NCBI GenBank assembly: GCA_964632315.1
Contig: CAZWEM010000011.1
Location: 1-64,000, forward strand
Direction: 5' to 3'
DNA: 64,000 bases
DNA from: an uncultured archaeon
GTDB lineage: Archaea > Asgardarchaeota > Lokiarchaeia > Sigyniarchaeales > SOKP01
The notes beneath the pieces are model-generated. The model was not told the origin of the DNA. It ran no database searches and saw nothing but the letters and a program-made list of their open reading frames with translations. The number at the start of each line of letters is the position of its first letter. Position 1 is the first letter of the stretch. Below are positions 1 to 64,000 of this stretch, piece by piece. The translations under genes were made by a program, and so were the position numbers.

Positions 1-137
1 GACCGTTTCCTGATCTTATTATCGATAAAAATTTCACACCTTCTGACACGTGGAGAGGATGGCATCCGGATAGAACAGAAGATCAAATGTTCTGGATAAT
101 AAGAAGTATTACCGCTTCAAAAAAATTTTTTAAATGA
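1..137 (+). CDS. 3' end of a gene entering from the left edge (hypothetical)
   Basis: Open frame from position 3 (PFPDLIIDKNFTPSDTWRGWHPDRTEDQMFWIIRSITASKKFFK) to TGA at 135-137; truncated by window. Confidence 0.45.
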   Translation, partial: PFPDLIIDKNFTPSDTWRGWHPDRTEDQMFWIIRSITASKKFFK

Positions 138-274
138 ATTAGAAAGCTGGAAATCCCAAAATTGTATTAAAAATTCAGTTTTTCTCATACAAAATAATAA
201 AGCTTTATATGTCCTTAGCTCATAAATTATTTTATTTAAAATAATAGAAAAAATACAATATTAGGTATTTCACA

Positions 275-1669
275 ATGGAAAATCAAATTGAAGGACCCAC
301 GCATTCAAAATTAAGCATGGCCTCCTTTGGAGCAGGAAAATTCATAAATGAGTTTTACGTTATGGCTTTTGGAGCTTTAGTATTTTTCTTTTATGAGCGA
401 GCATTAGGGTTAAATCCAATTCTTACCATGGTAGGTTATATCATTTTTGCATTATGGAACGCTGTAAATGACCCGCTGATAGGCTATCTTACGGATCGTC
501 CATTCAAATTTACCAAAAAATGGGGAAGACGCTTTCCTTGGGTTTATATCGGAGGAGTTCCCTGGATTTTTAGTTATATTTTAATTTTTACTCCACCGAC
601 ACTATCTGCTTCCGATGTGTCTGCAGAATGGATCTTATTTGCTTGGTTGATCTTTTCTACTTGTTTATATGATACATTTGCTTCAATTTTTAATGTAAGC
701 TTTTATTCTATCTTTCCAGATAAATTTAGAACCGGTAGGGAACGACGTAATGCTTCCACTATTAGTACCCAAATTGCAGCTATTGGAACTGCCTGTGGTG
801 CTATTTTACCACCTATTTTCTATACATTTGAGCTACCACAGACTTATGTTACACAAGCTATTGTAGCTACTGTTGTGTGTATGATTGCCTTAGTGCTTTC
901 AATTCCGGGAACACGAGAAGATCAAGTTCGCATAGATTGTTATTTGGAAAAATGTGAAGAGGGAATGGAACATTCTTCTTTCTTTAAAGAATTCGTGAAA
1001 ATTTTAAAGCATCGTAATTTTATGGCTTACATTATAACCTTTACGTTTTATCAATCATTGGTCTCACTAATGACAGGTTCAATTCCCTATGTAACCGAGT
1101 TTGTACTCTTCAGAACATCCGAATATATCACTTACATAATGGCAGTTTTACTTGTTGGCATGATTGTTTCAATGCCGATTTGGTCATTTGTTGCTCATAG
1201 AACAAATGATGATAGGAAAACGATGCTGCTTGCCTCTATTTTTCTATCGGTTGTAACATTCGCCTTATTCTTTGTAAATGATTATTATGTAATGATGGTC
1301 GTAATTTTCATTTGGGGCTTCGGGGAGGGTGGGTTCTGGGTTATGATGAGCCCAATCTTTGCGAATGCCATTGATGAGTCTGTCGTTGATACTGGCGAGA
1401 GAAGAGAGGGTATATACAATGGTATTCAGACATTTGTGGGACGAGCAGCACTGGTTGTTCAAGCCGTGAGCATTGCTGTGGTTCATGTATTTACGGGTTT
1501 CGATCCCAATAACATGACATCTCTTGCTCGATTGGGGATCCAAATACATTTTGCATTAATTCCCGCGATTTTAATGGCAGTAGGCGCGGTTATTTTTGGA
1601 CTTTACTATAAATTAACCCCAGATAAGGTAGAATTGAATCGAGGAAGACTAATTGAATTAAAAATCTAA
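275..1669 (+). CDS. MFS transporter, GPH (MelB-like glycoside-pentoside-hexuronide:cation symporter) family
   Basis: About 12 TM segments; WNAVNDPLIGYLTDR...WGRRFPW and TGERREGIYNG motifs. Confidence 0.9.
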   Translation: MENQIEGPTHSKLSMASFGAGKFINEFYVMAFGALVFFFYERALGLNPILTMVGYIIFALWNAVNDPLIGYLTDRPFKFTKKWGRRFPWVYIGGVPWIFSYILIFTPPTLSASDVSAEWILFAWLIFSTCLYDTFASIFNVSFYSIFPDKFRTGRERRNASTISTQIAAIGTACGAILPPIFYTFELPQTYVTQAIVATVVCMIALVLSIPGTREDQVRIDCYLEKCEEGMEHSSFFKEFVKILKHRNFMAYIITFTFYQSLVSLMTGSIPYVTEFVLFRTSEYITYIMAVLLVGMIVSMPIWSFVAHRTNDDRKTMLLASIFLSVVTFALFFVNDYYVMMVVIFIWGFGEGGFWVMMSPIFANAIDESVVDTGERREGIYNGIQTFVGRAALVVQAVSIAVVHVFTGFDPNNMTSLARLGIQIHFALIPAILMAVGAVIFGLYYKLTPDKVELNRGRLIELKI

Positions 1670-1811
1670 GAATTAGTCCATTTTCTATCAAAAAAATTTT
1701 TTTATTTTTATTTCGTGTTTGAGTACAATATTTATTCTAAAGAAAAATTTTTTTTTGATAAATAATTTTAAATCATAATTAAACTAAAATAAAAAATTGA
1801 GGGATTTGTAA

Positions 1812-2549
1812 ATGACAGAAGAAAAGCAAGAGAATGAAAAATCTAGTACAGAAAATGAACAAGAAGTAAAAAGTGAACCATCCAAAACAGAAGAAGAACC
1901 GAAAAAGAAATTTTCATTCAAATGCACACGCGACGATAAATGTTGTTTGGAACGTGGACCAATTCCAATTACTTTTTGGGATTTGGAATTATGGGCTCGT
2001 AATGGGGTCATCGCGAACTTTATGCCCTATCTTGATATCTACAACAAACCAGACGGAGGAATTGACCTCATTTTAAAACCATTACCACCACCGCCTAAGG
2101 AAGGAGAGGATGAGGAAAAGACGGAAGAAAAAAGAGATCCCTTTGGAAATATTCCAATTGAAAAACTTCTGACTGAGAAATGTCCTCTTTATAACAAGGA
2201 AAAAAAAGAGTGCCTGGTCTATGATAATCGTCCTTTATCTTGTCGAGTCTATCCTCTAGAATTTGATGGGAAGAATTTTACCATTGTTGATATTGAATGT
2301 CCCGGCCTAGAAGAAGAAGGAATGACTCCAGAAGAACTAAAGGAGATGAGAGATAATGCCAAAACCATGTATTATGAATTAACCAGAATGCGTATTGCGT
2401 TGCCTGTTTTAAGCCAAATGATATCGCAGAAAGTCATGATGGATCTTATGCGCCAAAATATGGAAGCCATGAGTAAGATGAGTGATGAGGATCGTGCTAA
2501 ATTAGATGAAATCTTCCAAAAGAACAAGGAAGACTCAAAGACTCCCTAA
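1812..2549 (+). CDS. YkgJ-family (CxxCxxCC-like) cysteine-cluster protein
   Basis: FKCTRDDKCC, CPLY...CLVYDNRPLSCRVYP, CPGL motifs. Confidence 0.8.
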   Translation: MTEEKQENEKSSTENEQEVKSEPSKTEEEPKKKFSFKCTRDDKCCLERGPIPITFWDLELWARNGVIANFMPYLDIYNKPDGGIDLILKPLPPPPKEGEDEEKTEEKRDPFGNIPIEKLLTEKCPLYNKEKKECLVYDNRPLSCRVYPLEFDGKNFTIVDIECPGLEEEGMTPEELKEMRDNAKTMYYELTRMRIALPVLSQMISQKVMMDLMRQNMEAMSKMSDEDRAKLDEIFQKNKEDSKTP

Positions 2550-2635
2550 AATTTCTATTAATTACCAGATTTTTATTTATTCTTTTTTTGTATTCAGAAG
2601 AATAGTTTTTTAATTTAAAAATCACTACTTTTTTT

Positions 2636-3154
2636 ATGGAAAAAATAAAAATAAATAAATCAGCTATAATTCTTACACAGGGAGATATCACTGATATGGG
2701 AGTCGATGCGATTGTAAATGCCGCTAATGCTCAGCTTATACTCGGTGGTGGCGTGGCAGGAGCCATACGAAGAAAAGGTGGACCTGCAATACAAAATGCA
2801 TGCAACAAAATTGGAGGGACTCATGTTGGAGGGGCAGTTATTACTACGGGTGGTAATTTAAAAGCCAAATACGTCATTCATGCCGTTGGACCACGGATGG
2901 GTGAAGGTGATGAAGATCTTAAACTCAGAAAAGCTACTTTAAATAGCTTGAAATTAATGGATGAAAATGGATTAAAAACAATCGCTTTTCCCGCGATATC
3001 TACCGGAATTTTTGGATACCCAATCGAGAGATGTGCTAAAATTATGATAAATACAGTCAAAGATTACTTAGAAGGAAATACTATAATCGATATCGTTTAT
3101 TTCGTATTATATACTGCTGGCGATTTTATCATATTCGAAAATAATTTAAATTAA
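2636..3154 (+). CDS. Macro-domain (ADP-ribose binding / O-acetyl-ADP-ribose deacetylase-like) protein
   Basis: GDIT...DAIVNAAN...GGGVAGAI, VIHAVGP, AFPAISTGIFGYP. Confidence 0.93.
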   Translation: MEKIKINKSAIILTQGDITDMGVDAIVNAANAQLILGGGVAGAIRRKGGPAIQNACNKIGGTHVGGAVITTGGNLKAKYVIHAVGPRMGEGDEDLKLRKATLNSLKLMDENGLKTIAFPAISTGIFGYPIERCAKIMINTVKDYLEGNTIIDIVYFVLYTAGDFIIFENNLN

Positions 3155-3281
3155 ATGAAACCTTCCTACTCTGAGGACTTAGTTAGTAGTTCATGAAATA
3201 TGTTGTTCAATTATTCTGAAAATATGCTCTATTTTTATTCATTTGATTTGAATAGCCACTTTCCAATTTCTGGACTAATAT

Positions 3282-3746
3282 TTAATGCTTTAATTCTTTT
3301 TTCATTTCTTTAATAAAGAATTCAAATTCCCCATCATCATTAATCCTATTGGATTTATTTTTGTAATTAATAGGTTGATCGGGATATGGATCGTCCAAAT
3401 ATCTAGGATAAAGATGAACGTGGAGATGTGGAATAGTATTACCGTGGATTTCATAATTTACCTTTATCGCATTTGTTGCGTTTTTTAGAGCTTTGGCACA
3501 CTTTTGAATATCCCTCATGAAACCTAAAGCTTCCTCATTATTTAACTCATATAGCTCAATTTTATGATGCTTGAAAGTTAAATGACATGCTCCTTTAATG
3601 CATTCCCTTGGCTCTGCGCTTAACCATGAAAAAGGTAATTCTATTATATCGACCATGCCTTCGGGCATTGGAGAGTTGTTGCACACTGGACAATTTTCTT
3701 GAGATAATAATTTTTTCCATTTTTCATTGTTAGAATGAAAACTCAT
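3282..3746 (-). CDS. HIT-family hydrolase
   Basis: CPVC plus GNTIPHLHVHLYPR histidine triad. Confidence 0.9.
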   Translation of the reverse strand: MSFHSNNEKWKKLLSQENCPVCNNSPMPEGMVDIIELPFSWLSAEPRECIKGACHLTFKHHKIELYELNNEEALGFMRDIQKCAKALKNATNAIKVNYEIHGNTIPHLHVHLYPRYLDDPYPDQPINYKNKSNRINDDGEFEFFIKEMKKELKH

Positions 3747-3960
3747 TTTAATTAACCCATTTTCTTTTGCTTATTCAAGAAATAGATCTTAATAAATATG
3801 ATCTAAAATATATAGAAGAAAGCTTTTTGATAATCTTTTCCTTATTTTTCCCTAAAGGATTTTATGTCGTAAAATTATGCTTACATTTTTTTAATGTGCA
3901 AAATTTATAAATTAAATAGAGATAAAGACTTGACTATAAATCGTTCTTTTGGTGTGATAT

Positions 3961-6876
3961 ATGGGTGAACAAGATTTTCGATATGTAAAATTTTTTGAAG
4001 CTATAAGAGTTACAGATGTGCCTACTGTAGGGGGGAAAAACTCTTCTCTTGGGGAACTCTTGAGTTTTGGTATTCCTGTACCATTGGGATTTGCTGTAAC
4101 CGCGAAAGCTTATGATTATATTTTAGAAACTAACTATTTCCGAATTAAAGATGAAGAAATTACCCTTAAAGATTATATAACTCGTGAGATCAATAAAATT
4201 TCCGAGGAATTAAGGAAAGAAGACATAAAGTCAATTCAGGAAGTAGATAAGATATGCGCAGATATTCGCTATAGCATCGAATCTGCTAACATTCCTGACT
4301 CGGTTGAGGATGAAATTCTAGATGCTTACCAGCAATTAATTAAAAAAATCGGAGAAGAAACGACTTTCGCTATCAGAAGTTCAGCAACTGCTGAAGATCT
4401 TCCCGATGCGAGCTTTGCGGGTCAACAAGACACCCATCTCAACATAACTGGAGAACGACAAATCCTTGAATATATACTTAAGGATATGGCTTCAGTATTT
4501 ACTACTAGAGCTACCATGTATCGGGAAAGAGCAGGATTCGATCATTTTGCTGTTAAACTGAGTGTTGGCGTACAAGAAATTGCAGGTGGTCTTGGAGGAG
4601 TAAAAGCATCTGGAGTGATGTTTACTGAAGATCCAGATTCCGGTAATCCTAATGTAATTGTTATAAGGGGAACTTGGGGCCTTGGTGAGCTCATTGTTCA
4701 AGGACAAGAAAAGGGAGATGAATTCATTATATTCAAGCACGCACCTTCTCTCCAAATTATAAGCCGCAGTTTAGTAAAAAAAGAAAACATGATGATTTTT
4801 GATCTACAGAAAGGAGGGACTTTAATAAAACCGGTTCCAAAAGATCAACAAAAGCAATTCTGTTTAACTAAAGAACAAGCACTCAAATTAGCGGAATATG
4901 CTATTAAAATACGGGATCATTACGGAAAAAGGATGGATATTGAATGGGCTTTTGGTAATAACGGAAAAATATACATTGTCCAAGCCAGACCAGAAACAGT
5001 ACACTCTCAAAAAGGAGACACTGAAGAAATTTTCTACTTATTAGAAGATCCAAAAAAACTTAAAGAGGATGGGGTTTTAATTGAAAATTCTGGAACTGCC
5101 ATCGGAAGGAGGATAGGATCTGGTAGAATCAAAATAATTGAATCTATCAATGATGCTCATTTATTAAACGAAGGAGATGTCTTGATCACGGAGGAAACAA
5201 ATCCAGACTGGACCAGTTATATGCAGAACCTTAATGGAGTAATTACTGAGCGAGGAGGTCCCACCTGTCATGCCGCTATAGTTTCAAGAGAATTAAATAT
5301 TGCTTCAATCGTAGGAGCAGATAATATCTGCCAAATAATCAAAGAAAAGCAACGTGAAGGTGTATTAGATTATATCACGATCGATTGTACTGAGGGAGAA
5401 CCAAGAATATGGGCAAAAGAAGTGGAATATGATTATGACACCATTGAATTTGCTCAACTTCCTAAAACAAAAACAAAAGTTTTAGTCAATTTAGGAATTC
5501 CTAAAGGTGCCCTTAGTTCGGGAAAATATCCTGATGGTACTGGCTTGGCGAGATTAGAATTCATCATCAATGATGAAATCCAAATCCATCCTAACTGCTT
5601 GATTGATTTTGAGGCATTGTTAATGAGATATGATGTCTTATTAGAGCACCGAAAGAGAATTGAGAGTATTAAAAAAAGCGATTTATATCATAAAGATCCA
5701 TTTAACGTGGAAATCAAAAAATTAAAAGAAACTATTGATAAAATCAATGAACTTACCATAGGTTATGATAACAAGGAAGAGTTTTACATTGAAAAATTAG
5801 CGGAAGGAATTGCAACAATAGCAGCAGGCGTTTGGAAGGAATTACCCGATGGAAGTATTGCACCTTGCGTTGTAAGACTCTCCGATTTCAAAACGAATGA
5901 ATATGAAAATCTAATTGGGGGTTGGATATATGAGAGTGATGAAAATAACCCAATGCTAGGATTTCGTGGGGCTTCACGATACGTCTCAAATGATTTTCAG
6001 AACGCCTTCATTTTAGAGTTACGAGCAATAGCAAAAGCCCGGGAATGGGGTTTAACGAATATAATTCCCATGATCCCATTTTGCCGAACCCCCGAGGAAG
6101 CAAAAAAGATTGAAGAGATAATGATCAGTGAGAATTTAATTAGAGGAAATCAGGGGCTTAAAATATATTGCATGGCTGAAATTCCTTCAAATATTTTTCT
6201 TGCTGACGTATTTAGTGAATACTTCGATGGCTTTAGCATTGGATCAAATGATTTAACTCAATTAATCTATGGAGTAGGGAGGGACAATGAAAAGTTAATT
6301 CCGTTATCCAAAAACTATAATTACATTACAAATAGCGAAGCAATTCGACGAGCAATCAGTCATTTAATCACAGTTGCTCATTCTAAGGGAAAGAAGGTTG
6401 GGATTTGCGGGCAAGCTCCTTCTGATGACCCTGAATTTCTTCGATTTTTAGTTCGTGAAGGAATAGACTCAATTTCTCTAAACTTTGATACATTTGCCAG
6501 TGGGCGAATTAATACGTGGCGAACAGAAATAATAGAAGCAAGCTTGGACGAGGAAGAAAAGACGAAGATGTATGAATTTTTAGATCGATGTGATAATTTA
6601 GTTGAAAGAGTATTACGAGTTCCACGTGGAAAACTTCGTAATATGTTAAGGAAACAAGGTAAGCAAGTAGATTTGAGTCTGAGTGAAGTTACGGAAAAAT
6701 TTAATAACATTTTTGGGCAAGTTAATCACATCTCACATGAATTCATTCTAAATCTAAGCGATAACTCGAAACAATCATTTCCCGATTTATATAAAACTTA
6801 TAATACAGAAATAACTCAATTCGAAAGCAACGTTCCTTCTTTATTGAAAGAAATCCGGGAATTTGGTATCTTTTAA
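3961..6876 (+). CDS. ppsA: Phosphoenolpyruvate synthase (pyruvate, water dikinase) with C-terminal extension
   Basis: VGGKNSSLGEL, RSSATAEDLPDASFAGQQDT, GGPTCHAAIVSRE (phospho-His), NPMLGFRG, FSIGSNDLTQ, GICGQAPSD. Confidence 0.95.
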   Translation: MGEQDFRYVKFFEAIRVTDVPTVGGKNSSLGELLSFGIPVPLGFAVTAKAYDYILETNYFRIKDEEITLKDYITREINKISEELRKEDIKSIQEVDKICADIRYSIESANIPDSVEDEILDAYQQLIKKIGEETTFAIRSSATAEDLPDASFAGQQDTHLNITGERQILEYILKDMASVFTTRATMYRERAGFDHFAVKLSVGVQEIAGGLGGVKASGVMFTEDPDSGNPNVIVIRGTWGLGELIVQGQEKGDEFIIFKHAPSLQIISRSLVKKENMMIFDLQKGGTLIKPVPKDQQKQFCLTKEQALKLAEYAIKIRDHYGKRMDIEWAFGNNGKIYIVQARPETVHSQKGDTEEIFYLLEDPKKLKEDGVLIENSGTAIGRRIGSGRIKIIESINDAHLLNEGDVLITEETNPDWTSYMQNLNGVITERGGPTCHAAIVSRELNIASIVGADNICQIIKEKQREGVLDYITIDCTEGEPRIWAKEVEYDYDTIEFAQLPKTKTKVLVNLGIPKGALSSGKYPDGTGLARLEFIINDEIQIHPNCLIDFEALLMRYDVLLEHRKRIESIKKSDLYHKDPFNVEIKKLKETIDKINELTIGYDNKEEFYIEKLAEGIATIAAGVWKELPDGSIAPCVVRLSDFKTNEYENLIGGWIYESDENNPMLGFRGASRYVSNDFQNAFILELRAIAKAREWGLTNIIPMIPFCRTPEEAKKIEEIMISENLIRGNQGLKIYCMAEIPSNIFLADVFSEYFDGFSIGSNDLTQLIYGVGRDNEKLIPLSKNYNYITNSEAIRRAISHLITVAHSKGKKVGICGQAPSDDPEFLRFLVREGIDSISLNFDTFASGRINTWRTEIIEASLDEEEKTKMYEFLDRCDNLVERVLRVPRGKLRNMLRKQGKQVDLSLSEVTEKFNNIFGQVNHISHEFILNLSDNSKQSFPDLYKTYNTEITQFESNVPSLLKEIREFGIF

Positions 6877-6988
6877 TTTAAAAAAACGCAAAAATTAAAT
6901 CTTATCAAAAATTCCAAAAATAAAGCTTGTACTTCCCATTTATTTTAAATCACGAAATTAAACTTCTTAAAATTTTGAGGGAACCATC

Positions 6989-7261
6989 ATGTCGAACGAA
7001 ATACAACAAACTTTTGAAGAAACTAAAATATTGCTAAATGCCATGATAAATGATCGAGCAGTTCCAAGAAATATTAAGCGAATAGCTCAAAGAGGCATTG
7101 ACGAGATTATTAAAGTTGAGAGTGAAGACGAATCTCCTGCTGTAGTAGCTTCAAATATCATGTACATGGTCGACGATTTAAGCCAAGACCCGAACTGTCC
7201 CTTTCATACACGAACTACATTATATAGAATCCTTTCTTTACTTGAAAAAATAAAGGATTAA
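6989..7261 (+). CDS. UPF0147 family archaeal protein
   Basis: D..VPRNIKR.A...DPNCPFHTRT pattern. Confidence 0.85.
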   Translation: MSNEIQQTFEETKILLNAMINDRAVPRNIKRIAQRGIDEIIKVESEDESPAVVASNIMYMVDDLSQDPNCPFHTRTTLYRILSLLEKIKD

Positions 7262-7295
7262 AATGGGAATTTCCTTAATATTGCCATCTTTTATT

Positions 7296-7399
7296 GGGAA
7301 GGTAGTCTAGATTGGTATGATTCTTGGTTCGGAACCAAGAGGTCGGGGGTTCAAGAAATTATAGGTTTCTTATTATTCGAATAAATCCCCTCCTTCCCA
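7296..7399 (+). tRNA. tRNA-Pro(CGG) with a 30-nt non-canonical intron in the T loop
   Basis: Acceptor GGGAAGG/CCTTCCC-A; anticodon arm CTTGG-TTCGGAA-CCAAG; T arm GGGGG-TTCAA[insert]AT-CCCCT; 74 nt after removing the insert. Confidence 0.92.
7355..7384 (+). other. tRNA intron at approx. position 58/59 (relaxed BHB)
   Basis: GAAATTATAGGTTTCTTATTATTCGAATAA; central helix GUUC/GAAU with bulges AAG and AAA; boundary can slide by up to 2 nt because of flanking A residues. Confidence 0.85.
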
Positions 7400-7508
7400 C
7401 ATCAAAGATTCATCATATTTATATCAAATTTTTCTTATTTCATAAGATATATATTTTAGAATTAAGATATTATTAAAAGATATATACCTCAAAATTAGAA
7501 ATTCTTAC

Positions 7509-8561
7509 GTGAAAATGGAAAATCAAAAGATAATTGAAGCGTTAATTTACTGTGAGCTAAATGACGAGCTTGGCCCAAATCCGGTATCATGGCGACCCAT
7601 TAACGTGGATGAGGCCTCTCGCATGCACATTAGTATTAAGGCTTTTACACTTTTAACAGGAGAAAGGGGACTTATCCCGAATAAATTAGTGATATTGCCA
7701 TTTCCATCTTTAAATTTAAAGGGGGTGGTAAAATATATCAAATGGGATGATGAAGATCGCCGTGGAGGTATTGCCCAAGCTGCGATTATCTTACTTTTTA
7801 AAGAGATTAACGATGTTATCTTTTATAAGTACTTAGATTATTTTGAACCGCTTTTTGAAGAGAATGCTAAAGATTTTATTGATTTTGAATTGGCAAAGGA
7901 AAATCCAGAGAAATATTATGAAAAGTTGAAGAAATTAGAAGCACAAATCGAATATTTAATAGAAGATCTACGAATTAAGGAGTTATCTCAACAACCAAAA
8001 GAAGCGTTCCCTCAAAAAGAGTTAAAATCTACAGATGTTGATTATAAATTTAAAATAGTTATTGTTGGAGATCCAGGAGTAGGAAAGACTTCTTTAGTTC
8101 TTAGGTTTACTGATAATGCATTTAGAAGAAGTTACATTCCCACGCTTGGAGTTCATGTGTCTGATAAGATTTTTAGAGTTGAAAATGCTACCATACAGCT
8201 GGTTCTTTGGGATATTGCAGGACAACAGAAATTCTCCATGATGCGTCAGCAGTTTTATCTTGGTTCAGATGGAATCTTTCTCATTTTTGATTTAACAAAT
8301 CCAAAATCTTTTGATGATCTCTCAACCTGGCATCAAGACGTGCAGAAACAGTTAAAAGATCGAGCATTAATGGGATATATTATTGGAAATAAAAAGGATT
8401 TAGGGGAAAATTTGGTAGTTGATACAAAACAAGCAGTAAGCTTAGCTACTGAACTTGAGCTAGGTTATATCGAAACATCAGCTCGTACGGGTGAGAATGT
8501 TGATAATGCATTTTATATCATTGCCAAAATGCTTTATAGCTCTCTCAATGATATTCCTTAA
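7509..8561 (+). CDS. Rab-like small GTPase with an N-terminal longin/uDENN-like domain
   Basis: C-terminal G motifs GDPGVGKT, YIPTLG, WDIAGQ, GNKKD, ETSA; N-terminal ~170 aa with YCELNDELGP resembling longin/uDENN starts (domain call is inference). Confidence 0.85.
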   Translation: MKMENQKIIEALIYCELNDELGPNPVSWRPINVDEASRMHISIKAFTLLTGERGLIPNKLVILPFPSLNLKGVVKYIKWDDEDRRGGIAQAAIILLFKEINDVIFYKYLDYFEPLFEENAKDFIDFELAKENPEKYYEKLKKLEAQIEYLIEDLRIKELSQQPKEAFPQKELKSTDVDYKFKIVIVGDPGVGKTSLVLRFTDNAFRRSYIPTLGVHVSDKIFRVENATIQLVLWDIAGQQKFSMMRQQFYLGSDGIFLIFDLTNPKSFDDLSTWHQDVQKQLKDRALMGYIIGNKKDLGENLVVDTKQAVSLATELELGYIETSARTGENVDNAFYIIAKMLYSSLNDIP

Positions 8562-8571
8562 TTCACGTTAA

Positions 8572-8874
8572 TTATTCAATATCAAAGAAATTCTTAAATT
8601 TTTCAGTTTCATTTCCTTCGTCGACAGCAGAGATCTTATAATCAATATAATATATATTACGAATTTTTGGAGCCTCTTGAGTGGCAATAAATTTCATCCG
8701 CACATTAACGCTCATTCCATGCCACAGCCATAATATTTTATCTAAGTGATTGACAATGAGAATTATGAAATCTGAATTGAAAAAATCCTCATACTCTTCA
8801 TACTCGATCTTCTGAAATTTCTCAGAATCTACATCAAACTTGAAAACAACAATTCTTTTATCTAATTCAGTCAT
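8572..8874 (-). CDS. Single-domain gelsolin-like protein
   Basis: FNSDFIILIV...LWLWHG...KFIA...VDEGNETEKFKNFF matches the gelsolin repeat pattern (LNS..FILD...WxG...V.EG.E...F...F). Confidence 0.75.
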   Translation of the reverse strand: MTELDKRIVVFKFDVDSEKFQKIEYEEYEDFFNSDFIILIVNHLDKILWLWHGMSVNVRMKFIATQEAPKIRNIYYIDYKISAVDEGNETEKFKNFFDIE

Positions 8875-8965
8875 TTTCTTTAAAAATGAATTTGAATTTC
8901 AATGGTAAAATAAGTAGATGTCCAATTTAAATCTAATTAAAAAAAGAATTAAAAAAGTGAAACTT

Positions 8966-10117
8966 TTAAATCTTCCATTTACCTTCTTGATATATCACTT
9001 CTCCATCCGCAATTATTTTAGATCCTGGAATTTTCATGTCTTTCAAAATATCCCAGTGAATAGCAGATTCATTCTTGGAGCCCGTTTCTTTAAAACCGAA
9101 TCCAAGAGCACAATGCATCGTCCCACCCATCTTTTCATCAAAGAGCATATTTTTGGTGAACGTTGTTATTCCATAATTTGTTCCTACTGCGAATTCACCA
9201 ATAACTCTAGTGCCTTCAATTTTTAAAAGTTCATCTAACAATTTTTGTCCTTTTTCTGCAGTCGCTCTTATGACTTTACCATCTTTAAACTCCAAGTATA
9301 TATTTTCAATTTCATTACCTAAATATATTCCAGGGAAGGTAAATCTAATATGACCATTTACGGAATCTTCAATGGGAGCTGTATATACCTCTCCATCCGG
9401 TAAATTTTTATCCCCACAACAGTTTCTCCAGGGGCGATCTTTAATAGAGAGTGTTAAATCAGTGTCTTCTCCAATTAAGTGAACGTCCCTAAATTTTTCA
9501 AGTTTTTGTATGATTTTGGCTTGCTCTTCTTTAACATTTCTCCATTCTTGGATGGGATTTTCTTTATCAAGGTGGAGTGCTTTCTTCACGAATTCTGAAT
9601 ACGTGAAAAGATCCATTTTAGCTTCTTGAGCCATTGCATGACAAGGAAATGGAACTATATTCCACTTAATCTCTCCCCGTGCATCTTTAGCATAAAATTC
9701 CTCCATTAATTTTTTACGATCTGGGGTAGTTTGGGTTTGGGTTAAGATAGTTGGGTCTATGGTCGAAAATTTTTGAGTGTTATAATCGGATCTTATGAAT
9801 GAAAATCGATCGAAGGTTCCAAAGATTAATTTTTCAACATCATCAACGTATCTCAACTGTTCTTCAGTCGCATTCTGAAAAAAGAGTTCATCGACTCCCT
9901 CAATTTTGCTATAAACATATGGATGAGCTCCAACTTTTAGGGTTTCAACATAAATCGCTTGAATTAGTTCACGAGCGTGAGAATGCCCTCTAATATAGAC
10001 TTTATGACCTTCTTTTATTTCTAAAGAATGATGAACGACAACTTTAGCTAACTTTTCATAAAAATTATTAATCATAACCTTTAGCATCATTCGAGAAATA
10101 AAACTATTTCTCTTCAA
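8966..10117 (-). CDS. Aminopeptidase T (peptidase M29); true start probably MINNFYEK near 10075
   Basis: NLPDGEVYTAP, GEFAVGTN, LFDEKMGGTMHCALG, SAIHWD. Confidence 0.92.
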   Translation of the reverse strand: MKRNSFISRMMLKVMINNFYEKLAKVVVHHSLEIKEGHKVYIRGHSHARELIQAIYVETLKVGAHPYVYSKIEGVDELFFQNATEEQLRYVDDVEKLIFGTFDRFSFIRSDYNTQKFSTIDPTILTQTQTTPDRKKLMEEFYAKDARGEIKWNIVPFPCHAMAQEAKMDLFTYSEFVKKALHLDKENPIQEWRNVKEEQAKIIQKLEKFRDVHLIGEDTDLTLSIKDRPWRNCCGDKNLPDGEVYTAPIEDSVNGHIRFTFPGIYLGNEIENIYLEFKDGKVIRATAEKGQKLLDELLKIEGTRVIGEFAVGTNYGITTFTKNMLFDEKMGGTMHCALGFGFKETGSKNESAIHWDILKDMKIPGSKIIADGEVIYQEGKWKI

Positions 10118-10127
10118 TTAATAAAGA

Positions 10128-11243
10128 TTAAATCGTCCAATTTCCATTCTCATATACAACAGTTCCATCAATCTTAATCATTGAACCAGGCGATCGCATA
10201 TCCTTTAGGATATCCCAATGGATAGCACATTGATTCTTACCCCCTACTTCTTCAAGTCCTAATCCCAAAGCCATGTGCATAGTACCTCCCATTTTCTCAT
10301 CAAAAAGCATATTCTTTGTAAATTCTGTCACTCCATTATTCGTACCGACTGCAAATTCGCCCACCATATTAGCACCTTCAACTTTTAACAATTCTTTTAA
10401 TAATTCATAACCCTTAGATGCTGTTGATTTCACTACTTTTCCTTCCTTGAATTCAAGATATATGTTCTCTATTTCTTGTCCTTGATAGATTCCTGGATAA
10501 GTAAACCGTATGTTCCCACTAACCGATTCTTCAATAGGAGCAGTCGCAATTTCTCCATCGGGTAAATTATTTTTACCCGAACAGTTCTCCCATATTCGAT
10601 GCTTAAGTGAGAATTTAAGTTCTGTATCTTCACCATATACCTCAACTTCTCTGTTTTTAAATTCATTTAGCTTGGATACTGTTTTTTCTTGATCTTCATC
10701 GATTTTTTGCCATTCCTTTACTGGATCTTCTTTATCTAAATACAAAGTTTTCTTTACAAATTCACTGTAAGAAAAAAGATCCATATTAGCTTCTTGAGCA
10801 AACGAATTGCAAGGAAAAGGAATGACAACCCAAGGTAATTCCCCAGAAGCACCCCTCTTCATATATATCGTATTCAATTCCCGATTTTTTGGAGAACCTT
10901 CTCTAATGGCTTTAAGTTTAGGATCTACTTTTGTTAACTTTCGTCTATTGTAATCTCCAAAAATGCTAATTAATCCGTTGAATTCTCTGTAAATGGTAAA
11001 AAGAATGTCGTCTACATATTCTAATTGATTTTTAGAACCATACTTATACATTAGTTCTTCAGTTCCTTCAATATGCGCAAAATAAAAGGGGTGTCCTCCA
11101 GCTTTTACAACTTCTGCATAACAAGCTTGAAACAATTCTTTTGCCATAGCAGGACCAAATATTAATATCCTATCTCCTTTCTTCACTTCAATGGAATAAT
11201 TAACAGCCAGTTTTGCTAATTTTTCATAAAAATCACTGATCAT
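10128..11243 (-). CDS. Aminopeptidase T (peptidase M29), tandem paralog
   Basis: NLPDGEIATAP, LFDEKMGGTMHMALG, AIHWD. Confidence 0.92.
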   Translation of the reverse strand: MISDFYEKLAKLAVNYSIEVKKGDRILIFGPAMAKELFQACYAEVVKAGGHPFYFAHIEGTEELMYKYGSKNQLEYVDDILFTIYREFNGLISIFGDYNRRKLTKVDPKLKAIREGSPKNRELNTIYMKRGASGELPWVVIPFPCNSFAQEANMDLFSYSEFVKKTLYLDKEDPVKEWQKIDEDQEKTVSKLNEFKNREVEVYGEDTELKFSLKHRIWENCSGKNNLPDGEIATAPIEESVSGNIRFTYPGIYQGQEIENIYLEFKEGKVVKSTASKGYELLKELLKVEGANMVGEFAVGTNNGVTEFTKNMLFDEKMGGTMHMALGLGLEEVGGKNQCAIHWDILKDMRSPGSMIKIDGTVVYENGNWTI

Positions 11244-11282
11244 AATCTAAAGCATGTCCCGAGAAATAAAAATTATTTCTCT

Positions 11283-12290
11283 TTATATGACTAAATAGAT
11301 TTTGTACTTATCCATCAAATACCCAATAGTTAAGATGATGATAACATTACTTATCGCGATTGTGAGTGCTATTAACCATTCTAGATTTAAAGGAATCACT
11401 TCAAAGATTAAAGATATCAGTAGTAAATGAAAGATATACAATACGAACGCATTCTTACCACTCGCACTTAAGATTCTCTCTTTTTTAAGCGTATAAAACT
11501 TTTTTGAAGCGATATCAAAAATAAGATGGATAAAATAATAAATTATCGAAGATGCTCCAACAGAGATTAACACGTAAGGTAAAGACATGTATTCTCTACT
11601 AATTCCAAAAAAAAAGCCTAAATAGATCCCTAAAAAAAGGAAAATTAATCCTCCGAGAAGCAATTTTTTCCATTTTTTTGCCTCCCAGATAGCTTCTGCT
11701 ATAACGCTGGAAAAAATCATCATTGATGCCCATGATAAGCTTCCCAATAAACCACCTTCAATTCCTTCATATATAACTAAAGAAAGAGAGGTTGCTAGCA
11801 TCCACTGATGAAATGTTACTAATAACGCTCCGATAATTAATCGATACACTGACTTTAATTCGGCAATAGATAGATGGATTAATCCAGCAGTTCCTAAAAC
11901 TTGAAGTGTACCCCAATGGAGTTGAAAAGTGTTGGCATCTACTTCCAAGAATAAAGCCAAACCAATAGCGATAAATATGAGATATCGCCTTAGAAACCTA
12001 AGATATGCTTTCTTCCTCCCATAATTCTCTATTCGTTTCTTAAATGAAATCGTGAAGTTTAAAGCCATCATGAAAATGAAAAATGGAGCGATTAAGTCAA
12101 CATAAGTTATCCCGTAATCTCCTGCATGCCGTGTCCATGCAGGAACATTTTCAAAGAAAGCTAAATTGTTCACGAATGTCATCAAGGTGATAGATAATCC
12201 TTTGAATACATCAATACTTAAAACCCTTGGAGAAAGATCTACAGTTTCGGTTTTAATTTCATTCATTGCATCTATCGAATTAATTTTCAT
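11283..12290 (-). CDS. Membrane acyltransferase, heparan-alpha-glucosaminide N-acetyltransferase-like
   Basis: RVLSIDVFKGL..LMTFVN, HA...TYVDLIAPFFIF, WGTLQ; multi-TM. Confidence 0.75.
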   Translation of the reverse strand: MKINSIDAMNEIKTETVDLSPRVLSIDVFKGLSITLMTFVNNLAFFENVPAWTRHAGDYGITYVDLIAPFFIFMMALNFTISFKKRIENYGRKKAYLRFLRRYLIFIAIGLALFLEVDANTFQLHWGTLQVLGTAGLIHLSIAELKSVYRLIIGALLVTFHQWMLATSLSLVIYEGIEGGLLGSLSWASMMIFSSVIAEAIWEAKKWKKLLLGGLIFLFLGIYLGFFFGISREYMSLPYVLISVGASSIIYYFIHLIFDIASKKFYTLKKERILSASGKNAFVLYIFHLLLISLIFEVIPLNLEWLIALTIAISNVIIILTIGYLMDKYKIYLVI

Positions 12291-12373
12291 TTCCTATAAT
12301 AATAACTCAAATCATTTCAATAAAAAATAAAAGATTTATTAATTTGAGTATCAAAATCTATTTGTAAAAAATA

Positions 12374-14590
12374 ATGGAATGGAGAGAAATCATGACAAAT
12401 TCAAATGAATTAAGTCAAAAATTTGTTCCCAAAGCTCTCGCTCTTGATACTGGGGGTACAATGACTGATAGCTTCATTATCGATGAGAAAGGATCATTTA
12501 CAGTTGGAAAAGCCCAGACTACACCTGAAAATGAGTCAATTGGCATTTTTAATTCCATCATAGATGGTTTAAATTACAAAAACACCACTTTAGAGCATTC
12601 AGGATCAGAGATAGATGCTTTAGTATATTCAGGAACAGCAATGCTCAATCGTCTGTTAGAAAGAGAAGGAAATAGCAATATCGGAGTAATTGTCAATGCA
12701 GGTTTTGAAGACTTACATCGATTAGGGAGGGCTCTACAATGTTGGATGTGGCTTGATTATGGGGGTAGATTACATGCTAGGGAACATGAACACCCCAAGA
12801 CATTAGTACCCCGCAAAAATTTTAAAGGAGTAAGGGGACGTATCAATTTTTGGGGAGAAGAACTCATTCCTCTGTATGAAAAAGATGTAGAAGAAGTGGT
12901 AGAAGAACTCCTTAATATGGAGGTTAATAGTATCTGTGTATGCTTGCTTTGCTCTTACATGAATGCAAGCCATGAATTGGAAGTTGAACGAATAGCAAAG
13001 CAAGTCATGGAAAAGAGAGGAAGAGAAATACCGATTATACTCTCTTCTGAACACAATCCAATTAGAGGAGAAACTCCAAGACTTAATGCACTTCTTATCG
13101 AACAATATGCGGCTGAACCATCACGAAAACAACTGATAAAAATCGCAGAAAAATTTCACAATGAAGGGATTCCTGCTCCTCTTAGAATTTTAACGACATA
13201 TGGAGGAACAATGTCTCCATATTCCAAATCCTTGATACCTACCATGGTATCTGGTCCTATTGGAGGGATGATTGGTTCAAAATTTATTGCTGAAAAGTAT
13301 GGTATAAAAAATTTAGTATCATCAGACGTAGGGGGAACCTCATTTGATGTAGGATTAACAATGGAAAAATACGTTCCGACGAAGTGGGAGAGCTCACTTG
13401 GCGGATTTATACTAAATATTCCCATGATAGCTTTGGATTCAATTGGAGCAGGGACAGGGATGTACGTAAGATATAATGATATTTCTGGAAGGCTTGAATT
13501 TGGTCCCGAAAGCGCGGGATATCGAATTGGGGTATGTAATGAACAATCTGGTGTAGATAAAGTAACCATGACAGATTGTAGTTTAGTTCTTGGCTATCTT
13601 AATCCAGACTACTTTTTAGGTGGAAGAATTAAATTAAATAAAGATCGAGCTCTTAAATATATAGAAGAGCAAATTGCTACTCCTTTTAAGGCTGATCCTT
13701 TTGTAACAGCAAGAGGAGCTTTGGATTTAATCGAAATCAACATGAAGAATCATCTAAACGGGATGATTCAAGGTTTAGGATTTCGACCAGAAAATTATAC
13801 ATTAATAAGTTTCGGTGGAGGAGGCCCACTTCACGTGGCAGGATATTCAAGAGGATTATCATTTCAAGATATCATGATACCAGAATGGGCTCCTGCATTT
13901 TCAGCTTATGGTTGTGCTTGCGCAGATCATTCGTATAGACATGAAATTTCGGTAGATTTAGTCATCGATGCTGATAAAGCAATGAGTGGATTTGTTGCGT
14001 CTATGCTAAGCTCCACTTGGAATGATTTAAAAACTAAAATTCAAAAAGAATTTGAAAAGGAAGGAAGAGATCCTAATGAGATGGAATTTAGACCTTCATT
14101 AAAACTTCAATATTTTGGAATGCTAAAAGATCTAGAGGTCGAATCACATACAGAGGTTTTAAATGCAGAGTATTCTGAAGAATTCGATAGATTTGCTTCA
14201 CCAGATTTGGAAATAATTTTAAAAAGATATGATGATCTTTTTGAAAAGATCTTTCGACGAGGAACGAAAAGTCCTGAATTGGGGTATCATGTGACTAAAG
14301 CTATAGGGACTGGTGTAGTGCCTGTACCAAAACCAAGATTACCTGAATACAAATTGACATCTGAACGTCCTGATGATAATTCTTCTAAAGGAACTAGGGA
14401 TACATTTTGGGATGGTAAATGGCATGAATCCTCAATTTGGGAAATGGAATTACTAAATAGTGGAAACATCCTGATAGGTCCTGCTATCATAGAAGCTCCC
14501 GCCACAACACTAGTTGTTCCCCCAGGATTCAAAGTAAAACTTGATAAACATAGAGTTTTTCACATGGAGGTAAATAAGTATGGAAAATAA
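12374..14590 (+). CDS. acxA: Acetone carboxylase beta subunit (hydantoinase A/oxoprolinase family)
   Basis: DTGGTMTD, VYSGTAMLNRL, SDVGGTSFDVG, DSIGAGTG, FGGGGPLH; operon context. Confidence 0.85.
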   Translation: MEWREIMTNSNELSQKFVPKALALDTGGTMTDSFIIDEKGSFTVGKAQTTPENESIGIFNSIIDGLNYKNTTLEHSGSEIDALVYSGTAMLNRLLEREGNSNIGVIVNAGFEDLHRLGRALQCWMWLDYGGRLHAREHEHPKTLVPRKNFKGVRGRINFWGEELIPLYEKDVEEVVEELLNMEVNSICVCLLCSYMNASHELEVERIAKQVMEKRGREIPIILSSEHNPIRGETPRLNALLIEQYAAEPSRKQLIKIAEKFHNEGIPAPLRILTTYGGTMSPYSKSLIPTMVSGPIGGMIGSKFIAEKYGIKNLVSSDVGGTSFDVGLTMEKYVPTKWESSLGGFILNIPMIALDSIGAGTGMYVRYNDISGRLEFGPESAGYRIGVCNEQSGVDKVTMTDCSLVLGYLNPDYFLGGRIKLNKDRALKYIEEQIATPFKADPFVTARGALDLIEINMKNHLNGMIQGLGFRPENYTLISFGGGGPLHVAGYSRGLSFQDIMIPEWAPAFSAYGCACADHSYRHEISVDLVIDADKAMSGFVASMLSSTWNDLKTKIQKEFEKEGRDPNEMEFRPSLKLQYFGMLKDLEVESHTEVLNAEYSEEFDRFASPDLEIILKRYDDLFEKIFRRGTKSPELGYHVTKAIGTGVVPVPKPRLPEYKLTSERPDDNSSKGTRDTFWDGKWHESSIWEMELLNSGNILIGPAIIEAPATTLVVPPGFKVKLDKHRVFHMEVNKYGK

Positions 14591-16796
14591 AAAAATAGGC
14601 TGGAATGGAAAAACCCTTAAACAGATGTTAATAGAAAGTGAAAAATTACTCGAAGAAAAGAAGAGCTATTATGGAATTAAAGATTTAAGCCTAAAAGAGG
14701 AAAATCCATTTAGATATGAAAGAGCATATGCGAGTTTGAGAGGAGCTTTAGTATCTGCGAGGGAAACAGCTTTACATGTTGCTGCATCTCCCATAGTAAC
14801 AGAAATTGGGGAACTATGTTTTGGATTGTACACCCCCGAAGGAGACTCCATTGCTGTCTCAACTGGTATACTAGTCCACATTCATACAATGAGCGAAGGC
14901 ATCAAATTCATGATTAGGGAGGGATATGAAGTAGATCCTTCCATAAACCAAGGAGATATTTTCTTAAATAACGATCCGCAATGTGGAAATGTGCACACTA
15001 CGGATGTGCAAACGTTAATTCCAATCTTCTGGGAAGAAGAGCTTATAGGTTGGGCTGGTGGAGTAACCCACCAAATCGATATCGGTGGTATTACTCCTGG
15101 ACATACCTTAGTATCATCAATACAGCGTTTTGATGATGGGGTATATTATACTTGTCGAAAAATCGGATCAAGTGATAAAATTTGGCGGGATCACATGATT
15201 AGTGCACGAAAATCAGTTAGAAGTCCCATGTATTGGGAACTTGATGAAAAATGTAGGTTAGCTGGAAATCTGATGATCAGGGATTCTATTTACGAATTTA
15301 TTGAAAGAGAAGGGATTAATTACTATAAAAAGTTTATACGAGAGGCAATAGAAGAAGGAAGACAAATCTTACAAAAGAGAGTTAAAGAAAGATTGATTCC
15401 CGGGAGATATCGTGCGTCTTCATTCATGGATCTCCCCATGAAACACCAAGCTTGGGTTCCATTAGCAAAAGAAGATAGAATTTCAAACCATCCTATTGAA
15501 ATTGTGGTCAAAGAGGATGGTTCCTTCTTTTTATCTTTTGATGGAGCCAGTGCAGGAGGGGCTAATGCGTTTAATTGTGATAAAGGTGCAATGGAGGGAG
15601 GACAATGGGTTCTTTTAACGCAAATTCTAATTTATGGAGATAAAGTAAATGATGGTGCATATTACGCTGTTGAAAAAGAATATCCACTGGGGTCTTGGGC
15701 CAATCCAGGAGATCCTTATCTTTCTTATCAAGCGCCATGGGGAAATCTGATTCCGGCTTATACGACAATGATGAAATGCATTTCTTATGGATTATTTGCT
15801 CGAGGATTTAGAGAAGAAGTTGTCCCAGGGTACGGTTTTACCGGTGATTCCATTCAAGGTGGGGGTATTTATAATGCAGGACCGTTAACGGGAGAACGAT
15901 GGATGCTTTCCACCTTTGAGATTTCTGGGCAAGGTTTGGGAGCTAGTGCTGTTCGGGATGGGCTAAACTGGGGTTATGCCATGTGGAATCCTGAATCCGA
16001 TCTTGGTGACGTCGAAACTTGGGAACTTTTCCAAGGAGGGATCCCTTATCTGTCAAGAAAAGTAAAACCAAATATTGCAGGATATGGTAAATATCGAGGA
16101 GGAGGAAATTATGGTTCCGTAGCTTTCATTGCAAATTCAGAAAAGGTAGAATTTTTTGCTGGACGAGAAGGATTAGTCTTTCACGGTTCAGGAGGCATGC
16201 ATGGTGGGTATCCAAATTCCACAAGTTATAGATTGCAAGCTAAAAATACTAATTTAAAAGAAATTTTTCAAAATAAACTAGATTATCCAATAAGCGATGA
16301 TGATACTAGCAACGGAGATTTTGAACGATTATTAAAAGGAGATATTGAGAGAAAACCTATTGGTACAATATATCCAATCTCGCTTAATAATTATGACATA
16401 ATTCACTTTTCAGAAAGTGGTGGTCCTGGTTATGGAGACCCCCTTGAAAGAAAGTTAGAGGCTATCAAACAAGATCTTGAAGAGGGATTATATACTGCTG
16501 AAATTGTTGATAAAGTATTTGGTGTTAAAGCACATTTCGATGATACTGCAAAACAATGGGTCATTGATATTGAAGCAACAAATCAACGACGAGAAGCAAT
16601 AATGAATGAAAGAAAAGATAAATCTCTAAGTTTTGAAGACTTCTGGGAATATGAACGGAAAAAAATAACTGAAGGAAAGCTTAATGAAGCTGTTAAGAGA
16701 ATGTACATGGAAAGTCTTGCACTCTCTAAAAAATGGGGTAAAGAGTTTAAAGAATTTTGGAACTTTCCTGATGATTTTCAAATGGAGGTAGATTAA
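14580..16796 (+). CDS. acxB: Acetone carboxylase alpha subunit (hydantoinase B family)
   Basis: ASPIVTEIGELCFGLY, STGILVHIHTM, GNVHTTDV, AMWNPESDLGDVE, SGGPGYGDPLER. Confidence 0.88.
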   Translation: MENKKIGWNGKTLKQMLIESEKLLEEKKSYYGIKDLSLKEENPFRYERAYASLRGALVSARETALHVAASPIVTEIGELCFGLYTPEGDSIAVSTGILVHIHTMSEGIKFMIREGYEVDPSINQGDIFLNNDPQCGNVHTTDVQTLIPIFWEEELIGWAGGVTHQIDIGGITPGHTLVSSIQRFDDGVYYTCRKIGSSDKIWRDHMISARKSVRSPMYWELDEKCRLAGNLMIRDSIYEFIEREGINYYKKFIREAIEEGRQILQKRVKERLIPGRYRASSFMDLPMKHQAWVPLAKEDRISNHPIEIVVKEDGSFFLSFDGASAGGANAFNCDKGAMEGGQWVLLTQILIYGDKVNDGAYYAVEKEYPLGSWANPGDPYLSYQAPWGNLIPAYTTMMKCISYGLFARGFREEVVPGYGFTGDSIQGGGIYNAGPLTGERWMLSTFEISGQGLGASAVRDGLNWGYAMWNPESDLGDVETWELFQGGIPYLSRKVKPNIAGYGKYRGGGNYGSVAFIANSEKVEFFAGREGLVFHGSGGMHGGYPNSTSYRLQAKNTNLKEIFQNKLDYPISDDDTSNGDFERLLKGDIERKPIGTIYPISLNNYDIIHFSESGGPGYGDPLERKLEAIKQDLEEGLYTAEIVDKVFGVKAHFDDTAKQWVIDIEATNQRREAIMNERKDKSLSFEDFWEYERKKITEGKLNEAVKRMYMESLALSKKWGKEFKEFWNFPDDFQMEVD

Positions 16797-16799
16797 AAA

Positions 16800-17291
16800 A
16801 TGAATGAAGATAAAAAAACTTTAGAACGAATGTTAGAAGGGGATTTACCATGGGAACAACTCAAACCCATTATTAGTGATCAGAAAGATCCAAATCGATT
16901 TGACATTATAATGGAAATTTTACAAGAGAAAGTCAAATTCAAGGAACAAATTCTATTGCCCTTACATGAACACTTATACATTGTTTCTAAAAATGGTACA
17001 AGGATTGTTAAATGTGATTGCGGATTTGAATTTGGAGACTATAAAATCAATTGGAAGACTAAATGTAGAGTCAGAGTACGAGATACATTTGAACAGATAG
17101 AACAACTTTACCCTAAGGATATGGGAAGTGACCCTCAATGGGAAGAACTCCGGGAATATTTCTGTCCGGGATGTTTTACTTTATTAGATGTCGAAGTAGT
17201 GCCTCCCGGTTATCCTACCATTTTCAATTTCTTACCAGATATTGATACTTTTTACGAAAAATGGTTGGGAAGAAAAGCACCAGATAAATAA
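16800..17291 (+). CDS. acxC: Acetone carboxylase gamma subunit (Zn-binding)
   Basis: HLYIV...KCDCGFEFGDYKINWK, REYFCPGC...VEVVPPGYP..F.FLPDIDTFY..WLG. Confidence 0.9.
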   Translation: MNEDKKTLERMLEGDLPWEQLKPIISDQKDPNRFDIIMEILQEKVKFKEQILLPLHEHLYIVSKNGTRIVKCDCGFEFGDYKINWKTKCRVRVRDTFEQIEQLYPKDMGSDPQWEELREYFCPGCFTLLDVEVVPPGYPTIFNFLPDIDTFYEKWLGRKAPDK

Positions 17292-17464
17292 AAGAGTTTA
17301 TTCCATTTTTTTTAAAATATTATTAGAATATTTAAGGGATGATTTAGGTAAATCCAACAGGAGTTACTATTTTGTCAGATAGTAATGAATAAGATTAAAT
17401 AGATTATGGTTGAATTTTTAATATAAAGAATTTTTTTTAAGAATTCTTCGACTAAAATCTAGGA

Positions 17465-18244
17465 TTGACAAAAAATAATGTTGAAATCAGAAAAATTTTC
17501 TTGTTTTTTAATCATTTTGAGTTTTATGTCATGTGGTTTAATATTATATTCGCATCTTACGATCGGTTTAATAGGTCGGACTTAACCACTCCACTTTGGG
17601 AAGCTTTACCTTTATCAAATATTCTTGGGATAGATATTTCTGCTAATGACAAATACATGGTGATAGGAACTGAAAAAGCCGTATATGGTTATATTTATTT
17701 GATGGAACTTGTAAACCTTAATCCACTACAAGTATATCAAGCGGATCGTGCATTTAGTGACGTATCAATATCTGCAAAAGGGGATTATTATCTTGGAACA
17801 GTACCATTTGAATATACATGTCATTTATTTGAAAAGGGTAAAGAATCGCCCGTTTGGAATTTCACTGCTGGGAGTCAGATTGAAGAAGTAGAAATTTCAG
17901 ATAATGGTGATTTCATAGGGTGTGGGAGTTATGATAATAACTCTTATCTTTTTAACCGTCAGAATATTTATGCAAGTATAGATAAAGAGGAAATGTTTTC
18001 TTTAAAAAGATTTGAAGCAAATAATTGTGTCTATTCAGTGGAAATATCGGAATCAGGGGAATATTTTGCATTTACAAGCAGGGATAATAACATTTACATG
18101 TTCCATAACGATATCGAAACTGGAGTATCAAATCAACCCTCAATATCATTTGGATATTTCTTTTTAATATTTGCTTGCATAGGTATAGCAACAGTTTTAT
18201 TGTTAAAGAAAGATAAGATAATTTCAAAATCAAATAAGAAATAA
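17465..18244 (+). CDS. Partial WD40/beta-propeller-like protein with C-terminal TM anchor; N-terminus probably frameshifted (signal-like ORF 17478-17585)
   Basis: Repeats IDISANDKY / VSISAKGDY / VEISDNGDF / VEISESGEY; hydrophobic C-terminus. Confidence 0.65.
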   Translation: MTKNNVEIRKIFLFFNHFEFYVMWFNIIFASYDRFNRSDLTTPLWEALPLSNILGIDISANDKYMVIGTEKAVYGYIYLMELVNLNPLQVYQADRAFSDVSISAKGDYYLGTVPFEYTCHLFEKGKESPVWNFTAGSQIEEVEISDNGDFIGCGSYDNNSYLFNRQNIYASIDKEEMFSLKRFEANNCVYSVEISESGEYFAFTSRDNNIYMFHNDIETGVSNQPSISFGYFFLIFACIGIATVLLLKKDKIISKSNKK

Positions 18245-18334
18245 TTAGTAAAATTAACAAAATCCCCAAAGTAGGTTCAGGGGCTTTTTTTTCATTTTGT
18301 CTTGCTTTATAATTTTTTAATTCAAATTTAAAGG

Positions 18335-18643
18335 ATGATAACATTCCTTGAAATAATATCTAAATGGTATCACCCCATTTCAAGAATTAAATGGTTAGGA
18401 TGGGAATTAACCAAAAAAGAAGCTTATTATCTAATGCTTTTTAGCTTTATTAACCATTTTTACATCTTCATGTTGTTCTATAATGCATTAAAGGCGTTAC
18501 TTAGCTTTCACATAATGTATTCACAAATACTACTTTTAGGCTTCTCGAATCTAATAATAAGTTCACCCTTTTTATTTTTTTTGAGATATCGCTTTAAAAA
18601 ATTTAGATTAATAATAAAATATTACAGACACAACATCTTATAA
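18335..18643 (+). CDS. Hypothetical membrane protein
   Basis: 102-aa ORF with two hydrophobic stretches. Confidence 0.4.
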   Translation: MITFLEIISKWYHPISRIKWLGWELTKKEAYYLMLFSFINHFYIFMLFYNALKALLSFHIMYSQILLLGFSNLIISSPFLFFLRYRFKKFRLIIKYYRHNIL

Positions 18644-18717
18644 AAAAAGGCAAAATAATATTTAACTTATGGACTAAATATCGTATTTATATACTATATA
18701 AATCACCAAGCAAGATT

Positions 18718-18906
18718 CTAAATTTGAAAGGATTCATGGATTAGTTTAACGTTTATAGAAAACTCTTTACACATTGCATACAATACTTGTTGCTTAGAGA
18801 ATTCTCTGAGATCTTGTTGTTTTTTCGCAAGGAGATGTTCAATCTCCCTACGTGATAAACCAGTTTTTTTAACGATGTTAGTCATATAAAGTTCTTTTAA
18901 TTCCAT
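18718..18906 (-). CDS. Small hypothetical helical protein
   Basis: IVKKTGLSRREIE...LYAMCKEFSINV pattern seen in archaeal small helical domains. Confidence 0.55.
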   Translation of the reverse strand: MELKELYMTNIVKKTGLSRREIEHLLAKKQQDLREFSKQQVLYAMCKEFSINVKLIHESFQI

Positions 18907-19040
18907 TTTCCCATGAGATTTATAGTAATTTAATATTTATTTTGAAATAGTACCTAAATAGTACTCTAAATTGAACAGAATAAAAGATGAAAGATTTGAT
19001 TAAAAGCTGAAATATTTAATAGAAAGGAGAAAAAAAGAGC

Positions 19041-19307
19041 TTATTCTAAATAAGTTTCTTGAGCTTCTTGCTCATCGTATTGGATTTCCCTCAATTTCAT
19101 GCGAACAAGTCGAGGGGAATACACGTGTTTAAATAATTCAATCACATTATCATTTAGAGCATTTAAATTGTCCATGCTTAACTTGTGATAAATATTATTT
19201 TCCAAGAAGTTGATCTTGATAATTTCATTTATGCCTTTGATCGATTCCCTTATTTTTCCATAATATTCATCAAAGGCTTCTTCCATATTTTTAGTTTTAG
19301 TCTGCAT
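19041..19307 (-). CDS. Hypothetical protein
   Basis: 88-aa ORF with typical composition. Confidence 0.6.
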   Translation of the reverse strand: MQTKTKNMEEAFDEYYGKIRESIKGINEIIKINFLENNIYHKLSMDNLNALNDNVIELFKHVYSPRLVRMKLREIQYDEQEAQETYLE

Positions 19308-19994
19308 TTTTACATGAAATATTTTTATTTCTCTATGATTGTTATGGGAATTGTAATATTTAAATCATAACATTTATAGTCATAAATGTGACATTGATGC
19401 GACTGAAAACATTTATGTGGGAATGGAGAGGGAACAGAAAAATTTTGCAAAAATTTCAATATTTTCAAAAATCCATATAAAACAGTAGAATTTCGCATTT
19501 TTTGGTGATGACATTTTCAGTCAAAATATATCCTATTCACTATCTATTTTCATCAAAATATGTTTTTAATTCTTCAAAAATAATAAAAAAATAGAACGAA
19601 AAAGTGATAATTAGATAGTAAGTCCTAAAATGTTAAATAATAGACCCTCCGACTCCAAATATACCAAGATCAATTCAATCCTGGCAAAACAGCTGGGAAT
19701 CACCGATAAATTGGCCGATTATCAAACCAACACGACCCGCGAGAATTATTTAAAATCTTGGAATTCGTGGTAGAAAACACGGACAATAATGGGGGATCTT
19801 CCTCACGAGGAGCGAGACTGACCCCCAATGAACAGATTGCACCCGTATCACCCCAACCATCGCAAATAGATCTTCCCGGAATCAAATGGATCGATAAAGC
19901 CAATTTGAGTAGCCAAAATTTTTCAGCATATTATTATAGTATTTTTATTTAGATTTTTTTTATCGATAGTAGGGATTATCTCCCATAAAAAATT

Positions 19995-20879
19995 TTAAGA
20001 TTTCATAATTTTAAGAATCTCTTCAAGATGATTGAAGGCAACAGAAAGATGAGCTTCGTTAGGAAAGAAGAATGCCTTACATTTTGGTATAAGTTTACTC
20101 ATTTGGCGTCCCATCGAAACTGGAACATTTACATCTAATTCCCCTTGCCAAAGATAAACTTGAAGTTCTGGTGATATCTCTTCTAAACTAAAACCCCATG
20201 ATCTAGAATAAATTTTCTCATCTTGCATCACTCCATCTAAACCAGATCTAAATGCTTCTTTAGTATCCTCTAAAAAAATCTCCATTAAGTTAGGATCCTG
20301 CAAAAGAAGCTTATCAGGTCCAGGCAATTTCTCAGATAATTTTATTATCAGCTTTCTTGCCTTTTCTGGGTCATTCAATGCTTTTCTTTCATAATGATAC
20401 ATAATTTTTAAGATAAGTGGAGCCCAACGAGCAAGAAATACATTTAACCTATTTGATTTCATCATTCCTTCTTTAACCATGCTCATTGGACCAACACCTG
20501 CAACAACACCACAACATTGTATTTTTTCAGGAATTTTATAGGCACAAACAAGTGCATAAGGTCCACCACCCGAAATACCTTCAACGATGAATTTATCAAA
20601 TCCCAAGTGATCAGCTAGTTCAAGAATATCAGTCGGCCAATCTAAAAGTATTCTATTGGGTTTGAAATCGGATAACCCGATTCCAGGACGATCAACACAA
20701 ACGGCATGAAAACCCAATTTTTCTGGTATTTCCATAAAAAACTTACCTTCAAGTCGGGATCCAGGATGCCCGTGAAAATGAAAGAGCGGTATGCCATTTA
20801 AATCACCAAATTCAGCATATCCAAGAGATCTTCCATCTTTTAATTCAATAGTCTGATTTAAATTGTTGGATTCAACCAT
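19995..20879 (-). CDS. Alpha/beta hydrolase
   Basis: DGRSLGYAEFG, HGHPGSRLE, DRPGIG, GISGG nucleophile elbow, Asp (GELD) and His (EAH). Confidence 0.92.
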   Translation of the reverse strand: MVESNNLNQTIELKDGRSLGYAEFGDLNGIPLFHFHGHPGSRLEGKFFMEIPEKLGFHAVCVDRPGIGLSDFKPNRILLDWPTDILELADHLGFDKFIVEGISGGGPYALVCAYKIPEKIQCCGVVAGVGPMSMVKEGMMKSNRLNVFLARWAPLILKIMYHYERKALNDPEKARKLIIKLSEKLPGPDKLLLQDPNLMEIFLEDTKEAFRSGLDGVMQDEKIYSRSWGFSLEEISPELQVYLWQGELDVNVPVSMGRQMSKLIPKCKAFFFPNEAHLSVAFNHLEEILKIMKS

Positions 20880-21102
20880 ATTGAATAATTATCATATAAA
20901 TACTTTTAAATTTACGCCTTCTTCTCACTTATAATTTTCCCAGTTAATTGTGTAATAAGCTGATGAAGAATAATTTTATCAAAACAAAGAAAAGATTTGA
21001 TCTTGAGATTAATACTAGAAAATTTAATTATACTCAGATACATATTTATTTGTTAATATCCATTCATATTAATTTTATAATCAAGATGTAAGAGGGCAAG
21101 AA

Positions 21103-23721
21103 GTGAAGAATAAAGAACCATCTTTGTTTTCGCTAGCAAAATATGCGAACCTTGAAATCATGATGGAATCGCAATACATGACAGCGGGTGCTCATCAAGC
21201 GAAATTACTGGAAAAATTTGAAAAAAATAAAAATTATATCAGAAATCAAGCTATCGCAATGAAAGTAGTTTCAGCGTTCTTGATGTTATTTATGCCCCTT
21301 TTATCATTTATTTTTTATTTTGACATTAGACAAACATTAAATAGTCAAGCTGTATCGATAGAAGGAGAAATGATAATATACTCTATGTTCATATCGATTT
21401 TTTATATCGTATTGGTACTTTACATGATTCTTTTTGGATTATTTACTATTAGTTCTTTAATGACTGGGAATGCATTCAAATGGCTTCAAACACTCCCACT
21501 TTCAGAGGAAAAAGTGAGGAAATTAGGTTTTATAACATTACTTCGAAGTCAAGGAATAATGATAATTTTAATGATCATTTCGTTCCCAATTGCATTGCTA
21601 ATCATGACTCACAACTTTTTTACGTTTTTCATGAGCTTGATCTCATCTTTTCTCATTACTATCTTTAGCGTCAGTATTTTGATTATCGTGGGGGAAAAAT
21701 TTAGTCATCTTTTTTCAGAGGAAGGGACCAAATCTAAGAAAAAAAATTTATTTAGAATTTTATCTCTACTTAGCTATTTCATAATAGCATTTGGTACTGG
21801 GCTAATGTTAAATGTCTTATACGAAGTTACGGATAATTTAATTCAGGCTTTCAGCGTGTCTCCTCCTAATGAACTCCTTGTGCTTATTTTAAGTTTGATT
21901 CCTTTTCCTCTTTCTCCTGGATTTTTAGTAGGATTAAGTCTAACCACTGGAGAGATACCAGTAATGATATGGATCTTTACTATTATTGGTGTAATTGTTT
22001 TTGCCATCATTACTTATCTCACGTATAGATTAGCAATTAAATCGTTAAAGATATTAACTATTCGTGAAGGCGTGAGTGAACCAAAAGAGAAAATTCATGA
22101 TCAACAAATAATAGAAGTTAAATTTGAAATGAAAAGTCCAGTCATGGCATATATCAAAAAAGATCTGGTTGCCTCCACAAAAGACTATCAATCTCTAATC
22201 TTCATACTAATGCCAATAGTTTATCCCTTAATTCTTCTTTTTTCTCTAAATGCCCCAATTACGGCTGAGGTTAATTCTCCAATAGGAATTATAATACTTT
22301 GGGCAATAGTATTAGCTCTTCTCCTTTTTATACCCCCCGTTTTAGTAGGTGGTTTGCTCAGTATTGATGAATCAGGATCTACAGTTCTTGCGTCATTACC
22401 TATTGTCCCACGTGACCAATTCAAGGCTAAAATGATTCTCATGCTCTCCATCCACAGCATTTCTTTAATTTTAATTGCAATCACTCTTACAATTCAAACA
22501 CAATCAATCATTATCCTTTATATAATGTTAAGCAGCCTTCCATTAGCTTGGTGCTTTTTATTAATAGTGTTTATTTTGAAAATTTATCTTTTTGGAAAAC
22601 TCAAATATAAATACGTTCTTGAAGAGGTTAATAAACAACATAAAATTTTAAAATGGATCGGATTAATAGGAGCACAAGTAGCATTCTACTTTTTATTACT
22701 CATTTTCAATTCAATCATTTTCATATTTTTTGGAATTTTTAGTGTGATCTTAGCATCTCTCCTGATGGGATTACTAAGTTTAGCAATATTACTCTTTGCT
22801 CTCTCTATAATGTTTCCTAAAGTTGAAAACATGCCTAAATTTGAAGCGGGGGGATATCTTCGGAATCATCCGATTATAGGAGGGTTGATCATCGTAATTT
22901 TTTTTAATGCATTTTTAAATTTTGGATCGTTTTCTGAAATCTTATTTTTCCCTTGGCTACCTTCGCTTCCGTATATTGGAATACTTTTTCTAGAATTTAT
23001 TTTAATCGAAATTTTCTTAATTTTCTTATTTTTATACATTATTCCCATCGGGATGAAGCTTCCAAGTAAGATAAATACCCTTTTAGAATATTTTAAAAAA
23101 ATAGGGATTTCTAAATTAAAACCTGTTGGGAAAAATATTCTCTTGGGAGTCTGTTTGTTTGTTATCTATGCTATTATTGCATTTTTTGGAGGGATACTGT
23201 TTGGAAACTTCATATTTATGCCCGAACTACTATTTGGGACTCCTAATCCAACTTTACCGGGTTTATTGAGTTTTGGATGGTTTATTTGGATTTTTATGTT
23301 GCGCCCCGGTATATGGGAGGAAGTCGCATTCCGGGGAGTGAATGTCACCCTGCTTTCAAAAAAGTACGGTCAATTAATTACGGTTGTTGTAAGTGGGATA
23401 TTATTTGGATTAGCTCACTCCTTTAATGCTATAGATGTACTAATTGCGGGGGACGATCCGATTACCATAATCTTTCAAGTAATATACACCAGTTGTGTAG
23501 GTTTTTCATTAGGGTATGCTTTTTTGAAAACTAAAAGTCTCATTCCTTGCATCATTTATCATTACCTTTTTGATACGGTTGGAAGTCTAATAATCAATTT
23601 TAACATTTTAATTCCATTTGTTTCATATCTATATTTAATATTCTTTATAGGAGTAATCCCGTCAATTGTGAACATTTACTTTGTAAAGTTAGTTTCACCA
23701 CAATGGAAGAAGAAATCTTAA
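21103..23721 (+). CDS. ABC-2-like permease fused to a C-terminal CPBP (CAAX prenyl protease-like) intramembrane metalloprotease
   Basis: Two WLQTLPL / LASLPI permease-type motifs; C-terminal WEEVAFRG, FGLAH, HYLFD. Confidence 0.75.
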   Translation: MKNKEPSLFSLAKYANLEIMMESQYMTAGAHQAKLLEKFEKNKNYIRNQAIAMKVVSAFLMLFMPLLSFIFYFDIRQTLNSQAVSIEGEMIIYSMFISIFYIVLVLYMILFGLFTISSLMTGNAFKWLQTLPLSEEKVRKLGFITLLRSQGIMIILMIISFPIALLIMTHNFFTFFMSLISSFLITIFSVSILIIVGEKFSHLFSEEGTKSKKKNLFRILSLLSYFIIAFGTGLMLNVLYEVTDNLIQAFSVSPPNELLVLILSLIPFPLSPGFLVGLSLTTGEIPVMIWIFTIIGVIVFAIITYLTYRLAIKSLKILTIREGVSEPKEKIHDQQIIEVKFEMKSPVMAYIKKDLVASTKDYQSLIFILMPIVYPLILLFSLNAPITAEVNSPIGIIILWAIVLALLLFIPPVLVGGLLSIDESGSTVLASLPIVPRDQFKAKMILMLSIHSISLILIAITLTIQTQSIIILYIMLSSLPLAWCFLLIVFILKIYLFGKLKYKYVLEEVNKQHKILKWIGLIGAQVAFYFLLLIFNSIIFIFFGIFSVILASLLMGLLSLAILLFALSIMFPKVENMPKFEAGGYLRNHPIIGGLIIVIFFNAFLNFGSFSEILFFPWLPSLPYIGILFLEFILIEIFLIFLFLYIIPIGMKLPSKINTLLEYFKKIGISKLKPVGKNILLGVCLFVIYAIIAFFGGILFGNFIFMPELLFGTPNPTLPGLLSFGWFIWIFMLRPGIWEEVAFRGVNVTLLSKKYGQLITVVVSGILFGLAHSFNAIDVLIAGDDPITIIFQVIYTSCVGFSLGYAFLKTKSLIPCIIYHYLFDTVGSLIINFNILIPFVSYLYLIFFIGVIPSIVNIYFVKLVSPQWKKKS

Positions 23722-23932
23722 ACATAAATTGGAAAATACTATTTGAAAAATATAATTTTAGTGTTTTTATCGGTTAGCAATTTTTTTTCTCTTTTTTAAC
23801 TTATTGATTTAAGACTGTTTTGTCTCATCAATACTCACAATTACTAATTCTGCCTAAATTTAACATAGAATATATTTATTGAGTAGTTGTTTCTTATAAT
23901 ACAATCAGATTTTCAGGGTTAATTTAGCAACT

Positions 23933-24088
23933 ATGAAGAAATTGGCAAATAAACTTAAGAAAATTGACTTAAATCTCCCTAAATGGACAAGAGATATACT
24001 TTATGAGCACATTTTAGATGTATGTACAGGTTTAAAAACTCAATCAGAAAAAAAAATAAATCAGGAGAAGGAAAAAGCGCAAATCTAA
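23933..24088 (+). CDS. Possible 51-aa small protein (below ORF-track cutoff)
   Basis: ATG..TAA ORF MKKLANKLKKIDLNLPKWTRDILYEHILDVCTGLKTQSEKKINQEKEKAQI in an otherwise empty gap. Confidence 0.35.
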   Translation: MKKLANKLKKIDLNLPKWTRDILYEHILDVCTGLKTQSEKKINQEKEKAQI

Positions 24089-24249
24089 TAAGAATTTTAC
24101 ATCTCTTATTTTAAGATTATTTCATTAGGTAAGGTTTTATAACTGCTTTTGAATAGTTTTCTGCACTAAGTTTATATACAAGTTTTTATCCAATATTACT
24201 ATACATTTCAAAATGTATCCTTTTAATTTAGGAATTAAGTGGTGAAAAA

Positions 24250-24525
24250 ATGTCGAACACAAATGGAATCATTGCATTAATTTTCGGAATTATTGGATTA
24301 TGTTGCGCATGGGCGATTCCTATTCCTTTTGTAGGGATAATCTTCCCAATTATTGCTATCATCTTTGGAGCGATTGGGCTTAAAAAGGATGATTCTAATG
24401 GAATGGCTATCGCAGGATTGATTTTAGGGATTTTAGCATTAGTTTGTGTACTATTAGTTGCGACTGTGTTAGCAGTCTTCCTTGCTGGAATCTTAGGCGG
24501 ATTTTTGACAATTCCCAGCTATTAA
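24250..24525 (+). CDS. DUF4190-like small membrane protein
   Basis: IIALIFGIIG...AIIFGAIG...GMAIAGLILG; SD-like GGTGA upstream. Confidence 0.75.
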   Translation: MSNTNGIIALIFGIIGLCCAWAIPIPFVGIIFPIIAIIFGAIGLKKDDSNGMAIAGLILGILALVCVLLVATVLAVFLAGILGGFLTIPSY

Positions 24526-24626
24526 ACAATAGATTTTTTAGTTCTAATTTAACAATTTTTTTTTATTTTCTCTAACCCATTATAATAGCACCCTATATAA
24601 GTAAGAATAAATTTGTTATAACCAGT

Positions 24627-25250
24627 ATGAAAGAAGAACAAAAACGGAGCAGGTTTATAAAAGCAATTTTGTATATTATCTCATTTTGGCCCTTATTGCT
24701 GAGCCATCACCCAGAATGTGATAAATTCAATAATCATACCTTAAATTTTGGTAAGATTCGTCTCTGTATTGGATGTTTTGTTGGATATCCCATAGCAATT
24801 CTTGGAATGTTTCTAATTCCTATCTTAAGAATTCAGCAACTAATTCCATATGATTATTTCCTTTTCATATCAATAATTTTACTTGCTACGTTTATTATGA
24901 GCCCACTAAAACTTACTAAAAATAAAACAATTAAAATTATTCAAAAAGCACTAATAGGCTTGGGTTCTTCTTTCTTATTTTGGTTTATCATGACACGACC
25001 CAATCCACGAATCGTCAACATTTTCATTTTTTACTTTTCTTTTGGAGCAATTTTAGCTATTTTAAACATTTATCATGTCTTAGGATTTGTGATGACTTGT
25101 TATAAATGCGAAACTCCTTTCCTATGGGGTACTTGTGGAGGATTTAACTCCATCATTAAAAACTTTGAAAAACATGAATTAGAAAATTTTTTCATTTCTT
25201 TTGAAGAGTTCTCGGAGTCTATAAGGGAACGAAGAACAAAAAAAAATTAA
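24627..25250 (+). CDS. Membrane protein with His/Cys motifs
   Basis: SHHPEC..F..H, LCIGC, 4 TM, CYKC...C. Confidence 0.7.
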   Translation: MKEEQKRSRFIKAILYIISFWPLLLSHHPECDKFNNHTLNFGKIRLCIGCFVGYPIAILGMFLIPILRIQQLIPYDYFLFISIILLATFIMSPLKLTKNKTIKIIQKALIGLGSSFLFWFIMTRPNPRIVNIFIFYFSFGAILAILNIYHVLGFVMTCYKCETPFLWGTCGGFNSIIKNFEKHELENFFISFEEFSESIRERRTKKN

Positions 25251-25255
25251 TCCAT

Positions 25256-26320
25256 TTATTTTAGTAAGAGATCCCAATCAATATGTTCTTTCACTAAATT
25301 CTTAACGATATTTACTTCCTCTTCTTGAATGCCTGGTTTTACTCTTTCCATGTTCCTAATAGTAGTGTAAGTATCAGATGGGCTCAATAAGATGGGGATT
25401 TTCTTTTCATTTGCAGCGTAAACCACGGCCGCATCAGGATGGATGAATCCTGTGAGAACGAGGGTTGAAACATCTTCACCTAAAGCTGCTAAAGCAACAT
25501 CCGTTCGGTCTCCTCCCGTAATAACGGCAGCTTTTTTTACAGAACGCAAATACTTTAGGGCTGCTTGAACATTCATTGCAGCAATAATGTAGGTTTCAAC
25601 CATTTGGTCAAGATTCTCAAGAGCAGGTTCATTAAGTAGCTCACCTCCGATAGCATGTTGAATTTCTGAAACACGGGGACTTAAGAGGTCAATACTTTTC
25701 TCAATTAAACCCAAAATTGGAATACCGTATCTTTTGATGTGATTTTCCTCAAGCTCCTCGATACGTGCCTTATATTCATGATCAATCTTGTTAAAAATCA
25801 CTCCCTTGAACTTCATGTTTCGAAATTCAAAATATTTTTTGGTGAAGAATAGGTTATCAATGCATTTATCCGAGGACTCCGTCTGAATGAATACCATCGC
25901 ATCTAAACCTAATTTCTGCGCGACTGTCACATCATCTAAACCTACCCTAATATACTTTTTTATGCTGGGAGCCCCCTCGATAATAATAAAGTCATACTTA
26001 TCAGCAATCGCGTCAAAAGCATTTTTTATTTTTGCTAAATGGTCCTCTTTCTTCGCTGAATCAATTAGGTCTACATAATAACAATCCGGTATTGATATCG
26101 GTGAAAGAATGTCATACGGAAGCTCCGTTTTAAATACAGTATTTTGGATAAATCCTACATCTCGATCTGCTTTATCACTAAAGGCACCTCTTGGAATACC
26201 AATTGGTTTAAAATAGGCAACTTTTACGCCTCTCTCTTGTAGATTTAACATTAGACCGATACTAATCAGAGATTTTCCAGCATGCTCTCTTAGAGAACAC
26301 AAATAAACGGCTTTGGTCAT
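25256..26320 (-). CDS. Phosphotransacetylase-family protein (BioD-like N-terminus + DRTGG domain)
   Basis: GKSLISIGL, YFKPIG, IIEG, ITGGDRTDV; downstream of acyl-CoA synthetase. Confidence 0.85.
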   Translation of the reverse strand: MTKAVYLCSLREHAGKSLISIGLMLNLQERGVKVAYFKPIGIPRGAFSDKADRDVGFIQNTVFKTELPYDILSPISIPDCYYVDLIDSAKKEDHLAKIKNAFDAIADKYDFIIIEGAPSIKKYIRVGLDDVTVAQKLGLDAMVFIQTESSDKCIDNLFFTKKYFEFRNMKFKGVIFNKIDHEYKARIEELEENHIKRYGIPILGLIEKSIDLLSPRVSEIQHAIGGELLNEPALENLDQMVETYIIAAMNVQAALKYLRSVKKAAVITGGDRTDVALAALGEDVSTLVLTGFIHPDAAVVYAANEKKIPILLSPSDTYTTIRNMERVKPGIQEEEVNIVKNLVKEHIDWDLLLK

Positions 26321-26392
26321 TTTCTTAACCTTATTTTATATTTTATATTTTTTATTTTTTTTATCCTTTATCTTGAATTTTTTTATAAATAT

Positions 26393-28558
26393 TTAATTTG
26401 AAATTGTTATTTTAATGTCCACAGCACTATAAGAGTTAATAAAACTTAATAGTGGATTAATGTCCAGCTCCGTGATTTCAGGAAAGTCATTAACTAATTG
26501 AGACAGCCTCAATAGGACATCGATAATAGCATCGATATCTGATGGACTCTCACCGCGAACTCCTTGAAGTAAGCTAAATATTTTGGTTTTTTGGAGCATT
26601 TTCATGGCGTCATCCCGATTAAATTCATACGATAACGCAAAAGATACATCCTTTAAAAAGTTGGCGTAGATTCCTCCAGAACCAACCATCAAAAGAGGAC
26701 CAAACTGAGCATCGCGAGACATTCCTAGTATCAATTCATTAACTTTTTTTTCCTTCTTGGAGTCAATCATTTCTTGCACTTCTACCCCATATACAACGGC
26801 GTTTTGAGGACCAAAACGCTTTGAATTATCCACGATCTGAATGTAAGCCTCAAATGCTTGTTCTGGAGTCTCAACATCAAGAATTATTCCTCCTACATCC
26901 GTTTTATGTGTGATCTGAGGACTTACAATTTTCATAACAGATTTTCCAATCTCTTTTTGGATCTCCATCGCCTGTTTTGGAGTCTCTGCAAGTCTAGATT
27001 TAGGGGACTTTATCCCATAGCATTCAAAAATTTCACTTGTTTCATAGCTAAGTAAGACTTTTCGCTCATCATTCCTAGCATTTTCAAAAATCTCTTTGAC
27101 TCTTTGCTTGTTCACATCGAAATCTGGAATCTTAGGTTTCGATTGCTTTAGGGAATTTAAATAGATTCCTCGATCAATTAATCCCTTAATAGTTTTAGCA
27201 GCTTGTTCTGGGAATGAATAGCAAGGAACCCCATTCTGATTTAAATATTTTCGTGCTTTTGATACTGATTTTTCTCCCAAAAAAGCACATAAAATTGGAA
27301 CGTTTTGGAGTTTATTTTTGGTCAGATCTAAAATTAAACTAGAAACATCATCAGGATGAGTTTGAGCTTGGGGAGACATTAAGATTAATGCGCCATGAGT
27401 GGAGATATCTTCTTTATTTATTTTTGAATTATTAATGCCAAAAATGGTTTCAATTGCAAACTGATACCTTTCAGGTGGGGCATCTCCAACGATATCCACT
27501 GGATTAAATATAGCAGCTTCAGCAGGAAGGTTTTCTCTTAATTTATGAAGGATTGGTTCTGCAAATTGGGCAAATTTAATTCCCTCGCGCTCAAATGCAT
27601 CTGTTGCGACGATACCAGGACCCCCCGCATTAGTAATAATAGCAAACGAGTTTTCCTTAGGGATTGGTTGATAAAGAAATGCTTCTCCATAATCAAATAA
27701 ATCTTCGATAGTTATAGCGCGAAGCACCCCAGTTTTCTCAAATGCTAGTTGATAAGCATTATCTGAACCTGCTAAGGCACCTGTATGGCTTGAGGCTGCT
27801 CTTGCTCCAGCTTCACTCACACCCGATTTTAAGATGATGATTGGTTTTTTTTTAGTCGCGTTTTTAACATTTTTTAGGAACTTTTCACCTGCGTCAATGC
27901 TCTCTAAGTAGCAGAGTATAACTTGGGTGTCAGGATCATCTGCTAAATATTCAATGAAATCTACACCATCGAGATCTGCTTTATTACCTAAACTTATATT
28001 ACATGAAAATCCATATGGTTGTTCCATTGAATAATCCATAAATGCAGTTAGAAACGCACCTGATTGAGAGATCATTGCAATATTGCCTTTTTTAGGTGTC
28101 TCAGATGCGAATGAACCATTATAATTCAATCCGATGAATCCCAAACAATTTGGACCAATAACCCTCATGTTGTATTTTTTAGCTATTTCTACCAACTGTT
28201 CTTCCCTTTTTACCCCTTCTCCTCCAACTTCTTTAAAGCCAGCTGTAATTACTATGAGCCCCTTTATCCTCTTTTCACCGCATTGCTGAGCCACGTCATT
28301 AACAAATTTTGCGGGAATTACAAATATTGCGATATCTATTTCTTCAGGAACATCCAAAACGGTTTTATAAGCCTTAATTCCAAGAATTTTCTTTAATTGA
28401 TCTGCTTTTGGGTTAATAGGATATACTTTTCCAGAATATTCTGATTCAATGATATTTTTTAAAACATTATAACCCACTTTTCCCCGAGTAGAACTCGCTC
28501 CTATAACAGCTATAGACTTGGGGTTAAAGAAAAACGATAAGTCACTTTTTGCATGCAT
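26393..28558 (-). CDS. acdAB: ADP-forming acetate/acyl-CoA ligase, fused alpha+beta subunits
   Basis: PKSIAVIGAS, IGPNCLG, SQSGA, SHTGALAG (phospho-His), TNAGGPG, HKTDVGG, ELDINP. Confidence 0.92.
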   Translation of the reverse strand: MHAKSDLSFFFNPKSIAVIGASSTRGKVGYNVLKNIIESEYSGKVYPINPKADQLKKILGIKAYKTVLDVPEEIDIAIFVIPAKFVNDVAQQCGEKRIKGLIVITAGFKEVGGEGVKREEQLVEIAKKYNMRVIGPNCLGFIGLNYNGSFASETPKKGNIAMISQSGAFLTAFMDYSMEQPYGFSCNISLGNKADLDGVDFIEYLADDPDTQVILCYLESIDAGEKFLKNVKNATKKKPIIILKSGVSEAGARAASSHTGALAGSDNAYQLAFEKTGVLRAITIEDLFDYGEAFLYQPIPKENSFAIITNAGGPGIVATDAFEREGIKFAQFAEPILHKLRENLPAEAAIFNPVDIVGDAPPERYQFAIETIFGINNSKINKEDISTHGALILMSPQAQTHPDDVSSLILDLTKNKLQNVPILCAFLGEKSVSKARKYLNQNGVPCYSFPEQAAKTIKGLIDRGIYLNSLKQSKPKIPDFDVNKQRVKEIFENARNDERKVLLSYETSEIFECYGIKSPKSRLAETPKQAMEIQKEIGKSVMKIVSPQITHKTDVGGIILDVETPEQAFEAYIQIVDNSKRFGPQNAVVYGVEVQEMIDSKKEKKVNELILGMSRDAQFGPLLMVGSGGIYANFLKDVSFALSYEFNRDDAMKMLQKTKIFSLLQGVRGESPSDIDAIIDVLLRLSQLVNDFPEITELDINPLLSFINSYSAVDIKITISN

Positions 28559-28707
28559 CTCGAATTACTCCAGGGTTATAATCTTGTGTTTTAAAATAGA
28601 ATATAAATTTGGTTATTATTATTTGTAAAGATGAGTGATAGAAGAAGACCCAATATAAGAATTTTTTAATACATCTTTATAATTTTGTAAATGTTTTATT
28701 AATCATC

Positions 28708-29184
28708 ATGACACAAGTTTCTATCCATACGAATAAAGGAAACATCAATCTTAACTTGTTTGATGAAGACGCTCCCATGACTGTTGCGAGTTTTCTTTTT
28801 TTAATTAATAAGGGTTATTATAACGGACTGACCTTTCACAGGGTTATTGATGATTTCATGATTCAAGGGGGATGCCCAACTGGCACAGGATATCATGGTC
28901 CTCGACAAAAAGGCATCAATTCTTTCCCTTTCAGGGGAAAACAGGTTTCTTATCCATTTAAGGATGAATTTGAAAGTGGAAGATCCTTTGATAAACCAGG
29001 ACTACTTGCCATGGCGAATAGCGGATCGAATACAAACGGCTCTCAATTCTTCATTACGCATATAACAACTGACTGGTTGACTAATAAACACACTATTTTT
29101 GGCGAAGTCATTTCGCAAGAAGATCAAGATGTCGTTAATTCGATACAACAAGGAGATAAAATAATCGAGATTAAAGTATTATAA
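28708..29184 (+). CDS. Cyclophilin-type peptidyl-prolyl isomerase
   Basis: FHRVIDDFMIQGG, LAMANSG..TNGSQFFIT, WL..KHTIFG. Confidence 0.95.
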   Translation: MTQVSIHTNKGNINLNLFDEDAPMTVASFLFLINKGYYNGLTFHRVIDDFMIQGGCPTGTGYHGPRQKGINSFPFRGKQVSYPFKDEFESGRSFDKPGLLAMANSGSNTNGSQFFITHITTDWLTNKHTIFGEVISQEDQDVVNSIQQGDKIIEIKVL

Positions 29185-29257
29185 AATAGATAGAAAAAAT
29201 AACTTATTCTTTTTATTTGCTAAATTTACACAATCCCACAATTTGGGCATTTAAAGG

Positions 29258-29446
29258 TTAGTCATTCCAGTCATCGGAATTTTCCTCCCAATCATCATCG
29301 TCATCATCATCGTTCCAATCATCCCATTCACCGTCATTATAATCATCATCGTCATCACCATAATCCTCCCAGTCTTCATCGTCTTCATCGTCATCATCGT
29401 CATCATCTCTTGAGCTCATACCCTCATTTAAACCTTCACTCACCAT
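29258..29446 (-). CDS. Small hyper-acidic Asp/Trp-rich protein
   Basis: 62-aa ORF dominated by Asp/Glu with spaced Trp/Tyr; SD-like GAGGAGGT upstream; mixed GAT/GAC codons argue against a plain microsatellite. Confidence 0.7.
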   Translation of the reverse strand: MVSEGLNEGMSSRDDDDDDDEDDEDWEDYGDDDDDYNDGEWDDWNDDDDDDDWEENSDDWND

Positions 29447-29676
29447 GATGTAACCTCCTCATTTATTCAGCGATAAATTTACAACCAAGTTGCTTTTTCT
29501 ATTGAAATAAATATAAAACATATTATTAAAATTTTCGATTCAAATTGAAAGAACTTCACATCATTCGGATTCAAGTTATTATATTATAAAAGTTTATTAG
29601 AGCAAACTCTATTATTAAATAAATATTGAGAGTTTAGTCCCCTAAAGCAAAATAATGCGAAAGGAAGTGATAAAGC

Positions 29677-31152
29677 ATGAGTAAGGAATTAAGAGACATA
29701 ATTGAATCGATTGATTCCACGAATAAAGCACATTCCGATTTAACTACAATGATTAATTACTTAAAGGAAGAAGTTCAACGCTTAAACCATAGAATTGTTA
29801 AACAAAAGCGTATAATTTCAAGTCAAGGAGAAAAAATAAATGAATTTGAGAATTCTGAAGTTCCAGAAGATTTGAAGGTATTAAAAGAAATGATAATAAT
29901 GCAGAGGGAGGAACTAAGCAAAAAAGATGATGATATAAAACTTTTAGAGAATAATATCGAGGAATTAACAAGAGAATTAGAAAATCAAATTCAAATAGAT
30001 GAAAATGAAGCTCTAATCCAAGCTAACCGCGTAATAGCCGAACTCACCCAACAAAATGAAGAACAATTGCTTGAAATCGAGGATTTAAAATTATCAATTT
30101 CTGAATTAAAAAATCGACTTGAACATCTTAAGGATGTTAACAAAGCAGATACTCATCAAGATCTAATCGATGCTAAAAAACTACTCTTTCAACTAACAGA
30201 AGAAAGCGGTATCAAACAAGTTAAAATTGAATCATTAAAAGCAGAACTCCAAGACTTAAAAAAAAATATTGAGAACTCACAATATTTACTGGAACAAAAT
30301 GAAGGTGAACTTGAAAGTGCTCGTAATATTATAGCAACTCTAAGGTCTGAATTGGAATCCAGCCGCGAAAAAGTTGAATTTCTGAAACAAAAATTAAAAA
30401 ATACTATTCAAGCTTATAAGGAAGAAATTGCTCGCATATCAGAAGATTATACTACTCACACTGAATTAAATGAACAAATATATAATTTTCAAGACGAAAT
30501 TAGTTCTCTCAATCATCAATTAATGGCAAAAAATGAAGAATTTAATCGACAAGTGCGCGAAACCGAAGATCTCATTGCTATAATTTCAGATTTAAAAACT
30601 AAAATGAATCAAGATCAATTAACTTATGAAAGCGATTTGAGTTCAAAGATTAATCAGATAAAGAGTCTAGAAAAAAATTTAATCCAAATTGAAAACCAAA
30701 ATAAAGATCTAAATGAGCAGATACGTAGGTTTCAGGAAGAAGAAACAGTGCAAAAATACCCAATGCAACAACAAGATTCAACGACAATAAATAACAATTC
30801 AATCCCAAATCACTTGTTTCTGAACATGATGAATCTAATGACAGAAGAAGGAAGAGAAATCGTGTTCAATAAATTAGTAAAAGCCTTAGACGAGGAAAAT
30901 CGTGAACTAAGAACGAACTCAATAAAGTTAATGGGACTTCTAGCTAATGATCAATCATTTGATAAATTAAAAGGATTAGTTTATGATTCTGATTGGGTTA
31001 TTAAGTTATACTTGATAAAAGCTCTTGAAAAATTCAGAAAACCAGAGATTATCGATCTTCTAAACGAATTACAAAGCGATAGCGATCCTGATGTGAGAGA
31101 AACAGCAGAAAAAGCACTCATTAAGATGAAAAAAATAATACATAACTTTTAA
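29677..31152 (+). CDS. Long coiled-coil protein with C-terminal HEAT repeats
   Basis: Heptad-rich first ~355 aa; C-terminal DEENRELR, DSDWVIK, DSDPDVRETA. Confidence 0.8.
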   Translation: MSKELRDIIESIDSTNKAHSDLTTMINYLKEEVQRLNHRIVKQKRIISSQGEKINEFENSEVPEDLKVLKEMIIMQREELSKKDDDIKLLENNIEELTRELENQIQIDENEALIQANRVIAELTQQNEEQLLEIEDLKLSISELKNRLEHLKDVNKADTHQDLIDAKKLLFQLTEESGIKQVKIESLKAELQDLKKNIENSQYLLEQNEGELESARNIIATLRSELESSREKVEFLKQKLKNTIQAYKEEIARISEDYTTHTELNEQIYNFQDEISSLNHQLMAKNEEFNRQVRETEDLIAIISDLKTKMNQDQLTYESDLSSKINQIKSLEKNLIQIENQNKDLNEQIRRFQEEETVQKYPMQQQDSTTINNNSIPNHLFLNMMNLMTEEGREIVFNKLVKALDEENRELRTNSIKLMGLLANDQSFDKLKGLVYDSDWVIKLYLIKALEKFRKPEIIDLLNELQSDSDPDVRETAEKALIKMKKIIHNF

Positions 31153-31470
31153 ACACTATATTTAATAGTCTTAATAATTCTCTTCTGATTTTATGGTTAA
31201 TCGTATGAATTATAATATATCTTGGCTGAATGACCATTTTTTAACAAAAATAATAACTTTTTGAATTCTTATAGATTTTTGATTAAGAATTCTTGATATT
31301 TGAAGTCATAAATTATTGCAGAAGAAAATTTATTAATATCTCATAAATTAATTTGAAAACTGCTTAATAATCTAAATAATATCTCTATGTGAATTTTATA
31401 ATTCTAATCTGAAGATTTAATATTCTTTGTAAAATCATCCTAATAAGAGAAAAAAAATTGATGATATTTT

Positions 31471-32274
31471 ATGAAAATTGCCGTTAGCGGAAAAGGAGGA
31501 GTTGGAAAAACTTTAGTGGCAGGAACTCTTGCGAGACTCTTTGCAAATGATGGATTTAAAGTTCTAGCTATAGATAATGATTCAGCAATGAATCTAAGCT
31601 ACACTTTAGGGATAGATGAAGAAACTAAAAATAAAATTGTACCTATTTCAGAAATGAAGGAGATGATTCAAGAACGTACAAATGTTCCCGGAGCAGGGTC
31701 AGGAGTATATAATATAAATCCAGAGGTTTCAGATATTCCAGATAGATATAAGGTAAAGGGTCCAGATGGTTTAGAATTATTAGTTCTTGGAGGCATCCAA
31801 GAGCCTGCAACGGGCTGCCTATGCCCGGAAAATGCCCTAATCCGCACTCTATTATATAATCTTTTTGTTAAAAGGGATGAAGTAGTCATTGTCGATTTCG
31901 AGGCGGGATTGGAACATCTCGGTAGAGGTACAGCAAAAGGAATTGATGTTATGCTAGTAGTTTCCGAACCTTCTCAAAAGGCACTAGATTTAAGCTTAAA
32001 AATCATCCAACTTTCAAAGAAGTTAGGTATAATTAACATTTACCTCATTGCGAATAAGCTTATTGATGAGCAGCAATTAGATGTTGTAAATGAATTAATA
32101 AAAGATTGGAACGTTCCCTTATTTCATTCAATACCTTATGATACCGAGATTGGAAAAGCGGATCTTAAAGCAATACCACCATTAGATTATGCTCCAGATT
32201 CACGAGCTATAAAATCATTAGAGAATCTCTATCAAAAACTTAAAGAACTGAAAACAACACTTTTCGACCTTTAA
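31471..32274 (+). CDS. cooC: CooC/AcsF-type nickel-insertion ATPase
   Basis: KIAVSGKGGVGKT, GCLCPEN, DFEAGLEHLGRGTA. Confidence 0.9.
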   Translation: MKIAVSGKGGVGKTLVAGTLARLFANDGFKVLAIDNDSAMNLSYTLGIDEETKNKIVPISEMKEMIQERTNVPGAGSGVYNINPEVSDIPDRYKVKGPDGLELLVLGGIQEPATGCLCPENALIRTLLYNLFVKRDEVVIVDFEAGLEHLGRGTAKGIDVMLVVSEPSQKALDLSLKIIQLSKKLGIINIYLIANKLIDEQQLDVVNELIKDWNVPLFHSIPYDTEIGKADLKAIPPLDYAPDSRAIKSLENLYQKLKELKTTLFDL

Positions 32275-32399
32275 CTCTCATTTTAAATTGAATCTATATA
32301 GCCTATATAGCTATCTTTTTTTAATCTCCTTTTTTCATGGAAGATTGGAGAAATCCAATAAATAATTTTAAATTAATATAAGGAGGGATTAAAAAAAGG

Positions 32400-32585
32400 A
32401 TGGTAAAGAAAAAGGAAAATTTACTCGCATTCGGAATGTTCTGCTTGATAATAGCCTTTGCCATTGAAATATTAGGAAATGAACAAGTAATTATTAATCT
32501 TTTTGCTTTAGCTTTTATATTGATAGCAATGATCACAAATGCGATTTACATTGTTGAAGCATCTTTTAATAAGAAAAAGAAGTAG
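32400..32585 (+). CDS. Small 2-TM membrane protein
   Basis: 61 aa, two hydrophobic helices, basic ends. Confidence 0.6.
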   Translation: MVKKKENLLAFGMFCLIIAFAIEILGNEQVIINLFALAFILIAMITNAIYIVEASFNKKKK

Positions 32586-32605
32586 TTTTCAAAATAAAGT
32601 CATAA

Positions 32606-32848
32606 CTAAATAACATCAGATAAATTCATGTCTTGATCTTGAGCGATTTCTTTCCATTGTTCAATTGCTTCTAACGCATCCTTTTCATCCATTTGTTCAA
32701 TCGCGTACCCCGCATGAACTATGACATATTTCCCGACTTTAGGATTCATAATTAACGCAATAATTACATTTTGTTGGATTCCATCAAAATCAACTAAAGC
32801 AGAATTTCCTTCTATGCTTAAAATTTTACCAGGGATTGCGAGACACAT
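32606..32848 (-). CDS. hypC: Hydrogenase maturation chaperone HypC
   Basis: MCLAIPGK...VGKYVIVHAGYAI. Confidence 0.95.
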   Translation of the reverse strand: MCLAIPGKILSIEGNSALVDFDGIQQNVIIALIMNPKVGKYVIVHAGYAIEQMDEKDALEAIEQWKEIAQDQDMNLSDVI

Positions 32849-32967
32849 AAAATTTAACTACCTTTTATTTTATTATTCAAAGTTTTTTGAATTTAAAAAA
32901 ACTAATGTTTATTAAGATTAATAATTGGTTTTAAGTTAACACTACACTCTTTATGTGATGAACGCCT

Positions 32968-33522
32968 ATGTTTATAGATAAACTAAAAGAAAGCCCAAAA
33001 AGCAGGTCTCTAATCATCTTATTCATCGGAGGATTTCTCATTTTTGTATTAATAAATTTATTAGTATTTCAGCCTCTTGGACAAATTGTTCAAGGCAAAA
33101 GTATATTGGATTTTGAGTTTGCATGGGTTCCTGAACAAGTCCTCGTGATATTTGCCACGTGGGGGGAAGAAGGTATGATTCTGCAAACAGTAGGGGTATT
33201 TTGGGACTACTTTTATATAGTCGGATACGTAATGTTTGCATTCAGCGGCATTTTGCTAGTTGCAAGAGAACTTTCTGGAAAATGGCAAACGATTGGATTA
33301 TACGTCAGTCTTGTGGCAATTTTGGCAGGATTATTTGATGTGGTTGAAAATATCATTCTGCTCACGATGTTAAATGTACCAAGTACCGTCATCTCTATTC
33401 TTCCTGCTACAGCAGGAATTATGGCGACTCTGAAATTCGGTGGGATCTTTGTTGCCTTAATCTATTTCATTCCAGGCTTAATTGGAGTGGTTATCAAGAT
33501 GATCAAAGATAGAACAGTATAA
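32968..33522 (+). CDS. Hypothetical membrane protein
   Basis: ILDFEFA, DYFYIVGY, FDVVEN, LKF; 4 TM. Confidence 0.7.
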   Translation: MFIDKLKESPKSRSLIILFIGGFLIFVLINLLVFQPLGQIVQGKSILDFEFAWVPEQVLVIFATWGEEGMILQTVGVFWDYFYIVGYVMFAFSGILLVARELSGKWQTIGLYVSLVAILAGLFDVVENIILLTMLNVPSTVISILPATAGIMATLKFGGIFVALIYFIPGLIGVVIKMIKDRTV

Positions 33523-33542
33523 ATCTTCCTTTTTTCTCATTT

Positions 33543-34322
33543 TTAAATTGAATAATATTGAATAATATTATCGATCCAGTTAAAGATCTCATCTTTACTC
33601 AAATTATCAATATTGAACTTTAACCTTTCTAATTCCTTTAAGATTGACCTCAAATCAATTGGGACCGTTTTTTCAGAAAGTTCGAAAAGAAATTCGTTCG
33701 TTTTGGCGATCACGCTTTTAATTCCCGCCACGCACGATTCATAGATTGGATTCGTATCGAAGTCACAAAGAGTATTAATCAAGCTGAAAAGCATTTCGGT
33801 TTTATTCCCCTTGAAGGAATGATCAAAATGATAATAATATCCGTGGGGTTGATCATCTAAAGGAATTAATTCTCCATACTTGTTATCAATTCGGATGATG
33901 GATTTCACATTTTTAAACAGTAATGAGGGCATCCACGTGAAAATTTGAAAGCTTGATTCATATTTTTTGCAGGATACCGTTAGATACATCCTATTATCTT
34001 CTTTAAATTGCCCAAATGGTAGGATTCCAAAATCTACCGATTGAAATTCCTCATTAGGATTTAGCTGTACTTCTAATCCCTCAATATTATGAATACTATC
34101 TACTTTATGATCGATCACGTCAAATACAAGTCTATTATCACTAACTCGATAAATATAAAATAATAACCCCTCAAATCCCGTTAATTCTAACTTAATCGAA
34201 AATTCCAAGAATTCTTTCAGATTATTTTGCTTATCGAACTTAATATCCAAGAAGAAGTGCACATAATGCTCTGCGAACTGAAAGAACCAAGGTGGTGGAC
34301 GATTATAGGAAAAACTTATCAA
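33543..34322 (-). CDS. Hypothetical protein; likely true start TTG at 34360 with a 1-nt deletion in the A run at ~34323-34327
   Basis: 259-aa ORF; upstream out-of-frame MTSKFNNIRGLK preceded by GAGGT. Confidence 0.6.
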   Translation of the reverse strand: MISFSYNRPPPWFFQFAEHYVHFFLDIKFDKQNNLKEFLEFSIKLELTGFEGLLFYIYRVSDNRLVFDVIDHKVDSIHNIEGLEVQLNPNEEFQSVDFGILPFGQFKEDNRMYLTVSCKKYESSFQIFTWMPSLLFKNVKSIIRIDNKYGELIPLDDQPHGYYYHFDHSFKGNKTEMLFSLINTLCDFDTNPIYESCVAGIKSVIAKTNEFLFELSEKTVPIDLRSILKELERLKFNIDNLSKDEIFNWIDNIIQYYSI

Positions 34323-34623
34323 TTTTTAAGACCTCGAATGTTATTGAATTTGCTTGTCAATATTCAACCTCTAAATCCCAGTATAGTTACTCAAGTGAGA
34401 TTCATAATTAAAAATGGCTCGTATATATATAAATCTTTCATGTTCGTAGATTTCACGGGAAAATAAGAAATACAATATTATGAAATCTAATCTTCTGATT
34501 AAAAACTCAACATGATGGAAAATCAATATTTTTAACCATTTGGGGTGAGTACTACAATCTTTTATGGTAAATTTAAATTTGATAAAATAATTGTGATTAA
34601 TTAATTATTTAAAAAAGGTCAAC

Positions 34624-36537
34624 ATGACAGAAAATAATATATCCCCTTACCTGGATAATTTAAAGAAATATCAAAAGAAACAACTTAAACCTTATGATGC
34701 TCTAGAGAAATTTATCCAACCAGGGGATCGAATTTTTATAGATTCGGGTTGCTCTGAACCTTTAGAACTTACGAAAAGTTTGATTGATTTAGGGATTGAA
34801 TTTCAAGATACAGAGATAATTCATTTTCTTAGCCTTTCAGATCTCGATTATTATAAATATTGTTGTGGAACCGAGGACTTATATCGACATAATGTGTTTT
34901 TTATAAGTAAAAGCTTGAGAAACGCCGTGAATGAGGGATTTGCTGATTATACACCGATGCTCTTGTCTGATATTCCAACAATCTTCAAACGTGGGCAAAT
35001 GAACGTAAAAACAGCCCTGATTCAATTAAGTCCTCCCGATAAATATGGTTTTTGTAGTTATGGTATCAATGTAGATGTTGCAAAAACCATTACTGAGGTT
35101 GCGGATAATGTAATAGCTCAAATTAATCCACGAATGCCTCGTACGCTAGGCGATTCTTTCATACACATGGATAAGATTGACGCGTTTTTCGTCTCAAATC
35201 AGGAAATACAAGAATTTACTTACCCACCAGAAAGTAAAACAACTGAGGAAATATGCCAAAAAGTAAGCACTCTTATAGATGATGGTTCTACCATCCAATT
35301 AGGAATTGGGAAAGTTCCTAATGCTTTACCTAAATATTTAGAAATGAAAAAAGACTTGGGGGTACATAGTGAAGTGTTCTCAGATGGCGTGGTTGATCTC
35401 GTAGAAAAAGGAGTAATTACCTGTGAGAAAAAGAATCTCCACCAAGGTAAAATCATCACATCTTTTGTAATGGGTTCTCGTCGTCTTTATGATTTTGTAG
35501 ATGATAATCCATTCGTAGAATTTCACCCTAGCATCTATGTTAATGATCCAAATGTTATTTGTCAGAATAACAGCCAAGTTGCTGTAAACGCTGCAATTTC
35601 CGTTGACCTCACGGGACAAGTTAACGCTGATTCAATAGGGACGACTTTTTTTAGTGGAATTGGGGGTCAAGTAGATTTCATGAGAGGCGCATCCCGTTCT
35701 GTAGAGGGAAAACCAATCACGGTATTACCAAGTACGGCCACTCTTAGCAATGGTAAAGTAGTATCTAGGATTGTTCCTTATTTTGAGCATGGAACGGGAG
35801 TAGTAATAACTCGAGGGGATGTTCATTATGTTGTAACAGAATGGGGCATTGCTTATCTCTTTGGTAAGAGCATTCGAGAAAGAGTCATGCAATTAATTAA
35901 TATTGCTCACCCAGATTTTAGAGAATCCCTATTGAGATATGCTAAGAAGTGTAAATATATATATTCTGATCAATTATTACCAAAATCTGTTGATGGAAAG
36001 ATAGTTATTTATCCTGAAAAATACGAAAAAACCGTGAAATTAAAAGATGGAAAAGTAGTCAAAATACGACCTATTCGTACCACTGATGAAAGAATGCTTC
36101 AAGAATTATACTATTCCATGGACGAGGAAGATAGATATCTCAGATTTTTCTCAACCAGCATGGAATTTGGTCATAAAAGAATTCAACCATTAGTAAATAT
36201 AGATTATACTAAAAATATGATTTTAGTCGCAGAGGATATTGAAAATGAGCCACCAAAAATAATTGCATCTAGCGGTCTCTTAAAATCCAATGAACCTTTT
36301 TCGGCAGAAATGGCTATAGTGGTACACAAGAAATGGCGTAAAAGAGGGATAGGAATAGAATTATTAGAAATGTTATTAGATATCGCAAAGGAATTTAAAT
36401 ACAAATTCCTCTCAGGATCGATTCTGATTGAAAATGAACCGATGATTCACATTCTTAACGAAACGGACATACCTGTCAAATATAAACGGATTGAAAATGG
36501 AGTTCTGGAGTTTTCTTATGATATCACAACGTATTAA
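34624..36537 (+). CDS. Acetyl-CoA hydrolase/CoA-transferase fused to a C-terminal GNAT domain
   Basis: IQLGIG, HSEVFSDG, SGIGGQVDFMRGA, VVTEWGIA; C-terminal IRPI...RYLRFF...WRKRGIG. Confidence 0.9.
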   Translation: MTENNISPYLDNLKKYQKKQLKPYDALEKFIQPGDRIFIDSGCSEPLELTKSLIDLGIEFQDTEIIHFLSLSDLDYYKYCCGTEDLYRHNVFFISKSLRNAVNEGFADYTPMLLSDIPTIFKRGQMNVKTALIQLSPPDKYGFCSYGINVDVAKTITEVADNVIAQINPRMPRTLGDSFIHMDKIDAFFVSNQEIQEFTYPPESKTTEEICQKVSTLIDDGSTIQLGIGKVPNALPKYLEMKKDLGVHSEVFSDGVVDLVEKGVITCEKKNLHQGKIITSFVMGSRRLYDFVDDNPFVEFHPSIYVNDPNVICQNNSQVAVNAAISVDLTGQVNADSIGTTFFSGIGGQVDFMRGASRSVEGKPITVLPSTATLSNGKVVSRIVPYFEHGTGVVITRGDVHYVVTEWGIAYLFGKSIRERVMQLINIAHPDFRESLLRYAKKCKYIYSDQLLPKSVDGKIVIYPEKYEKTVKLKDGKVVKIRPIRTTDERMLQELYYSMDEEDRYLRFFSTSMEFGHKRIQPLVNIDYTKNMILVAEDIENEPPKIIASSGLLKSNEPFSAEMAIVVHKKWRKRGIGIELLEMLLDIAKEFKYKFLSGSILIENEPMIHILNETDIPVKYKRIENGVLEFSYDITTY

Positions 36538-36580
36538 AAGATAATAGTAAAATAAAAAAAAATAAATAAATAGTTTTAAT

Positions 36581-37453
36581 TTAAAGATTCTCTATAACTG
36601 TTCCTCGTCGAGTTCGATGGAATTTCAGTCCAATTTCATCAGCACTGTAACCCATTGCCAAAGCAAGTAATTCCGTTACATATAAGATGGGAATACTATA
36701 CAATTGTTTCAAAGTTTTCTGTGTAAGTTGTTCAGAGTCCATTCTTTGAAAACATGCGGGACAATTAACAACTATACAATTAGCACCAGCTTTTTTAATT
36801 GAGTCTAATTTCTTATTTAAAATCGCATCTCCATGCTCTGGATATGCCCCAGCAACAGCATTTCCACAACATAATGCTAATTCATCATAATCAACTACAC
36901 TCGCTCCCGAAGCTTCAACTAGTTTTTTTAGGGTTGTAGGTCTCATCGGATCATCCGATTCCATCCATTCAGCAGGTCTCATGTAATGACATCCAGGATG
37001 GCATGCGACTTTTAACCCAGTAAGAGGTTTTGTCACTGCAGCCTTTACTTTATCGATGTTTTCTTTCAAAACATCAACAAAATGCCTTACATCAATTGTG
37101 CCCTTATACTCCTTTCCAATTTTGGATAATTCAGCATTCACCTTTTCCTTTTTCAAATTATCATGCTTTAATTGGTATCGAACACCTCGAAGCGTGTTAG
37201 TACAGCCATTACATAGGGAAATAATATCTTTCCCTTCGGCTTCTGCTAAGCATAAGTTCATCGCTCCGAGCGTTAACCAAGCGTCGTTATCAAAGCTTTT
37301 CATTCCTGTAGGATCGGGGCAACAACTGAAAGGTGCGTCTGACGTTTCAATATTCACCTTCTCAAAAACTTTTCTGGAGGCAGCTTCAATAAAGGGAATC
37401 CTATTCCCGATAGTACATCCTTCAAACATTTTATATTCTGTCATTTTTATCAT
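36581..37453 (-). CDS. hdrB: Heterodisulfide reductase subunit B
   Basis: Two CCG domains: GC..SCCP..CNGC and HPGCH..CCG..CPAC. Confidence 0.92.
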   Translation of the reverse strand: MIKMTEYKMFEGCTIGNRIPFIEAASRKVFEKVNIETSDAPFSCCPDPTGMKSFDNDAWLTLGAMNLCLAEAEGKDIISLCNGCTNTLRGVRYQLKHDNLKKEKVNAELSKIGKEYKGTIDVRHFVDVLKENIDKVKAAVTKPLTGLKVACHPGCHYMRPAEWMESDDPMRPTTLKKLVEASGASVVDYDELALCCGNAVAGAYPEHGDAILNKKLDSIKKAGANCIVVNCPACFQRMDSEQLTQKTLKQLYSIPILYVTELLALAMGYSADEIGLKFHRTRRGTVIENL

Positions 37454-37460
37454 TTCCTCC

Positions 37461-37973
37461 TTACTTTAGTTTTTTATCTGCACCAATTGCCTTTAGTAAA
37501 GATTGTACATCTTCGAGATTTGGCGCTTCCACTGCTGGTAATCCTAATTGCTCTCTCCTTCTCTCAATTGCTGGTTGAGAAGGGATAGCTTTAGCACTAT
37601 CAAATATCGCTTGAGCTTGACCATAAATACTATCCGGTGCTTTTCCTAGTTTAGTTGATTCGTTCTTTAAAAAGGTAAAAATCTCGGTTAGTTCGATATT
37701 CTGTGGACATAATTCATCACATGTATCGCATACAGTACAGCCCCAAATCGTTAAGGGATCGGCATCGAATATGGCGTCTTTATACCCTAATAATGCATTT
37801 AAAATATTAGACCTTGGATTATAGCCTGTGGTAGTGTAAAAATCCATCGAGACAGCGGCTACTGGACAGTTATCCGTGCACCTACTACATTGGTAGCAGT
37901 ATTTAATCACATCGTGCACGTGAAAGTCCATGACCTGCTTTCGAAATTCGAAATCTATAGACATTTTTTTCAC
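37461..37973 (-). CDS. hdrC: Heterodisulfide reductase subunit C
   Basis: CYQCSRCTDNCP and WGCTVCDTCDELCPQ 2x[4Fe-4S]; adjacent to hdrB. Confidence 0.92.
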   Translation of the reverse strand: MKKMSIDFEFRKQVMDFHVHDVIKYCYQCSRCTDNCPVAAVSMDFYTTTGYNPRSNILNALLGYKDAIFDADPLTIWGCTVCDTCDELCPQNIELTEIFTFLKNESTKLGKAPDSIYGQAQAIFDSAKAIPSQPAIERRREQLGLPAVEAPNLEDVQSLLKAIGADKKLK

Positions 37974-38012
37974 ACTTTTTTTTGATTTTTTTCCAATTTA
38001 TTTCATATTTTT

Positions 38013-38084
38013 ATTGGCTTTTACCTTGCAAGGTTAGTCATGACCAGTCTCGTTTTTTTACTGGTTCATTCATCCTAAGCCAAC
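38013..38084 (-). promoter_or_regulatory. Eukaryote-like SECIS element of vhuU
   Basis: mRNA GG-AUGA-AUGAACCAGU-AAAAAAACGAG-ACUGGUCAU-GA-CU: AUGA/GA core, 9-bp helix II with one bulge, apical adenosines; basal GUUGGCUU/AAGCCAAU helix. Confidence 0.8.
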
Positions 38085-38222
38085 ATTCAGCTTGCGGGAA
38101 TATATCTCCTCGCCGTCCTCTTTGGTCACGGTAATGTGGGCGGCACACGATAGTCAGCAATCAAAACATCTGACTACCATTTCGAGGAGGTTTACCATTC
38201 CCTCCGGTATTTCTTCACTCAC
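38070..38222 (-). CDS. vhuU: Selenoprotein VhuU (separately encoded C-terminal Ni-binding peptide of the hydrogenase large subunit); Sec UGA at 38156-38154
   Basis: Manual translation GTG..TGA: MSEEIPEGMVNLLEMVVRCFDC-U-LSCAAHITVTKEDGEEIYSRKLNVGLG; supplies the L2 motif missing from the upstream large subunit; SECIS follows. Confidence 0.92.
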
Positions 38223-38256
38223 TTTTTCTTCACGTTTTAAATTTTTTGAATTAGGT

Positions 38257-39564
38257 TTATTTAATCCAAGGATCGGGTAACTTTAATCCTTCCAACGCCT
38301 TATCTTCAAACACTTGTTTAGCAACGTGCATTAAGGTTTTTTCAATGCCCGCAATGTTATGATTGGTCGCTACCAAGAGATTTGCCTTCTTGCAGATTCC
38401 ATCATTGTCGGACCAAATGTTATAGAGTAAAAGACCTCGAGGAGCCTCTGTGACTCCTACACCTTGTCCTTCTCTTGGTTCAACATCTAATGTCTTACAA
38501 TCAGGGTTAACGATATCAGGATCTTGCAATAAAGTAGCGATTACCTCAATTGATTCAACCAATTCGATTAATCGGGCCCAATGATACGCAAAAGTATGGT
38601 GAATTACATCAGTTCCAACTTTTGCTCTCATTGCCTTTAATGCCTCATCTGCTAATGGAGTCGCCATTTTGTCAGCACAATTTAACATTGCTAATGTATT
38701 TGCACGATAAATTCCCTCTGGATAGCCTGCGGGTTTGTAATACATATGCGTTGCATAACTGTGGGGTGGAATGTGTTCTCCTAATGCGTCAAGGTAATTC
38801 TGTGGAGCATAATCAATCTTTTTACCGTCTGGAGTGACGATTCGGATGTCTCCATCATAAATATCATGAACTCCATTCTTAGTCATTCCCACATAATAAG
38901 TGGGAACAACTCCTACGTTTGCTACGACATCCCAATAATCTTCGACTACCTTTAACCCAATCTCGACAGTCTTTTTTGACCATTCAACCTGATCTTCAAT
39001 CTGTTTCAGAAATTTATCTCGAGCATCTTCATCCATCGGTTTTTTCATCCCGCCAACGATTGCACTAATGGGATGGACCGATTTACCGCCAATTTCAGCA
39101 CATAGCTTCTGCCCGAAGTCCATCATTTTCAGAGCCATTGCTCCGACATCAGGCATTTTATTAATAACGTGCACCACATTCCTTAAAGCTGGATCCGCAA
39201 ACGGGCCCAACAAAAAGTCGGGTGCCGCTAATGCGTAAAAGTGAAGCGCGTGCGATGAATATTGTTTCGCATTTTGTAAAAGTTGTCGTAACTTATATGC
39301 TGGTTCGGGTATCTCGACCTTCCATGCATCTTCTACAGCCTTAGTAGGCGTTAGATGATGAGGAATAGGACAAATACCGCAAATTCTTGGCGTGATTCTA
39401 GGGATGTGCTCACAATAACGACCTTCCACAAACTTTTCGAAAAATCGGGTAGATTGAATGTTGAATTGAACGTCCTTTACCGTACCATCATCACCTAGAG
39501 TTAAATGGAGAGCACCATGGCCTTCCAATCTAGTGACTGGTTCAACTTCTATTTCTTTTACCAT
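38257..39564 (-). CDS. vhuA: Group 3c [NiFe(Se)] hydrogenase large subunit, lacking C-terminal L2 motif
   Basis: PVTRLEGHG, PRICGICPIPHH (L1), HFYALAAPDF, EAPRG; ends without DPCxxC. Confidence 0.93.
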   Translation of the reverse strand: MVKEIEVEPVTRLEGHGALHLTLGDDGTVKDVQFNIQSTRFFEKFVEGRYCEHIPRITPRICGICPIPHHLTPTKAVEDAWKVEIPEPAYKLRQLLQNAKQYSSHALHFYALAAPDFLLGPFADPALRNVVHVINKMPDVGAMALKMMDFGQKLCAEIGGKSVHPISAIVGGMKKPMDEDARDKFLKQIEDQVEWSKKTVEIGLKVVEDYWDVVANVGVVPTYYVGMTKNGVHDIYDGDIRIVTPDGKKIDYAPQNYLDALGEHIPPHSYATHMYYKPAGYPEGIYRANTLAMLNCADKMATPLADEALKAMRAKVGTDVIHHTFAYHWARLIELVESIEVIATLLQDPDIVNPDCKTLDVEPREGQGVGVTEAPRGLLLYNIWSDNDGICKKANLLVATNHNIAGIEKTLMHVAKQVFEDKALEGLKLPDPWIK

Positions 39565-39575
39565 ATTTTTTTCAC

Positions 39576-40952
39576 CTACCTGTAATTTTTATTGGCGGCT
39601 AACGTGAACTTTTCGGAAAAGCCTAACTTATCTTTCATCTGAGAAAGCAATTCTTCTTTTGATAAAGCCACGTTAAAGCCCTTAGTCGCTACTTCCGCAA
39701 ATCTCTCAGCTTGGTTAACGTTCCATTCAGTCTGACCATAACAACCAGAACATGGGGCGTTAACTCTTATACATAGCCCGCCGCAGCCTGCTCTCGTGAT
39801 GGGACCTGCACATAGATACCCTTGTTCTATGAAGCAATCTTCCATGTTGGGGAGTCCTTCATAATCTCTCTTGACTCGTGTCATGGTTGATTTACTTCCA
39901 ATGATTCTAGGACAGGTATCACAAACAGTACTGATTTCGGTGAAATCTCGATGATCTCTGAGGTATGACATAATAGTTGAAGCTACTTGTTCCGTTTCTG
40001 AAGGCAAGTTCGCTAATGGTGTTTGGGGAGTACCTTTTTTCTTAACTTGTTTTAAGATATCACCCGCCAAATCGAACCCAGCCATCAGGGGAACGTTTAA
40101 GAATAGAGCTAAGAATTCGTATAAGTTCTTCTTGTCTCCTGAACTTAATGAATCCGCATTTTTAACCATATCTGTAAGTTTTCCAACACGGGCATCAACG
40201 GCTTTGCTTGGACCAAAACATCCTACACAGGGTTTTCCGTCACTAGTACATTTTAACGAACATCCAGCACTGGTGATAGGACCAAAACAAAGAACACCTT
40301 TTTCTAACACGCAACCACTGTCCCTTAGCACGCATTCACTACAGAATGGTGCATCTGCCATTGGTTGAGGTTTTTGACCGAGTAAGAATTGCACTGCTGA
40401 AATGATTTGTTCGGGTTTAGGCGGACACCCGGCAATATACGCATCGACCTTAATAACTTCATCTAAAGGTACGATCTTGCTTGTAAATCCAGGCATGTGT
40501 ACAGTAGGTTCTTTTGGACTCTCATTGGTAATCGATTCTGCTTGAGTAAATTTTCTATCGATTGCCTCTTGAATATCCCACTGATTTGCCAAACCATGAA
40601 CGTTTCCATAGCACGAGCATGAACCAAAGGCAATGATTAATTGGCATTTTTCACGCATTAATTTAGCTTGCTCAAGATCCTTATTCGTTCTTAAACTGCC
40701 TTCTACGAATCCAACGAGTACATCTCCATCAGGTCTTGCTTTCAGAGAATCTTCCTTGAAATCAACAACTGCGGGCCAATATACAATATCTAATGCAGGG
40801 AGCACCGGTAATAAGCCTAAATCTATGCTTGACTAGCGAAATGGAATCAATGTGCATTTAATAGGCTTTGGTGGCAACCCCAACATATCTGTAAGCAAAG
40901 GAAACCTTCACATTAAATCAGAGTTTTGCATAAATGCCACTTTAATAGCCAT
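39576..40952 (-). CDS. vhuG: Group 3c hydrogenase small subunit, spliced: exons 40952-40917, 40885-40852, 40822-39576 (438 aa), with duplicated C-terminal Fe-S module
   Basis: ORF-track protein (from 40805) lacks the N-terminal CxxC; removing two inserts gives MAIKVAFMQNSDCWGCHQSLLNAHLGLLPVLPALDIVYWP; VEGS, AFGSC, GCPP motifs follow. Confidence 0.9.
40823..40851 (-). other. BHB mRNA intron 2 of vhuG (29 nt)
   Basis: AUUGAUUCCAUUUCGCUAGUCAAGCAUAG; helix AUGC/GCAU, bulges ACA and AGA, inner stem UUGAUU/AGUCAA, outer AA/UU and AAGCCUA/UAGGCUU. Confidence 0.88.
40886..40916 (-). other. BHB mRNA intron 1 of vhuG (31 nt)
   Basis: UUAAUGUGAAGGUUUCCUUUGCUUACAGAUA; helix UCUG/CAGA, bulges AUU and UAU, 10-bp inner stem, outer AAC/GUU. 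Confidence 0.9.
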
Positions 40953-41497
40953 TTTTCATCAATTTTTTTGTTTTTGTTTGTTTTTTATTTTAATTGGCTA
41001 ATTTGTGTTGTGAAATTAGTTATGAACTTTAAATCATAATCTAATAAAAAATGTTCTATTTTCTTTTTATTGGCTTTTCTTTAAGTATACTATCCAGTCT
41101 GTATATTGAATAAGCATTCATAATTGTTAGATAGAATTGTCAAATCAATTAGTCATGCGAATAATTTTGAATGAGTATTCACGAGATGAGGATGGTTTAA
41201 GATTTTAGATTTTACAAGAACTCTTATTTGAATGATATCATATTGATAATTTTTTATAAAAATCTCTGCTTAGAGAGAGTTTTTTGGTTAAAATACTTGT
41301 TAAAAACCATTAATTGCAAAATAAATTTATACTAATAAGTGAGAAAAGTAGTACATGAAGATTAAAGAGCAAATTTTTCCCTAAAAACTAACCATTCTCA
41401 TCTGCTTTTCTTATCCAAATTCATGAATTCATGAATATTATAAGTGTTTAAATTTAATATTACTATTCAGTCCCTAAAGATTGATCATTCTCGAAGA

Positions 41498-42778
41498 TTA
41501 AATGTTAATACTGTTAATCGAGTGATCCAAGTAATTATGATCGACTGATAAAAAATTGATGTTTTTCATGGAATCGAACGTAATTGGTAAAACTTTTAGT
41601 TTGTTGTGGTTAAGATTCAGATATCTTAAGTTAAATAGAGAGCATATTCCACATGGAATCACGGATAAGTTATTTTGTTCTAAGTTGAGATATTCCAGGT
41701 TCCTGAGATTTGAAATGAACTTTGGAAGTTTATACAAGCTAGTACATTTTAGATTTAACGATTTTAGCGAACTAAGATACTTCAAGCAATTCTTAAGAGA
41801 GATTACTTTAATGTTTTCAAAATTAAGGCTTATCACCTCTCCTTTGCATAATTCGTATTTTAGAGATGGATAACATTTTATTAAATAATTAATGACGAGG
41901 GAATTGAGTAAAAAATCGCCTAATTTCGAACTGGATTGGAATTCAAAATCGAGATGGTATAAACGATTAATAGGTAATGCATGTGATATCCATCGAATTG
42001 CAGGAAAGAAAAGTGACTTGGAAATTTCAGGTGTAAAATTTTTGATAGTTTGGATTAATTCGAGTTGGCATCTAAGATTATAATCATTAGTAAAGGACCA
42101 TTTAAGTGGAAATAATTTTAGTTCCTTTAATTTCCTTAAATGCTTGATTCCGTGAATTTCTGAAAGATCTTTGATTGCTTCTCTGTCTTTCCAGGTAAGA
42201 ATTTTATTATTTATGCGTGAGAAGTCTAATTTTCTTACTAAACCATCCTCAATTTCGTACTGTAATAACGGGAATTTCCTTATTAAATAACTCACCGTGA
42301 ACAAGTTGATTAAAATAGCTAATAAATCAGTAACACTTGGATTCTTGCGTACTATGTCAGAAATCTGAGCATCATTTAACAACTCAACTTTCTTTAGATA
42401 TGAGATCAACTTTCCCTTCGCATTATCATTAGTTAGATCATGTAATGAGTTCAAAATTGTGATGATACAATTAAAAGAATTTTCTTGACTAATTGCCCAC
42501 AATAATGGAGCTGCTGCTTTGTCTGAAAACCTCTCCTTGATAACTGAAACAGCCTCTTTTCGAATTATATCATTAGGATCAGAAACAATGAGATTCTCTA
42601 AGATTTCAAATAAGTTGTCATCTTTCCCATCAATATTCTCCAGTACATGAATACAACTTGTACGAATTTTTTCATCGTCCACGTTTTCCAATAGAATGGA
42701 TATCAGGCTAATTGCATTAGACTTACTTATCGTGTTATTTACAAAATTCTGGTAAATTTTAGTAGGAGAACTCGTCAT
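41498..42778 (-). CDS. HEAT-repeat + leucine-rich-repeat protein
   Basis: LENLIVSDPNDIIRKEAV; C-terminal LEYLNLEQNNLSVIP, LRYLNLNHNKLKVLP. Confidence 0.85.
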   Translation of the reverse strand: MTSSPTKIYQNFVNNTISKSNAISLISILLENVDDEKIRTSCIHVLENIDGKDDNLFEILENLIVSDPNDIIRKEAVSVIKERFSDKAAAPLLWAISQENSFNCIITILNSLHDLTNDNAKGKLISYLKKVELLNDAQISDIVRKNPSVTDLLAILINLFTVSYLIRKFPLLQYEIEDGLVRKLDFSRINNKILTWKDREAIKDLSEIHGIKHLRKLKELKLFPLKWSFTNDYNLRCQLELIQTIKNFTPEISKSLFFPAIRWISHALPINRLYHLDFEFQSSSKLGDFLLNSLVINYLIKCYPSLKYELCKGEVISLNFENIKVISLKNCLKYLSSLKSLNLKCTSLYKLPKFISNLRNLEYLNLEQNNLSVIPCGICSLFNLRYLNLNHNKLKVLPITFDSMKNINFLSVDHNYLDHSINSINI

Positions 42779-42878
42779 GGATGCCTCATATTACATGAAG
42801 ATAAAATTTTTCTATTTACTCACGATCTTTTATTACTAAATCCTAAATTCTTAATATATTCTATTCTTATTTCCTATC

Positions 42879-43931
42879 ATGAGCATGAAAAAGCTGAGTT
42901 CTAGCGTCGTTCAATTGTCTCATGGCGCAGGTGGCGTATTACAAGAGGAGCTCATTGAATTTATAACCAAAAACATTACCTTGAAAAACGTCAATAAAGG
43001 AATTGGAGTAAAGGAGTTGGATGATGGAGCAACCATCCCATTAGAAGACTATGACAAGGAAATCGTGGTTTCAGCTGATGGTCATACCGTATATCCTCTT
43101 TTCTTCCCCGGAGGAAATTTAGGGATCTTAAGTACGTGTGGAACGGTTAATGATTTATTGATGATGGGGGCAACACCTCTGGCGATGACTTCCATTGTAA
43201 TCATAGAAGAGGGGTTAAAATTTGAAACATTAGATAAGGTCATCAATTCATTCAATTTTACTGCTAAAGAAGCGAATGTTGCAATCATTGCTGGAGATTC
43301 TAAAGTTATGCCTAAGGGAACGTTAAGTGAAATGATTATGGCAACTACTGGCATCGGAATTAAATCTAAAAAAATCAAAATTCTTGATAATAATTTACAA
43401 CCAGGAGACAAAATAATCGTCACGGGTTCTATTGGGGATCACGGAACGGCTTTATTATCGAGTCGCGAAGGGCTCAACATCCAAACAGATTTAATTTCAG
43501 ATGTTGCCTTTCTAATTGATGTAAAAAATTCAATGCAATCCGAAATTGATGCGAATCTAATCCATGCCATGAAAGATCCAACTCGAGGAGGAATTGCAGG
43601 AGCTTTAAACGAGTGGGCCACTAAATCTAACGTAAGCATCTTATTAGAAGAAGAAAAAATTCCAATAAAAAAACAAGTAAATGCGATATGCGACATGTTA
43701 GGGTTAGATCCATTCACAATTGCATGTGAAGGACGAGCATTAATTTCGGTTGATGCATCTATTGCAGATCAAGTGGTACAAAAAATTAGAGGTACTAAAA
43801 ATGGTAAAGAAGCAGTAATAATTGGAGAAGTAAGTAAAGAAAATCCTAAAAAAGTCTTTTTAAAAACAATTGTTGGAGGAACTCGGTTTGTTGATATGCC
43901 CTTAGGTGAACCAATCCCCCGTATTTGCTAA
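42879..43931 (+). CDS. hypE: Hydrogenase maturation protein HypE
   Basis: LSHGAGG, PLFFPGG, GTVND, MKDPTRGG, C-terminal PRIC. Confidence 0.95.
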   Translation: MSMKKLSSSVVQLSHGAGGVLQEELIEFITKNITLKNVNKGIGVKELDDGATIPLEDYDKEIVVSADGHTVYPLFFPGGNLGILSTCGTVNDLLMMGATPLAMTSIVIIEEGLKFETLDKVINSFNFTAKEANVAIIAGDSKVMPKGTLSEMIMATTGIGIKSKKIKILDNNLQPGDKIIVTGSIGDHGTALLSSREGLNIQTDLISDVAFLIDVKNSMQSEIDANLIHAMKDPTRGGIAGALNEWATKSNVSILLEEEKIPIKKQVNAICDMLGLDPFTIACEGRALISVDASIADQVVQKIRGTKNGKEAVIIGEVSKENPKKVFLKTIVGGTRFVDMPLGEPIPRIC

Positions 43932-43967
43932 TATTAATTGAGAATGAATATAAAAAGAGAAAAATAA

Positions 43968-44486
43968 TTGAAAGAACTAAAAATAAGACCTATTGGCATT
44001 GTCAGAAATAAAGTAGAGAGAGAGTCATTAAAATATTCAAATAACGATATAGAACATGATTCTAACTTAATAAAAAAACAGGGAAAAGCTTCATTTCCAT
44101 CAGAAATTATGATTTACGATGATTATATTGAATGTTTAGATGGAATTGAAGATTTTTCTCATTTAGTTATCATATATTGGACCCATAAAATACCCGAAAA
44201 AGCACGTCAACTTAAAAAAGTACATCCCATGGGCATGCAGAAAATGCCCCTTACGGGAATTTTCGCCACAAGATCTCCAGTAAGACCAAATCCTATAGCC
44301 TTGATCGTGGTTAAATTATTAAAACGTAAAGATAATGTCCTTTTCGTGGAAGGTTTAGATGCCATAAATAATACACCAATAATTGATATAAAACCCCATT
44401 TACCATTATATGATTCTCCATCTAATGTTAAATTAGCAGATTGGATGTATTCATTGAAAGATGATATTAATGATGAGTCTAGATAA
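43968..44486 (+). CDS. trmO: TrmO/TsaA tRNA methyltransferase family protein
   Basis: RPIGIV, GIFATRSPVRPNPI, GLDAINNTPIIDIKP. Confidence 0.88.
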   Translation: MKELKIRPIGIVRNKVERESLKYSNNDIEHDSNLIKKQGKASFPSEIMIYDDYIECLDGIEDFSHLVIIYWTHKIPEKARQLKKVHPMGMQKMPLTGIFATRSPVRPNPIALIVVKLLKRKDNVLFVEGLDAINNTPIIDIKPHLPLYDSPSNVKLADWMYSLKDDINDESR

Positions 44487-44510
44487 TGATGTTTAAAATA
44501 AATTCCTCAA

Positions 44511-45626
44511 ATGGATGAATTGCTTAAGATGGAAATTCCTGAGATAAGAATTTTAAGAAGTAGAGAATTCACGAAGAAAATTGTAAAAGCAATCGATAAA
44601 GTAGCAAGTGAAATTAATAGAAAAGTGAAACTAATGCACGTGTGCGGAACACACGAGCATACCATTTCCAAATATGGGCTAAGGACTCTTTTGCCAAAAA
44701 ATATAGAAATTCTTTCTGGTCCTGGATGCCCCGTGTGTGTTTGCCCAGCGGCAGACATAGATAAAGCCATTGAATTAGGAAAGCGAAAAGATACTATAAT
44801 CACTACTTTTGGAGATATGATTAGAGTTCCAGCCACCAATCTTTCTCTCTCTCAACTTAAAGCAGAGGGGGCGGATATCAGAATCGTGTACGGACCTCAT
44901 GATGCTGTGGATATTGCCAAGAAGAATCCCGGGAAAGAAGTCATATTTTTTGCAATTGGATTTGAAACAACTGTCCCTTTAATTGGATATGAGTTAAGCA
45001 ATGATCCCCCCTCAAATTTTTCAGTAATTTGTGCTCATAAGCTCATTCCAGCTGCACTTGAGTTATTAATAAGTCAATCCCAATTGCAAATTGATGGGTT
45101 CATTTCTCCAGGACACGTTTCAACTATAATCGGTTTAGAACCATTTAAAATATTTTCAGATGCATATAAAGTGCCTAACGCCATAGCTGGCTTTGAACCA
45201 AATGATGTATTGCTCGGTATTTTAATGCTCCTTAAGCAGATTGCAGAAAAAAAACACGAAACATTAAATGAATATTCTCGAGTCGTAAAACCTGAAGGAA
45301 ATAAAATTGCACAAGACATAATAGATGATGTTTTCGAACCTGTTTCTTCTCCTTGGAGAGGTATCGGGAGAATCTTAGATGGAGGGTTAAAAATTAAAGA
45401 TAAGTATGATCAATTCGATGCTGATAAAAGATTTAATATCAAAATTAAAAAGTCTCAAGATATCCCTCCTGGGTGTTCATGTCATTTAGTCATGGTCGGA
45501 AAATTATATCCTTATCAATGCAAGCTTTTTAGAAAAGAATGCACACCACTGCATCCTGTTGGTCCGTGTATGGTCTCCATGGAAGGAACGTGTAGCATCT
45601 ACTATAAATATCATCAGGATGAATAA
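44511..45626 (+). CDS. hypD: Hydrogenase maturation protein HypD
   Basis: MHVCGTHE, GPGCPVCV, GFETT, PGHVS, GPCMVSMEGTC. Confidence 0.96.
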   Translation: MDELLKMEIPEIRILRSREFTKKIVKAIDKVASEINRKVKLMHVCGTHEHTISKYGLRTLLPKNIEILSGPGCPVCVCPAADIDKAIELGKRKDTIITTFGDMIRVPATNLSLSQLKAEGADIRIVYGPHDAVDIAKKNPGKEVIFFAIGFETTVPLIGYELSNDPPSNFSVICAHKLIPAALELLISQSQLQIDGFISPGHVSTIIGLEPFKIFSDAYKVPNAIAGFEPNDVLLGILMLLKQIAEKKHETLNEYSRVVKPEGNKIAQDIIDDVFEPVSSPWRGIGRILDGGLKIKDKYDQFDADKRFNIKIKKSQDIPPGCSCHLVMVGKLYPYQCKLFRKECTPLHPVGPCMVSMEGTCSIYYKYHQDE

Positions 45627-45738
45627 GTATTGACACATTTGGATATAATGACATATTCAATCATCCTAAAGAATGATTTAAATAACTAATAACATATTTT
45701 TACTCAATTTCTATATTTACGAAAATCGAGGGCAATAA

Positions 45739-46370
45739 ATGATAATTATTGATGTGAGAAATTATATTAGTCTTATTATCTTGTTAGAATTTTCCATTAT
45801 TGGGAACATTTATTTTCTTAAAGAATCAAAAGACAAAGCAGATGTCATTTCAGAAGTTAGAAAACTAAGATGGATTGGTATAATCAACATTATCTTTCTT
45901 GGCTTAAACTTCTTTTTTCCCCCAATCATCGGTGTAGATTCGCCTACAACCTTTATCAATTTCTCGTTCCCATATGTCTTATTGATATTCCATTTTTAAT
46001 CTCATATGGAATATTAATGTATTTATTTGGAAAGAGCGTCATACAAGAATGGGGTAATTATCTTAAAATAGCAGGATTAATAGGAATTATCGGAAATACA
46101 TTACTTCTTCCTTTTTCAGTGATGGCTTTAATAATAACGCAGACTGAATTAATCATAACGATGTATTCAACGATAGTAAACATTATTACGATGAGTCTTA
46201 TGGCTATCGGAGGTTTTTCATGGCTTGCAGAGTACATATTTATTTATTTGAATGGTAAAAAGAACAAGATAAGAAATTTTACAATCTCGGGCATTATTCT
46301 AAGTTTGGGTTTTATATTATATTTCCTTCTTGATCTCATACTATTGATAGCATTTCCGATACAATTTTAA
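45739..46370 (+). pseudogene. Multi-TM membrane protein split by a frameshift (~45910-45960)
   Basis: Two overlapping ORFs (45739-45999, 45870-46370) whose hydrophobic segments join with a -1 shift; may be a sequencing error. Confidence 0.55.
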
Positions 46371-46459
46371 CTTCAACTTAAAATTAAACTGTTTTTTCCT
46401 ATTTTTTAATAATTTTGATTATGACAATTAATTTATTTTTGACATGCTTTTAATAATGT

Positions 46460-47563
46460 ATGAGTGGGAAAAATCAGCCATTTAATCAAGCACAGCTATA
46501 TTTGGATATCGCAGGAGTGATCATGATGGCTCTTAATAGAATGGGTGAAATTACATTAATTAATAAAAAAGGTTGTGAAGTGCTTGAATACACGGAAGAA
46601 GAATTAATTGGTAAAAATTGGTTTCTAACTTGTCTTCCAAATGATATTAAGAATGATGTCTATGAAGTATTTAAAAGGCTGATCAGCGGTGAAATCGAAA
46701 AGGCTGAATTTTATGAAAATCCAGTCCTTACAAAAAGCGGAAAATTAAAAACCATTGCTTGGCATAATGCATATTTGCTTGATAACGATGGAAACATAAT
46801 AGCAACTTTAAGCTCAGGTGAAGATATAACTGAACGCAAAAGAATAGAGGAGGAAAAAAATATTCTTGAAAAATTAAAGGAAGATTTTTTAGCAAGAGTG
46901 TCTCACGAGTTAAAAACGCCACTCATTTCTATAGTTGGTTATACTGATCTTTTTCTAATCAAATATGGATCAATTTTGGATGAGGAAGCTAAACGTTATC
47001 TGAATTCTATTCGAAAAGCTACTGAAAGGTTGAATGATCTAGCAGAGCGATTGTTAACGGTTCAAGAATTAGAGGTAGAAAAGCTAAAGTTACAAAAGTC
47101 AAGGGGAAATATCGGAAAGGTGATTGAGGAAAGCATCTATTCCTTAAATGCTTATGCAAAAACAAGAGACATATCAATATACCTTGATCTTCAAGAAGAT
47201 CTCATTTTTAATTTTGATATTGAGAAAATTCAAGATCTCATAAACAATTTAATATTGAATGCTCTGAAATATTCTCCTCCAAAAGGCTCAATCAAAGTTC
47301 ATTCGAAACTTCAAAATGATCACGTTATAATTTCAATAGAAGACGATGGAATTGGGTTCACTAAAGAAGAACAACAAGTCATATTTCAAAAATTTGGTAA
47401 GATTGAGCATTTTGGTGAAAATCTGGATGTAGATATTGGAGGAGTAGGTATGGGATTATACATAGCAAAAAGAATTACTGAGTTGCATGATGGAGAAATA
47501 TGGGTATCATCGCCCGGTCGGAACAAGGGTTCGACTTTTTATGTGAGTCTTCCAATACGTTAA
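46460..47563 (+). CDS. PAS-domain sensor histidine kinase
   Basis: PAS/PAC N-terminus; SHELKTPL, NLILNALKY, DDGIG, GVGMGL. Confidence 0.93.
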   Translation: MSGKNQPFNQAQLYLDIAGVIMMALNRMGEITLINKKGCEVLEYTEEELIGKNWFLTCLPNDIKNDVYEVFKRLISGEIEKAEFYENPVLTKSGKLKTIAWHNAYLLDNDGNIIATLSSGEDITERKRIEEEKNILEKLKEDFLARVSHELKTPLISIVGYTDLFLIKYGSILDEEAKRYLNSIRKATERLNDLAERLLTVQELEVEKLKLQKSRGNIGKVIEESIYSLNAYAKTRDISIYLDLQEDLIFNFDIEKIQDLINNLILNALKYSPPKGSIKVHSKLQNDHVIISIEDDGIGFTKEEQQVIFQKFGKIEHFGENLDVDIGGVGMGLYIAKRITELHDGEIWVSSPGRNKGSTFYVSLPIR

Positions 47564-47757
47564 TAGATCGATTTAACCATTATCTCGCATATTAATAAAT
47601 CTCATAATTGAATTATACTCCCTCATTGAGAGTTTATTAGATAATAGCACTAGTGTTATCCCTATCATAACCAAGATGCTTTAAATTTTAAATGTAGAAT
47701 CTCTTAGTAACTCCACTAAAATAAAATCTGATTGTATTTCACGCGATATGATTTTTT

Positions 47758-48642
47758 CTAAATAGCCCAGGGAAAGGAAATATCATACTTTTCTTCTCCC
47801 CATGAATCTGTCGCCGGAAAGTTAGCTCGATAACCAGAAGTATAATTTTGCTTATAATAGGTTTTTATATGCCTACCTCGAATTATCTTATCATAATCAA
47901 CCCTCGTGAGTCTTTGGGCGATTATACTTTCTTCATAATGCTCAGTACTATATTCCAAGCTACATTTCCAAAATCTCGTATTTTCTTTCATGAAATTTAC
48001 ACCCTCTCCTTTATCTTCTTCAATCCAAGCGACAAAACACGCATCATCTGTACCAGCTAAAGAATTTTTAAGATAAATCTTACGAGATTCGAATCCGCCT
48101 TCACTAGACGCCCAAAATCCTCCCCAATAACTGGTCAATACCACGATTATTTTACCTTTGAGCTCATTTAATGATGGCCAATGAAATCCATTCTTCCGGA
48201 AATCCTTATGTTGATATACATGATCCGGATATAAAACATCAAGAATAATTCGATTCAACTTTTTAAGGCCATATGATTCACTTGGTTCATTATTTTCATC
48301 GATAAAATTATCCTTCAATTCTATAAAGAGTGTTATGGGAGCATGCTGATTATGATGTTCATCAGACCAATCTTTTAATAAATTAAGCCAACTTGTGAAT
48401 AATAAATCATTCGGGTTTCCATTCACTCCTAATGCCACATCTTCATGATTAGGTAAATGATAGACTTCGAAATCATTTAACTCATGGACTTTTTCATCAT
48501 GAATATCATATTCCAAACCTCTGACACCGGAATCTAATTGTTTTCGTACTGAAATACTGTAGGAATTATGACTGGTTTTAAAAAAAGCTTCATTATAGGA
48601 GATATCCCAATTCTTCTGTTTAACATTGTGATTATTCTTCAT
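47758..48642 (-). CDS. PI-PLC-like (PLC X domain) phosphodiesterase
   Basis: SHNSY, QLDSGVRGLEYDIH, VYH, WPSLNELKGKIIVV. Confidence 0.75.
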   Translation of the reverse strand: MKNNHNVKQKNWDISYNEAFFKTSHNSYSISVRKQLDSGVRGLEYDIHDEKVHELNDFEVYHLPNHEDVALGVNGNPNDLLFTSWLNLLKDWSDEHHNQHAPITLFIELKDNFIDENNEPSESYGLKKLNRIILDVLYPDHVYQHKDFRKNGFHWPSLNELKGKIIVVLTSYWGGFWASSEGGFESRKIYLKNSLAGTDDACFVAWIEEDKGEGVNFMKENTRFWKCSLEYSTEHYEESIIAQRLTRVDYDKIIRGRHIKTYYKQNYTSGYRANFPATDSWGEEKYDISFPWAI

Positions 48643-48781
48643 GTAGTATCATTTTATTAAAAGTCTAAGAAACTTTATTGGGCTTAAACCTATATTTCTT
48701 ATCTTAATAAATTATTAATTTTATTATTAAAAGCACATTTTATAAGAATAGAAAAATTAACTTGAAGTTCTTATTTAAGAA

Positions 48782-51163
48782 TTGAAAACTTACCAAATTG
48801 ATATAACTGGAATTGTCCAGGGCGTTGGATTTAGGCCGTTCTTATTTAATTTAGCTCGAGCAAACGAGTTGAAGGGCTATATATTAAATAGGGGAAATGC
48901 GGGGGTAAGATTGCGTTTACAAGGGCTAAAGTCTAATTTAGGTCTTTTTTTAAGGGATTTGAGAGAAAAAAGGCCAGTCATTTCATATATCGAGCAAATT
49001 TCCATTAAAGAAGTAGAATTAAATGAACGATATGAAGATTTAGCAATCATAAAAAGTGAAGAAGGTCGCGGAATTAGCCTTACACTCCCTCCAGATATTG
49101 CTATGTGTGAAAATTGTATCAAGGACATGCGAAATCCTTCATTACCAAAGTATTACAATTATCCATTCGTAGCTTGTGCGGTCTGCGGACCACGATACAC
49201 TACAGTTCAAGAGCTACCTTATGATCGGGAAAGGACAACCATGAAGATTTTTCCTTTGTGTAGAGAGGCAAAGCCCGAATCTTGCCTATCTGAATATTCA
49301 GATTTCGTAAACCGCCGTTTTCACGCCCAAACATTTGCATGTAATGTATGTGGACCTCATTATCAATTGTTTGATAATAATGAAATACAAATTACAAGTG
49401 ACTCGATAAAAGAAATCTTAGAAAGATCTGCATCAATCGTAAATGAGGGTCATATTCTGGCATTAAAAGGAATAGGTGGAGTCCATTTAGTTTGTTTAGC
49501 CGATGATGATCTTGTTATATCTAAAATTCGCATAAGAAAAGGAAAGAGGAAAAATAAACCATTCGCAGTGATGATTCCTGAACTTAAGATAATTAAGGAC
49601 GAATTCAAGATTTCAAACAAAGAGAAAGAACTTCTTCTATCATTTCGAAGACCGATTGTATTATTAGAAAAAAAAGTACCAGAATGTAATATTATAACTG
49701 AAAATGTTGCTCCTGGCCTGAATAACATCGGCTTCATGCTTCCTTATTCGGGTATCCACCACTTACTTTTCGACTTTATAGGAAAGAAGCCTTTAGTTTA
49801 TACGAGTGGTAATAAATCTTACATCCCAATGGCAATCAATAATGAAGAAATCTTCGATCAACTTAAGGATATCGCAGACTACTTTCTTCTCCATGATCGG
49901 CCCATCCATCAACGAGTTGATGATAGTGTCTTGAGAGTTCATGGTAATAAGGTAAAATTGATTAGGCGCTCAAGGGGATACGTCCCAGAATACATTCCAT
50001 TGCCTTTTACCGTGGATATTCCAGCAGCAATCGCAACTGGACCTTTACTAAGCACGACGGGAGCGATATTAAGATACAATCGAATTTTCCCAACCCAGCA
50101 TATTGGAAATGTCACTCATTTGGAAACCTATAATTTCCTTAATGATGCGTTATTTCACTTAAAAAACTTGTTAAAAATTGATAATGATGAGATTAAATTT
50201 ATAGCTTGTGATGCTCATCCTGGATTCATTACAACTAAGTATGGAAGTGATTTATCAAAAGAATTTAATGTTCCATTATTTCATATAGCTCATCATTATG
50301 CACATGCGTTAAGTTTAATGGCTGAAAATGATGTTAATCCAGAAGAGAAAATTATCGCAATCACTACTGATGGTGTTGGTTATGGACTTGATGGCAATAT
50401 ATGGGGCGGAGAAATTCTTAATTGTTCCTATCAAGATTTTGAACGAGTAGGCTCCTTAGAATATCAACCAATGATTGGAGGAGATAGATGTACTAAATAT
50501 CCTGCTCGCATGGTAGCCTCTATATTATTAAACGCTTTAGGAGCTGATGATGCAAGTAAAAAATTCTCTGGTTTAAATATTCAAAAAGATTTAGAATATG
50601 GAAGTAAAGAATTGAGCGCAGTCATCGAATTATACAAAAGAGCCGGCGGGGAATACAAGAAAAATCAGATCCCCTTAACAAGTTCGACTGGAAGGATATT
50701 AGATAGTGTATCATATCTCCTTGGTGCTTGCTCAATAAAAACATATCGAGGAGAACCCGCGATGAGGCTTGAGGGGTTAGCTACTAATGGGAATCCAAGT
50801 GCCATTCCCCTACAAATTAATATAGAGAAGAATAATAAGATAAATACATCGCAATTACTTCTGGATATTATTGAATTAAATCAAGATTCAAGATTTAAAC
50901 GAAAAGATATTGCTTCCAAGTTTCATATCGAGTTTGCTAGAGCTTTTGCCAAGATTGCAATTAATAATGCTAAAAGATATGAAATTGAGAAGATAGGATT
51001 GACTGGAGGGGTTGCATATAATAATTTATTTTCTAAAACGATTAAAGAAATTGTCTTAAGCAATCACATGCAATTTCTCGAACATGACATTATTCCACCA
51101 GGAGACGCTGGAGTTAGTATAGGACAATTAATAGGAGGTTTATTCCGTTTTTTACGACAATGA
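48782..51163 (+). CDS. hypF: Carbamoyltransferase HypF
   Basis: GIVQGVGFRPF, Zn fingers, RRFHAQ, KGIGG, HHYAH, DGVGYG, PPGDAGVSIGQ. Confidence 0.96.
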   Translation: MKTYQIDITGIVQGVGFRPFLFNLARANELKGYILNRGNAGVRLRLQGLKSNLGLFLRDLREKRPVISYIEQISIKEVELNERYEDLAIIKSEEGRGISLTLPPDIAMCENCIKDMRNPSLPKYYNYPFVACAVCGPRYTTVQELPYDRERTTMKIFPLCREAKPESCLSEYSDFVNRRFHAQTFACNVCGPHYQLFDNNEIQITSDSIKEILERSASIVNEGHILALKGIGGVHLVCLADDDLVISKIRIRKGKRKNKPFAVMIPELKIIKDEFKISNKEKELLLSFRRPIVLLEKKVPECNIITENVAPGLNNIGFMLPYSGIHHLLFDFIGKKPLVYTSGNKSYIPMAINNEEIFDQLKDIADYFLLHDRPIHQRVDDSVLRVHGNKVKLIRRSRGYVPEYIPLPFTVDIPAAIATGPLLSTTGAILRYNRIFPTQHIGNVTHLETYNFLNDALFHLKNLLKIDNDEIKFIACDAHPGFITTKYGSDLSKEFNVPLFHIAHHYAHALSLMAENDVNPEEKIIAITTDGVGYGLDGNIWGGEILNCSYQDFERVGSLEYQPMIGGDRCTKYPARMVASILLNALGADDASKKFSGLNIQKDLEYGSKELSAVIELYKRAGGEYKKNQIPLTSSTGRILDSVSYLLGACSIKTYRGEPAMRLEGLATNGNPSAIPLQINIEKNNKINTSQLLLDIIELNQDSRFKRKDIASKFHIEFARAFAKIAINNAKRYEIEKIGLTGGVAYNNLFSKTIKEIVLSNHMQFLEHDIIPPGDAGVSIGQLIGGLFRFLRQ

Positions 51164-51228
51164 GATACTTCTCAAATCTTATCTCGTTAATAAATCACAT
51201 TTAAATGCTTTCTAGTGAATAAAAACGT

Positions 51229-52629
51229 ATGGGTGGACTTTTTGGTGTTTATTCTGGAAATGAAGATTGTGTAAACGATCTATTTTTTGGTACGGATTAT
51301 CACAGCCACATGGGCACCGTTCGTGGTGGTCTTTCTGTCAAGAATTCAGGTGGGTTTCAACGATACATCAAGAATATTACGGTTTCTCAGTTTAGGTCAA
51401 AATTTCAAAAAGATCTTCCAAAATTGCATGGAAATAAGGGTATTGGGGTAATAAGCGATTTTGATGACCAGCCACTTATCATTAAATCGCATTTGGGAGC
51501 ATTCGCAATCTGTACTGTGGGAAGAATCAATAACCTTGATGAACTAGCAAAACAGACGTTGGAAAATGGGTCACATTTTTCAGAGATGCATGGCAGTGAA
51601 ATTAACCCTACTGAGATGGTCGCTACTCTTATTAGTCAAGGAGATAGCTTTCAAGAAGGTATCCAAAAATTGCAAGATTTGATTGACGGATCTTGTAGTT
51701 TATTGATTTTAACTGATAATGGAATTTATGCGGCACGAGATAAATTTGGAAGAACACCATTAATAATTGGGAAAAAGGAAGGAAGTATCGCTGCCACAAT
51801 GGAAACATGCGCGTTTCCAAATCTTGGCTATAACATCGAACGATATCTCGGACCCGGAGAAACTGTATTTCTCAGCGAGAGAGGTGTCGAACAATTATTG
51901 CCTCCAAGGGAAAGACTCCAAATTTGTGGTTTTTTATGGGTATATTATGGGTATCCAGCCTCGTCCTATGAAGGAATCAACGTTGAAACGGTACGATATC
52001 GATGTGGTTCTTGTTTGGCTCAAAATGATGATGTGGATATCGATCTAGTGGCAGGAATTCCCGATTCAGGCACTGCCCATGGGTTAGGATATGCAAATAA
52101 AGCAAATCTTGCATTTTCTCGACCATTTGTCAAATATACTCCTACGTGGCCTAGATCATTCATGCCTCAAGATCAATCTATCAGAGATCAAGTGGCAAGG
52201 ATGAAGCTCATCCCGATCAAGGAACAAATTAAGAATAAACGATTATTATTTTGTGAAGACAGTATCGTTCGTGGAACACAACTTAGAAAAACTATTCAAA
52301 GGTTGTTTGACTATGGAGCAAAAGAAGTTCACATGAGACCTGCTTGTCCTCCACTTGTATATGGATGCAAGTTTTTAAACTTTTCACGTTCACGTTCCGA
52401 ATTAGATCTTGCAGGTAGATGGGCGATTAAAGAATTGGTTGGTGAGAACGTTGAAGATCCAAAAGACTTTATTGATCCTGATTCAGAAAAATACACCCAA
52501 ATGGTTAACGTGATTAGGCAAAAATTACACTTGACAACCCTAAAATATCAACGACTTGAAAATTTGATAAAAGCTATAGGTCTTCCTAAAGAAAAATTGT
52601 GTACTTATTGTTGGGATGGAAAAGAATGA
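51229..52629 (+). CDS. purF: Amidophosphoribosyltransferase-like protein lacking the N-terminal Cys nucleophile
   Basis: MGGLFG start, IPDSG, EDSIVRGT (PRPP loop), CTYCW. Confidence 0.85.
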   Translation: MGGLFGVYSGNEDCVNDLFFGTDYHSHMGTVRGGLSVKNSGGFQRYIKNITVSQFRSKFQKDLPKLHGNKGIGVISDFDDQPLIIKSHLGAFAICTVGRINNLDELAKQTLENGSHFSEMHGSEINPTEMVATLISQGDSFQEGIQKLQDLIDGSCSLLILTDNGIYAARDKFGRTPLIIGKKEGSIAATMETCAFPNLGYNIERYLGPGETVFLSERGVEQLLPPRERLQICGFLWVYYGYPASSYEGINVETVRYRCGSCLAQNDDVDIDLVAGIPDSGTAHGLGYANKANLAFSRPFVKYTPTWPRSFMPQDQSIRDQVARMKLIPIKEQIKNKRLLFCEDSIVRGTQLRKTIQRLFDYGAKEVHMRPACPPLVYGCKFLNFSRSRSELDLAGRWAIKELVGENVEDPKDFIDPDSEKYTQMVNVIRQKLHLTTLKYQRLENLIKAIGLPKEKLCTYCWDGKE

Positions 52630-52632
52630 AAT

Positions 52633-54156
52633 TTAGGATTTCCTATCCATGGTAATGGATTTCTCAAGTTCGATTATCTTTTCTACTGACTTTAAAGGAT
52701 ATTTACCAGTAAGACATGCTAAACAAAGTTGATTTTCATTCTTATTTATTGCCTTCATTAGATCTTCGAGATCTTGATATTGTAAAGAATCTGCCCCAAT
52801 TTTCTTCCTGATTTCTTCAATATAATTATCGCCATATTGTTCTTTATATCTTCCAGCGATTAGTTCCGAGGTCGTGGGAAAGTCTATTCCCATATAGCAT
52901 GGTCGAATTACAGGAGGACAACTTATGCGCACATTAACTGATTTTGCCCCAGCATTTCTTATTAAATTGATGATTTGGGCGGTGGTAGTTCCACGTACAA
53001 TTGAATCGTCTAAAATAATCACATTTTTGTCCTTGATCACGCTTCGAATAGGGTTGAGTTTTTCTTTGACAGCTGAATTTCTTTTTTCTTGACCTGGCAT
53101 TATGAAGGTTCTCCAAACATATCGATTTTTCATTAATCCTTCGACATAAGGAAGTTTAGCTTCTTTTGCATATCCAACCGCTGCACCTCTGCCTGAATCA
53201 GGAACTGGTACTACGATTGCATCTTTCCGAAATTCTGGATCGTTCAATAAGGGATCTTTTTGTGCTAAATACATACCTAATCGAAGCCTTGCCTGTGCGA
53301 CTGAAGTTCCATCAATTTCGGAATCTGGCCTAGCAAAATATACGAATTCAAATTGGCATAATGCGGTTCTATCCGATTTTAATATCATTTCGGAGTGGAT
53401 GTCTTTTTGATGACTTAAATGCACGATTTCTCCTGGCTTTACATCACGAATGAATTCGCCACCAACCGCATCAATTCCACATGATTCTGAGGATATGAAA
53501 TATAGATTGCGTTTCTCTGTCTTCAGTTGTCCCAAACAGAGCGGTTTGAAACCCATGGGATCTCTTAACCCGTAAAGGTCGCCATCAGAAGTCAATAAAA
53601 TTAAGGAATAGGAGCCATCAAAGAACTTGCTCGCAATTTTTAGAATCTCTGGCCAATCTTCAGTACCTAATGAAAGTGAAGCGAAAAGTTGAGCAATCAC
53701 CTCAGTATCAGTATTAGTAATAAACACTCGTCCCATATCCTCCAGCTTTTTTTTTAATTCATCATAATTAGGAACAGTTCCGTTGAATGCCAAGGAAAAT
53801 TCAATATCATTGCTTTTAAAATGAAAAGGTTGCATGTATTCTGGAGCATTGAATTCTTCTGATCCTGTAGTTGCATATCTATTATGACCAATTCCAACAT
53901 TTCCATAGAACGTAGATAAGATCTTTGTATTTAGAACTTTAGAAACTAAACCCTTTCTTTTATAAGTATATATACGTCCACCAGTTCGCAATAAAGAGAC
54001 CCCTGTTGACTCTTGTCCTCGGTGTTGTTGCGAGATTAATCCATCATACAAATAATGAGCTATGGAAAACCCAATATCGTCACAAGTGACCCCAAAAACG
54101 GCACAGTGCTCTAATGGTTTATCTGAATTTGATCTTGGATTATATTTATTTGACAT
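52633..54156 (-). CDS. purF: Amidophosphoribosyltransferase with propeptide
   Basis: EH-CAVFG, QHRGQES, GHNRYAT, CQFEFVYFARPDS, DDSIVRGTT, CLACLTG. Confidence 0.95.
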   Translation of the reverse strand: MSNKYNPRSNSDKPLEHCAVFGVTCDDIGFSIAHYLYDGLISQQHRGQESTGVSLLRTGGRIYTYKRKGLVSKVLNTKILSTFYGNVGIGHNRYATTGSEEFNAPEYMQPFHFKSNDIEFSLAFNGTVPNYDELKKKLEDMGRVFITNTDTEVIAQLFASLSLGTEDWPEILKIASKFFDGSYSLILLTSDGDLYGLRDPMGFKPLCLGQLKTEKRNLYFISSESCGIDAVGGEFIRDVKPGEIVHLSHQKDIHSEMILKSDRTALCQFEFVYFARPDSEIDGTSVAQARLRLGMYLAQKDPLLNDPEFRKDAIVVPVPDSGRGAAVGYAKEAKLPYVEGLMKNRYVWRTFIMPGQEKRNSAVKEKLNPIRSVIKDKNVIILDDSIVRGTTTAQIINLIRNAGAKSVNVRISCPPVIRPCYMGIDFPTTSELIAGRYKEQYGDNYIEEIRKKIGADSLQYQDLEDLMKAINKNENQLCLACLTGKYPLKSVEKIIELEKSITMDRKS

Positions 54157-54269
54157 GTTTTTTTGAAGAAATAGTAATAAGCTTTTTGCTACATTTTTTT
54201 ATATATTTCATGACTTTTATTTATTAGTTTAATAGGATATTAACAATTTACCAGAAAAGTTGCGTTGCA

Positions 54270-54929
54270 ATTAGTGATACAATTAAATACCTAGCTTTTG
54301 TAATTTTAGCAGGAGGACAAAGTAAGCGTTTTGGGACTGACAAAGGCCTTTTTAAGTACAAAGGAAAATTATTAATTTCGTACCTAATTGACACTCTAGC
54401 TTCTTTAAATTACCCCATCTTCATTGTGGTGAATTCAAATCATCAAGCTCAAAAATACATTGATTTAATTGATATTGCTTCAATACATGGAATTATAATT
54501 GATGATTATACTTCCATTGATAATAAAAAGCTAAGATCCCCATTATTAGGTTTATACTCAGCTCTTAAAGAATTAGACACTTTAAACTTTGAATATGCAT
54601 TCATGCTTTCATGTGATAACCCATTTATTCAAAAATCCTTCATAGACCACATGCTACATGAATGCTCAAAGTTCGATGGTTGCATTCCAATCTGGAAAAA
54701 TCACTATGTAGAACCTTTATTGTCAATATACAAAGTACGCACATTTTTAGATAAATGCGTGGTTAATTTACGGCAAAAAGACTACAAATTATCTCATCTA
54801 TTGGATTCTAATTTTAAGATTAATTACATCTCTATTGAGGAAATCATTAAGAAGTTCGATACTGAATTATTATCCTTTATTAACATTAATGATATTAGTG
54901 ATCTTCACAATATAAAAAGAAAAAAATAA
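54270..54929 (+). CDS. mobA: Molybdenum cofactor guanylyltransferase; 5' end extends upstream of ORF-track start (ATT start at 54270 or GTG 54274 plus 1-nt deletion)
   Basis: In-frame upstream VILAGGQSKRFGTDK; PLLGL, SCDNPF, EPL, NIN. Confidence 0.85.
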   Translation: MSDTIKYLAFVILAGGQSKRFGTDKGLFKYKGKLLISYLIDTLASLNYPIFIVVNSNHQAQKYIDLIDIASIHGIIIDDYTSIDNKKLRSPLLGLYSALKELDTLNFEYAFMLSCDNPFIQKSFIDHMLHECSKFDGCIPIWKNHYVEPLLSIYKVRTFLDKCVVNLRQKDYKLSHLLDSNFKINYISIEEIIKKFDTELLSFININDISDLHNIKRKK

Positions 54930-54943
54930 AGAAATTTTAATTT

Positions 54944-55462
54944 TTAATAATCCTCTCTTGGTAAGAAGCCACTGATTAAACCCAAAGCTCCTCCACCTAG
55001 AATAAGGTATACCCCTAGACCTAAGTCCCCTCCTAAATTCACGATAAATGGAAAAATGCTTCCAAAATGTTCACCAATGAAGAATAACGCAAAGAAAGCA
55101 CTCTTTATACCTAAGAAGTCAGTATATACTAAAAGGAGGAACATTATACTAACCCCTAATGGAAATAGTGACCATAAGATGCTCAAGATCCGGGATTTCA
55201 TGAATATTATTTGCAAGAGCCCTGCTGCCAGGAAAATGATAAACACAATAACCAATATATAGAACAGAAATATTGGTACGCTTAAAAGAGTTGAATATGA
55301 ATCTGCATTCGCAAATAAATCAGGAATATTCAAAATGAAACCGATTCCAGAACCAGCATAACTTCCTGCTATTCCGTAAATTGCGACTATGTATGTACCT
55401 ACTAAAGTCAATAATCCGGCTACAAGGGCTAAAACTTTACCTGCACCCATGTTAGTTTTCAC
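54944..55462 (-). CDS. Hypothetical membrane protein
   Basis: 4 hydrophobic segments. Confidence 0.7.
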   Translation of the reverse strand: MKTNMGAGKVLALVAGLLTLVGTYIVAIYGIAGSYAGSGIGFILNIPDLFANADSYSTLLSVPIFLFYILVIVFIIFLAAGLLQIIFMKSRILSILWSLFPLGVSIMFLLLVYTDFLGIKSAFFALFFIGEHFGSIFPFIVNLGGDLGLGVYLILGGGALGLISGFLPREDY

Positions 55463-55629
55463 TTATTTTTTTTTTTTTTAAATGAAATGATTACTATCAA
55501 GTTAGTGCTAAAAATATTTAAAATTATCTTGGATATTCAATAAATAATTTTTAAATACAAATTTATTAATAAGTTAAAATTATTCAGTGAGTTAAAAATT
55601 ATTTAAAGAATAGATAACAATGAAAATTC

Positions 55630-57030
55630 TTAATGATACTCTATTTTGACTGAAGAAAGTTCTTTAATTGCGACTTTCTTTTGTTTCCATAATTCTTCAG
55701 ATTTCTGCACCCACTCATCAAAATTCTCAAGTTTGGTCGGATAATTCTCATAATGCTTTTTTATCTTATTACCTAAACCATTTGCTCCCAGAAGCCTTTT
55801 TACATTCTTAAATGATAATTGGCGACTCAATAATCCTCCCAGTAGACTCCCAATAAATTTTAACAATTCCAAAAAGCTCATATCCTCCTCATATTCTTTA
55901 TTTGGTTCTGGAGGTTTATCTTCTTCGCTAGTTTTATATATTAACCCCTTTTTTAAGACATAGTTCCATTCTTTTTCAGTAAAGTTGAGAATACCAGATA
56001 ATTGAAGAAGGAGAGAAGCGAATTTAGCTCCTTGATCTGTAAAGTATTTCACGTTAATGTCCCAAAGCTTTTCTTTGTTGATGTATTCTTCGCTTTTAAG
56101 CGCTTCATTTATAACATCTGCGGCAATCATATCTAACATCCAGGTTGCTGTAACACCATGTCCACTAAAGGGATAAGTAATTACCGCTGCATCACCTATG
56201 CACAAGAAACCATCTGACACCAGCGAATAAGGGGGTCTACGATATGGAGTAAAGCCTTTTTCTTCCTTATAAATCTCATATGGTGGAAGTTGGACTTTAT
56301 TCAAGAAGTCTTCTCTTGCTAACCGAGCATTTTCATATGAGCCAGGTTGACCAATTCCTAATATCGCACTATCTTCAGTATGAGATGGCCCAAACCATAA
56401 AAGGTAATATATGTGCGACGTATCTTTTGCGGGATGAGGTTTTTCGGGATTTTTCCATTTAAAATATTGTAATAAAACATACATGACATCATTTGGACCC
56501 AATTTGAAAGTTTCAACACCATAATTTTCGGGTAATCCAGTACGAATAACCCCACTCGTACCTGATGCATCAACAACTAATCTCGCATAAACATCTGTTA
56601 CTTTTCCATCGATCTCAGCCTTAATCCCTATTATTTTTTCATTTTCAAGTAGTAGTTCTTTAAAAGTTGAGTTGAATTTAAGAATCACATTTGCCTTTTC
56701 AAGCTCTTTATACATTTTCTGCAAGAATAATGATAATCTTACAATTGTCTGGAATGCTTGAACTCTAATTTCAGTAGTTTGATCAGGTGTAACAACGGTA
56801 GAATGATTTCGAATTTCAATACAGTCGGGATCACCTGGATGAAAGGGAGGTACTCCTGCTTTTTGTACCCTATCCGATTCAAAATGAATGATATCTAATC
56901 TATCACCCACTTTATCCCTGGCATCTTTATCTATCACTAAGACTGAATGCCCTTGCTTTCCTAATAACCAAGCTAAGTAGGTTCCAGCTGTTCCAGCACC
57001 TACAATTACAACATCATAATTTTCGGTCAT
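55630..57030 (-). CDS. FAD-dependent oxidoreductase, geranylgeranyl reductase-like
   Basis: YDVVIVGAGTAG, VVDASG, IGDAA...PFSGHG. Confidence 0.8.
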   Translation of the reverse strand: MTENYDVVIVGAGTAGTYLAWLLGKQGHSVLVIDKDARDKVGDRLDIIHFESDRVQKAGVPPFHPGDPDCIEIRNHSTVVTPDQTTEIRVQAFQTIVRLSLFLQKMYKELEKANVILKFNSTFKELLLENEKIIGIKAEIDGKVTDVYARLVVDASGTSGVIRTGLPENYGVETFKLGPNDVMYVLLQYFKWKNPEKPHPAKDTSHIYYLLWFGPSHTEDSAILGIGQPGSYENARLAREDFLNKVQLPPYEIYKEEKGFTPYRRPPYSLVSDGFLCIGDAAVITYPFSGHGVTATWMLDMIAADVINEALKSEEYINKEKLWDINVKYFTDQGAKFASLLLQLSGILNFTEKEWNYVLKKGLIYKTSEEDKPPEPNKEYEEDMSFLELLKFIGSLLGGLLSRQLSFKNVKRLLGANGLGNKIKKHYENYPTKLENFDEWVQKSEELWKQKKVAIKELSSVKIEYH

Positions 57031-57084
57031 TTTTTCCGTATATTTTATGTTTGTTTATTTTGTATAATATATCAGATTAAAGGC

Positions 57085-58224
57085 TTAATAATTAGTTTTG
57101 GGATTCCGTCTTACATCTTTGTAGTATAGTTTTTGGTGTTTTGGATCCATTTCTGAAAATACACTGCTTGCCTCTTTAGCAGGAAATATCTGAATTTTTC
57201 CATTTTCGTTTTGTATTACGCATCCAGAATTTGTTAAAATCCGATAATTCTCAGCTGTTTCTTTAGGATCGCCCCAACATATTAACTGACAATTTCCACA
57301 AGTAAGTTTAGTCTCTTTTATCATTTTTACAAGTTTCTCTTTATCCTCACCAAGTGCACGCAAAATCGGTTCGTGATCTCTCAATTCATATATATCAAAT
57401 CCGATTTCTTCGTTATCATTTGGCCATTTTAAGGCGTTGTTTATGGAAATAGCGAGTAATTTCATTACTTCCTTATCAGTATTGGGATATGGGTAGCGTC
57501 CAGGAGACCATGTAGACCATCTTCCATCTTTTTCCAAGCCCGATAACCCACCACATACAATTTGACATCTTGCCAAATTAACACGTTTAGCACATTGAAA
57601 TTTATAGCCATCTATGGTAATGCTATCAATTTCCTCGCTTCCAAACATTCTAAGGGCACATACCTTCTGACATAACTTGCATTCAGTACAGAAGGTTTCT
57701 TCTTTTGGAATTGGATCAGTTGGATTTAATTTTGCAGAGGTGACTACTCCTCCAAGTATGATCATAGCTCCATATCCTTTCAACCCAACATTTCCTGAAA
57801 ATCCCAGTGATGCAGTTCCACTACGTAGGGCAATCAACCTTAAAGACAATTCAGGAATCATATTAATTTCCCAACCAGGGACGTCTTCTCTATATTTAAA
57901 GTTTGGAAACACAGGCTTAGCTTGATGACCCAATTCGGTCAAAAATTTAGAAAGTTTAATTGCCATTTTATAAACACGTATATTAGTTAGTATATTATCT
58001 AACTCATGACCTCTGCGACCATTTGGCATATCTTTTCGCAAGAAAGCTCTTGCTTTTTTTCGATCTAAAGGAAGGGCAAAACACACCACTGATTCTGCAT
58101 CGGGAAGAACATATCTTACATCAATAGTAGAAGGACCATAATCAAGACATTCTTTAGTAGCAAAACCAACATTAAGTGCCCCTAAATCCTTCAGGAAATA
58201 CTCAATTTTTTCATTTAAATTAAT
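57085..58224 (-). CDS. Cobalamin/Fe-S protein of the epoxyqueuosine reductase / reductive dehalogenase superfamily; N-terminus extends ~45 codons upstream of ORF-track start
   Basis: Upstream in-frame LKDLGALNVGFA...YVLPDAESVV; SLRLIALRSG...G.SG, CTECKLCQKVC, C...C and CGNCQLIC. Confidence 0.75.
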   Translation of the reverse strand: MNLNEKIEYFLKDLGALNVGFATKECLDYGPSTIDVRYVLPDAESVVCFALPLDRKKARAFLRKDMPNGRRGHELDNILTNIRVYKMAIKLSKFLTELGHQAKPVFPNFKYREDVPGWEINMIPELSLRLIALRSGTASLGFSGNVGLKGYGAMIILGGVVTSAKLNPTDPIPKEETFCTECKLCQKVCALRMFGSEEIDSITIDGYKFQCAKRVNLARCQIVCGGLSGLEKDGRWSTWSPGRYPYPNTDKEVMKLLAISINNALKWPNDNEEIGFDIYELRDHEPILRALGEDKEKLVKMIKETKLTCGNCQLICWGDPKETAENYRILTNSGCVIQNENGKIQIFPAKEASSVFSEMDPKHQKLYYKDVRRNPKTNY

Positions 58225-58382
58225 ATACTTTCAACTCTATATATCTTTAAATTAATTAAAGTTAACTTTAGGAATTTTTAAAATTTTTGAACTTAATGTA
58301 CCCTTGAAATCAAAATGAAAAAGGCAATTTTTAAGAAAAAAAAATAAAAAAGGTATTGATTTTATTGATTAGAGGAAAATCA

Positions 58383-58853
58383 TTAATTATTAAGAAAATT
58401 GCTTAAGTTTGAGACATAAGCATTTATTTTAGAATCAGAACCCTCGATTAAAGGACCTTCAGCTTTCTCAACCTTCAATTCTAAAAATTCTGGACAGATT
58501 TCACCCACACAATCTACTTTATCAAGAGTTTTCTTCATCCCCTTGATAAATAACTTTTTCCATCGTAATGCGTGAGTCGCGAAATAGGCGATTTTCGAAA
58601 TTGGTTGTGTCATAAACTTATCTAACTCAGAAATAAATTGCCGCATTTCAGGATCTGATCTGAAAGCCAGTATTCGAACAGCGATGATTAAACCATAGGG
58701 GGTCTGTTCAGCGATGAGTTTAGGGGTAATATTTTTAATATGATCAACACTCACATCATAATCGCCTATTAATCCATTTGCCATTTGATTAGCAACTTGC
58801 TCTGAATTCCCATGCAAAGAATTATGTAAGATCCAAATTTTCTTCATGATCAT
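58383..58853 (-). CDS. Flavodoxin-like protein
   Basis: ILHNSLHGNSEQVA phosphate-binding loop, YFATH, EGPL. Confidence 0.7.
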   Translation of the reverse strand: MIMKKIWILHNSLHGNSEQVANQMANGLIGDYDVSVDHIKNITPKLIAEQTPYGLIIAVRILAFRSDPEMRQFISELDKFMTQPISKIAYFATHALRWKKLFIKGMKKTLDKVDCVGEICPEFLELKVEKAEGPLIEGSDSKINAYVSNLSNFLNN

Positions 58854-58928
58854 TATCTTGTTTTAGTTTTGTGTTAATTGATTTATAATTAGTAATTTAT
58901 AAGAAATTTGAATAGTCCAATTTTTAAA

Positions 58929-60224
58929 TTAATTCAATAAAAAGGTATATAACATGGTGTAGCCCAATACAATACTAAAATGCAACGTCGCAAAGACAGC
59001 TCCATTTTTAAGTAAACGATTATAATTTAAGTTAGCTACTTTATACTTTTTTGCTAACGTCAATGTGAGTATGTCACAAGCAGAACCTTGAGGCAAAAAA
59101 TTTCCAGCTAAGTTAACGCCGCTAACGAAAGCAATGATTATTGGATTTGGAAAAAATCCATTTGCTATTATAGCTGAAAAAATGGGAAGCAAGATTATGG
59201 TGACCGGAGTACCCGCAAGAAAAGCAGATAAAAGAGAAGAAACTGATAAAGTCAAGATCACTGCGATGTAAATGTTGTTATTTGATAAGCTTATTAAGAC
59301 ATCTGATATCAAACCTGAAAATCCAAACTCTGCTAAAGAGTTCGAAAGGATAAACAAAACTGCAAATATTATGATGATTTTCCACGTTATTTCACTTTTT
59401 ACTTCTGAGAAATCGGACTGTTTTGAATGAACAATGAGGAGAATTGCAGCAGAGATAATCGTGACAAATGCGGGATCAAATCCGATAAACATAAATCCGA
59501 ACGTGCCTAAAATGATGATGACTGTGGTCATAAACAATTTCCTATTTTCAATCACGACGTTTGGATTAAGCATTTCAATCAAAATTTTTTTATTCTCTTC
59601 AGTCGGCTTTTCTTCCTTCCTTAAAATAAATCGATCAATTAAAAAAATTGTCAAAATCAATGTAACTATGAATAAAGGGCCCATATTAAAAAAATATTGC
59701 TCAAAACCCCAACCAAATTGACTGCCGATGATTAAATTCTTTAAACTTGAGATTGGAGTCAGAATCGCGCCAATATTTATGCAAATAGTCATCCCCATCA
59801 TGTAAGTCCCCGCGGGAATCTTCAAAATTTGACAAGTTCTGTATATTAAAGGCATTAAAATTAAAGAAAGCGTGAGGTCCTCTATAACAGCGACTAATGT
59901 TGCAGTAAATAAGCAAATCATGTAAAAAAATAACCGGTTATTGCCCTTAGTTATGTGAATTAGCTTTAAGGAGACGTATTGCAGTATTCTATTAGAAGTA
60001 GCAAAATATATGATTATCTGCATCGCAAAAATGAAAATTAACGTTCTGAAATTAATAAAACCGAGAATATCTGTTGTATTCAGGTTCCCAATAGTAAGGA
60101 TAACAAAGACAGCAAGCGTTCCAATAATTAAAGCTACTGGGAAATAGTCGAACTTGTCCGAGGAAAAAAATCCCATGAGGATAACAAATAAGATTAATAT
60201 GAGTATAATCGCGGGAACGTTCAT
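58929..60224 (-). CDS. ArsB/NhaD/SLC13-family anion permease
   Basis: NIGAILTPISSLKNLII, NLAGNFLPQGSACDI; multi-TM. Confidence 0.85.
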   Translation of the reverse strand: MNVPAIILILILFVILMGFFSSDKFDYFPVALIIGTLAVFVILTIGNLNTTDILGFINFRTLIFIFAMQIIIYFATSNRILQYVSLKLIHITKGNNRLFFYMICLFTATLVAVIEDLTLSLILMPLIYRTCQILKIPAGTYMMGMTICINIGAILTPISSLKNLIIGSQFGWGFEQYFFNMGPLFIVTLILTIFLIDRFILRKEEKPTEENKKILIEMLNPNVVIENRKLFMTTVIIILGTFGFMFIGFDPAFVTIISAAILLIVHSKQSDFSEVKSEITWKIIIIFAVLFILSNSLAEFGFSGLISDVLISLSNNNIYIAVILTLSVSSLLSAFLAGTPVTIILLPIFSAIIANGFFPNPIIIAFVSGVNLAGNFLPQGSACDILTLTLAKKYKVANLNYNRLLKNGAVFATLHFSIVLGYTMLYTFLLN

Positions 60225-60336
60225 CTAAATTAATGAAATGGTTTGTATTATAAAAAATGTATCTTTACCCCTCTTGAAGAAAAAAATACACGAGCTCCAA
60301 AAAAATTATAACATTGACATGAGATCAAGTATTAAT

Positions 60337-60755
60337 TTAAATTTTAAGAAAGTTAGTTTTTTCAATTAATTCTTCAGTTGAGAAGACAGAAATTTCTTTC
60401 TGATCTTTTTTAAGTTTTTTATCATTCGACCACAGGCTAGCTTTGAGTGCAAAAGCAAGAGCTAAATACACCATATCTTTGGGATCGGGAGAAATTTTTT
60501 CAGCTTTATCTATTAAAGGAATTATCTCATTTTTCGGAATAACAGTGATCTGCTCTTTTAATATATCGAAAAATTGGTCAAAATCTTCTAGCGATCGATG
60601 AGTTTTCCTAAGAATTAGTTTTTTATATTTTACAAATTCCGTAAATAAGAATTCAGGAGCAAAAAGCTGTAATTTATCACTAATTAAGAGCTCTGCTGTT
60701 GACCCCTCTTTTATTAAAGCAGCAAAAAGGATATTAGCGTCATTACTAATTTCAT
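60337..60755 (-). pseudogene. PIN-domain (VapC-like) toxin with a 1-nt deletion in codon 5
   Basis: ATG AAA TTA GTA AT|GAC GCT AAT ATC = MKLV(I)DANILFAALIK...DPKDMVYLALA...LWSNDKKLK. Confidence 0.85.
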
Positions 60756-60759
60756 TTTT

Positions 60760-60984
60760 CTATTCGCTCTTATATCGTTTTACTAAGAGTTCACTTACTT
60801 CTCTTCCAAGCTCTAAAGCATCTTGGGGAGATATTTCACTATCAATTCGAAATGTCTTCATGAAATTTAATTGTGCAATCTTTTTCTTGATTGAATCTCT
60901 TGCTACTTCAGACCAATTGATTTCGGGAAAATCTTCCATCATTTTTTTTAATTCATTAGGAATTGATAACGTTAGATTTGCCAT
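60760..60984 (-). CDS. Ribbon-helix-helix antitoxin (VapB-like)
   Basis: MANLTLSIPNELKKMM..FPEINWSEVAR; directly upstream of PIN gene. Confidence 0.8.
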   Translation of the reverse strand: MANLTLSIPNELKKMMEDFPEINWSEVARDSIKKKIAQLNFMKTFRIDSEISPQDALELGREVSELLVKRYKSE

Positions 60985-61390
60985 TTTAACATTCAATTAT
61001 ATATATTTATTATGTGAATATAGGTGAATACACATATTAATAATTATCTTAAATGAATAAAATCAATGAATTGAATACTTCATAAAACTGTTAAATGTAA
61101 TTTCATTCTCTTCCAACTGTGTTTCTTTAAATTAGTATACTTAAATAAAAACAACAAAAAAAATAAATTGGAGATCGCCATAATCGCATAGAAAACGAAT
61201 CCTAAATTCGCAATAGCTACTTTTTTTATATTACGTCAATATTTATAAAATACGTTTCTCTCTCAATATACAGAAAAAGGTAAATCATAATTCTTAATAA
61301 GAAAACGTGATTTTTACACCTAATAGAACTAGTTCAAAACTTTTTAAATTTAAAATTACACAACATAAAACCTATTAATAGGAAATAATA

Positions 61391-63112
61391 ATGAGCGATT
61401 TAATCATAAAAAATGGCTTAGTTTATGACCCTTTAAATGATATAGATGGCGAGAAAAAGGACATTTACATCAAAGATGGTTACGTGGTGGATAAAGTCAA
61501 CGGAGATGCGAAAATTATTGATGCATCGGGGCTTGTGGTCATGCCTGGCGGTGTAGATATCCATACGCATATTGCGGGTGCAAAAGTTAATGCGGGAAGG
61601 TCAATGCGACCCGAGGATAAGGTACCTGAAGCGAATATGAAGCGAACGAAGCTGACACGTTCTGGAACTGGATTCAGCGTATTAAGCACTTGGAAGACCG
61701 CATATTTATATGCTAAGATGGGATATACTACTTGCGCCGAACCAGCCATGCCTTTACTTGAAGCGCGACATACTCATGAAGAATTTCTTTCCATGCCTAT
61801 CATTGATAAGTTAGCAATGCCAATTCTGGGAAATAATTGGTATGTTCTTCAATACGTCAGAAACAAAGATTACGAAAAATTAGCCGCTTATATTAACTGG
61901 GTAATGAAATCGACGAAGGGCTATGCAATAAAGATTGTCAACCCTGGTGGCGTCGAAAATTGGGCCTGGGGTAAAAATTGTGAAAATGTTGATACGCCTG
62001 TTGTTCATTGGGATGTCACTCCTCGCCAGATTATAGAAGGATTATCAAAAGCAAATGAAATTCTTCAACTACCTCATTCTATTCACGTGCATTGCAATAA
62101 TCTAGGCCATCCAGGAAATTTCGAACATTCGATTGAAACCTTTAAAATAACAGAAAATATAGAGCCTAAAGGACGTAAAGACAGGAATTTCCACTGCACT
62201 CACGTGCAATTTAACGCTTACGCAGGAAGTAATTGGGGTAATTTCGAGTCTGGAGCATCTCAAGTAGCTGAATATGTTAATTCTCACAAGCATCTTACGA
62301 TTGATTGTGGTCAAGTGGTATTTACCAAATACGCAACCACCACAATGACAGGAGATGGACCCTGGGAATTCGCACTTCATCATTTAAGTGGTGTTTCCCC
62401 GTGGGGAGCTAAGCCTGGAGTTAAATGGATTAATGGACAGGTAGAAGCAGAATCGGGTTCGGGCATAGTTCCATATTTCTTTTCAGCAAAAAATAGCGTC
62501 AATGCGGTGCAATGGGCGATTGGTTTGGAATTAATGCTCTTAGTGAAAGATCCATGGCAGATTTCCTTCACGACCGATCATCCAAACGGCGCACCATTCA
62601 CAACGTATCCAATTGGATTCAAATGGTTAATGGATAAGAAATCTCGCGATGAGATGTTAGCGAATGTAGTATCAAAGAAAGCCAGTACTGCAACCACTCT
62701 TTCAGATCTCGATCGAGAATATACATTAACCGATTTATGCATTGTCACACGAGCAGGTACCGCCAAGACTCTTGGACTGAAAGATAGGGGGCATCTTGGT
62801 ATAGGTGCTATTGGAGATGTCTCGATATATGATCTAAATCCAGAGAAAATGGAGGGAAAGGATATTGAAAAAGCATTCTCAAGTGCTGCGTATACTATTA
62901 AGGAAGGACAAATAATAGTCAAAGATGGAGAAATCATGGCAACTCCAATGGGAACCCTAATACAAGCTGAGGGTAAGATAAAGGAAAGCGTGTATGAAGC
63001 AATGCTTGAAGACATCCAATTACATTGGAGAGATCATTATAGCATCAACTTTAACAATTATGCTGTTCAAGATGCATATGCTCCGAAAGTCCAAATTGTA
63101 AGTGGAGCTTAA
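61391..63112 (+). CDS. fwdA: Formylmethanofuran dehydrogenase subunit A
   Basis: GGVDIHTHIAGAKVNAGR, KIVNPGG, LPHSIHVHCNNLG, TTDHPNG. Confidence 0.95.
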   Translation: MSDLIIKNGLVYDPLNDIDGEKKDIYIKDGYVVDKVNGDAKIIDASGLVVMPGGVDIHTHIAGAKVNAGRSMRPEDKVPEANMKRTKLTRSGTGFSVLSTWKTAYLYAKMGYTTCAEPAMPLLEARHTHEEFLSMPIIDKLAMPILGNNWYVLQYVRNKDYEKLAAYINWVMKSTKGYAIKIVNPGGVENWAWGKNCENVDTPVVHWDVTPRQIIEGLSKANEILQLPHSIHVHCNNLGHPGNFEHSIETFKITENIEPKGRKDRNFHCTHVQFNAYAGSNWGNFESGASQVAEYVNSHKHLTIDCGQVVFTKYATTTMTGDGPWEFALHHLSGVSPWGAKPGVKWINGQVEAESGSGIVPYFFSAKNSVNAVQWAIGLELMLLVKDPWQISFTTDHPNGAPFTTYPIGFKWLMDKKSRDEMLANVVSKKASTATTLSDLDREYTLTDLCIVTRAGTAKTLGLKDRGHLGIGAIGDVSIYDLNPEKMEGKDIEKAFSSAAYTIKEGQIIVKDGEIMATPMGTLIQAEGKIKESVYEAMLEDIQLHWRDHYSINFNNYAVQDAYAPKVQIVSGA

Positions 63113-63169
63113 AAATAATTTAATTTTATATTTTCTTTTTCGATTTTCAAACATTTAATATCTTAGATT

Positions 63170-64000
63170 TCAGTTCGTATCCGTAAAGACTGCTTTGTAT
63201 ATATCTTCAACAAATTCAGATTGATATTTAATTATTAGTTCGGGATCTGGAGTTAACAGAATGAATCGATAATAGACGCAATAATCTGCTCCATACAGTT
63301 GCCAGTAAGGTTTAATTAAGAATTTTTTTGCCCATTTTTGGCACACTTCTTCAAATAACTTTTCATTATGATTCACTCTCTTGTTTAAATTCAATTCTAA
63401 GACATATCTAACAATTTTGTTATCGTGGACATATTGAGAACGGGATGATTTATCTAGTTGATTTTCTTCTTGAATAGTAAAGAAACTGCGTTCGGTATCT
63501 TCCATGGTTCTTAAAGTCTCACTAACAATTGACAATTCCTCTCTAATTGCTGCTGCAACGCTGAGATCTTCATTTTCCTTACTTAGAAAAATCGCAAGAC
63601 TTTTTCTAGTTTGTTCTAGGCGAGTAATATAATTATCCAACCAAATTTTTGATACCGTGTGATTAGTGATGTTGGTGTTAATGCAATTGATATTTGGGAT
63701 CAGAAATATGGTTTCATCAATACATTTTAATCTTGTATAGTTTAGAGAAATTTCTATGACGATTCCATCCGTGCCATCTATGGTAATATAATCTCCGATG
63801 GTAAACGGCCGAACAACTAAAATCCAGATTCCTGCGATAAAGTTGGTAATCGCATTCATTGAGGCAAACGAGATCGCACTAATAACAATCCCGGTAATTA
63901 TAATCAAATAACTTGATTGAATGTTAAGAAAATTCATTATTAAGATAATGATTATAATTCCAATAATCAAACGGATGAGAAATTTTAGTCCATTATATAC
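63170..64000 (-). CDS. MscS-family mechanosensitive channel (5' end beyond window)
   Basis: NFIAGIWILVVRPFTIGDYI...G.V.EISLNYT...IPN. Confidence 0.85.
   Translation of the reverse strand, partial: VYNGLKFLIRLIIGIIIIILIMNFLNIQSSYLIIITGIVISAISFASMNAITNFIAGIWILVVRPFTIGDYITIDGTDGIVIEISLNYTRLKCIDETIFLIPNINCINTNITNHTVSKIWLDNYITRLEQTRKSLAIFLSKENEDLSVAAAIREELSIVSETLRTMEDTERSFFTIQEENQLDKSSRSQYVHDNKIVRYVLELNLNKRVNHNEKLFEEVCQKWAKKFLIKPYWQLYGADYCVYYRFILLTPDPELIIKYQSEFVEDIYKAVFTDTN

What the first reader, a model, noticed from the sequence alone, without database searches (positions are those of the whole stretch)
36581..40952. Hydrogenase gene cluster that appears to need tRNA-type mRNA splicing twice, plus Sec recoding
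Seen: the first gene (vhuG) is broken by two BHB-forming inserts that bracket a 34-nt micro-exon (40885-40852) encoding CWGCHQSLLNA, the proximal [4Fe-4S] CxxC ligands. The unspliced mRNA stops after MAIKVAFMQNSDLM. Removing only intron 1 stops right after ...LLNAH. Both excisions are needed for the 438-aa subunit. Two genes downstream, vhuU needs UGA-to-Sec recoding through a eukaryote-like SECIS. Established: BHB motifs are cut by the archaeal splicing endonuclease EndA and joined by RtcB; the archaeal mRNA example I know is cbf5 in Crenarchaeota. Inference: this is a multi-intron, micro-exon mRNA in a central energy-metabolism gene of an Asgard-type archaeon, which would tie hydrogenase expression to EndA activity and possibly act as a regulatory gate. 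Standard gene callers would report a truncated vhuG and miss it. Novelty needs a literature check.
Basis: partly seen in the sequence, partly recalled or inferred. Interest (0 to 1): 0.96.

Follow-up and report, generated by a model that had tools for sequence, protein, structure and literature searches.

The report
Two tRNA-type introns split hydrogenase gene
In this Loki-type Asgard archaeon, the start of a hydrogenase small-subunit gene is broken by two tiny inserts shaped like tRNA introns; the gene reads correctly only if both are cut out of the mRNA, a kind of splicing that the papers I could search report inside only one archaeal coding gene (cbf5).

Summary
On the minus strand, a 36-nt exon 1 (40952-40917), a 31-nt insert, a 34-nt micro-exon (40885-40852), a 29-nt insert and exon 3 (from 40822) together encode a 438-aa VhuG/MvhG-type small subunit.

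- **Structure:** both inserts form bulge-helix-bulge (BHB) motifs. Cutting at the canonical bulge positions gives MAIKVAFMQNSD-CWGCHQSLLNA-HLGLL.
- **Comparison:** about 50 intron-less orthologues in Promethearchaeota MAGs encode the same N-terminus apart from residues 2-3. So do two JGI contigs of the same species.
- **Other species:** some carry only the site-1 insert (31 nt) or only a site-2 insert (28-30 nt). Seven of 16 pairs in the intron-1 structure covary.
- **Selection:** exon 3 is under strong purifying selection.
- **Machinery:** the genome encodes two EndA-family proteins and RtcB.
- **Other genes:** the only uS8 match, the only full bacterial-type LeuRS match and an EF-2 paralogue carry similar inserts.

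Splicing itself is not shown, because no RNA contig covers the site. The "regulatory gate" idea has no support.

The vhuU Sec codon and its SECIS match Mariotti et al. 2016 and are already known.

This scan had noted BHB mRNA introns before on other DNA, in Jordarchaeia and in this vhuG site 1 of a related Loki genome. I found no publication reporting them in Asgard archaea.

The parts
40917..40952 (-). vhuG exon 1: 12 codons, MAIKVAFMQNSD, ATG at 40952. Its last 7 nt supply h (AAC) and H (UCUG) of the intron-1 BHB.
   Evidence: The same peptide starts the intron-less orthologues.
40886..40916 (-). Intron 1: 31 nt, canonical hBHBh'. It carries an in-frame TGA and shifts the frame by +1.
   Evidence: A 31-nt insert sits at the same site in four related genomes, and 7 of 16 pairs covary. 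It is absent exactly at this junction in about 50 orthologues and in L117/L118.
40852..40885 (-). Micro-exon: 34 nt, encoding CWGCHQSLLNA plus the first base of the His codon. It holds the N-terminal CxxC of the proximal [4Fe-4S] site.
   Evidence: In an intron-less orthologue it aligns with CSGCHISLLD of MvhG 5ODC chain E.
40823..40851 (-). Intron 2: 29 nt, BHB with H AUGC/GCAU, 3-nt bulges and a 6-bp inner stem. The outer helix is 2 bp plus a 7-bp exon-exon helix. It carries an in-frame TGA in the frame left after removing intron 1.
   Evidence: Inserts of 28-30 nt sit at the same site in L060, L013/L058 and L016/L061.
39576..40822 (-). vhuG exon 3: 414 codons plus the stop. It has the Oxidored_q6 domain and Fe-S Cys clusters, and a ~130-aa insert relative to MvhG.
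   Evidence: dN about 0.11-0.13 against saturated dS versus the nearest species.
38257..39564 (-). vhuA: [NiFe] hydrogenase large subunit without the C-terminal Ni-ligand motif, 435 aa.
   Evidence: NF041785 VhuA, 471 bits, covering 3-417 of 418 profile positions, below the 800-bit cut-off; PF00374 also matches.
38070..38198 (-). vhuU: 42 codons, with the Sec codon TGA at 38156-38154 in D-C-U-L-S-C-A-A-H. Its stop, TGA 38072-38070, is part of the SECIS AUGA.
   Evidence: The TGA is conserved in 50 of 50 orthologous loci. SepSecS and tRNA-Sec are in the genome.
38038..38073 (-). lokiSECIS: AUGA, a 9-bp stem with one bulged A, an 11-nt loop AAAAAAACGAG, then GA. It is closed by an outer helix, 38085-38077 with 38020-38012.
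   Evidence: Fold z = -3.97. It matches the published description feature by feature (PMC4989117). Related elements with compensated stems occur in 39 orthologues.
37461..37973 (-). HdrC-like 4Fe-4S dicluster protein, 170 aa.
   Evidence: TIGR03290 and Fer4_8.
36581..37453 (-). HdrB-like protein with two CCG domains, 290 aa.
   Evidence: TIGR03288, 254 bits, and PF02754.

Best explanation
The vhuG gene of this Lokiarchaeial (Promethearchaeota) genome carries two archaeal bulge-helix-bulge introns (31 and 29 nt) in its first 130 nt, separated by a 34-nt micro-exon.

Inferred mechanism:
1. The pre-mRNA folds so that each exon-intron boundary lies in a 3-nt bulge on either side of a 4-bp helix.
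2. The two-subunit EndA endonuclease cuts after the second bulge nucleotide at all four sites.
3. RtcB joins the exons and circularises the introns.
4. Only the doubly spliced mRNA encodes the 438-aa small subunit with its proximal-cluster CxxC.

The introns look like dispensable, fast-evolving elements. Each is present or absent among species of one genus and even within this species. They belong to a genome-wide class that also interrupts housekeeping genes. They do not look like a hydrogenase-specific switch.

Downstream, vhuU is read through UGA as selenocysteine using the published lokiSECIS.

Shown here: the anatomy, the exact junctions, the covariation, the selection on the exons and the presence of the enzymes. 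Inferred: the cleavage and ligation themselves.
For: 1. **Geometry.** Both inserts have two 3-nt bulges 4 bp apart with flanking helices. The canonical cuts restore the frame and the motif CWGCH.
2. **Junctions.** 45 of 65 orthologous loci matched my intron-less pattern. Eight more, which missed it only through N-terminal variants, also read through. All read ...SD|CWGCHQSLLNA|HLGLL at the predicted joins.
3. **Specificity.** Among all splice choices that restore the protein, only one per intron has the canonical geometry: L050 and L060 with H 4/4, L058 and L061 with H 3/4.
4. **Covariation in intron 1.** Across five genomes, 93.8% of cells pair against 36-55% in slid controls. Seven of 16 pairs change on both sides, and 0 of 500 shuffles reach this. 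The changed pairs include an H pair and an h pair that involve synonymous exon changes.
5. **Selection.** Exon 3 has 414 intact codons, dN 0.11-0.13 and saturated dS, giving dN/dS of about 0.05-0.07 where computable. The intron-1 clade holds four species.
6. **Same-species allele.** JGI contigs L117 and L118 are 97-100% identical in the flanks, lack both inserts exactly, and encode MVKVAFMQNSDCWGCHQSLLNAHLGLLP....
7. **Machinery.** One EndA-family protein best matches the B chains of the crenarchaeal EndA entries 3P1Z/3AJV, which I take to be the catalytic subunit. A second EndA paralogue and RtcB are also present. Asgard EndA is reported as the (alpha-beta)2 type with the L1 loop (PMC5829648).
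8. **Other genes in the same genome.** The only uS8 match (29 nt), the only LeuRS match over the leuS_bact cut-off (30 nt, canonical BHB, joining PMGYD|SFGLPAEN) and an EF-2 paralogue (30 nt) are interrupted the same way.
Against: - No RNA evidence. Contigs of three metatranscriptome runs and of one run guessed to be DNA were laid, and none covers 40800-41100.
- The window-type allele was not found in JGI metagenome contigs, so it is known only from this assembly.
- MFE folds of the short AT-rich segments are no more stable than shuffles.
- The outer helix next to intron 2 is only 2 bp before a bulge.
- Because an intron-less allele and three weaker matches to the subunit, one of them a full-length paralogue, exist, a null allele could be tolerated.
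- My genome-wide BHB-plus-ORF-fusion scan showed only a weak excess over decoys: 27 against 12 and 16.
Confidence: 0.86

Rival explanations
1. The window allele is a null allele or pseudogene. Two insertions broke the 5' end, and hydrogenase function comes from paralogues or, in the population, from the intron-less allele.
For: An intron-less allele exists in the same species. The genome has three weaker matches to the small subunit. No spliced RNA was seen.
Against: - Random insertions would not place canonical BHB cut sites exactly at the ortholog-defined junctions twice.
- Exon 1 and the micro-exon keep the conserved peptide.
- The site-1 insert persists in four further species with compensatory changes and strong purifying selection on the gene.
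- The only uS8 match and the only full leuS_bact match in the same genome carry the same kind of insert.
Confidence: 0.06
2. The inserts stay in the mRNA, and translation starts downstream (GTG 40805). This would give a 409-aa subunit without the N-terminal CxxC.
For: An ORF with a GTG start exists. This is what gene callers would report.
Against: The CxxC aligns with the conserved CSGC at the N-terminus of MvhG and is invariant in every orthologue read. Exon 1, its SD-like GATGA and the micro-exon would then have no reason to stay intact.
Confidence: 0.03
3. Assembly artefact or chimera: the 190-nt patch with both inserts was mis-joined from another organism.
For: The patch differs from the same-species contigs at 22 of 70 exon bases, against about 2% in the flanks, and is nearer to another clade. 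There is no independent contig of this allele. The run X1 contigs stop at 40661.
Against: Even a chimeric patch is real DNA of some Loki strain with both inserts. Inserts at both sites occur in independent MAGs. The flanks join the patch seamlessly.
Confidence: 0.03
4. The inserts are skipped by another route: ribosomal bypassing (T4 gene 60 type), or DNA excision before expression.
For: Each insert has a hairpin, and a stop lies soon after the break.
Against: There are no matching take-off and landing codons in the right frame, and two consecutive hops would be needed. No direct repeats flank the inserts. Rfam finds no ribozyme or intron family.
Confidence: 0.02

Closest known systems
BHB intron in the cbf5 pre-mRNA of Crenarchaeota (Watanabe 2002; Yoshinari 2006; Yokobori 2009, PMC2738675)
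   Same: A short BHB intron lies inside a protein-coding sequence in an archaeon with a hetero-oligomeric EndA. It shows lineage-specific presence and absence, and gene callers miss it.
   Different: Here there are two introns in one gene with a 34-nt micro-exon, in an Asgard (Lokiarchaeial) genome and in an energy-metabolism gene. The introns are polymorphic within a genus and within a species, and are one case among several in the same genome. Splicing has been shown for cbf5 but not here.
BHB intron in the 5' UTR of HVO_1309 mRNA, Haloferax volcanii (PMC7714728)
   Same: An mRNA substrate of the tRNA splicing endonuclease.
   Different: That intron is in the untranslated leader, is a single intron, and was verified in vivo and in vitro. 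Here the introns interrupt codons.
Non-canonical and multiple tRNA introns of Asgard and TACK archaea (PMC5829648; bioRxiv 10.64898/2026.10.13.758758; the 31-nt tRNA-Sec intron of Loki in PMC4989117)
   Same: The same motif, the same size class (about 30 nt), the same presumed enzymes, and repeated gain and loss.
   Different: The host RNA is an mRNA without a tRNA body to hold the exons. Only short exon-exon helices can do that here.
Lokiarchaeota VhuU selenoprotein with lokiSECIS (Mariotti et al. 2016, PMC4989117)
   Same: AUGA that doubles as the vhuU stop codon, a 9-bp stem, an 11-nt A-rich loop ending in G, and Sec at the Ni-ligand position.
   Different: Nothing material: the element ends in GA where the paper reports AA for VhuU. 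This part is already known.

Membership tests
Archaeal BHB (endonuclease-spliced) intron | Two 3-nt bulges on opposite strands separated by a 4-bp helix | tested here: met
   Intron 1: UCUG/CAGA with bulges AUU and UAU. Intron 2: AUGC/GCAU with bulges ACA and AGA.
Archaeal BHB (endonuclease-spliced) intron | Flanking helices h (exon-exon) and h' (within the intron) | tested here: met
   Intron 1: h 3 bp, h' 3+7 bp. Intron 2: h 2 bp then 7 bp after a 2-nt bulge, h' 6 bp.
Archaeal BHB (endonuclease-spliced) intron | Cutting after the second bulge nucleotide gives the functional RNA | tested here: met
   The product reads like the intron-less orthologues and the same-species allele at both junctions.
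Archaeal BHB (endonuclease-spliced) intron | Structure maintained by compensatory change | tested here: met
   Intron 1: 7 of 16 pairs changed on both sides, and 0 of 500 shuffles reach this. Intron 2 was judged by eye only, on three lineages.
Archaeal BHB (endonuclease-spliced) intron | EndA and RtcB encoded by the host | tested here: met
   Two EndA-family genes and one RtcB gene.
Archaeal BHB (endonuclease-spliced) intron | Spliced RNA, circular intron, or in-vitro cleavage observed | tested here: inconclusive
   No laid RNA contig covers the site. The one loose end belongs to the intron-less allele.
MvhG/VhuG small subunit of F420-non-reducing [NiFe] hydrogenase | Oxidored_q6 domain with the N-terminal CxxC, and similarity to solved MvhG | tested here: met
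   PF01058. 5ODC_E at E 1.4e-49, aligned from residue 3.
MvhG/VhuG small subunit of F420-non-reducing [NiFe] hydrogenase | Reaches the NCBIfam VhuG cut-off | tested here: not met
   NF045875 scores 203.8 bits against a cut-off of 450, and there is a ~130-aa insert. This is a relative of VhuG, not an equivalog.
lokiSECIS-dependent VhuU selenoprotein | In-frame UGA at the Ni-ligand Cys; AUGA, 9-bp stem, 11-nt A-rich loop ending in G, then GA/AA; Sec machinery present | tested here: met
   No Rfam SECIS family matched.
Group I or group II self-splicing intron | Ribozyme core of hundreds of nucleotides | tested here: not met
   The inserts are 29-31 nt, and there is no Rfam match at E <= 1.
Programmed translational bypass (T4 gene 60 type) | Matching take-off and landing codons with a stop directly after take-off | tested here: not met
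   The GAU near the 3' end of insert 1 would land out of frame, and no stop follows the take-off codon.

The most novel reading that the evidence does not exclude
Lokiarchaeia routinely splice messenger RNAs with the tRNA-splicing enzymes.
- Genes can carry several ~30-nt introns and micro-exons.
- Introns are gained and lost quickly enough to be polymorphic within a species.
- They spread or disappear by short homologous-recombination patches.
- They tend to land where the mRNA already has an exon hairpin that can serve as the outer BHB helix.

This would be a second, protein-enzyme-based route to split genes in the closest archaeal relatives of eukaryotes.
Probability: 0.55. Interest if true: 0.9.

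Novelty: new variant of a known kind. Interest (0 to 1): 0.85.

Why it matters
**Published state.** The papers I could search report endonuclease-type introns inside only one archaeal coding gene, cbf5 of Crenarchaeota. As late as 2020 a review-level statement says so (PMC7714728).

**What is new here.** A gene of central hydrogen metabolism in an Asgard archaeon needs two such excisions around a 34-nt micro-exon. The only uS8 match and the only full bacterial-type LeuRS match in the same genome are interrupted the same way.

**Consequences if confirmed:**
1. Gene callers systematically truncate or split genes in these genomes. This distorts metabolic reconstructions of Asgard archaea, including claims about hydrogenases.
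2. It gives a tractable natural system for intron gain and loss, with present/absent alleles in one species that differ by a 70-nt exon patch.
3. It shows that split protein genes, multi-intron genes and micro-exons exist in the lineage nearest to eukaryotes, by a mechanism unrelated to the spliceosome.

Tried and rejected
- **RNA and DNA runs.** Contigs of three metatranscriptome runs and of one run guessed to be DNA were laid, and none covers 40800-41100. The X14 contig's loose end behind 40796 matches the intron-less allele (L118 type), so it says nothing about splicing.
- **JGI metagenome contigs.** Exact searches for the intron-1 hairpin and for the window-type micro-exon found nothing.
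- **Genome-wide scan.** I combined a strict BHB search with an ORF-fusion test. The background from ordinary gene junctions is high: 2493 hits against 2395 and 2548 decoys. There is only a weak excess for inner stems of 6 bp or more and lengths of 25-36 nt: 27 against 12 and 16. Of those 27, only LeuRS is clearly real by eye. The strict rule (h of 2 bp or more, H 4/4) also misses real relaxed cases such as uS8 and EF-2.
- **Folding energies.** They are not significant for these short AT-rich segments.
- **Rfam.** No family matched in 36000-41500.
- **GAPDH.** TIGR01546 found nothing, so I could not check the earlier GAPDH note.
- **Mobility.** Neither intron has another copy in the genome.
- **Rejected readings.** Bypassing, DNA excision, downstream initiation and a plain pseudogene; see the rival explanations.

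Full report
**1. What is in the sequence**

On the minus strand an ATG at 40952 opens MAIKVAFMQNSD, and the unspliced frame then runs on as LM before a TGA. A long ORF (39576-40805 as listed) lacks the N-terminus that the Pfam Oxidored_q6 profile expects: its match starts only at profile position 35.

Between the two lie, in order:
- a 31-nt insert (40916-40886);
- a 34-nt stretch that encodes CWGCHQSLLNA in a third frame (40885-40852);
- a 29-nt insert (40851-40823).

Joining 40917|40885 and 40852|40822 gives 36 + 34 + 1244 nt, which is 438 codons.

**2. Geometry**

Read on the fold and recovered by my own scan:
- Intron 1 is AAC[UCUG]AU|U-UAA-U-GUGAAGG-UUU-CCUUUGC-UUA-[CAGA]UA|U-GUU. That is a 3-bp outer helix, a 4-bp central helix, two 3-nt bulges and a 3+7-bp inner stem.
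- Intron 2 is AA[AUGC]AC|A-UUGAUU-(10 nt)-AGUCAA-[GCAU]AG|A-UU. After a 2-nt bulge, the exon-exon helix AAGCCUA/UAGGCUU follows.

The two motifs use different ends of the micro-exon, so both can form at once.

Loose BHB pairing is frequent by chance in this AT-rich DNA, and the folding energies are not significant. Structure alone proves nothing here.

**3. The decisive comparison**

- *Same genus.* Orthologues (72-85% amino-acid identity) from 29 genomes of the same genus were fetched and read.
- *Wider survey.* A survey of GTDB species representatives gave 65 readable loci, nearly all titled Promethearchaeota or Promethearchaeia MAGs.
- *Intron-less majority.* 45 loci matched my intron-less pattern. 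Eight more failed it only because of N-terminal variants, and they also read through. All read M(A)VKVAFMQxSD|CWGCHQSLLNxH|LGLL, with the joins exactly where the canonical cuts fall.
- *Site 1.* Four species (L006-L009; L050, L051 and L103 are the same genomes) carry a 31-nt insert at site 1 only.
- *Site 2.* L013/L058 and L016/L061 carry a 30-nt insert at site 2, with H 3 of 4. L060 carries a 28-nt one with H 4 of 4.
- *Both sites.* Only the window genome has both.
- *Specificity.* I enumerated every splice choice that restores the protein. Exactly one per intron has the BHB geometry.
- *Covariation.* For intron 1, five sequences give 93.8% paired cells against 36-55% in slid controls. Seven of 16 pairs changed on both sides, and 0 of 500 shuffles reach this. 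The changed pairs include U-A to C-G in H, coupled to a synonymous TCT to TCC change in exon 1. They also include A-U to G-C in h, coupled to a TGT to TGC change in the micro-exon.

**4. The gene is alive**

Exon 3 has no stop in 414 codons. Against the nearest species dN is 0.11-0.13 while dS is saturated, giving dN/dS of about 0.05-0.07 where it can be computed.

An intron-less orthologue aligns with MvhG of the solved Hdr-Mvh complex (5ODC_E, E 1.4e-49) from residue 3. This places CWGCH on CSGCH, the N-terminal CxxC. From general knowledge of [NiFe] hydrogenase small subunits, that motif ligates the proximal cluster.

**5. A same-species intron-less allele**

A protein search found P0001 and P0002, which are 98 and 97% identical and 437 aa long. 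Their JGI contigs, L117 and L118, are 97-100% identical to the window for 330 nt upstream and for most of the gene. They lack both inserts exactly.

The difference is confined to a patch. Counts are differing bases per bases compared:

| Segment | Window vs L117 | Window vs L050 (site-1 clade) |
|---|---|---|
| Exon 1 | 2 of 36 | 8 of 36 |
| Micro-exon | 10 of 34 | 5 of 34 |
| Exon 3, nt 1-36 | 12 of 36 | 3 of 36 |
| Exon 3, nt 37-150 | 2 of 114 | 25 of 114 |

Only one amino acid changes in the patch. Within the patch the window allele is nearer to the site-1 clade (8 of 70) than its flanks are (25 of 114). That hints that the intron-bearing patch moved by homologous recombination. The numbers are small, so this is an inference.

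On the protein tree the window groups with two intron-less species, and that trio is sister to the site-1 clade (99/97). Site 1 therefore needs either one gain plus one loss or two gains. Site 2 occurs in distant branches.

**6. Machinery and context**

- G000 encodes two EndA-family proteins. One best matches the B chains of the crenarchaeal EndA entries 3P1Z/3AJV, which I take to be the catalytic subunit. RtcB is also present.
- Asgard EndA has been described as the (alpha-beta)2 type with the L1 loop that gives broad specificity (PMC5829648).
- ARAGORN finds only 29 tRNAs in a 99.5%-complete genome, 18 of them with introns. This fits the heavy tRNA intron load reported for Asgard archaea.
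- Prompted by earlier notes of this scan, I read three other genes myself.
  - The only uS8 match is split by a 29-nt stop-bearing insert whose removal gives YIGE|FERYDDGR.
  - An EF-2 paralogue has a 30-nt insert, [TCAG]AU|U...[CUGA]AA|G.
  - The only LeuRS match over the leuS_bact cut-off (979 bits) has a single TAA inside. That TAA lies in a canonical 30-nt BHB insert, which joins PMGYD|SFGLPAEN.
- Genes of this kind cannot all be pseudogenes, so this organism very probably removes such inserts from mRNA.

**7. Selenocysteine**

- vhuU (38198-38070) has TGA at the Ni-ligand position.
- Its stop UGA is part of an AUGA. A 9-bp stem follows, then the loop AAAAAAACGAG, then GA (z = -3.97).
- This matches the lokiSECIS of Mariotti et al. 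2016 feature by feature, including the AUGA that doubles as the stop codon.
- SepSecS and tRNA-Sec are present.
- The TGA is conserved in 50 of 50 orthologous loci.
- This part is correct and already known.

**8. What is not shown**

No RNA contig covers the site, and the window-type allele was not found in other assemblies. Cleavage, ligation, their efficiency, and how splicing competes with coupled translation all remain inferred.

The 'regulatory gate' is speculation. The scattered hosts and the presence/absence pattern argue for dispensable elements.

**9. Novelty**

Eight full-text searches found BHB introns in coding sequence only for cbf5, plus a 5'-UTR case in Haloferax (PMC7714728). 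None found any for Asgard mRNAs.

This scan had already noted such introns on other DNA: several Jordarchaeia genes, and site 1 of vhuG in a related Loki genome (e1-5561513; a first-reader note e1-5572680).

New here are:
- the double intron with a micro-exon;
- the within-genus and within-species polymorphism with a recombination patch;
- the covariation test.

Noticed in passing
G000 contig C35:14462-14490 (-), outside the window: The only uS8 (Ribosomal_S8) match in the genome is split by a 29-nt insert with stops. It has a relaxed BHB, [GGCG]AA|A..9-bp hairpin..[CGCA]AU|U. Removing it gives YIGE|FERYDDGR.
   Followed up: partly
G000 contig C41:26254-26283 (-), outside the window: The bacterial-type LeuRS (979 bits to leuS_bact) has a single in-frame TAA. 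It lies in a 30-nt canonical BHB insert (h 4, H 4/4, inner stem 7 bp) that joins PMGYD|SFGLPAEN.
   Followed up: partly
G000 contig C25, within 27349-29523 (-), outside the window: An EF-2 paralogue has a 30-nt insert with TAA before EQERGIT. The motif is [TCAG]AU|U..5-bp stem..[CUGA]AA|G, with an outer helix of only 1 bp.
   Followed up: partly
L117 and L118 (JGI 3300056879 and 3300057026) versus window 40750-40960: A same-species intron-less allele. The difference is confined to a 70-nt exon patch (22 of 70 bases, one amino acid) bounded by the intron-1 site. The window patch is nearer to the site-1 clade than its flanks are, which suggests introns move by short recombination tracts.
   Followed up: partly
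window 40862-40868 with 40813-40819 (-), and the same codons in 58 orthologues: The Gln-Ser-Leu codons and the Leu-Gly-Leu codons are complementary over 6-7 bp in 51 of 58 orthologues, with or without intron 2. Several compensated versions occur (CAATCCT/AGGATTG, AAGCCTA/TAGGCTT, AGTCCC/GGGACT, AGAGCT/AGCTCT). The mean stem is 6.5 bp against 4.8 bp for synonymous resampling. The intron-2 site lies in the loop, and the stem serves as the outer BHB helix.
   Followed up: partly
L073, L095, L096, L110 (about 40 nt after codon 3-4); L097 (31 nt, 6 nt upstream of site 1); L100: Further inserts lie in the first 75 nt of vhuG in other Promethearchaeota MAGs, at other positions. My rules find no canonical BHB in them. 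This suggests a 5'-end hot spot, or relaxed motifs.
   Followed up: partly
window about 41010-41045 (-), and the same place in orthologues: A conserved inverted repeat, CTAATTT..(4-10 nt)..AAATTAG, lies 60-90 nt upstream of the vhuG start in most orthologues. It could be a regulator binding site.
   Followed up: no
window 39576-40822 (-), residues about 190-323 of the 438-aa protein: The small subunit has a Cys-rich insert of about 130 aa relative to MvhG (5ODC_E). It falls below the NCBIfam VhuG cut-off.
   Followed up: no
window 38154-38162 (-), and 50 orthologous loci: The VhuU metal-site motif reads D-C-U-x-x-C-x-x-H. A Cys takes the place of the usual Pro before Sec, and this is conserved in all orthologues read.
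   Followed up: no
G000, whole genome: ARAGORN detects only 29 tRNA genes in a 99.5%-complete genome, 18 of them with introns. Many tRNA genes are therefore probably interrupted beyond recognition.
   Followed up: no

What the first reader, a model, noticed from the sequence alone, without database searches (positions are those of the whole stretch)
40886..40916. vhuG intron 1: strict h-B-H-B-h' motif, 31 nt
mRNA: AAC-UCUG-AU^U-UAAUGUGAAGG-UUU-CCUUUGCUUA-CAGA-UA^U-GUU. It has a 4-bp central helix UCUG/CAGA, two 3-nt bulges, a 10-bp inner stem (one bulged U) and an outer AAC/GUU stem. Cleavage after the second base of each bulge (the canonical EndA rule) gives UCU GAU UGU UGG GGU UGC = S-D-C-W-G-C. 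The structure-based and protein-based boundaries were derived independently and agree.
Basis: partly seen in the sequence, partly recalled or inferred. Interest (0 to 1): 0.9.

Follow-up and report, generated by a model that had tools for sequence, protein, structure and literature searches.

The report
tRNA-type mini-intron in Asgard hydrogenase gene
A 31-base insert shaped like an archaeal tRNA intron breaks the start of a hydrogenase gene in a Lokiarchaeia-type (Asgard) archaeon, and comparison with relatives shows that the mRNA almost certainly has to be cut and rejoined, which papers report inside a coding sequence only for the cbf5 gene of Crenarchaeota.

Summary
Window 40886-40916 (minus strand) is a 31-nt insert between codons 12 and 13 of a VhuG/MvhG-like [NiFe]-hydrogenase small-subunit gene. 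It has exact bulge-helix-bulge geometry: outer AAC/GUU, central UCUG/CAGA, bulges AU|U and UA|U, and a 10-bp inner stem.

Cutting after the second base of each bulge restores ...NSD-CWGC..., the motif found in an uninterrupted paralog and in about 90 uninterrupted orthologs.

- **Conservation:** four other species carry a different 31-nt sequence at the same site. The fold is kept: 94% of cells pair, and 7 of 16 pairs change on both sides.
- **Near-identical intron-free alleles:** these lack exactly these 31 nt.
- **Selection:** intron-bearing genes have dN/dS of 0.05-0.12.
- **Enzymes:** the genome encodes two EndA paralogs and RtcB.
- **Second intron:** a 29-nt BHB insert (40823-40851) follows a 34-nt micro-exon.
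- **Origin:** against a 96%-identical intron-free allele, 22 of 63 mismatches fall in the 58 nt around the introns. This suggests the introns arrived on a recombination tract.

No RNA reads covered the site, so splicing is inferred, not shown. The organism is a Promethearchaeota MAG.

This scan has noted such inserts before, in other genes of this genome and in other Asgard genomes. I checked two of them here (GAPDH and EF-2).

The parts
40917..40952 (-). Exon 1 of the small-subunit gene: ATG plus 11 codons (MAIKVAFMQNSD)
   Evidence: It aligns with the first 12 codons of intron-free orthologs. Against L036 it shows 4 synonymous and 2 non-synonymous changes.
40886..40916 (-). Intron 1 (the finding): 31-nt BHB insert. 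The 5' cut falls between 40917 and 40916, the 3' cut between 40886 and 40885.
   Evidence: central 4/4, outer 3, inner 3+7 with one bulged U; covariation; alleles lacking exactly these 31 nt.
40852..40885 (-). Exon 2: 34-nt micro-exon encoding CWGCHQSLLNA plus the first base of a His codon. It carries the N-terminal CxxC of the small subunit.
   Evidence: Aligns with the CSGCHISLLDLH stretch of MvhG 5ODC_E. All 9 differences from L162 are synonymous.
40823..40851 (-). Intron 2: 29-nt BHB insert. Central AUGC/GCAU, bulges AC|A and AG|A, 6-bp inner stem, outer AA/UU followed by the exon-exon helix AAGCCUA/UAGGCUU.
   Evidence: of four protein-compatible registers, only this one has 4/4 central pairs. 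Six other alleles carry 28-30-nt inserts at the same site; present in the MFE fold.
39576..40822 (-). Exon 3: the rest of the gene. The spliced CDS is 1317 nt, giving 438 aa, the same as the orthologs.
40797..40916 (-). Tract that differs from the otherwise 96%-identical intron-free allele L162: both introns plus 58 nt of exon sequence
   Evidence: 22 of 63 mismatches lie in this patch (P = 1.7e-14). The patch differs at 5 of 62 positions from L045 and 7 of 62 from L036, but at 22 of 62 from L162.
38257..39564 (-). VhuA-like large subunit that lacks the C-terminal Ni-binding motif
   Evidence: NF041785 VhuA, 471 bits, below the cut-off.
38070..38216 (-). VhuU-like peptide with an in-frame TGA (Sec) in ...RCFDC-U-LSCAAH
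   Evidence: NF041786 VhuU, 52.6 bits, below the cut-off of 70.

Best explanation
**What it is.** Window 40886-40916 is a bulge-helix-bulge intron in the pre-mRNA of a VhuG/MvhG-like hydrogenase small subunit.

**How it most likely works**
1. The transcript folds so that the last exon-1 bases (UCUG) pair with the 3' end of the intron (CAGA). This presents two 3-nt bulges, 4 bp apart.
2. The heteromeric splicing endonuclease EndA cuts after the second base of each bulge, and RtcB joins the exons.
3. A second intron 34 nt downstream is removed in the same way.
4. Only the doubly spliced mRNA encodes the N-terminal CxxC, which ligates the proximal Fe-S cluster, in frame with the other 414 codons.

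**Shown**
- The geometry, the boundaries and the covariation.
- Precise presence or absence of the insert among alleles.
- Purifying selection on the host gene.
- The enzyme genes in the genome.

**Inferred**
- The cleavage and ligation themselves.
- That EndA is the enzyme.

**Origin in this lineage.** The introns most likely entered on a short recombination tract from a related lineage.
For: **Frame and motif**
- Removing 31 nt and then 29 nt turns a 14-codon stub plus an N-terminally truncated ORF into a 438-aa protein.
- Its start, MAIKVAFMQNSD-CWGCHQSLLNAH-LGLLPVLPALDIVYWP, matches the uninterrupted paralog, about 90 orthologous alleles and MvhG 5ODC_E from residue 2.

**Same site in other species**
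- L036, L037, L089 and L009, from four species, carry 31-nt inserts at the same site, from several independent assemblies (titles for L036, L037 and L089). This rules out an assembly artefact.
- On the five-allele alignment (these four and the window) 93.8% of cells pair, against 36-55% when the partners are slid, and 7 of 16 pairs change on both sides. One of these is the central pair U-A to C-G, where a synonymous Ser codon change is matched by an intron change.

**Precise presence or absence**
- L110 is 96% identical to L037, upstream DNA included, and lacks exactly the 31 nt.
- L106, L162 and L163 lack exactly both inserts.

**Not a pseudogene**
- dN/dS is 0.05-0.12, including between pairs that both carry the intron.
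- The 409-codon ORF stays open in a genome of about 33% GC.
- Exon 2 differs from L162 only by synonymous changes.

**Enzymes and context**
- The genome has two EndA paralogs, the better one nearest the Aeropyrum EndA chain 3P1Z_B, and one RtcB.
- Asgard EndA is reported to be (alpha-beta)2 with the L1 loop linked to broad specificity (PMC5829648).
- GAPDH (31 nt) and EF-2 (30 nt, in-frame TAA) in the same genome carry similar inserts whose removal restores INGFGRIGR and ...DEEQERGIT.
Against: - **No RNA evidence.** The three metatranscriptome runs and one further run of unrecorded type that hold parts of this operon gave no contig over 40822-41100.
- **Folding energy does not favour the BHB.** Z-scores are -0.41 and +0.49. 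In four of five alleles the MFE of the isolated 54-mer pairs the 3' bulge differently.
- **The outer helix is short:** 3 bp here and 2 bp in the orthologs.
- **The motif alone is weak evidence.** A genome-wide scan for strict BHB plus ORF merging gave 682 hits against 620-646 for decoy registers.
- **A paralogous small subunit exists** on contig 24, so loss of this copy might be tolerated for a while.
Confidence: 0.82

Rival explanations
1. The gene is a pseudogene or disabled allele, broken by two small insertions. The paralog on contig 24 supplies the function.
For: The unspliced frame stops after 14 codons. A 43%-identical paralog with an intact N-terminus exists. Close relatives without the inserts exist.
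Against: - dN/dS is 0.05-0.12 on intron-bearing genes.
- The insert persists across species whose dS is about 1 (L036 against L009) while the 409-410-codon ORF stays intact.
- Exons 1 and 2 change almost only synonymously.
- The inserts keep their fold through compensatory changes, which neutral decay would not do.
Confidence: 0.07
2. The insert is skipped by the ribosome (translational bypassing of the T4 gene 60 type, or frameshifting) and is not cut out of the RNA.
For: A stop codon lies three codons after the putative take-off codon GAU, followed by a hairpin, as in gene 60.
Against: - The only matching GAU near the 3' end (40889-40887) would resume in the wrong frame, giving AUG UUG GGG and not UGU UGG GGU.
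- The orthologous inserts have no landing GAU at all.
- Two hops 34 nt apart would be needed.
- The conserved feature is the BHB register, not a codon match.
Confidence: 0.03
3. Translation starts downstream (GTG 40805 or a start inside the insert), giving a protein without exon 1 or without the CxxC. The upstream pieces would be relics.
For: Public annotation calls such products. One example is a 432-aa Promethearchaeota protein that begins MFPRKCWGC..., inside the orthologous insert.
Against: - The missing residues include the CxxC that aligns with the N-terminal CSGC motif of MvhG.
- Exons 1 and 2 are kept at the protein level, each in its own frame, across intron-bearing species.
- The ORF alone covers only positions 35-125 of the 128-position Pfam profile.
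Confidence: 0.05
4. Assembly or sequencing artefact.
For: The source is a metagenome-assembled genome of 119 contigs with 8.6% contamination.
Against: 31-nt inserts at the same site occur in assemblies from several different studies, and 28-30-nt inserts at the second site occur in six more. The run X9 matches the neighbouring parts of the operon at 99% or more but does not cover the site.
Confidence: 0.01

Closest known systems
BHB intron in the cbf5 pre-mRNA of Crenarchaeota (Watanabe 2002; Yokobori 2009, PMC2738675)
   Same: A short intron inside a protein-coding sequence with a bulge-helix-bulge motif at the exon-intron junctions. It is presumed or shown to be cut by a heteromeric splicing endonuclease. 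It is patchily present among related species, so it has been gained and lost.
   Different: - The host gene is a hydrogenase small subunit, not cbf5.
- The lineage is Promethearchaeota (Asgard), not Crenarchaeota.
- There are two introns 34 nt apart, flanking a micro-exon.
- Splicing is not yet shown at the RNA level here.
Archaeal pre-tRNA BHB introns, including the many non-canonical ones of Asgard tRNA genes (PMC11291895; bioRxiv 10.64898/2026.10.13.758758)
   Same: Same motif geometry and cut rule, similar length, and the same enzymes (EndA, RtcB). Half of the motif is made of exon sequence.
   Different: The exon part is coding sequence, so the pairing bases are also codons. The motif is not supported by a tRNA body.
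BHB intron in the 5' UTR of HVO_1309 mRNA, Haloferax volcanii (PMC7714728)
   Same: An mRNA substrate of the archaeal splicing endonuclease, confirmed in vitro and as a circular RNA.
   Different: It is 46 nt long and lies in the untranslated leader, so it does not interrupt a reading frame.
Unconventional splicing of HAC1 / XBP1 mRNA by IRE1 and a tRNA ligase (own knowledge)
   Same: A very short intron (26 nt in XBP1) is removed from a mature mRNA by a protein endonuclease and the tRNA ligase (RtcB in animals). Removal changes the reading frame.
   Different: The endonuclease is IRE1 and it recognises twin stem-loops, not a BHB. The splicing is a regulated stress response. No regulation is shown here.

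Membership tests
Archaeal BHB (splicing-endonuclease) intron | [quoted passage not shown] | tested here: met
   UCUG/CAGA with AUU and UAU bulges at 40922-40916 and 40891-40885.
Archaeal BHB (splicing-endonuclease) intron | Flanking helices h and h' (strict hBHBh' form) | tested here: met
   Outer AAC/GUU (3 bp) and a 10-bp inner stem with one bulged U. The orthologs have only 2 outer pairs.
Archaeal BHB (splicing-endonuclease) intron | Cutting after the second bulge base gives a functional joined product | tested here: met
   The join restores SDCWGC in frame, as in intron-free orthologs of this gene; the paralog reads SSCWGC at the same place.
Archaeal BHB (splicing-endonuclease) intron | Structure kept by compensatory change among homologous introns | tested here: met
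   93.8% of cells pair, 7 of 16 pairs change on both sides, and slid controls give 36-55%. Only five sequences were available.
Archaeal BHB (splicing-endonuclease) intron | Splicing endonuclease and RtcB ligase encoded by the organism | tested here: met
   Two PF01974 genes (103 and 70 bits) and one PF01139 gene (568 bits).
Archaeal BHB (splicing-endonuclease) intron | Spliced RNA or excised intron observed | tested here: inconclusive
   No contig of runs X1-X3 or X9 covers 40822-41100.
Archaeal BHB (splicing-endonuclease) intron | Cleavage by EndA in vitro at the predicted phosphates | not testable with these tools
   Needs recombinant enzyme and a transcript.
Translational bypass element (T4 gene 60 type) | Matched take-off and landing codons that keep the downstream frame | tested here: not met
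   The only GAU near the 3' end resumes in the wrong frame, and the orthologs have no landing GAU.
Self-splicing group I or II intron | Ribozyme core of hundreds of nucleotides | tested here: not met
   The insert is 31 nt.
VhuG / MvhG small subunit of F420-non-reducing [NiFe]-hydrogenase | Family profile match from the N-terminal CxxC onwards | tested here: inconclusive
   - The intron-free ortholog L034 scores 226 bits on NF045875 VhuG (cut-off 450) and E = 5.7e-53 to MvhG 5ODC_E from residue 2.
- The protein is about 140 aa longer than MvhG, with a second Cys-rich module.

The most novel reading that the evidence does not exclude
In Lokiarchaeia-type Asgard archaea, endonuclease-spliced micro-introns form a turning-over population in ordinary protein-coding genes. 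They move between lineages by homologous recombination that co-converts the flanking exon, and they settle where the mRNA already forms a hairpin that can serve as the outer helix of the BHB. This hydrogenase gene, with two introns, a 34-nt micro-exon and a visible import tract, would be a caught-in-the-act example.
Probability: 0.35. Interest if true: 0.9.

Novelty: new member of a known kind. Interest (0 to 1): 0.85.

Why it matters
In the papers I could search, protein-enzyme splicing inside an archaeal coding sequence is documented for one gene only, cbf5 of Crenarchaeota. A single further mRNA intron is known in a 5' UTR.

Here the same mechanism appears to be required, twice, to make a core energy-metabolism enzyme in a member of the archaeal group closest to eukaryotes. 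Similar inserts sit in GAPDH and EF-2 of the same genome.

If confirmed, three things follow:
- Interrupted protein genes and obligatory mRNA splicing by the tRNA-splicing machinery are part of Asgard biology.
- Current gene calls for these genomes are systematically wrong at such sites. Public annotation starts this gene's orthologs inside the insert.
- How introns are gained and lost can be studied in near-identical alleles with and without the intron.

Tried and rejected
**RNA evidence**
- One search found 8 metatranscriptome runs and one run of unrecorded type.
- Laying X1, X2, X3 and X9 gave no contig over 40822-41100 and no joints. Nothing can be said about splicing or expression of the 5' end.

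**Free-energy folding**
- Folding of 66 nt and 201 nt gave z-scores of -0.41 and +0.49. Thermodynamic stability is therefore not evidence here.
- The canonical BHB lies 2-7 kcal/mol above the MFE of the isolated 54-mers.

**Genome-wide census**
- I scanned for strict BHB (4/4 central, at least 2 outer, at least 3 inner pairs, length 15-60) whose removal merges two open frames of at least 40 codons.
- The result was 682 hits against 620-646 for four decoy registers, in the 38 contigs reached, with no peak at 28-32 nt.
- Neighbouring genes swamp the signal, so the scan neither counts nor excludes further introns.

**Other checks that led nowhere**
- Searching the genome for copies of either intron with blastn-short found only chance 11-15-nt matches. 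The introns are not a repeat family.
- ARAGORN found only 29 tRNA genes, so tRNA and mRNA introns could not be properly compared.
- I looked for a spliced transcript among database proteins. The 98%-identical 437-aa protein P0001 lies on a contig with 326 nt of matching upstream DNA, and its exon patch is a different allele, so it is an intron-free gene and not a spliced RNA.

**Readings considered and rejected:** translational bypass, pseudogene, downstream start and artefact (see the rival explanations).

Full report
**1. The observation**

On the minus strand the gene starts at ATG 40952 and reads MAIKVAFMQNSD. It then runs into UUA AUG UGA. The long ORF 39576-40805 (409 aa, Pfam PF01058) covers only positions 35-125 of the 128-position profile, so it lacks its N-terminus.

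- outer helix AAC (40925-40923) with GUU (40884-40882)
- central helix UCUG (40922-40919) with CAGA (40891-40888)
- bulges A-U|U (40918-40916) and U-A|U (40887-40885)
- an inner stem of 10 bp with one bulged U and a UUU loop

This is the pre-tRNA arrangement: helix, 4-bp helix, 3-nt bulge, helix on each strand. Cutting after the second bulge base joins GAU to UGU.

**2. Is it more than chance?**

The motif alone is weak evidence.
- A fixed register with 4/4 central, at least 3 outer and at least 3 inner pairs occurs at 1.1e-4 of positions in this genome. Looser look-alikes turn up several times in any 60 nt.
- Free-energy folding is not significant (z = -0.41 and +0.49). The canonical fold lies 2-7 kcal/mol above the MFE of the isolated 54-mers. 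The 201-nt MFE does contain the central helix, the 5' bulge and the inner stem of intron 1, and the whole of intron 2.

The weight comes from agreement with independent evidence.
- A paralog on contig 24 reads MQLSSCWGCHQSLLNAHLNLLPILPALDIVYWP without interruption.
- About 90 orthologous alleles read MAVKVAFMQxSDCWGCHQSLLNAHLGLLPVLPALDIVYWP.
- Only two cut registers give that protein, and the BHB register is one of them.

**3. Relatives**

The window belongs to a 4.45-Mb genome in 119 contigs. Its orthologs carry titles such as 'Promethearchaeota archaeon'.

*Same site, different sequence.* L036, L037, L089 and L009, from four species in several assemblies of different studies, carry 31-nt inserts at the same site. 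Their sequence differs from the window's, but their central helix UCCG/CGGA keeps the same register. On the five-sequence alignment the named structure pairs in 93.8% of cells, against 36-55% when the partners are slid. Seven of 16 pairs change on both sides. These include:
- the central pair U-A to C-G, where a synonymous Ser codon change in exon 1 is matched by an intron change
- an outer pair A-U to G-C, formed between an exon-1 codon and the third base of the Cys codon

A sixth, more distant allele (L084) has a 31-nt insert cut one base earlier, with a 3/4 central helix.

*Precise presence or absence.* L110 is 96% identical to L037, upstream DNA included, and lacks exactly the 31 nt. L106, L162 and L163, the window's nearest relatives, lack exactly both inserts.

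*Distribution on the tree.* On a 95-allele tree intron 1 needs at least 5 gains or losses, and intron 2 at least 3.

**4. The second intron**

Thirty-four bases downstream, 40851-40823 is a 29-nt insert with:
- central helix AUGC/GCAU
- bulges AC|A and AG|A
- a 6-bp inner stem
- outer AA/UU, followed by the exon-exon helix AAGCCUA/UAGGCUU

Of the four protein-compatible registers only this one has 4/4 central pairs. Six other alleles carry 28-30-nt inserts there in the same register.

Removing both inserts gives 36 + 34 + 1247 nt = 438 codons plus stop, the length of the orthologs. The micro-exon encodes CWGCHQSLLNA plus the first base of the His codon. It aligns with the N-terminal CSGCHISLLDLH of MvhG in 5ODC. 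By established knowledge of [NiFe]-hydrogenase small subunits, this stretch carries two ligands of the proximal Fe-S cluster.

**5. Not a dead gene, not an artefact, not bypassing**

- dN/dS is 0.05-0.12, including between pairs that both carry the intron.
- Exon 2 differs from L162 at 9 sites, all synonymous, although it sits in a frame of its own between two inserts.
- The same inserts occur in several independent assemblies.
- A gene 60-type hop from GAU to the only downstream GAU would land in the wrong frame, and the orthologs have no landing codon.

**6. Machinery**

The genome has two EndA paralogs over the Pfam cut-off and one RtcB. One EndA paralog is nearest the Aeropyrum EndA chain 3P1Z_B. 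The other is nearest the M. jannaschii enzyme.

Kaneta et al. (PMC5829648) report that Asgard archaea have the (alpha-beta)2 enzyme with the L1 loop, which they link to broad substrate range. Asgard tRNA genes are known to be heavily interrupted (PMC11291895; bioRxiv 10.64898/2026.10.13.758758).

**7. How the introns got here**

L162 is 96.4% identical to the window over the ORF and 97% identical over 309 nt upstream. Yet 22 of the 63 mismatches in 1300 nt lie in the 58 nt that run from 2 nt past the intron-1 site to 26 nt past the intron-2 site (P = 1.7e-14). There are none in the 27 nt before the patch and none in the 83 nt after it.

In that patch the window differs at:
- 5 of 62 positions from L045, an intron-2 carrier
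- 7 of 62 positions from L036, an intron-1 carrier that is only 76% identical over the whole gene
- 22 of 62 positions from L162

L162's patch is nearer the sister clade (11 of 62 from L034, against 16 of 62 for the window). So the window's version is the imported one. The simplest reading is a short recombination or conversion tract that brought in both introns together with the flanking exon. No sampled allele other than the window carries both introns, so the donor is unsampled.

**8. Context in this genome**

I checked two of the scan's earlier notes myself.
- GAPDH on contig 9 has a 31-nt insert (central 3/4, outer 6, inner 7) whose removal restores MAKRVSINGFGRIGR.
- EF-2 on contig 25 has a 30-nt insert with an in-frame TAA, central helix TCAG/CTGA and bulges AU|U and AA|G, just before ...DEEQERGIT.

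A motif-plus-ORF census was not informative.

**9. Literature**

In the held library, BHB introns in mRNA are reported only for the cbf5 coding sequence of Crenarchaeota and for the 5' UTR of HVO_1309 in Haloferax. The 2020 Haloferax paper says so explicitly (PMC7714728, PMC2738675). Five searches combining Asgard or Lokiarchaeota with BHB, mRNA intron or protein-coding found no report of such introns in Asgard protein genes. Subscription journals are not covered.

**10. Verdict**

The missing piece is RNA: the one lay of public runs had no cover at the site.

In kind this is a new member of the cbf5-type class of endonuclease-spliced mRNA introns. It lies in a new lineage and a new gene, with a tandem arrangement and a visible trace of how it arrived.

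Noticed in passing
window 40813-40868 (-); alignment A3 columns 5-10 with 27-32: The exon sequences on either side of the intron-2 site pair with each other even in 83 alleles that have no intron 2 (AAUCCU/AGGAUU, AGUCCC/GGGACU and others). 84.9% of cells pair, against 17-58% when slid, and 32 cells change on both sides against 13.8 in shuffles. This may be a standing mRNA hairpin that serves as the outer helix for an incoming intron, or a relic of one. It is confounded by codon constraints and relatedness.
   Followed up: partly
window 38070-38216 (-): A small ORF with an in-frame TGA lies downstream of a large subunit that ends ...LPDPWIK without the C-terminal Ni-binding motif. It is a VhuU-like Sec peptide reading ...VRCFDC-U-LSCAAH, where the usual Pro before the Sec is a Cys.
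   Followed up: partly
window 39576-40805 (-): The small subunit is about 140 aa longer than MvhG. The C-terminal Cys-rich module of MvhG matches residues 323-433 of the ortholog, and a second, similar module lies at about residues 170-250.
   Followed up: no
G000 contig 9 (-), around index 77555-77610 of the reverse strand: The GAPDH gene has a 31-nt BHB-like insert inside the INGFGRIGR NAD-binding motif. Unspliced, the frame stops after 16 codons.
   Followed up: partly
G000 contig 25 (-), just upstream of index 26267 of the reverse strand: EF-2 has a 30-nt insert with an in-frame TAA and a TCAG/CTGA central helix, just before ...DEEQERGIT. Only one outer pair forms, so this is a relaxed motif.
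   Followed up: partly
whole genome G000: ARAGORN finds only 29 tRNA genes in a genome rated 99.5% complete, 18 of them with predicted introns. Most tRNA genes are probably missed because they are interrupted at non-canonical sites.
   Followed up: no
P0014 (NCBI, Promethearchaeota): The public annotation of an intron-1-bearing ortholog starts inside the insert (MFPRKCWGC...). Deposited proteins of this family therefore have wrong N-termini wherever the intron is present.
   Followed up: no
L086:1250-1560: In one distant ortholog (Spart_079_MAG) the frame is recognisable only from ...LNVHLGLLDILPALEVVYWP onwards. No CWGC exon was seen in the 250 nt upstream. This could be a longer interruption, a different N-terminus or a misassembly.
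   Followed up: no
window 36581-37997 (-): HdrC-like and HdrB-like genes follow the hydrogenase genes, and the paralogous locus on contig 24 has the same arrangement. This points to an Mvh/Vhu-Hdr-type module in a non-methanogen.
   Followed up: no

What the first reader, a model, noticed from the sequence alone, without database searches (positions are those of the whole stretch)
40823..40851. vhuG intron 2: second independent BHB, 29 nt, splitting a His codon
mRNA: AAGCCUA-UU-AA-AUGC-AC^A-UUGAUU-CCAUUUCGCU-AGUCAA-GCAU-AG^A-UU-UAGGCUU. It has a central helix AUGC/GCAU, bulges ACA and AGA, a 6-bp inner stem and a 7-bp exon-exon stem AAGCCUA/UAGGCUU. Canonical cleavage restores GCA C^AU UUA GGC (A-H-L-G), in frame with the long ORF. 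The two ends of the 34-nt exon pair with different partners, so both BHBs can form at once. Two such motifs 34 nt apart are unlikely by chance (qualitative judgement, not computed).
Basis: partly seen in the sequence, partly recalled or inferred. Interest (0 to 1): 0.88.

Follow-up and report, generated by a model that had tools for sequence, protein, structure and literature searches.

The report
tRNA-type mini-intron in Asgard hydrogenase gene
A 29-base insert shaped like the introns archaea cut out of tRNAs interrupts the start of a hydrogenase gene in an Asgard (Promethearchaeota) archaeon. Relatives without the insert read exactly as predicted after its removal, so the mRNA almost certainly has to be cut and re-joined, which in print is known for only one other archaeal protein gene (cbf5).

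Summary
Observation confirmed; interpretation supported. Bases 40851-40823 (minus strand) form a bulge-helix-bulge (BHB): 4-bp helix AUGC/GCAU, bulges ACA and AGA, a 6-bp inner stem, and an exon-exon stem. About 100 intronless orthologs in Promethearchaeota read ...AAYGCNC|AYYTNGG..., which is exactly the junction given by cutting after the second base of each bulge.

- **Same site in relatives:** five other lineages carry different 28-30 nt inserts here. These fold the same way, with compensatory changes.
- **Intron 1:** this 31-nt intron lies 34 nt upstream. It recurs in four congeners, and 7 of its 17 pairs show compensatory changes.
- **Machinery:** the genome encodes a catalytic EndA like the Aeropyrum alpha subunit, a second EndA paralog that lacks the catalytic His, and RtcB.
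- **Not locus-specific:** the only uS8 gene found and an EF-2 paralog carry similar 29-30 nt BHB inserts.

Two further observations:
- A ~55-nt exon patch around intron 2 is mosaic. It is 93% identical to an intron-bearing lineage but 67% to the closest relative, which is intronless, so recombination moved or removed the intron.
- The exon-exon stem is conserved, with Ser/Gly codon covariation, even in intronless orthologs.

No RNA data could be obtained, so splicing is inferred. This scan has noted similar mRNA introns before on other DNA.

The parts
40917..40952 (-). Exon 1 of the MvhG/VhuG-like small-subunit gene (ATG at 40952; encodes MAIKVAFMQNSD)
   Evidence: Orthologs begin MAVKVAFMQxSD. 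In the closest relative, L125, the last 30 nt are 29/30 identical.
40886..40916 (-). Intron 1, 31 nt. BHB with central helix UCUG/CAGA and bulges AU^U and UA^U.
   Evidence: The same site is occupied in G022, G019, G020 and G045 with UCCG/CGGA. Across the five sequences 89% of cells are paired, 7 of 17 pairs are compensatory, and 0 of 500 shuffles do as well.
40852..40885 (-). 34-nt micro-exon encoding CWGCHQSLLNA plus the first base of a His codon. It aligns with the conserved N-terminal CxGC motif of MvhG (5ODC_E).
   Evidence: The amino-acid sequence is identical in most orthologs although 8-9 of the 34 nt differ.
40823..40851 (-). Intron 2 (the finding), 29 nt. It supplies the third base of the 5' bulge, the inner hairpin, the GCAU strand of the central helix and two bases of the 3' bulge.
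   Evidence: It is absent from about 100 orthologs, exactly at the predicted junction.
40854..40857 (-). 5' strand of the central 4-bp helix (AUGC, exonic). It pairs with GCAU at 40825-40828.
   Evidence: These exon bases are invariant in all six carriers of an intron at this site.
40862..40868 (-). Exonic outer stem, 5' strand AAGCCUA (Gln-Ser-Leu codons). It pairs with UAGGCUU at 40813-40819 (Leu-Gly-Leu codons).
   Evidence: An equivalent stem of at least 6 bp is present in 60 of 66 orthologs, against 28% under synonymous resampling.
39576..40822 (-). Exon 3: the remainder of the small-subunit gene (AT of the His codon, 414 codons and the stop).
   Evidence: PF01058. dN/dS is about 0.05 against L013.
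40794..40877 (-). Mosaic (recombinant) tract: exon 2 nt 9-34, intron 2 and exon 3 nt 1-29.
   Evidence: Exon identity to the closest relative, L125, is 67% here, against 97% upstream and 90% downstream. Identity to the intron-bearing L067 is 93% here, against 82% and 73%. Binomial P is about 4e-6 and 2e-4.
38257..39564 (-). Downstream [NiFe(Se)] hydrogenase large subunit (VhuA-like). Together with the genes below it, it forms the operon whose first gene needs the splicing.
   Evidence: PF00374; NF041785 VhuA, 471 bits, below the cut-off.

Best explanation
Bases 40851-40823 are a real archaeal BHB intron in the coding sequence of a group-3c (MvhG/VhuG-like) hydrogenase small-subunit gene of a Promethearchaeota (Asgard) archaeon.

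Proposed mechanism:
1. After transcription, exon 2, intron 2 and exon 3 fold into helix-bulge-helix-bulge-helix.
2. The splicing endonuclease EndA, here probably an (alpha-beta)2 heterotetramer, cuts after the second base of each 3-nt bulge (AC^A and AG^A).
3. RtcB joins the exons, restoring the His codon (C|AU).
4. Together with removal of the 31-nt intron 1, which lies 34 nt upstream, this gives a 438-codon reading frame.

Without splicing, translation stops after 14 codons. With only intron 1 removed, it stops at the UGA right after ...LLNAH.

What is shown: the structure, the exact junction, structural covariation, the presence of the enzymes, and similar introns in other genes of this genome. 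What is inferred: the cleavage and ligation themselves.

At the DNA level, the intron's presence or absence is linked to a short recombination tract. It has therefore been moved or removed by homologous recombination between related lineages.
For: 1. **BHB geometry.** It is present in the MFE fold and holds only in the register that the alignment allows. The chance expectation is about 9e-4.
2. **Exact junction.** Among 67 distinct orthologs from genomes and about 50 more from metagenomes, all but six read ...GCNC|AYYTNGG with no insert, which is the junction predicted by BHB cleavage.
3. **Same site, other sequences.** L067 (28 nt, central AUGC/GUAU) and the G007 type (L012, L029, L133, L137; 30 nt, AUGC/GCAA) occupy the same site with divergent sequences and the same fold. 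Across the six sequences 87.6% of cells are paired, against 30-55% for slid controls, and 4 pairs change on both sides.
4. **Intron 1.** It recurs in four congeners, with 7 of 17 pairs compensatory and 0 of 500 shuffles as good.
5. **Micro-exon.** It keeps CWGCHQSLLNAH although 8-9 of its 34 nt differ from relatives. In the intronless ortholog these residues align to the N-terminal CSGCH-SLL segment of MvhG (5ODC_E).
6. **Machinery.** One EndA paralog is most like the A. pernix catalytic subunit (3P1Z_B, E = 8e-34). A second paralog lacks the catalytic His. RtcB is present.
7. **Same genome, other genes.**
   - The only uS8 gene found is split by a 29-nt BHB insert (GGCG AA^A ... CGCA AU^U); the spliced product reads YIGEFERYDDG.
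   - An EF-2 paralog has a 30-nt BHB insert containing a TAA.
8. **Gene under constraint.** Over the long term the gene is under purifying selection (dN/dS about 0.05 against L013).
Against: - No RNA evidence is available.
- The 3' side of the motif is relaxed: the AA/UU helix is not in the MFE.
- The 71-nt fold is only modestly better than shuffles (z = -2.05).
- The closest relative, L125 (93% aa identity), lacks both introns. The inserts could therefore be recent, and their harmlessness is not proven by long co-existence in this lineage.
- The genome has a 44%-identical paralog (C24), so this copy is not demonstrably essential.
- My genome-wide 'BHB plus ORF-rescue' census showed no excess over shifted controls.
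Confidence: 0.85

Rival explanations
1. The gene is a pseudogene. Two short DNA insertions (29 and 31 nt; the 29-nt one flanked by a 3-nt ATT direct repeat) have inactivated this hydrogenase small-subunit copy. The BHB-like folds are irrelevant, and a paralog covers the function.
For: - The closest relative, L125, has neither insert.
- An ATT repeat flanks the insert.
- A 44%-identical paralog exists on C24.
- There is no RNA evidence.
Against: - Both inserts fold as BHBs in exactly the register that restores the frame (joint chance about 4e-7).
- Inserts at the same two sites persist in nine other lineages with compensatory changes that preserve the helices.
- The 414-codon exon 3 and the rest of the operon are intact in a genome of 33% G+C.
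- The only uS8 gene found in the genome carries the same kind of insert, and that gene cannot be dead.
Confidence: 0.07
2. The insert is read through at the ribosome by translational bypassing (as in T4 gene 60) or by frameshifting, not by RNA splicing.
For: A stop codon (UGA) directly follows the CAU take-off codon. A hairpin follows, and a second CAU lies near the 3' end of the insert.
Against: - Landing on the second CAU (40827-40825) resumes at AGA UUU AGG, which is out of frame with exon 3 and runs into a stop.
- No single +1 or -1 shift connects the frames, because the exon-2 frame stops at once.
- The conserved feature across carriers is the BHB pairing, including exon-intron pairs, not take-off and landing codons.
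Confidence: 0.02
3. The insert is an assembly or binning artefact of this metagenome-assembled genome.
For: - This exact 29-nt sequence is unique to the window.
- It was not found in the metagenome collection.
- The genome's estimated contamination is 8.6%.
Against: - Independent assemblies from other studies carry inserts at the same two sites.
- An artefact would not create a frame-restoring BHB twice within 94 nt.
- The flanks are continuous with a 64-kb contig.
Confidence: 0.02

Closest known systems
BHB intron in the cbf5 (pseudouridine synthase) pre-mRNA of Crenarchaeota (Watanabe 2002; Yokobori 2009, PMC2738675)
   Same: - A short BHB intron lies inside a protein-coding sequence.
- Removal restores the frame.
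- The host has a hetero-oligomeric EndA with a catalytic subunit like that of A. pernix or Sulfolobus.
- Distribution among relatives is patchy, pointing to gain and loss.
   Different: - The phylum is different (Promethearchaeota/Asgard) and so is the gene (hydrogenase small subunit).
- Two introns lie 34 nt apart and enclose a micro-exon.
- There is evidence for a recombination tract around the intron.
- Splicing is shown experimentally for cbf5 but not here.
Non-canonical and multiple tRNA introns of Asgard archaea and Thermoproteales (PMC11291895; bioRxiv 10.64898/2026.10.13.758758)
   Same: - The motif, the size class and the presumed enzymes are the same.
- Several introns can occur per gene.
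- Gains appear to be repeated.
- The preprint infers (alpha-beta)2 EndA for 44 of 60 Asgard genomes.
- aragorn recognises only 30 tRNA genes in this genome, 19 of them with introns.
   Different: - The host RNA here is an mRNA, so the cut positions must also preserve a reading frame.
- There is no tRNA body to help recognition.
- Neither of these two papers mentions introns in protein-coding genes, as far as my term searches of their text showed.
BHB intron in the 5' UTR of Haloferax volcanii HVO_1309 mRNA (PMC7714728)
   Same: It is an EndA substrate located in an mRNA.
   Different: It lies in the untranslated leader, not in the coding sequence. Haloferax has a homodimeric EndA.

Membership tests
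Archaeal bulge-helix-bulge (EndA-type) intron | [quoted passage not shown] | tested here: met
   AUGC/GCAU with bulges ACA and AGA. All 4 central pairs are Watson-Crick.
Archaeal bulge-helix-bulge (EndA-type) intron | Flanking helices on both sides (hBHBh') | tested here: met
   The inner helix is 6 bp. The outer side is 2 bp (AA/UU), then a UU bulge, then 7 bp. The 2-bp helix is not in the MFE, so the 3' side counts as relaxed.
Archaeal bulge-helix-bulge (EndA-type) intron | Cutting at the symmetric positions in the bulges and joining the ends gives the functional RNA | tested here: met
   The predicted junction is identical to that of intronless orthologs. The 438-codon frame is restored and aligns to MvhG from residue 2.
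Archaeal bulge-helix-bulge (EndA-type) intron | Structure conserved by covariation among homologous introns | tested here: met
   Six carriers of a site-2 intron: 87.6% of cells paired, 4 pairs changed on both sides. Intron 1: 7 of 17 pairs compensatory. The samples are small and the sequences are related.
Archaeal bulge-helix-bulge (EndA-type) intron | Host encodes the splicing endonuclease and the RtcB ligase | tested here: met
   There are two PF01974 genes. One is like the catalytic alpha subunit; the other lacks the catalytic His. RtcB scores 568 bits.
Archaeal bulge-helix-bulge (EndA-type) intron | Excision observed in RNA (junction reads, circular intron, or in vitro cleavage) | not testable with these tools
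F420-non-reducing hydrogenase small subunit (MvhG/VhuG) | Score above the curated family cut-off, and the N-terminal CxGC motif shared with MvhG | tested here: inconclusive
   NF045875 scores 226 bits against a cut-off of 450. MvhG 5ODC_E matches at E = 6e-53 in two stretches, with an inserted ~130-aa Fe-S module between them. The CxGC motif aligns.

The most novel reading that the evidence does not exclude
In Promethearchaeota, EndA-type mini-introns in mRNAs form a dynamic population. They spread and disappear at the DNA level by homologous recombination, with co-conversion of about 25-30 nt of flanking exon. They sit in the loops of exonic hairpins that are maintained by synonymous-codon covariation even in intronless alleles, so these hairpins act as 'proto-splice sites'.

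This would be a prokaryotic analogue of intron presence/absence polymorphism, in the closest archaeal relatives of eukaryotes.
Probability: 0.3. Interest if true: 0.85.

Novelty: new member of a known kind. Interest (0 to 1): 0.74.

Why it matters
The papers I could search report coding-sequence BHB introns for one gene only, cbf5 in Crenarchaeota. A 2020 study states this explicitly (PMC7714728).

Here an Asgard archaeon needs two such splicing events, around a 34-nt micro-exon that holds the conserved N-terminal CxGC motif aligned with MvhG (5ODC_E), before it can make a hydrogenase subunit. The only uS8 gene found in the genome has the same kind of insert.

Practical and conceptual consequences:
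- **Annotation:** gene callers truncate these genes (409 aa called here instead of 438), so metabolic reconstructions of Asgard MAGs can miss or mis-size genes.
- **Expression:** it may depend on EndA and RtcB.
- **Intron evolution:** gain, loss and lateral movement of introns in protein genes can be studied in the archaeal lineage closest to eukaryotes.

Tried and rejected
2. **Genome-wide census.** I scanned for 'BHB motif plus ORF rescue'.
   - The relaxed motif gave 994 rescued sites against 887-979 for shifted controls.
   - The strict motif gave 101 against 114-128.
   - There is no excess because gene boundaries dominate the hits. The strict motif and the long-flank requirement also exclude both vhuG introns. 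The census says nothing either way.
3. **Junction search.** An exact search in metagenome contigs with a 0-30 nt gap found nothing.
4. **Mobile repeat.** BLAST of the two introns against the genome found no other copies, so they are not a repeat family by sequence.
5. **Translational bypass and frameshifting.** Considered and rejected on frame arithmetic.
6. **Self-splicing introns.** Group I and group II introns are excluded by size.
7. **tRNA census.** aragorn recognised only 30 tRNA genes and is unsuited to multi-intron tRNAs.
8. **L104 and L107.** L104 has a 31-34 nt insert near site 1 whose BHB I could not draw convincingly. The 5' end of L107 could not be interpreted.

Full report
**What is there.**

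The gene lies on the minus strand. Its parts are:

| Part | Coordinates | Size and content |
|---|---|---|
| Exon 1 | 40952-40917 | ATG at 40952; encodes MAIKVAFMQNSD |
| Intron 1 | 40916-40886 | 31 nt |
| Exon 2 | 40885-40852 | 34 nt; CWGCHQSLLNA plus C |
| Intron 2 (the finding) | 40851-40823 | 29 nt |
| Exon 3 | 40822-39576 | rest of the gene |

- Unspliced, the frame stops after 14 codons.
- With only intron 1 removed, it stops at the UGA that follows ...LLNAH.
- With both removed, it is a 438-codon ORF.

The product is a [NiFe] hydrogenase small subunit (PF01058). Its best matches are VhuG (NF045875, below the cut-off) and MvhG (5ODC_E, E = 6e-53). The alignment to MvhG starts at residue 2 and covers the CxGCHxSLL motif encoded by the micro-exon.

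Downstream lie a VhuA-like large subunit, a small Sec-containing VhuU-like ORF, and HdrC/HdrB-like genes.

**The structure.**

The 71-nt region folds, as its MFE, into:
- the outer stem AAGCCUA/UAGGCUU;
- an internal loop;
- the central helix AUGC/GCAU;
- the 3-nt bulge ACA;
- the inner stem UUGAUU/AGUCAA.

The energy is -13.6 kcal/mol with z = -2.05. In the 171-nt fold, intron 1's BHB (UCUG/CAGA, bulges AUU and UAU) forms at the same time.

Read as a BHB, the 3' bulge is AGA, followed by a 2-bp AA/UU helix that the MFE leaves open. The 5' half is therefore canonical and the 3' half slightly relaxed.

A relaxed BHB definition is met only in the register AC^A / AG^A. In this genome such motifs occur at 2.35e-4 per position and length. 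The ortholog alignment allows four placements of the 29-nt indel, because ATT is repeated at both ends. The chance expectation is therefore about 9e-4, and about 4e-7 for both introns together.

**Comparative test.**

The genome is a 4.45-Mb, 33% G+C Promethearchaeota (Asgard) MAG. I collected 67 distinct orthologs from species genomes and about 50 more from metagenomes.

- **Intronless orthologs:** nearly all are intronless. They read ...GAT|TGYTGGGG... and ...GCNC|AYYTNGG..., which are exactly the two junctions predicted by BHB cleavage.
- **Site 1:** it is occupied by 31-nt inserts in G022, G019, G020 and G045, with central helix UCCG/CGGA instead of UCUG/CAGA. On the five sequences 89% of cells pair, 7 of 17 pairs change on both sides, and 0 of 500 shuffles match this.
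- **Site 2:** it is occupied in L067 (28 nt; AUGC/GUAU) and in the G007 type (L012, L029, L133, L137; 30 nt; AUGC/GCAA with one A.A mismatch). All share the exonic AUGC-ACA half and hence the same 5' splice site. On six sequences 87.6% of cells pair, against 30-55% in slid controls. Four pairs change on both sides, including the pair next to the 3' bulge (A-U to G-C through two synonymous Leu codon changes).
- **Rate of change:** intron interiors diverge fast. By my own count from the aligned rows they are 48-65% identical, even where the exons are about 90% identical. This is what selection on structure alone predicts.

**Capacity to splice.**

The genome has two EndA genes.
- The C28 paralog keeps Tyr, His and Lys. 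It is most like the catalytic alpha subunits of the heterotetrameric enzymes of Aeropyrum pernix, Sulfolobus tokodaii and Pyrobaculum.
- The C8 paralog has Ser in place of the His. This suggests an (alpha-beta)2 enzyme.

RtcB is present.

The phenomenon is not confined to this locus. I checked two earlier first-reader notes myself.
- The only uS8 gene found (C35) is split by a 29-nt insert: GGCG-AA^A-hairpin-CGCA-AU^U. Its removal gives ...YIGEFERYDDGRTGKF....
- An EF-2 paralog (C25) has a 30-nt insert with a TAA: UCAG-AU^U ... CUGA-AA^G.

A ribosomal protein gene with no second copy detected cannot be a pseudogene, so this organism must remove such inserts.

**History of the intron.**

In a quick ML tree the window sits in a 10-member clade (SH-aLRT 97) in which both sites are patchily occupied:
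- the window has both introns;
- G016, G023 and G057 have none;
- L067 has only a site-2 intron;
- G020, G022, G019 and G045 have only intron 1;
- G054 has none.

The G007-type carriers lie outside this clade.

The closest relative of all, L125 (93% aa identity, from a metagenome), lacks both introns. Identity of the window to two relatives is mosaic:

| Region | Window vs L125 | Window vs L067 |
|---|---|---|
| 38 nt before exon-2 nt 9 | 97% | 82% |
| 55 exon nt flanking intron 2 | 67% | 93% |
| Next 300 nt | 90% | 73% |

The binomial P values are about 4e-6 and 2e-4. The excess similarity to L067 also holds in the 19 patch bases that take no part in the BHB, where I counted 84% against 58% by hand.

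So a recombination tract of roughly 60-150 nt coincides with the presence/absence difference. The direction is unresolved. There are two possibilities:
- The window imported the segment, possibly with both introns, from a member of the L067/G022 clade.
- L125 lost both introns by conversion from an unsampled intronless allele.

I favour the first, because L125's patch is about as diverged from every other lineage as the rest of its gene is.

**An unexpected extra.**

The exon-exon stem that closes intron 2's BHB also exists in intronless orthologs.
- In 60 of 66 orthologs there is a stem of at least 6 bp between the Gln-Ser-Leu and Leu-Gly-Leu codons. Under synonymous resampling the figure is 28% (maximum 45% in 300 replicates).
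- The Ser and Gly codons covary. UCC goes with GGA or GGG (33 cases) and AGC with GGC or GGU (12 cases). There are no cases of UCC with GGC or of AGC with GGA.
- UCC is among the rarest Ser codons in these genes.

Relatedness inflates these counts, but several separate clades show the switch. The stem may be a landing pad that makes insertion into its loop instantly spliceable. It may be a relic of frequent intron turnover. Or it may have a function of its own.

**Rivals.**

- **Pseudogene:** argued against by the register-exact BHBs, their persistence with covariation in nine other lineages, the intact operon and the uS8 case.
- **Translational bypass or frameshift:** fails on frame arithmetic.
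- **Assembly artefact:** argued against by independent assemblies that carry inserts at the same sites.

What is missing is RNA.

**Novelty.**

In the searchable literature, BHB introns in archaeal coding sequences are reported only for cbf5, plus one Haloferax 5'-UTR case (PMC2738675, PMC7714728). Four searches found nothing on Asgard protein genes. Recent Asgard work covers tRNA introns only (PMC11291895; bioRxiv 10.64898/2026.10.13.758758).

This scan has noted similar mRNA introns before on other DNA and elsewhere in this genome. Those notes were leads, not evidence.

The kind is therefore known and this is a new member of it. The tandem arrangement, the micro-exon, the recombination tract and the conserved exonic hairpin are the additions.

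Noticed in passing
window 40813-40868 (-), and the same codons in 66 orthologs (L004-L117): The exonic stem between the Gln-Ser-Leu and Leu-Gly-Leu codons is conserved in 60 of 66 orthologs, most of them intronless. Ser and Gly codons covary (UCC with GGA/G; AGC with GGC/U). Under synonymous resampling 28% would be expected.
   Followed up: partly
window 40794-40877 (-) compared with L125 and L067: A mosaic tract surrounds intron 2. The window matches its closest relative, L125, at 97% and 90% outside the tract but 67% inside it. Inside the tract it matches the intron-bearing L067 lineage at 93%.
   Followed up: partly
G000 C35:14462-14490 (-) (locus L053/L054): The only uS8 ribosomal-protein gene found is split by a 29-nt BHB insert (GGCG AA^A ... 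CGCA AU^U). Removal gives YIGEFERYDDG.
   Followed up: yes
G000 C25, around 29382 (-) (locus L051): An EF-2 paralog carries an in-frame 30-nt BHB insert containing a TAA (UCAG AU^U ... CUGA AA^G), just before the EQERGIT motif. A second EF-2 copy on C59 has no insert.
   Followed up: yes
window 38070-38222 (-): A small ORF with an in-frame TGA reads ...VRCFDC-U-LSCAAH..., like the Sec-containing C-terminal piece (VhuU) of a split NiFeSe large subunit. The ORF as read also ends on a TGA.
   Followed up: partly
L104 (JAEOUA010000009.1), upstream of the CWGC codons: A distant ortholog has a 31-34 nt insert a few bases from site 1. I could not draw a convincing BHB for it. The 5' end of its sister L107 is unreadable as this gene.
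   Followed up: partly
whole genome G000: aragorn recognises only 30 tRNA genes, 19 of them with introns, in a genome estimated 99% complete. This fits the heavily interrupted tRNA genes reported for Asgard archaea.
   Followed up: no
window 41498-42778 (-): A 426-aa leucine-rich-repeat protein (LRR_8, LRR_14) lies directly upstream of the hydrogenase operon.
   Followed up: no
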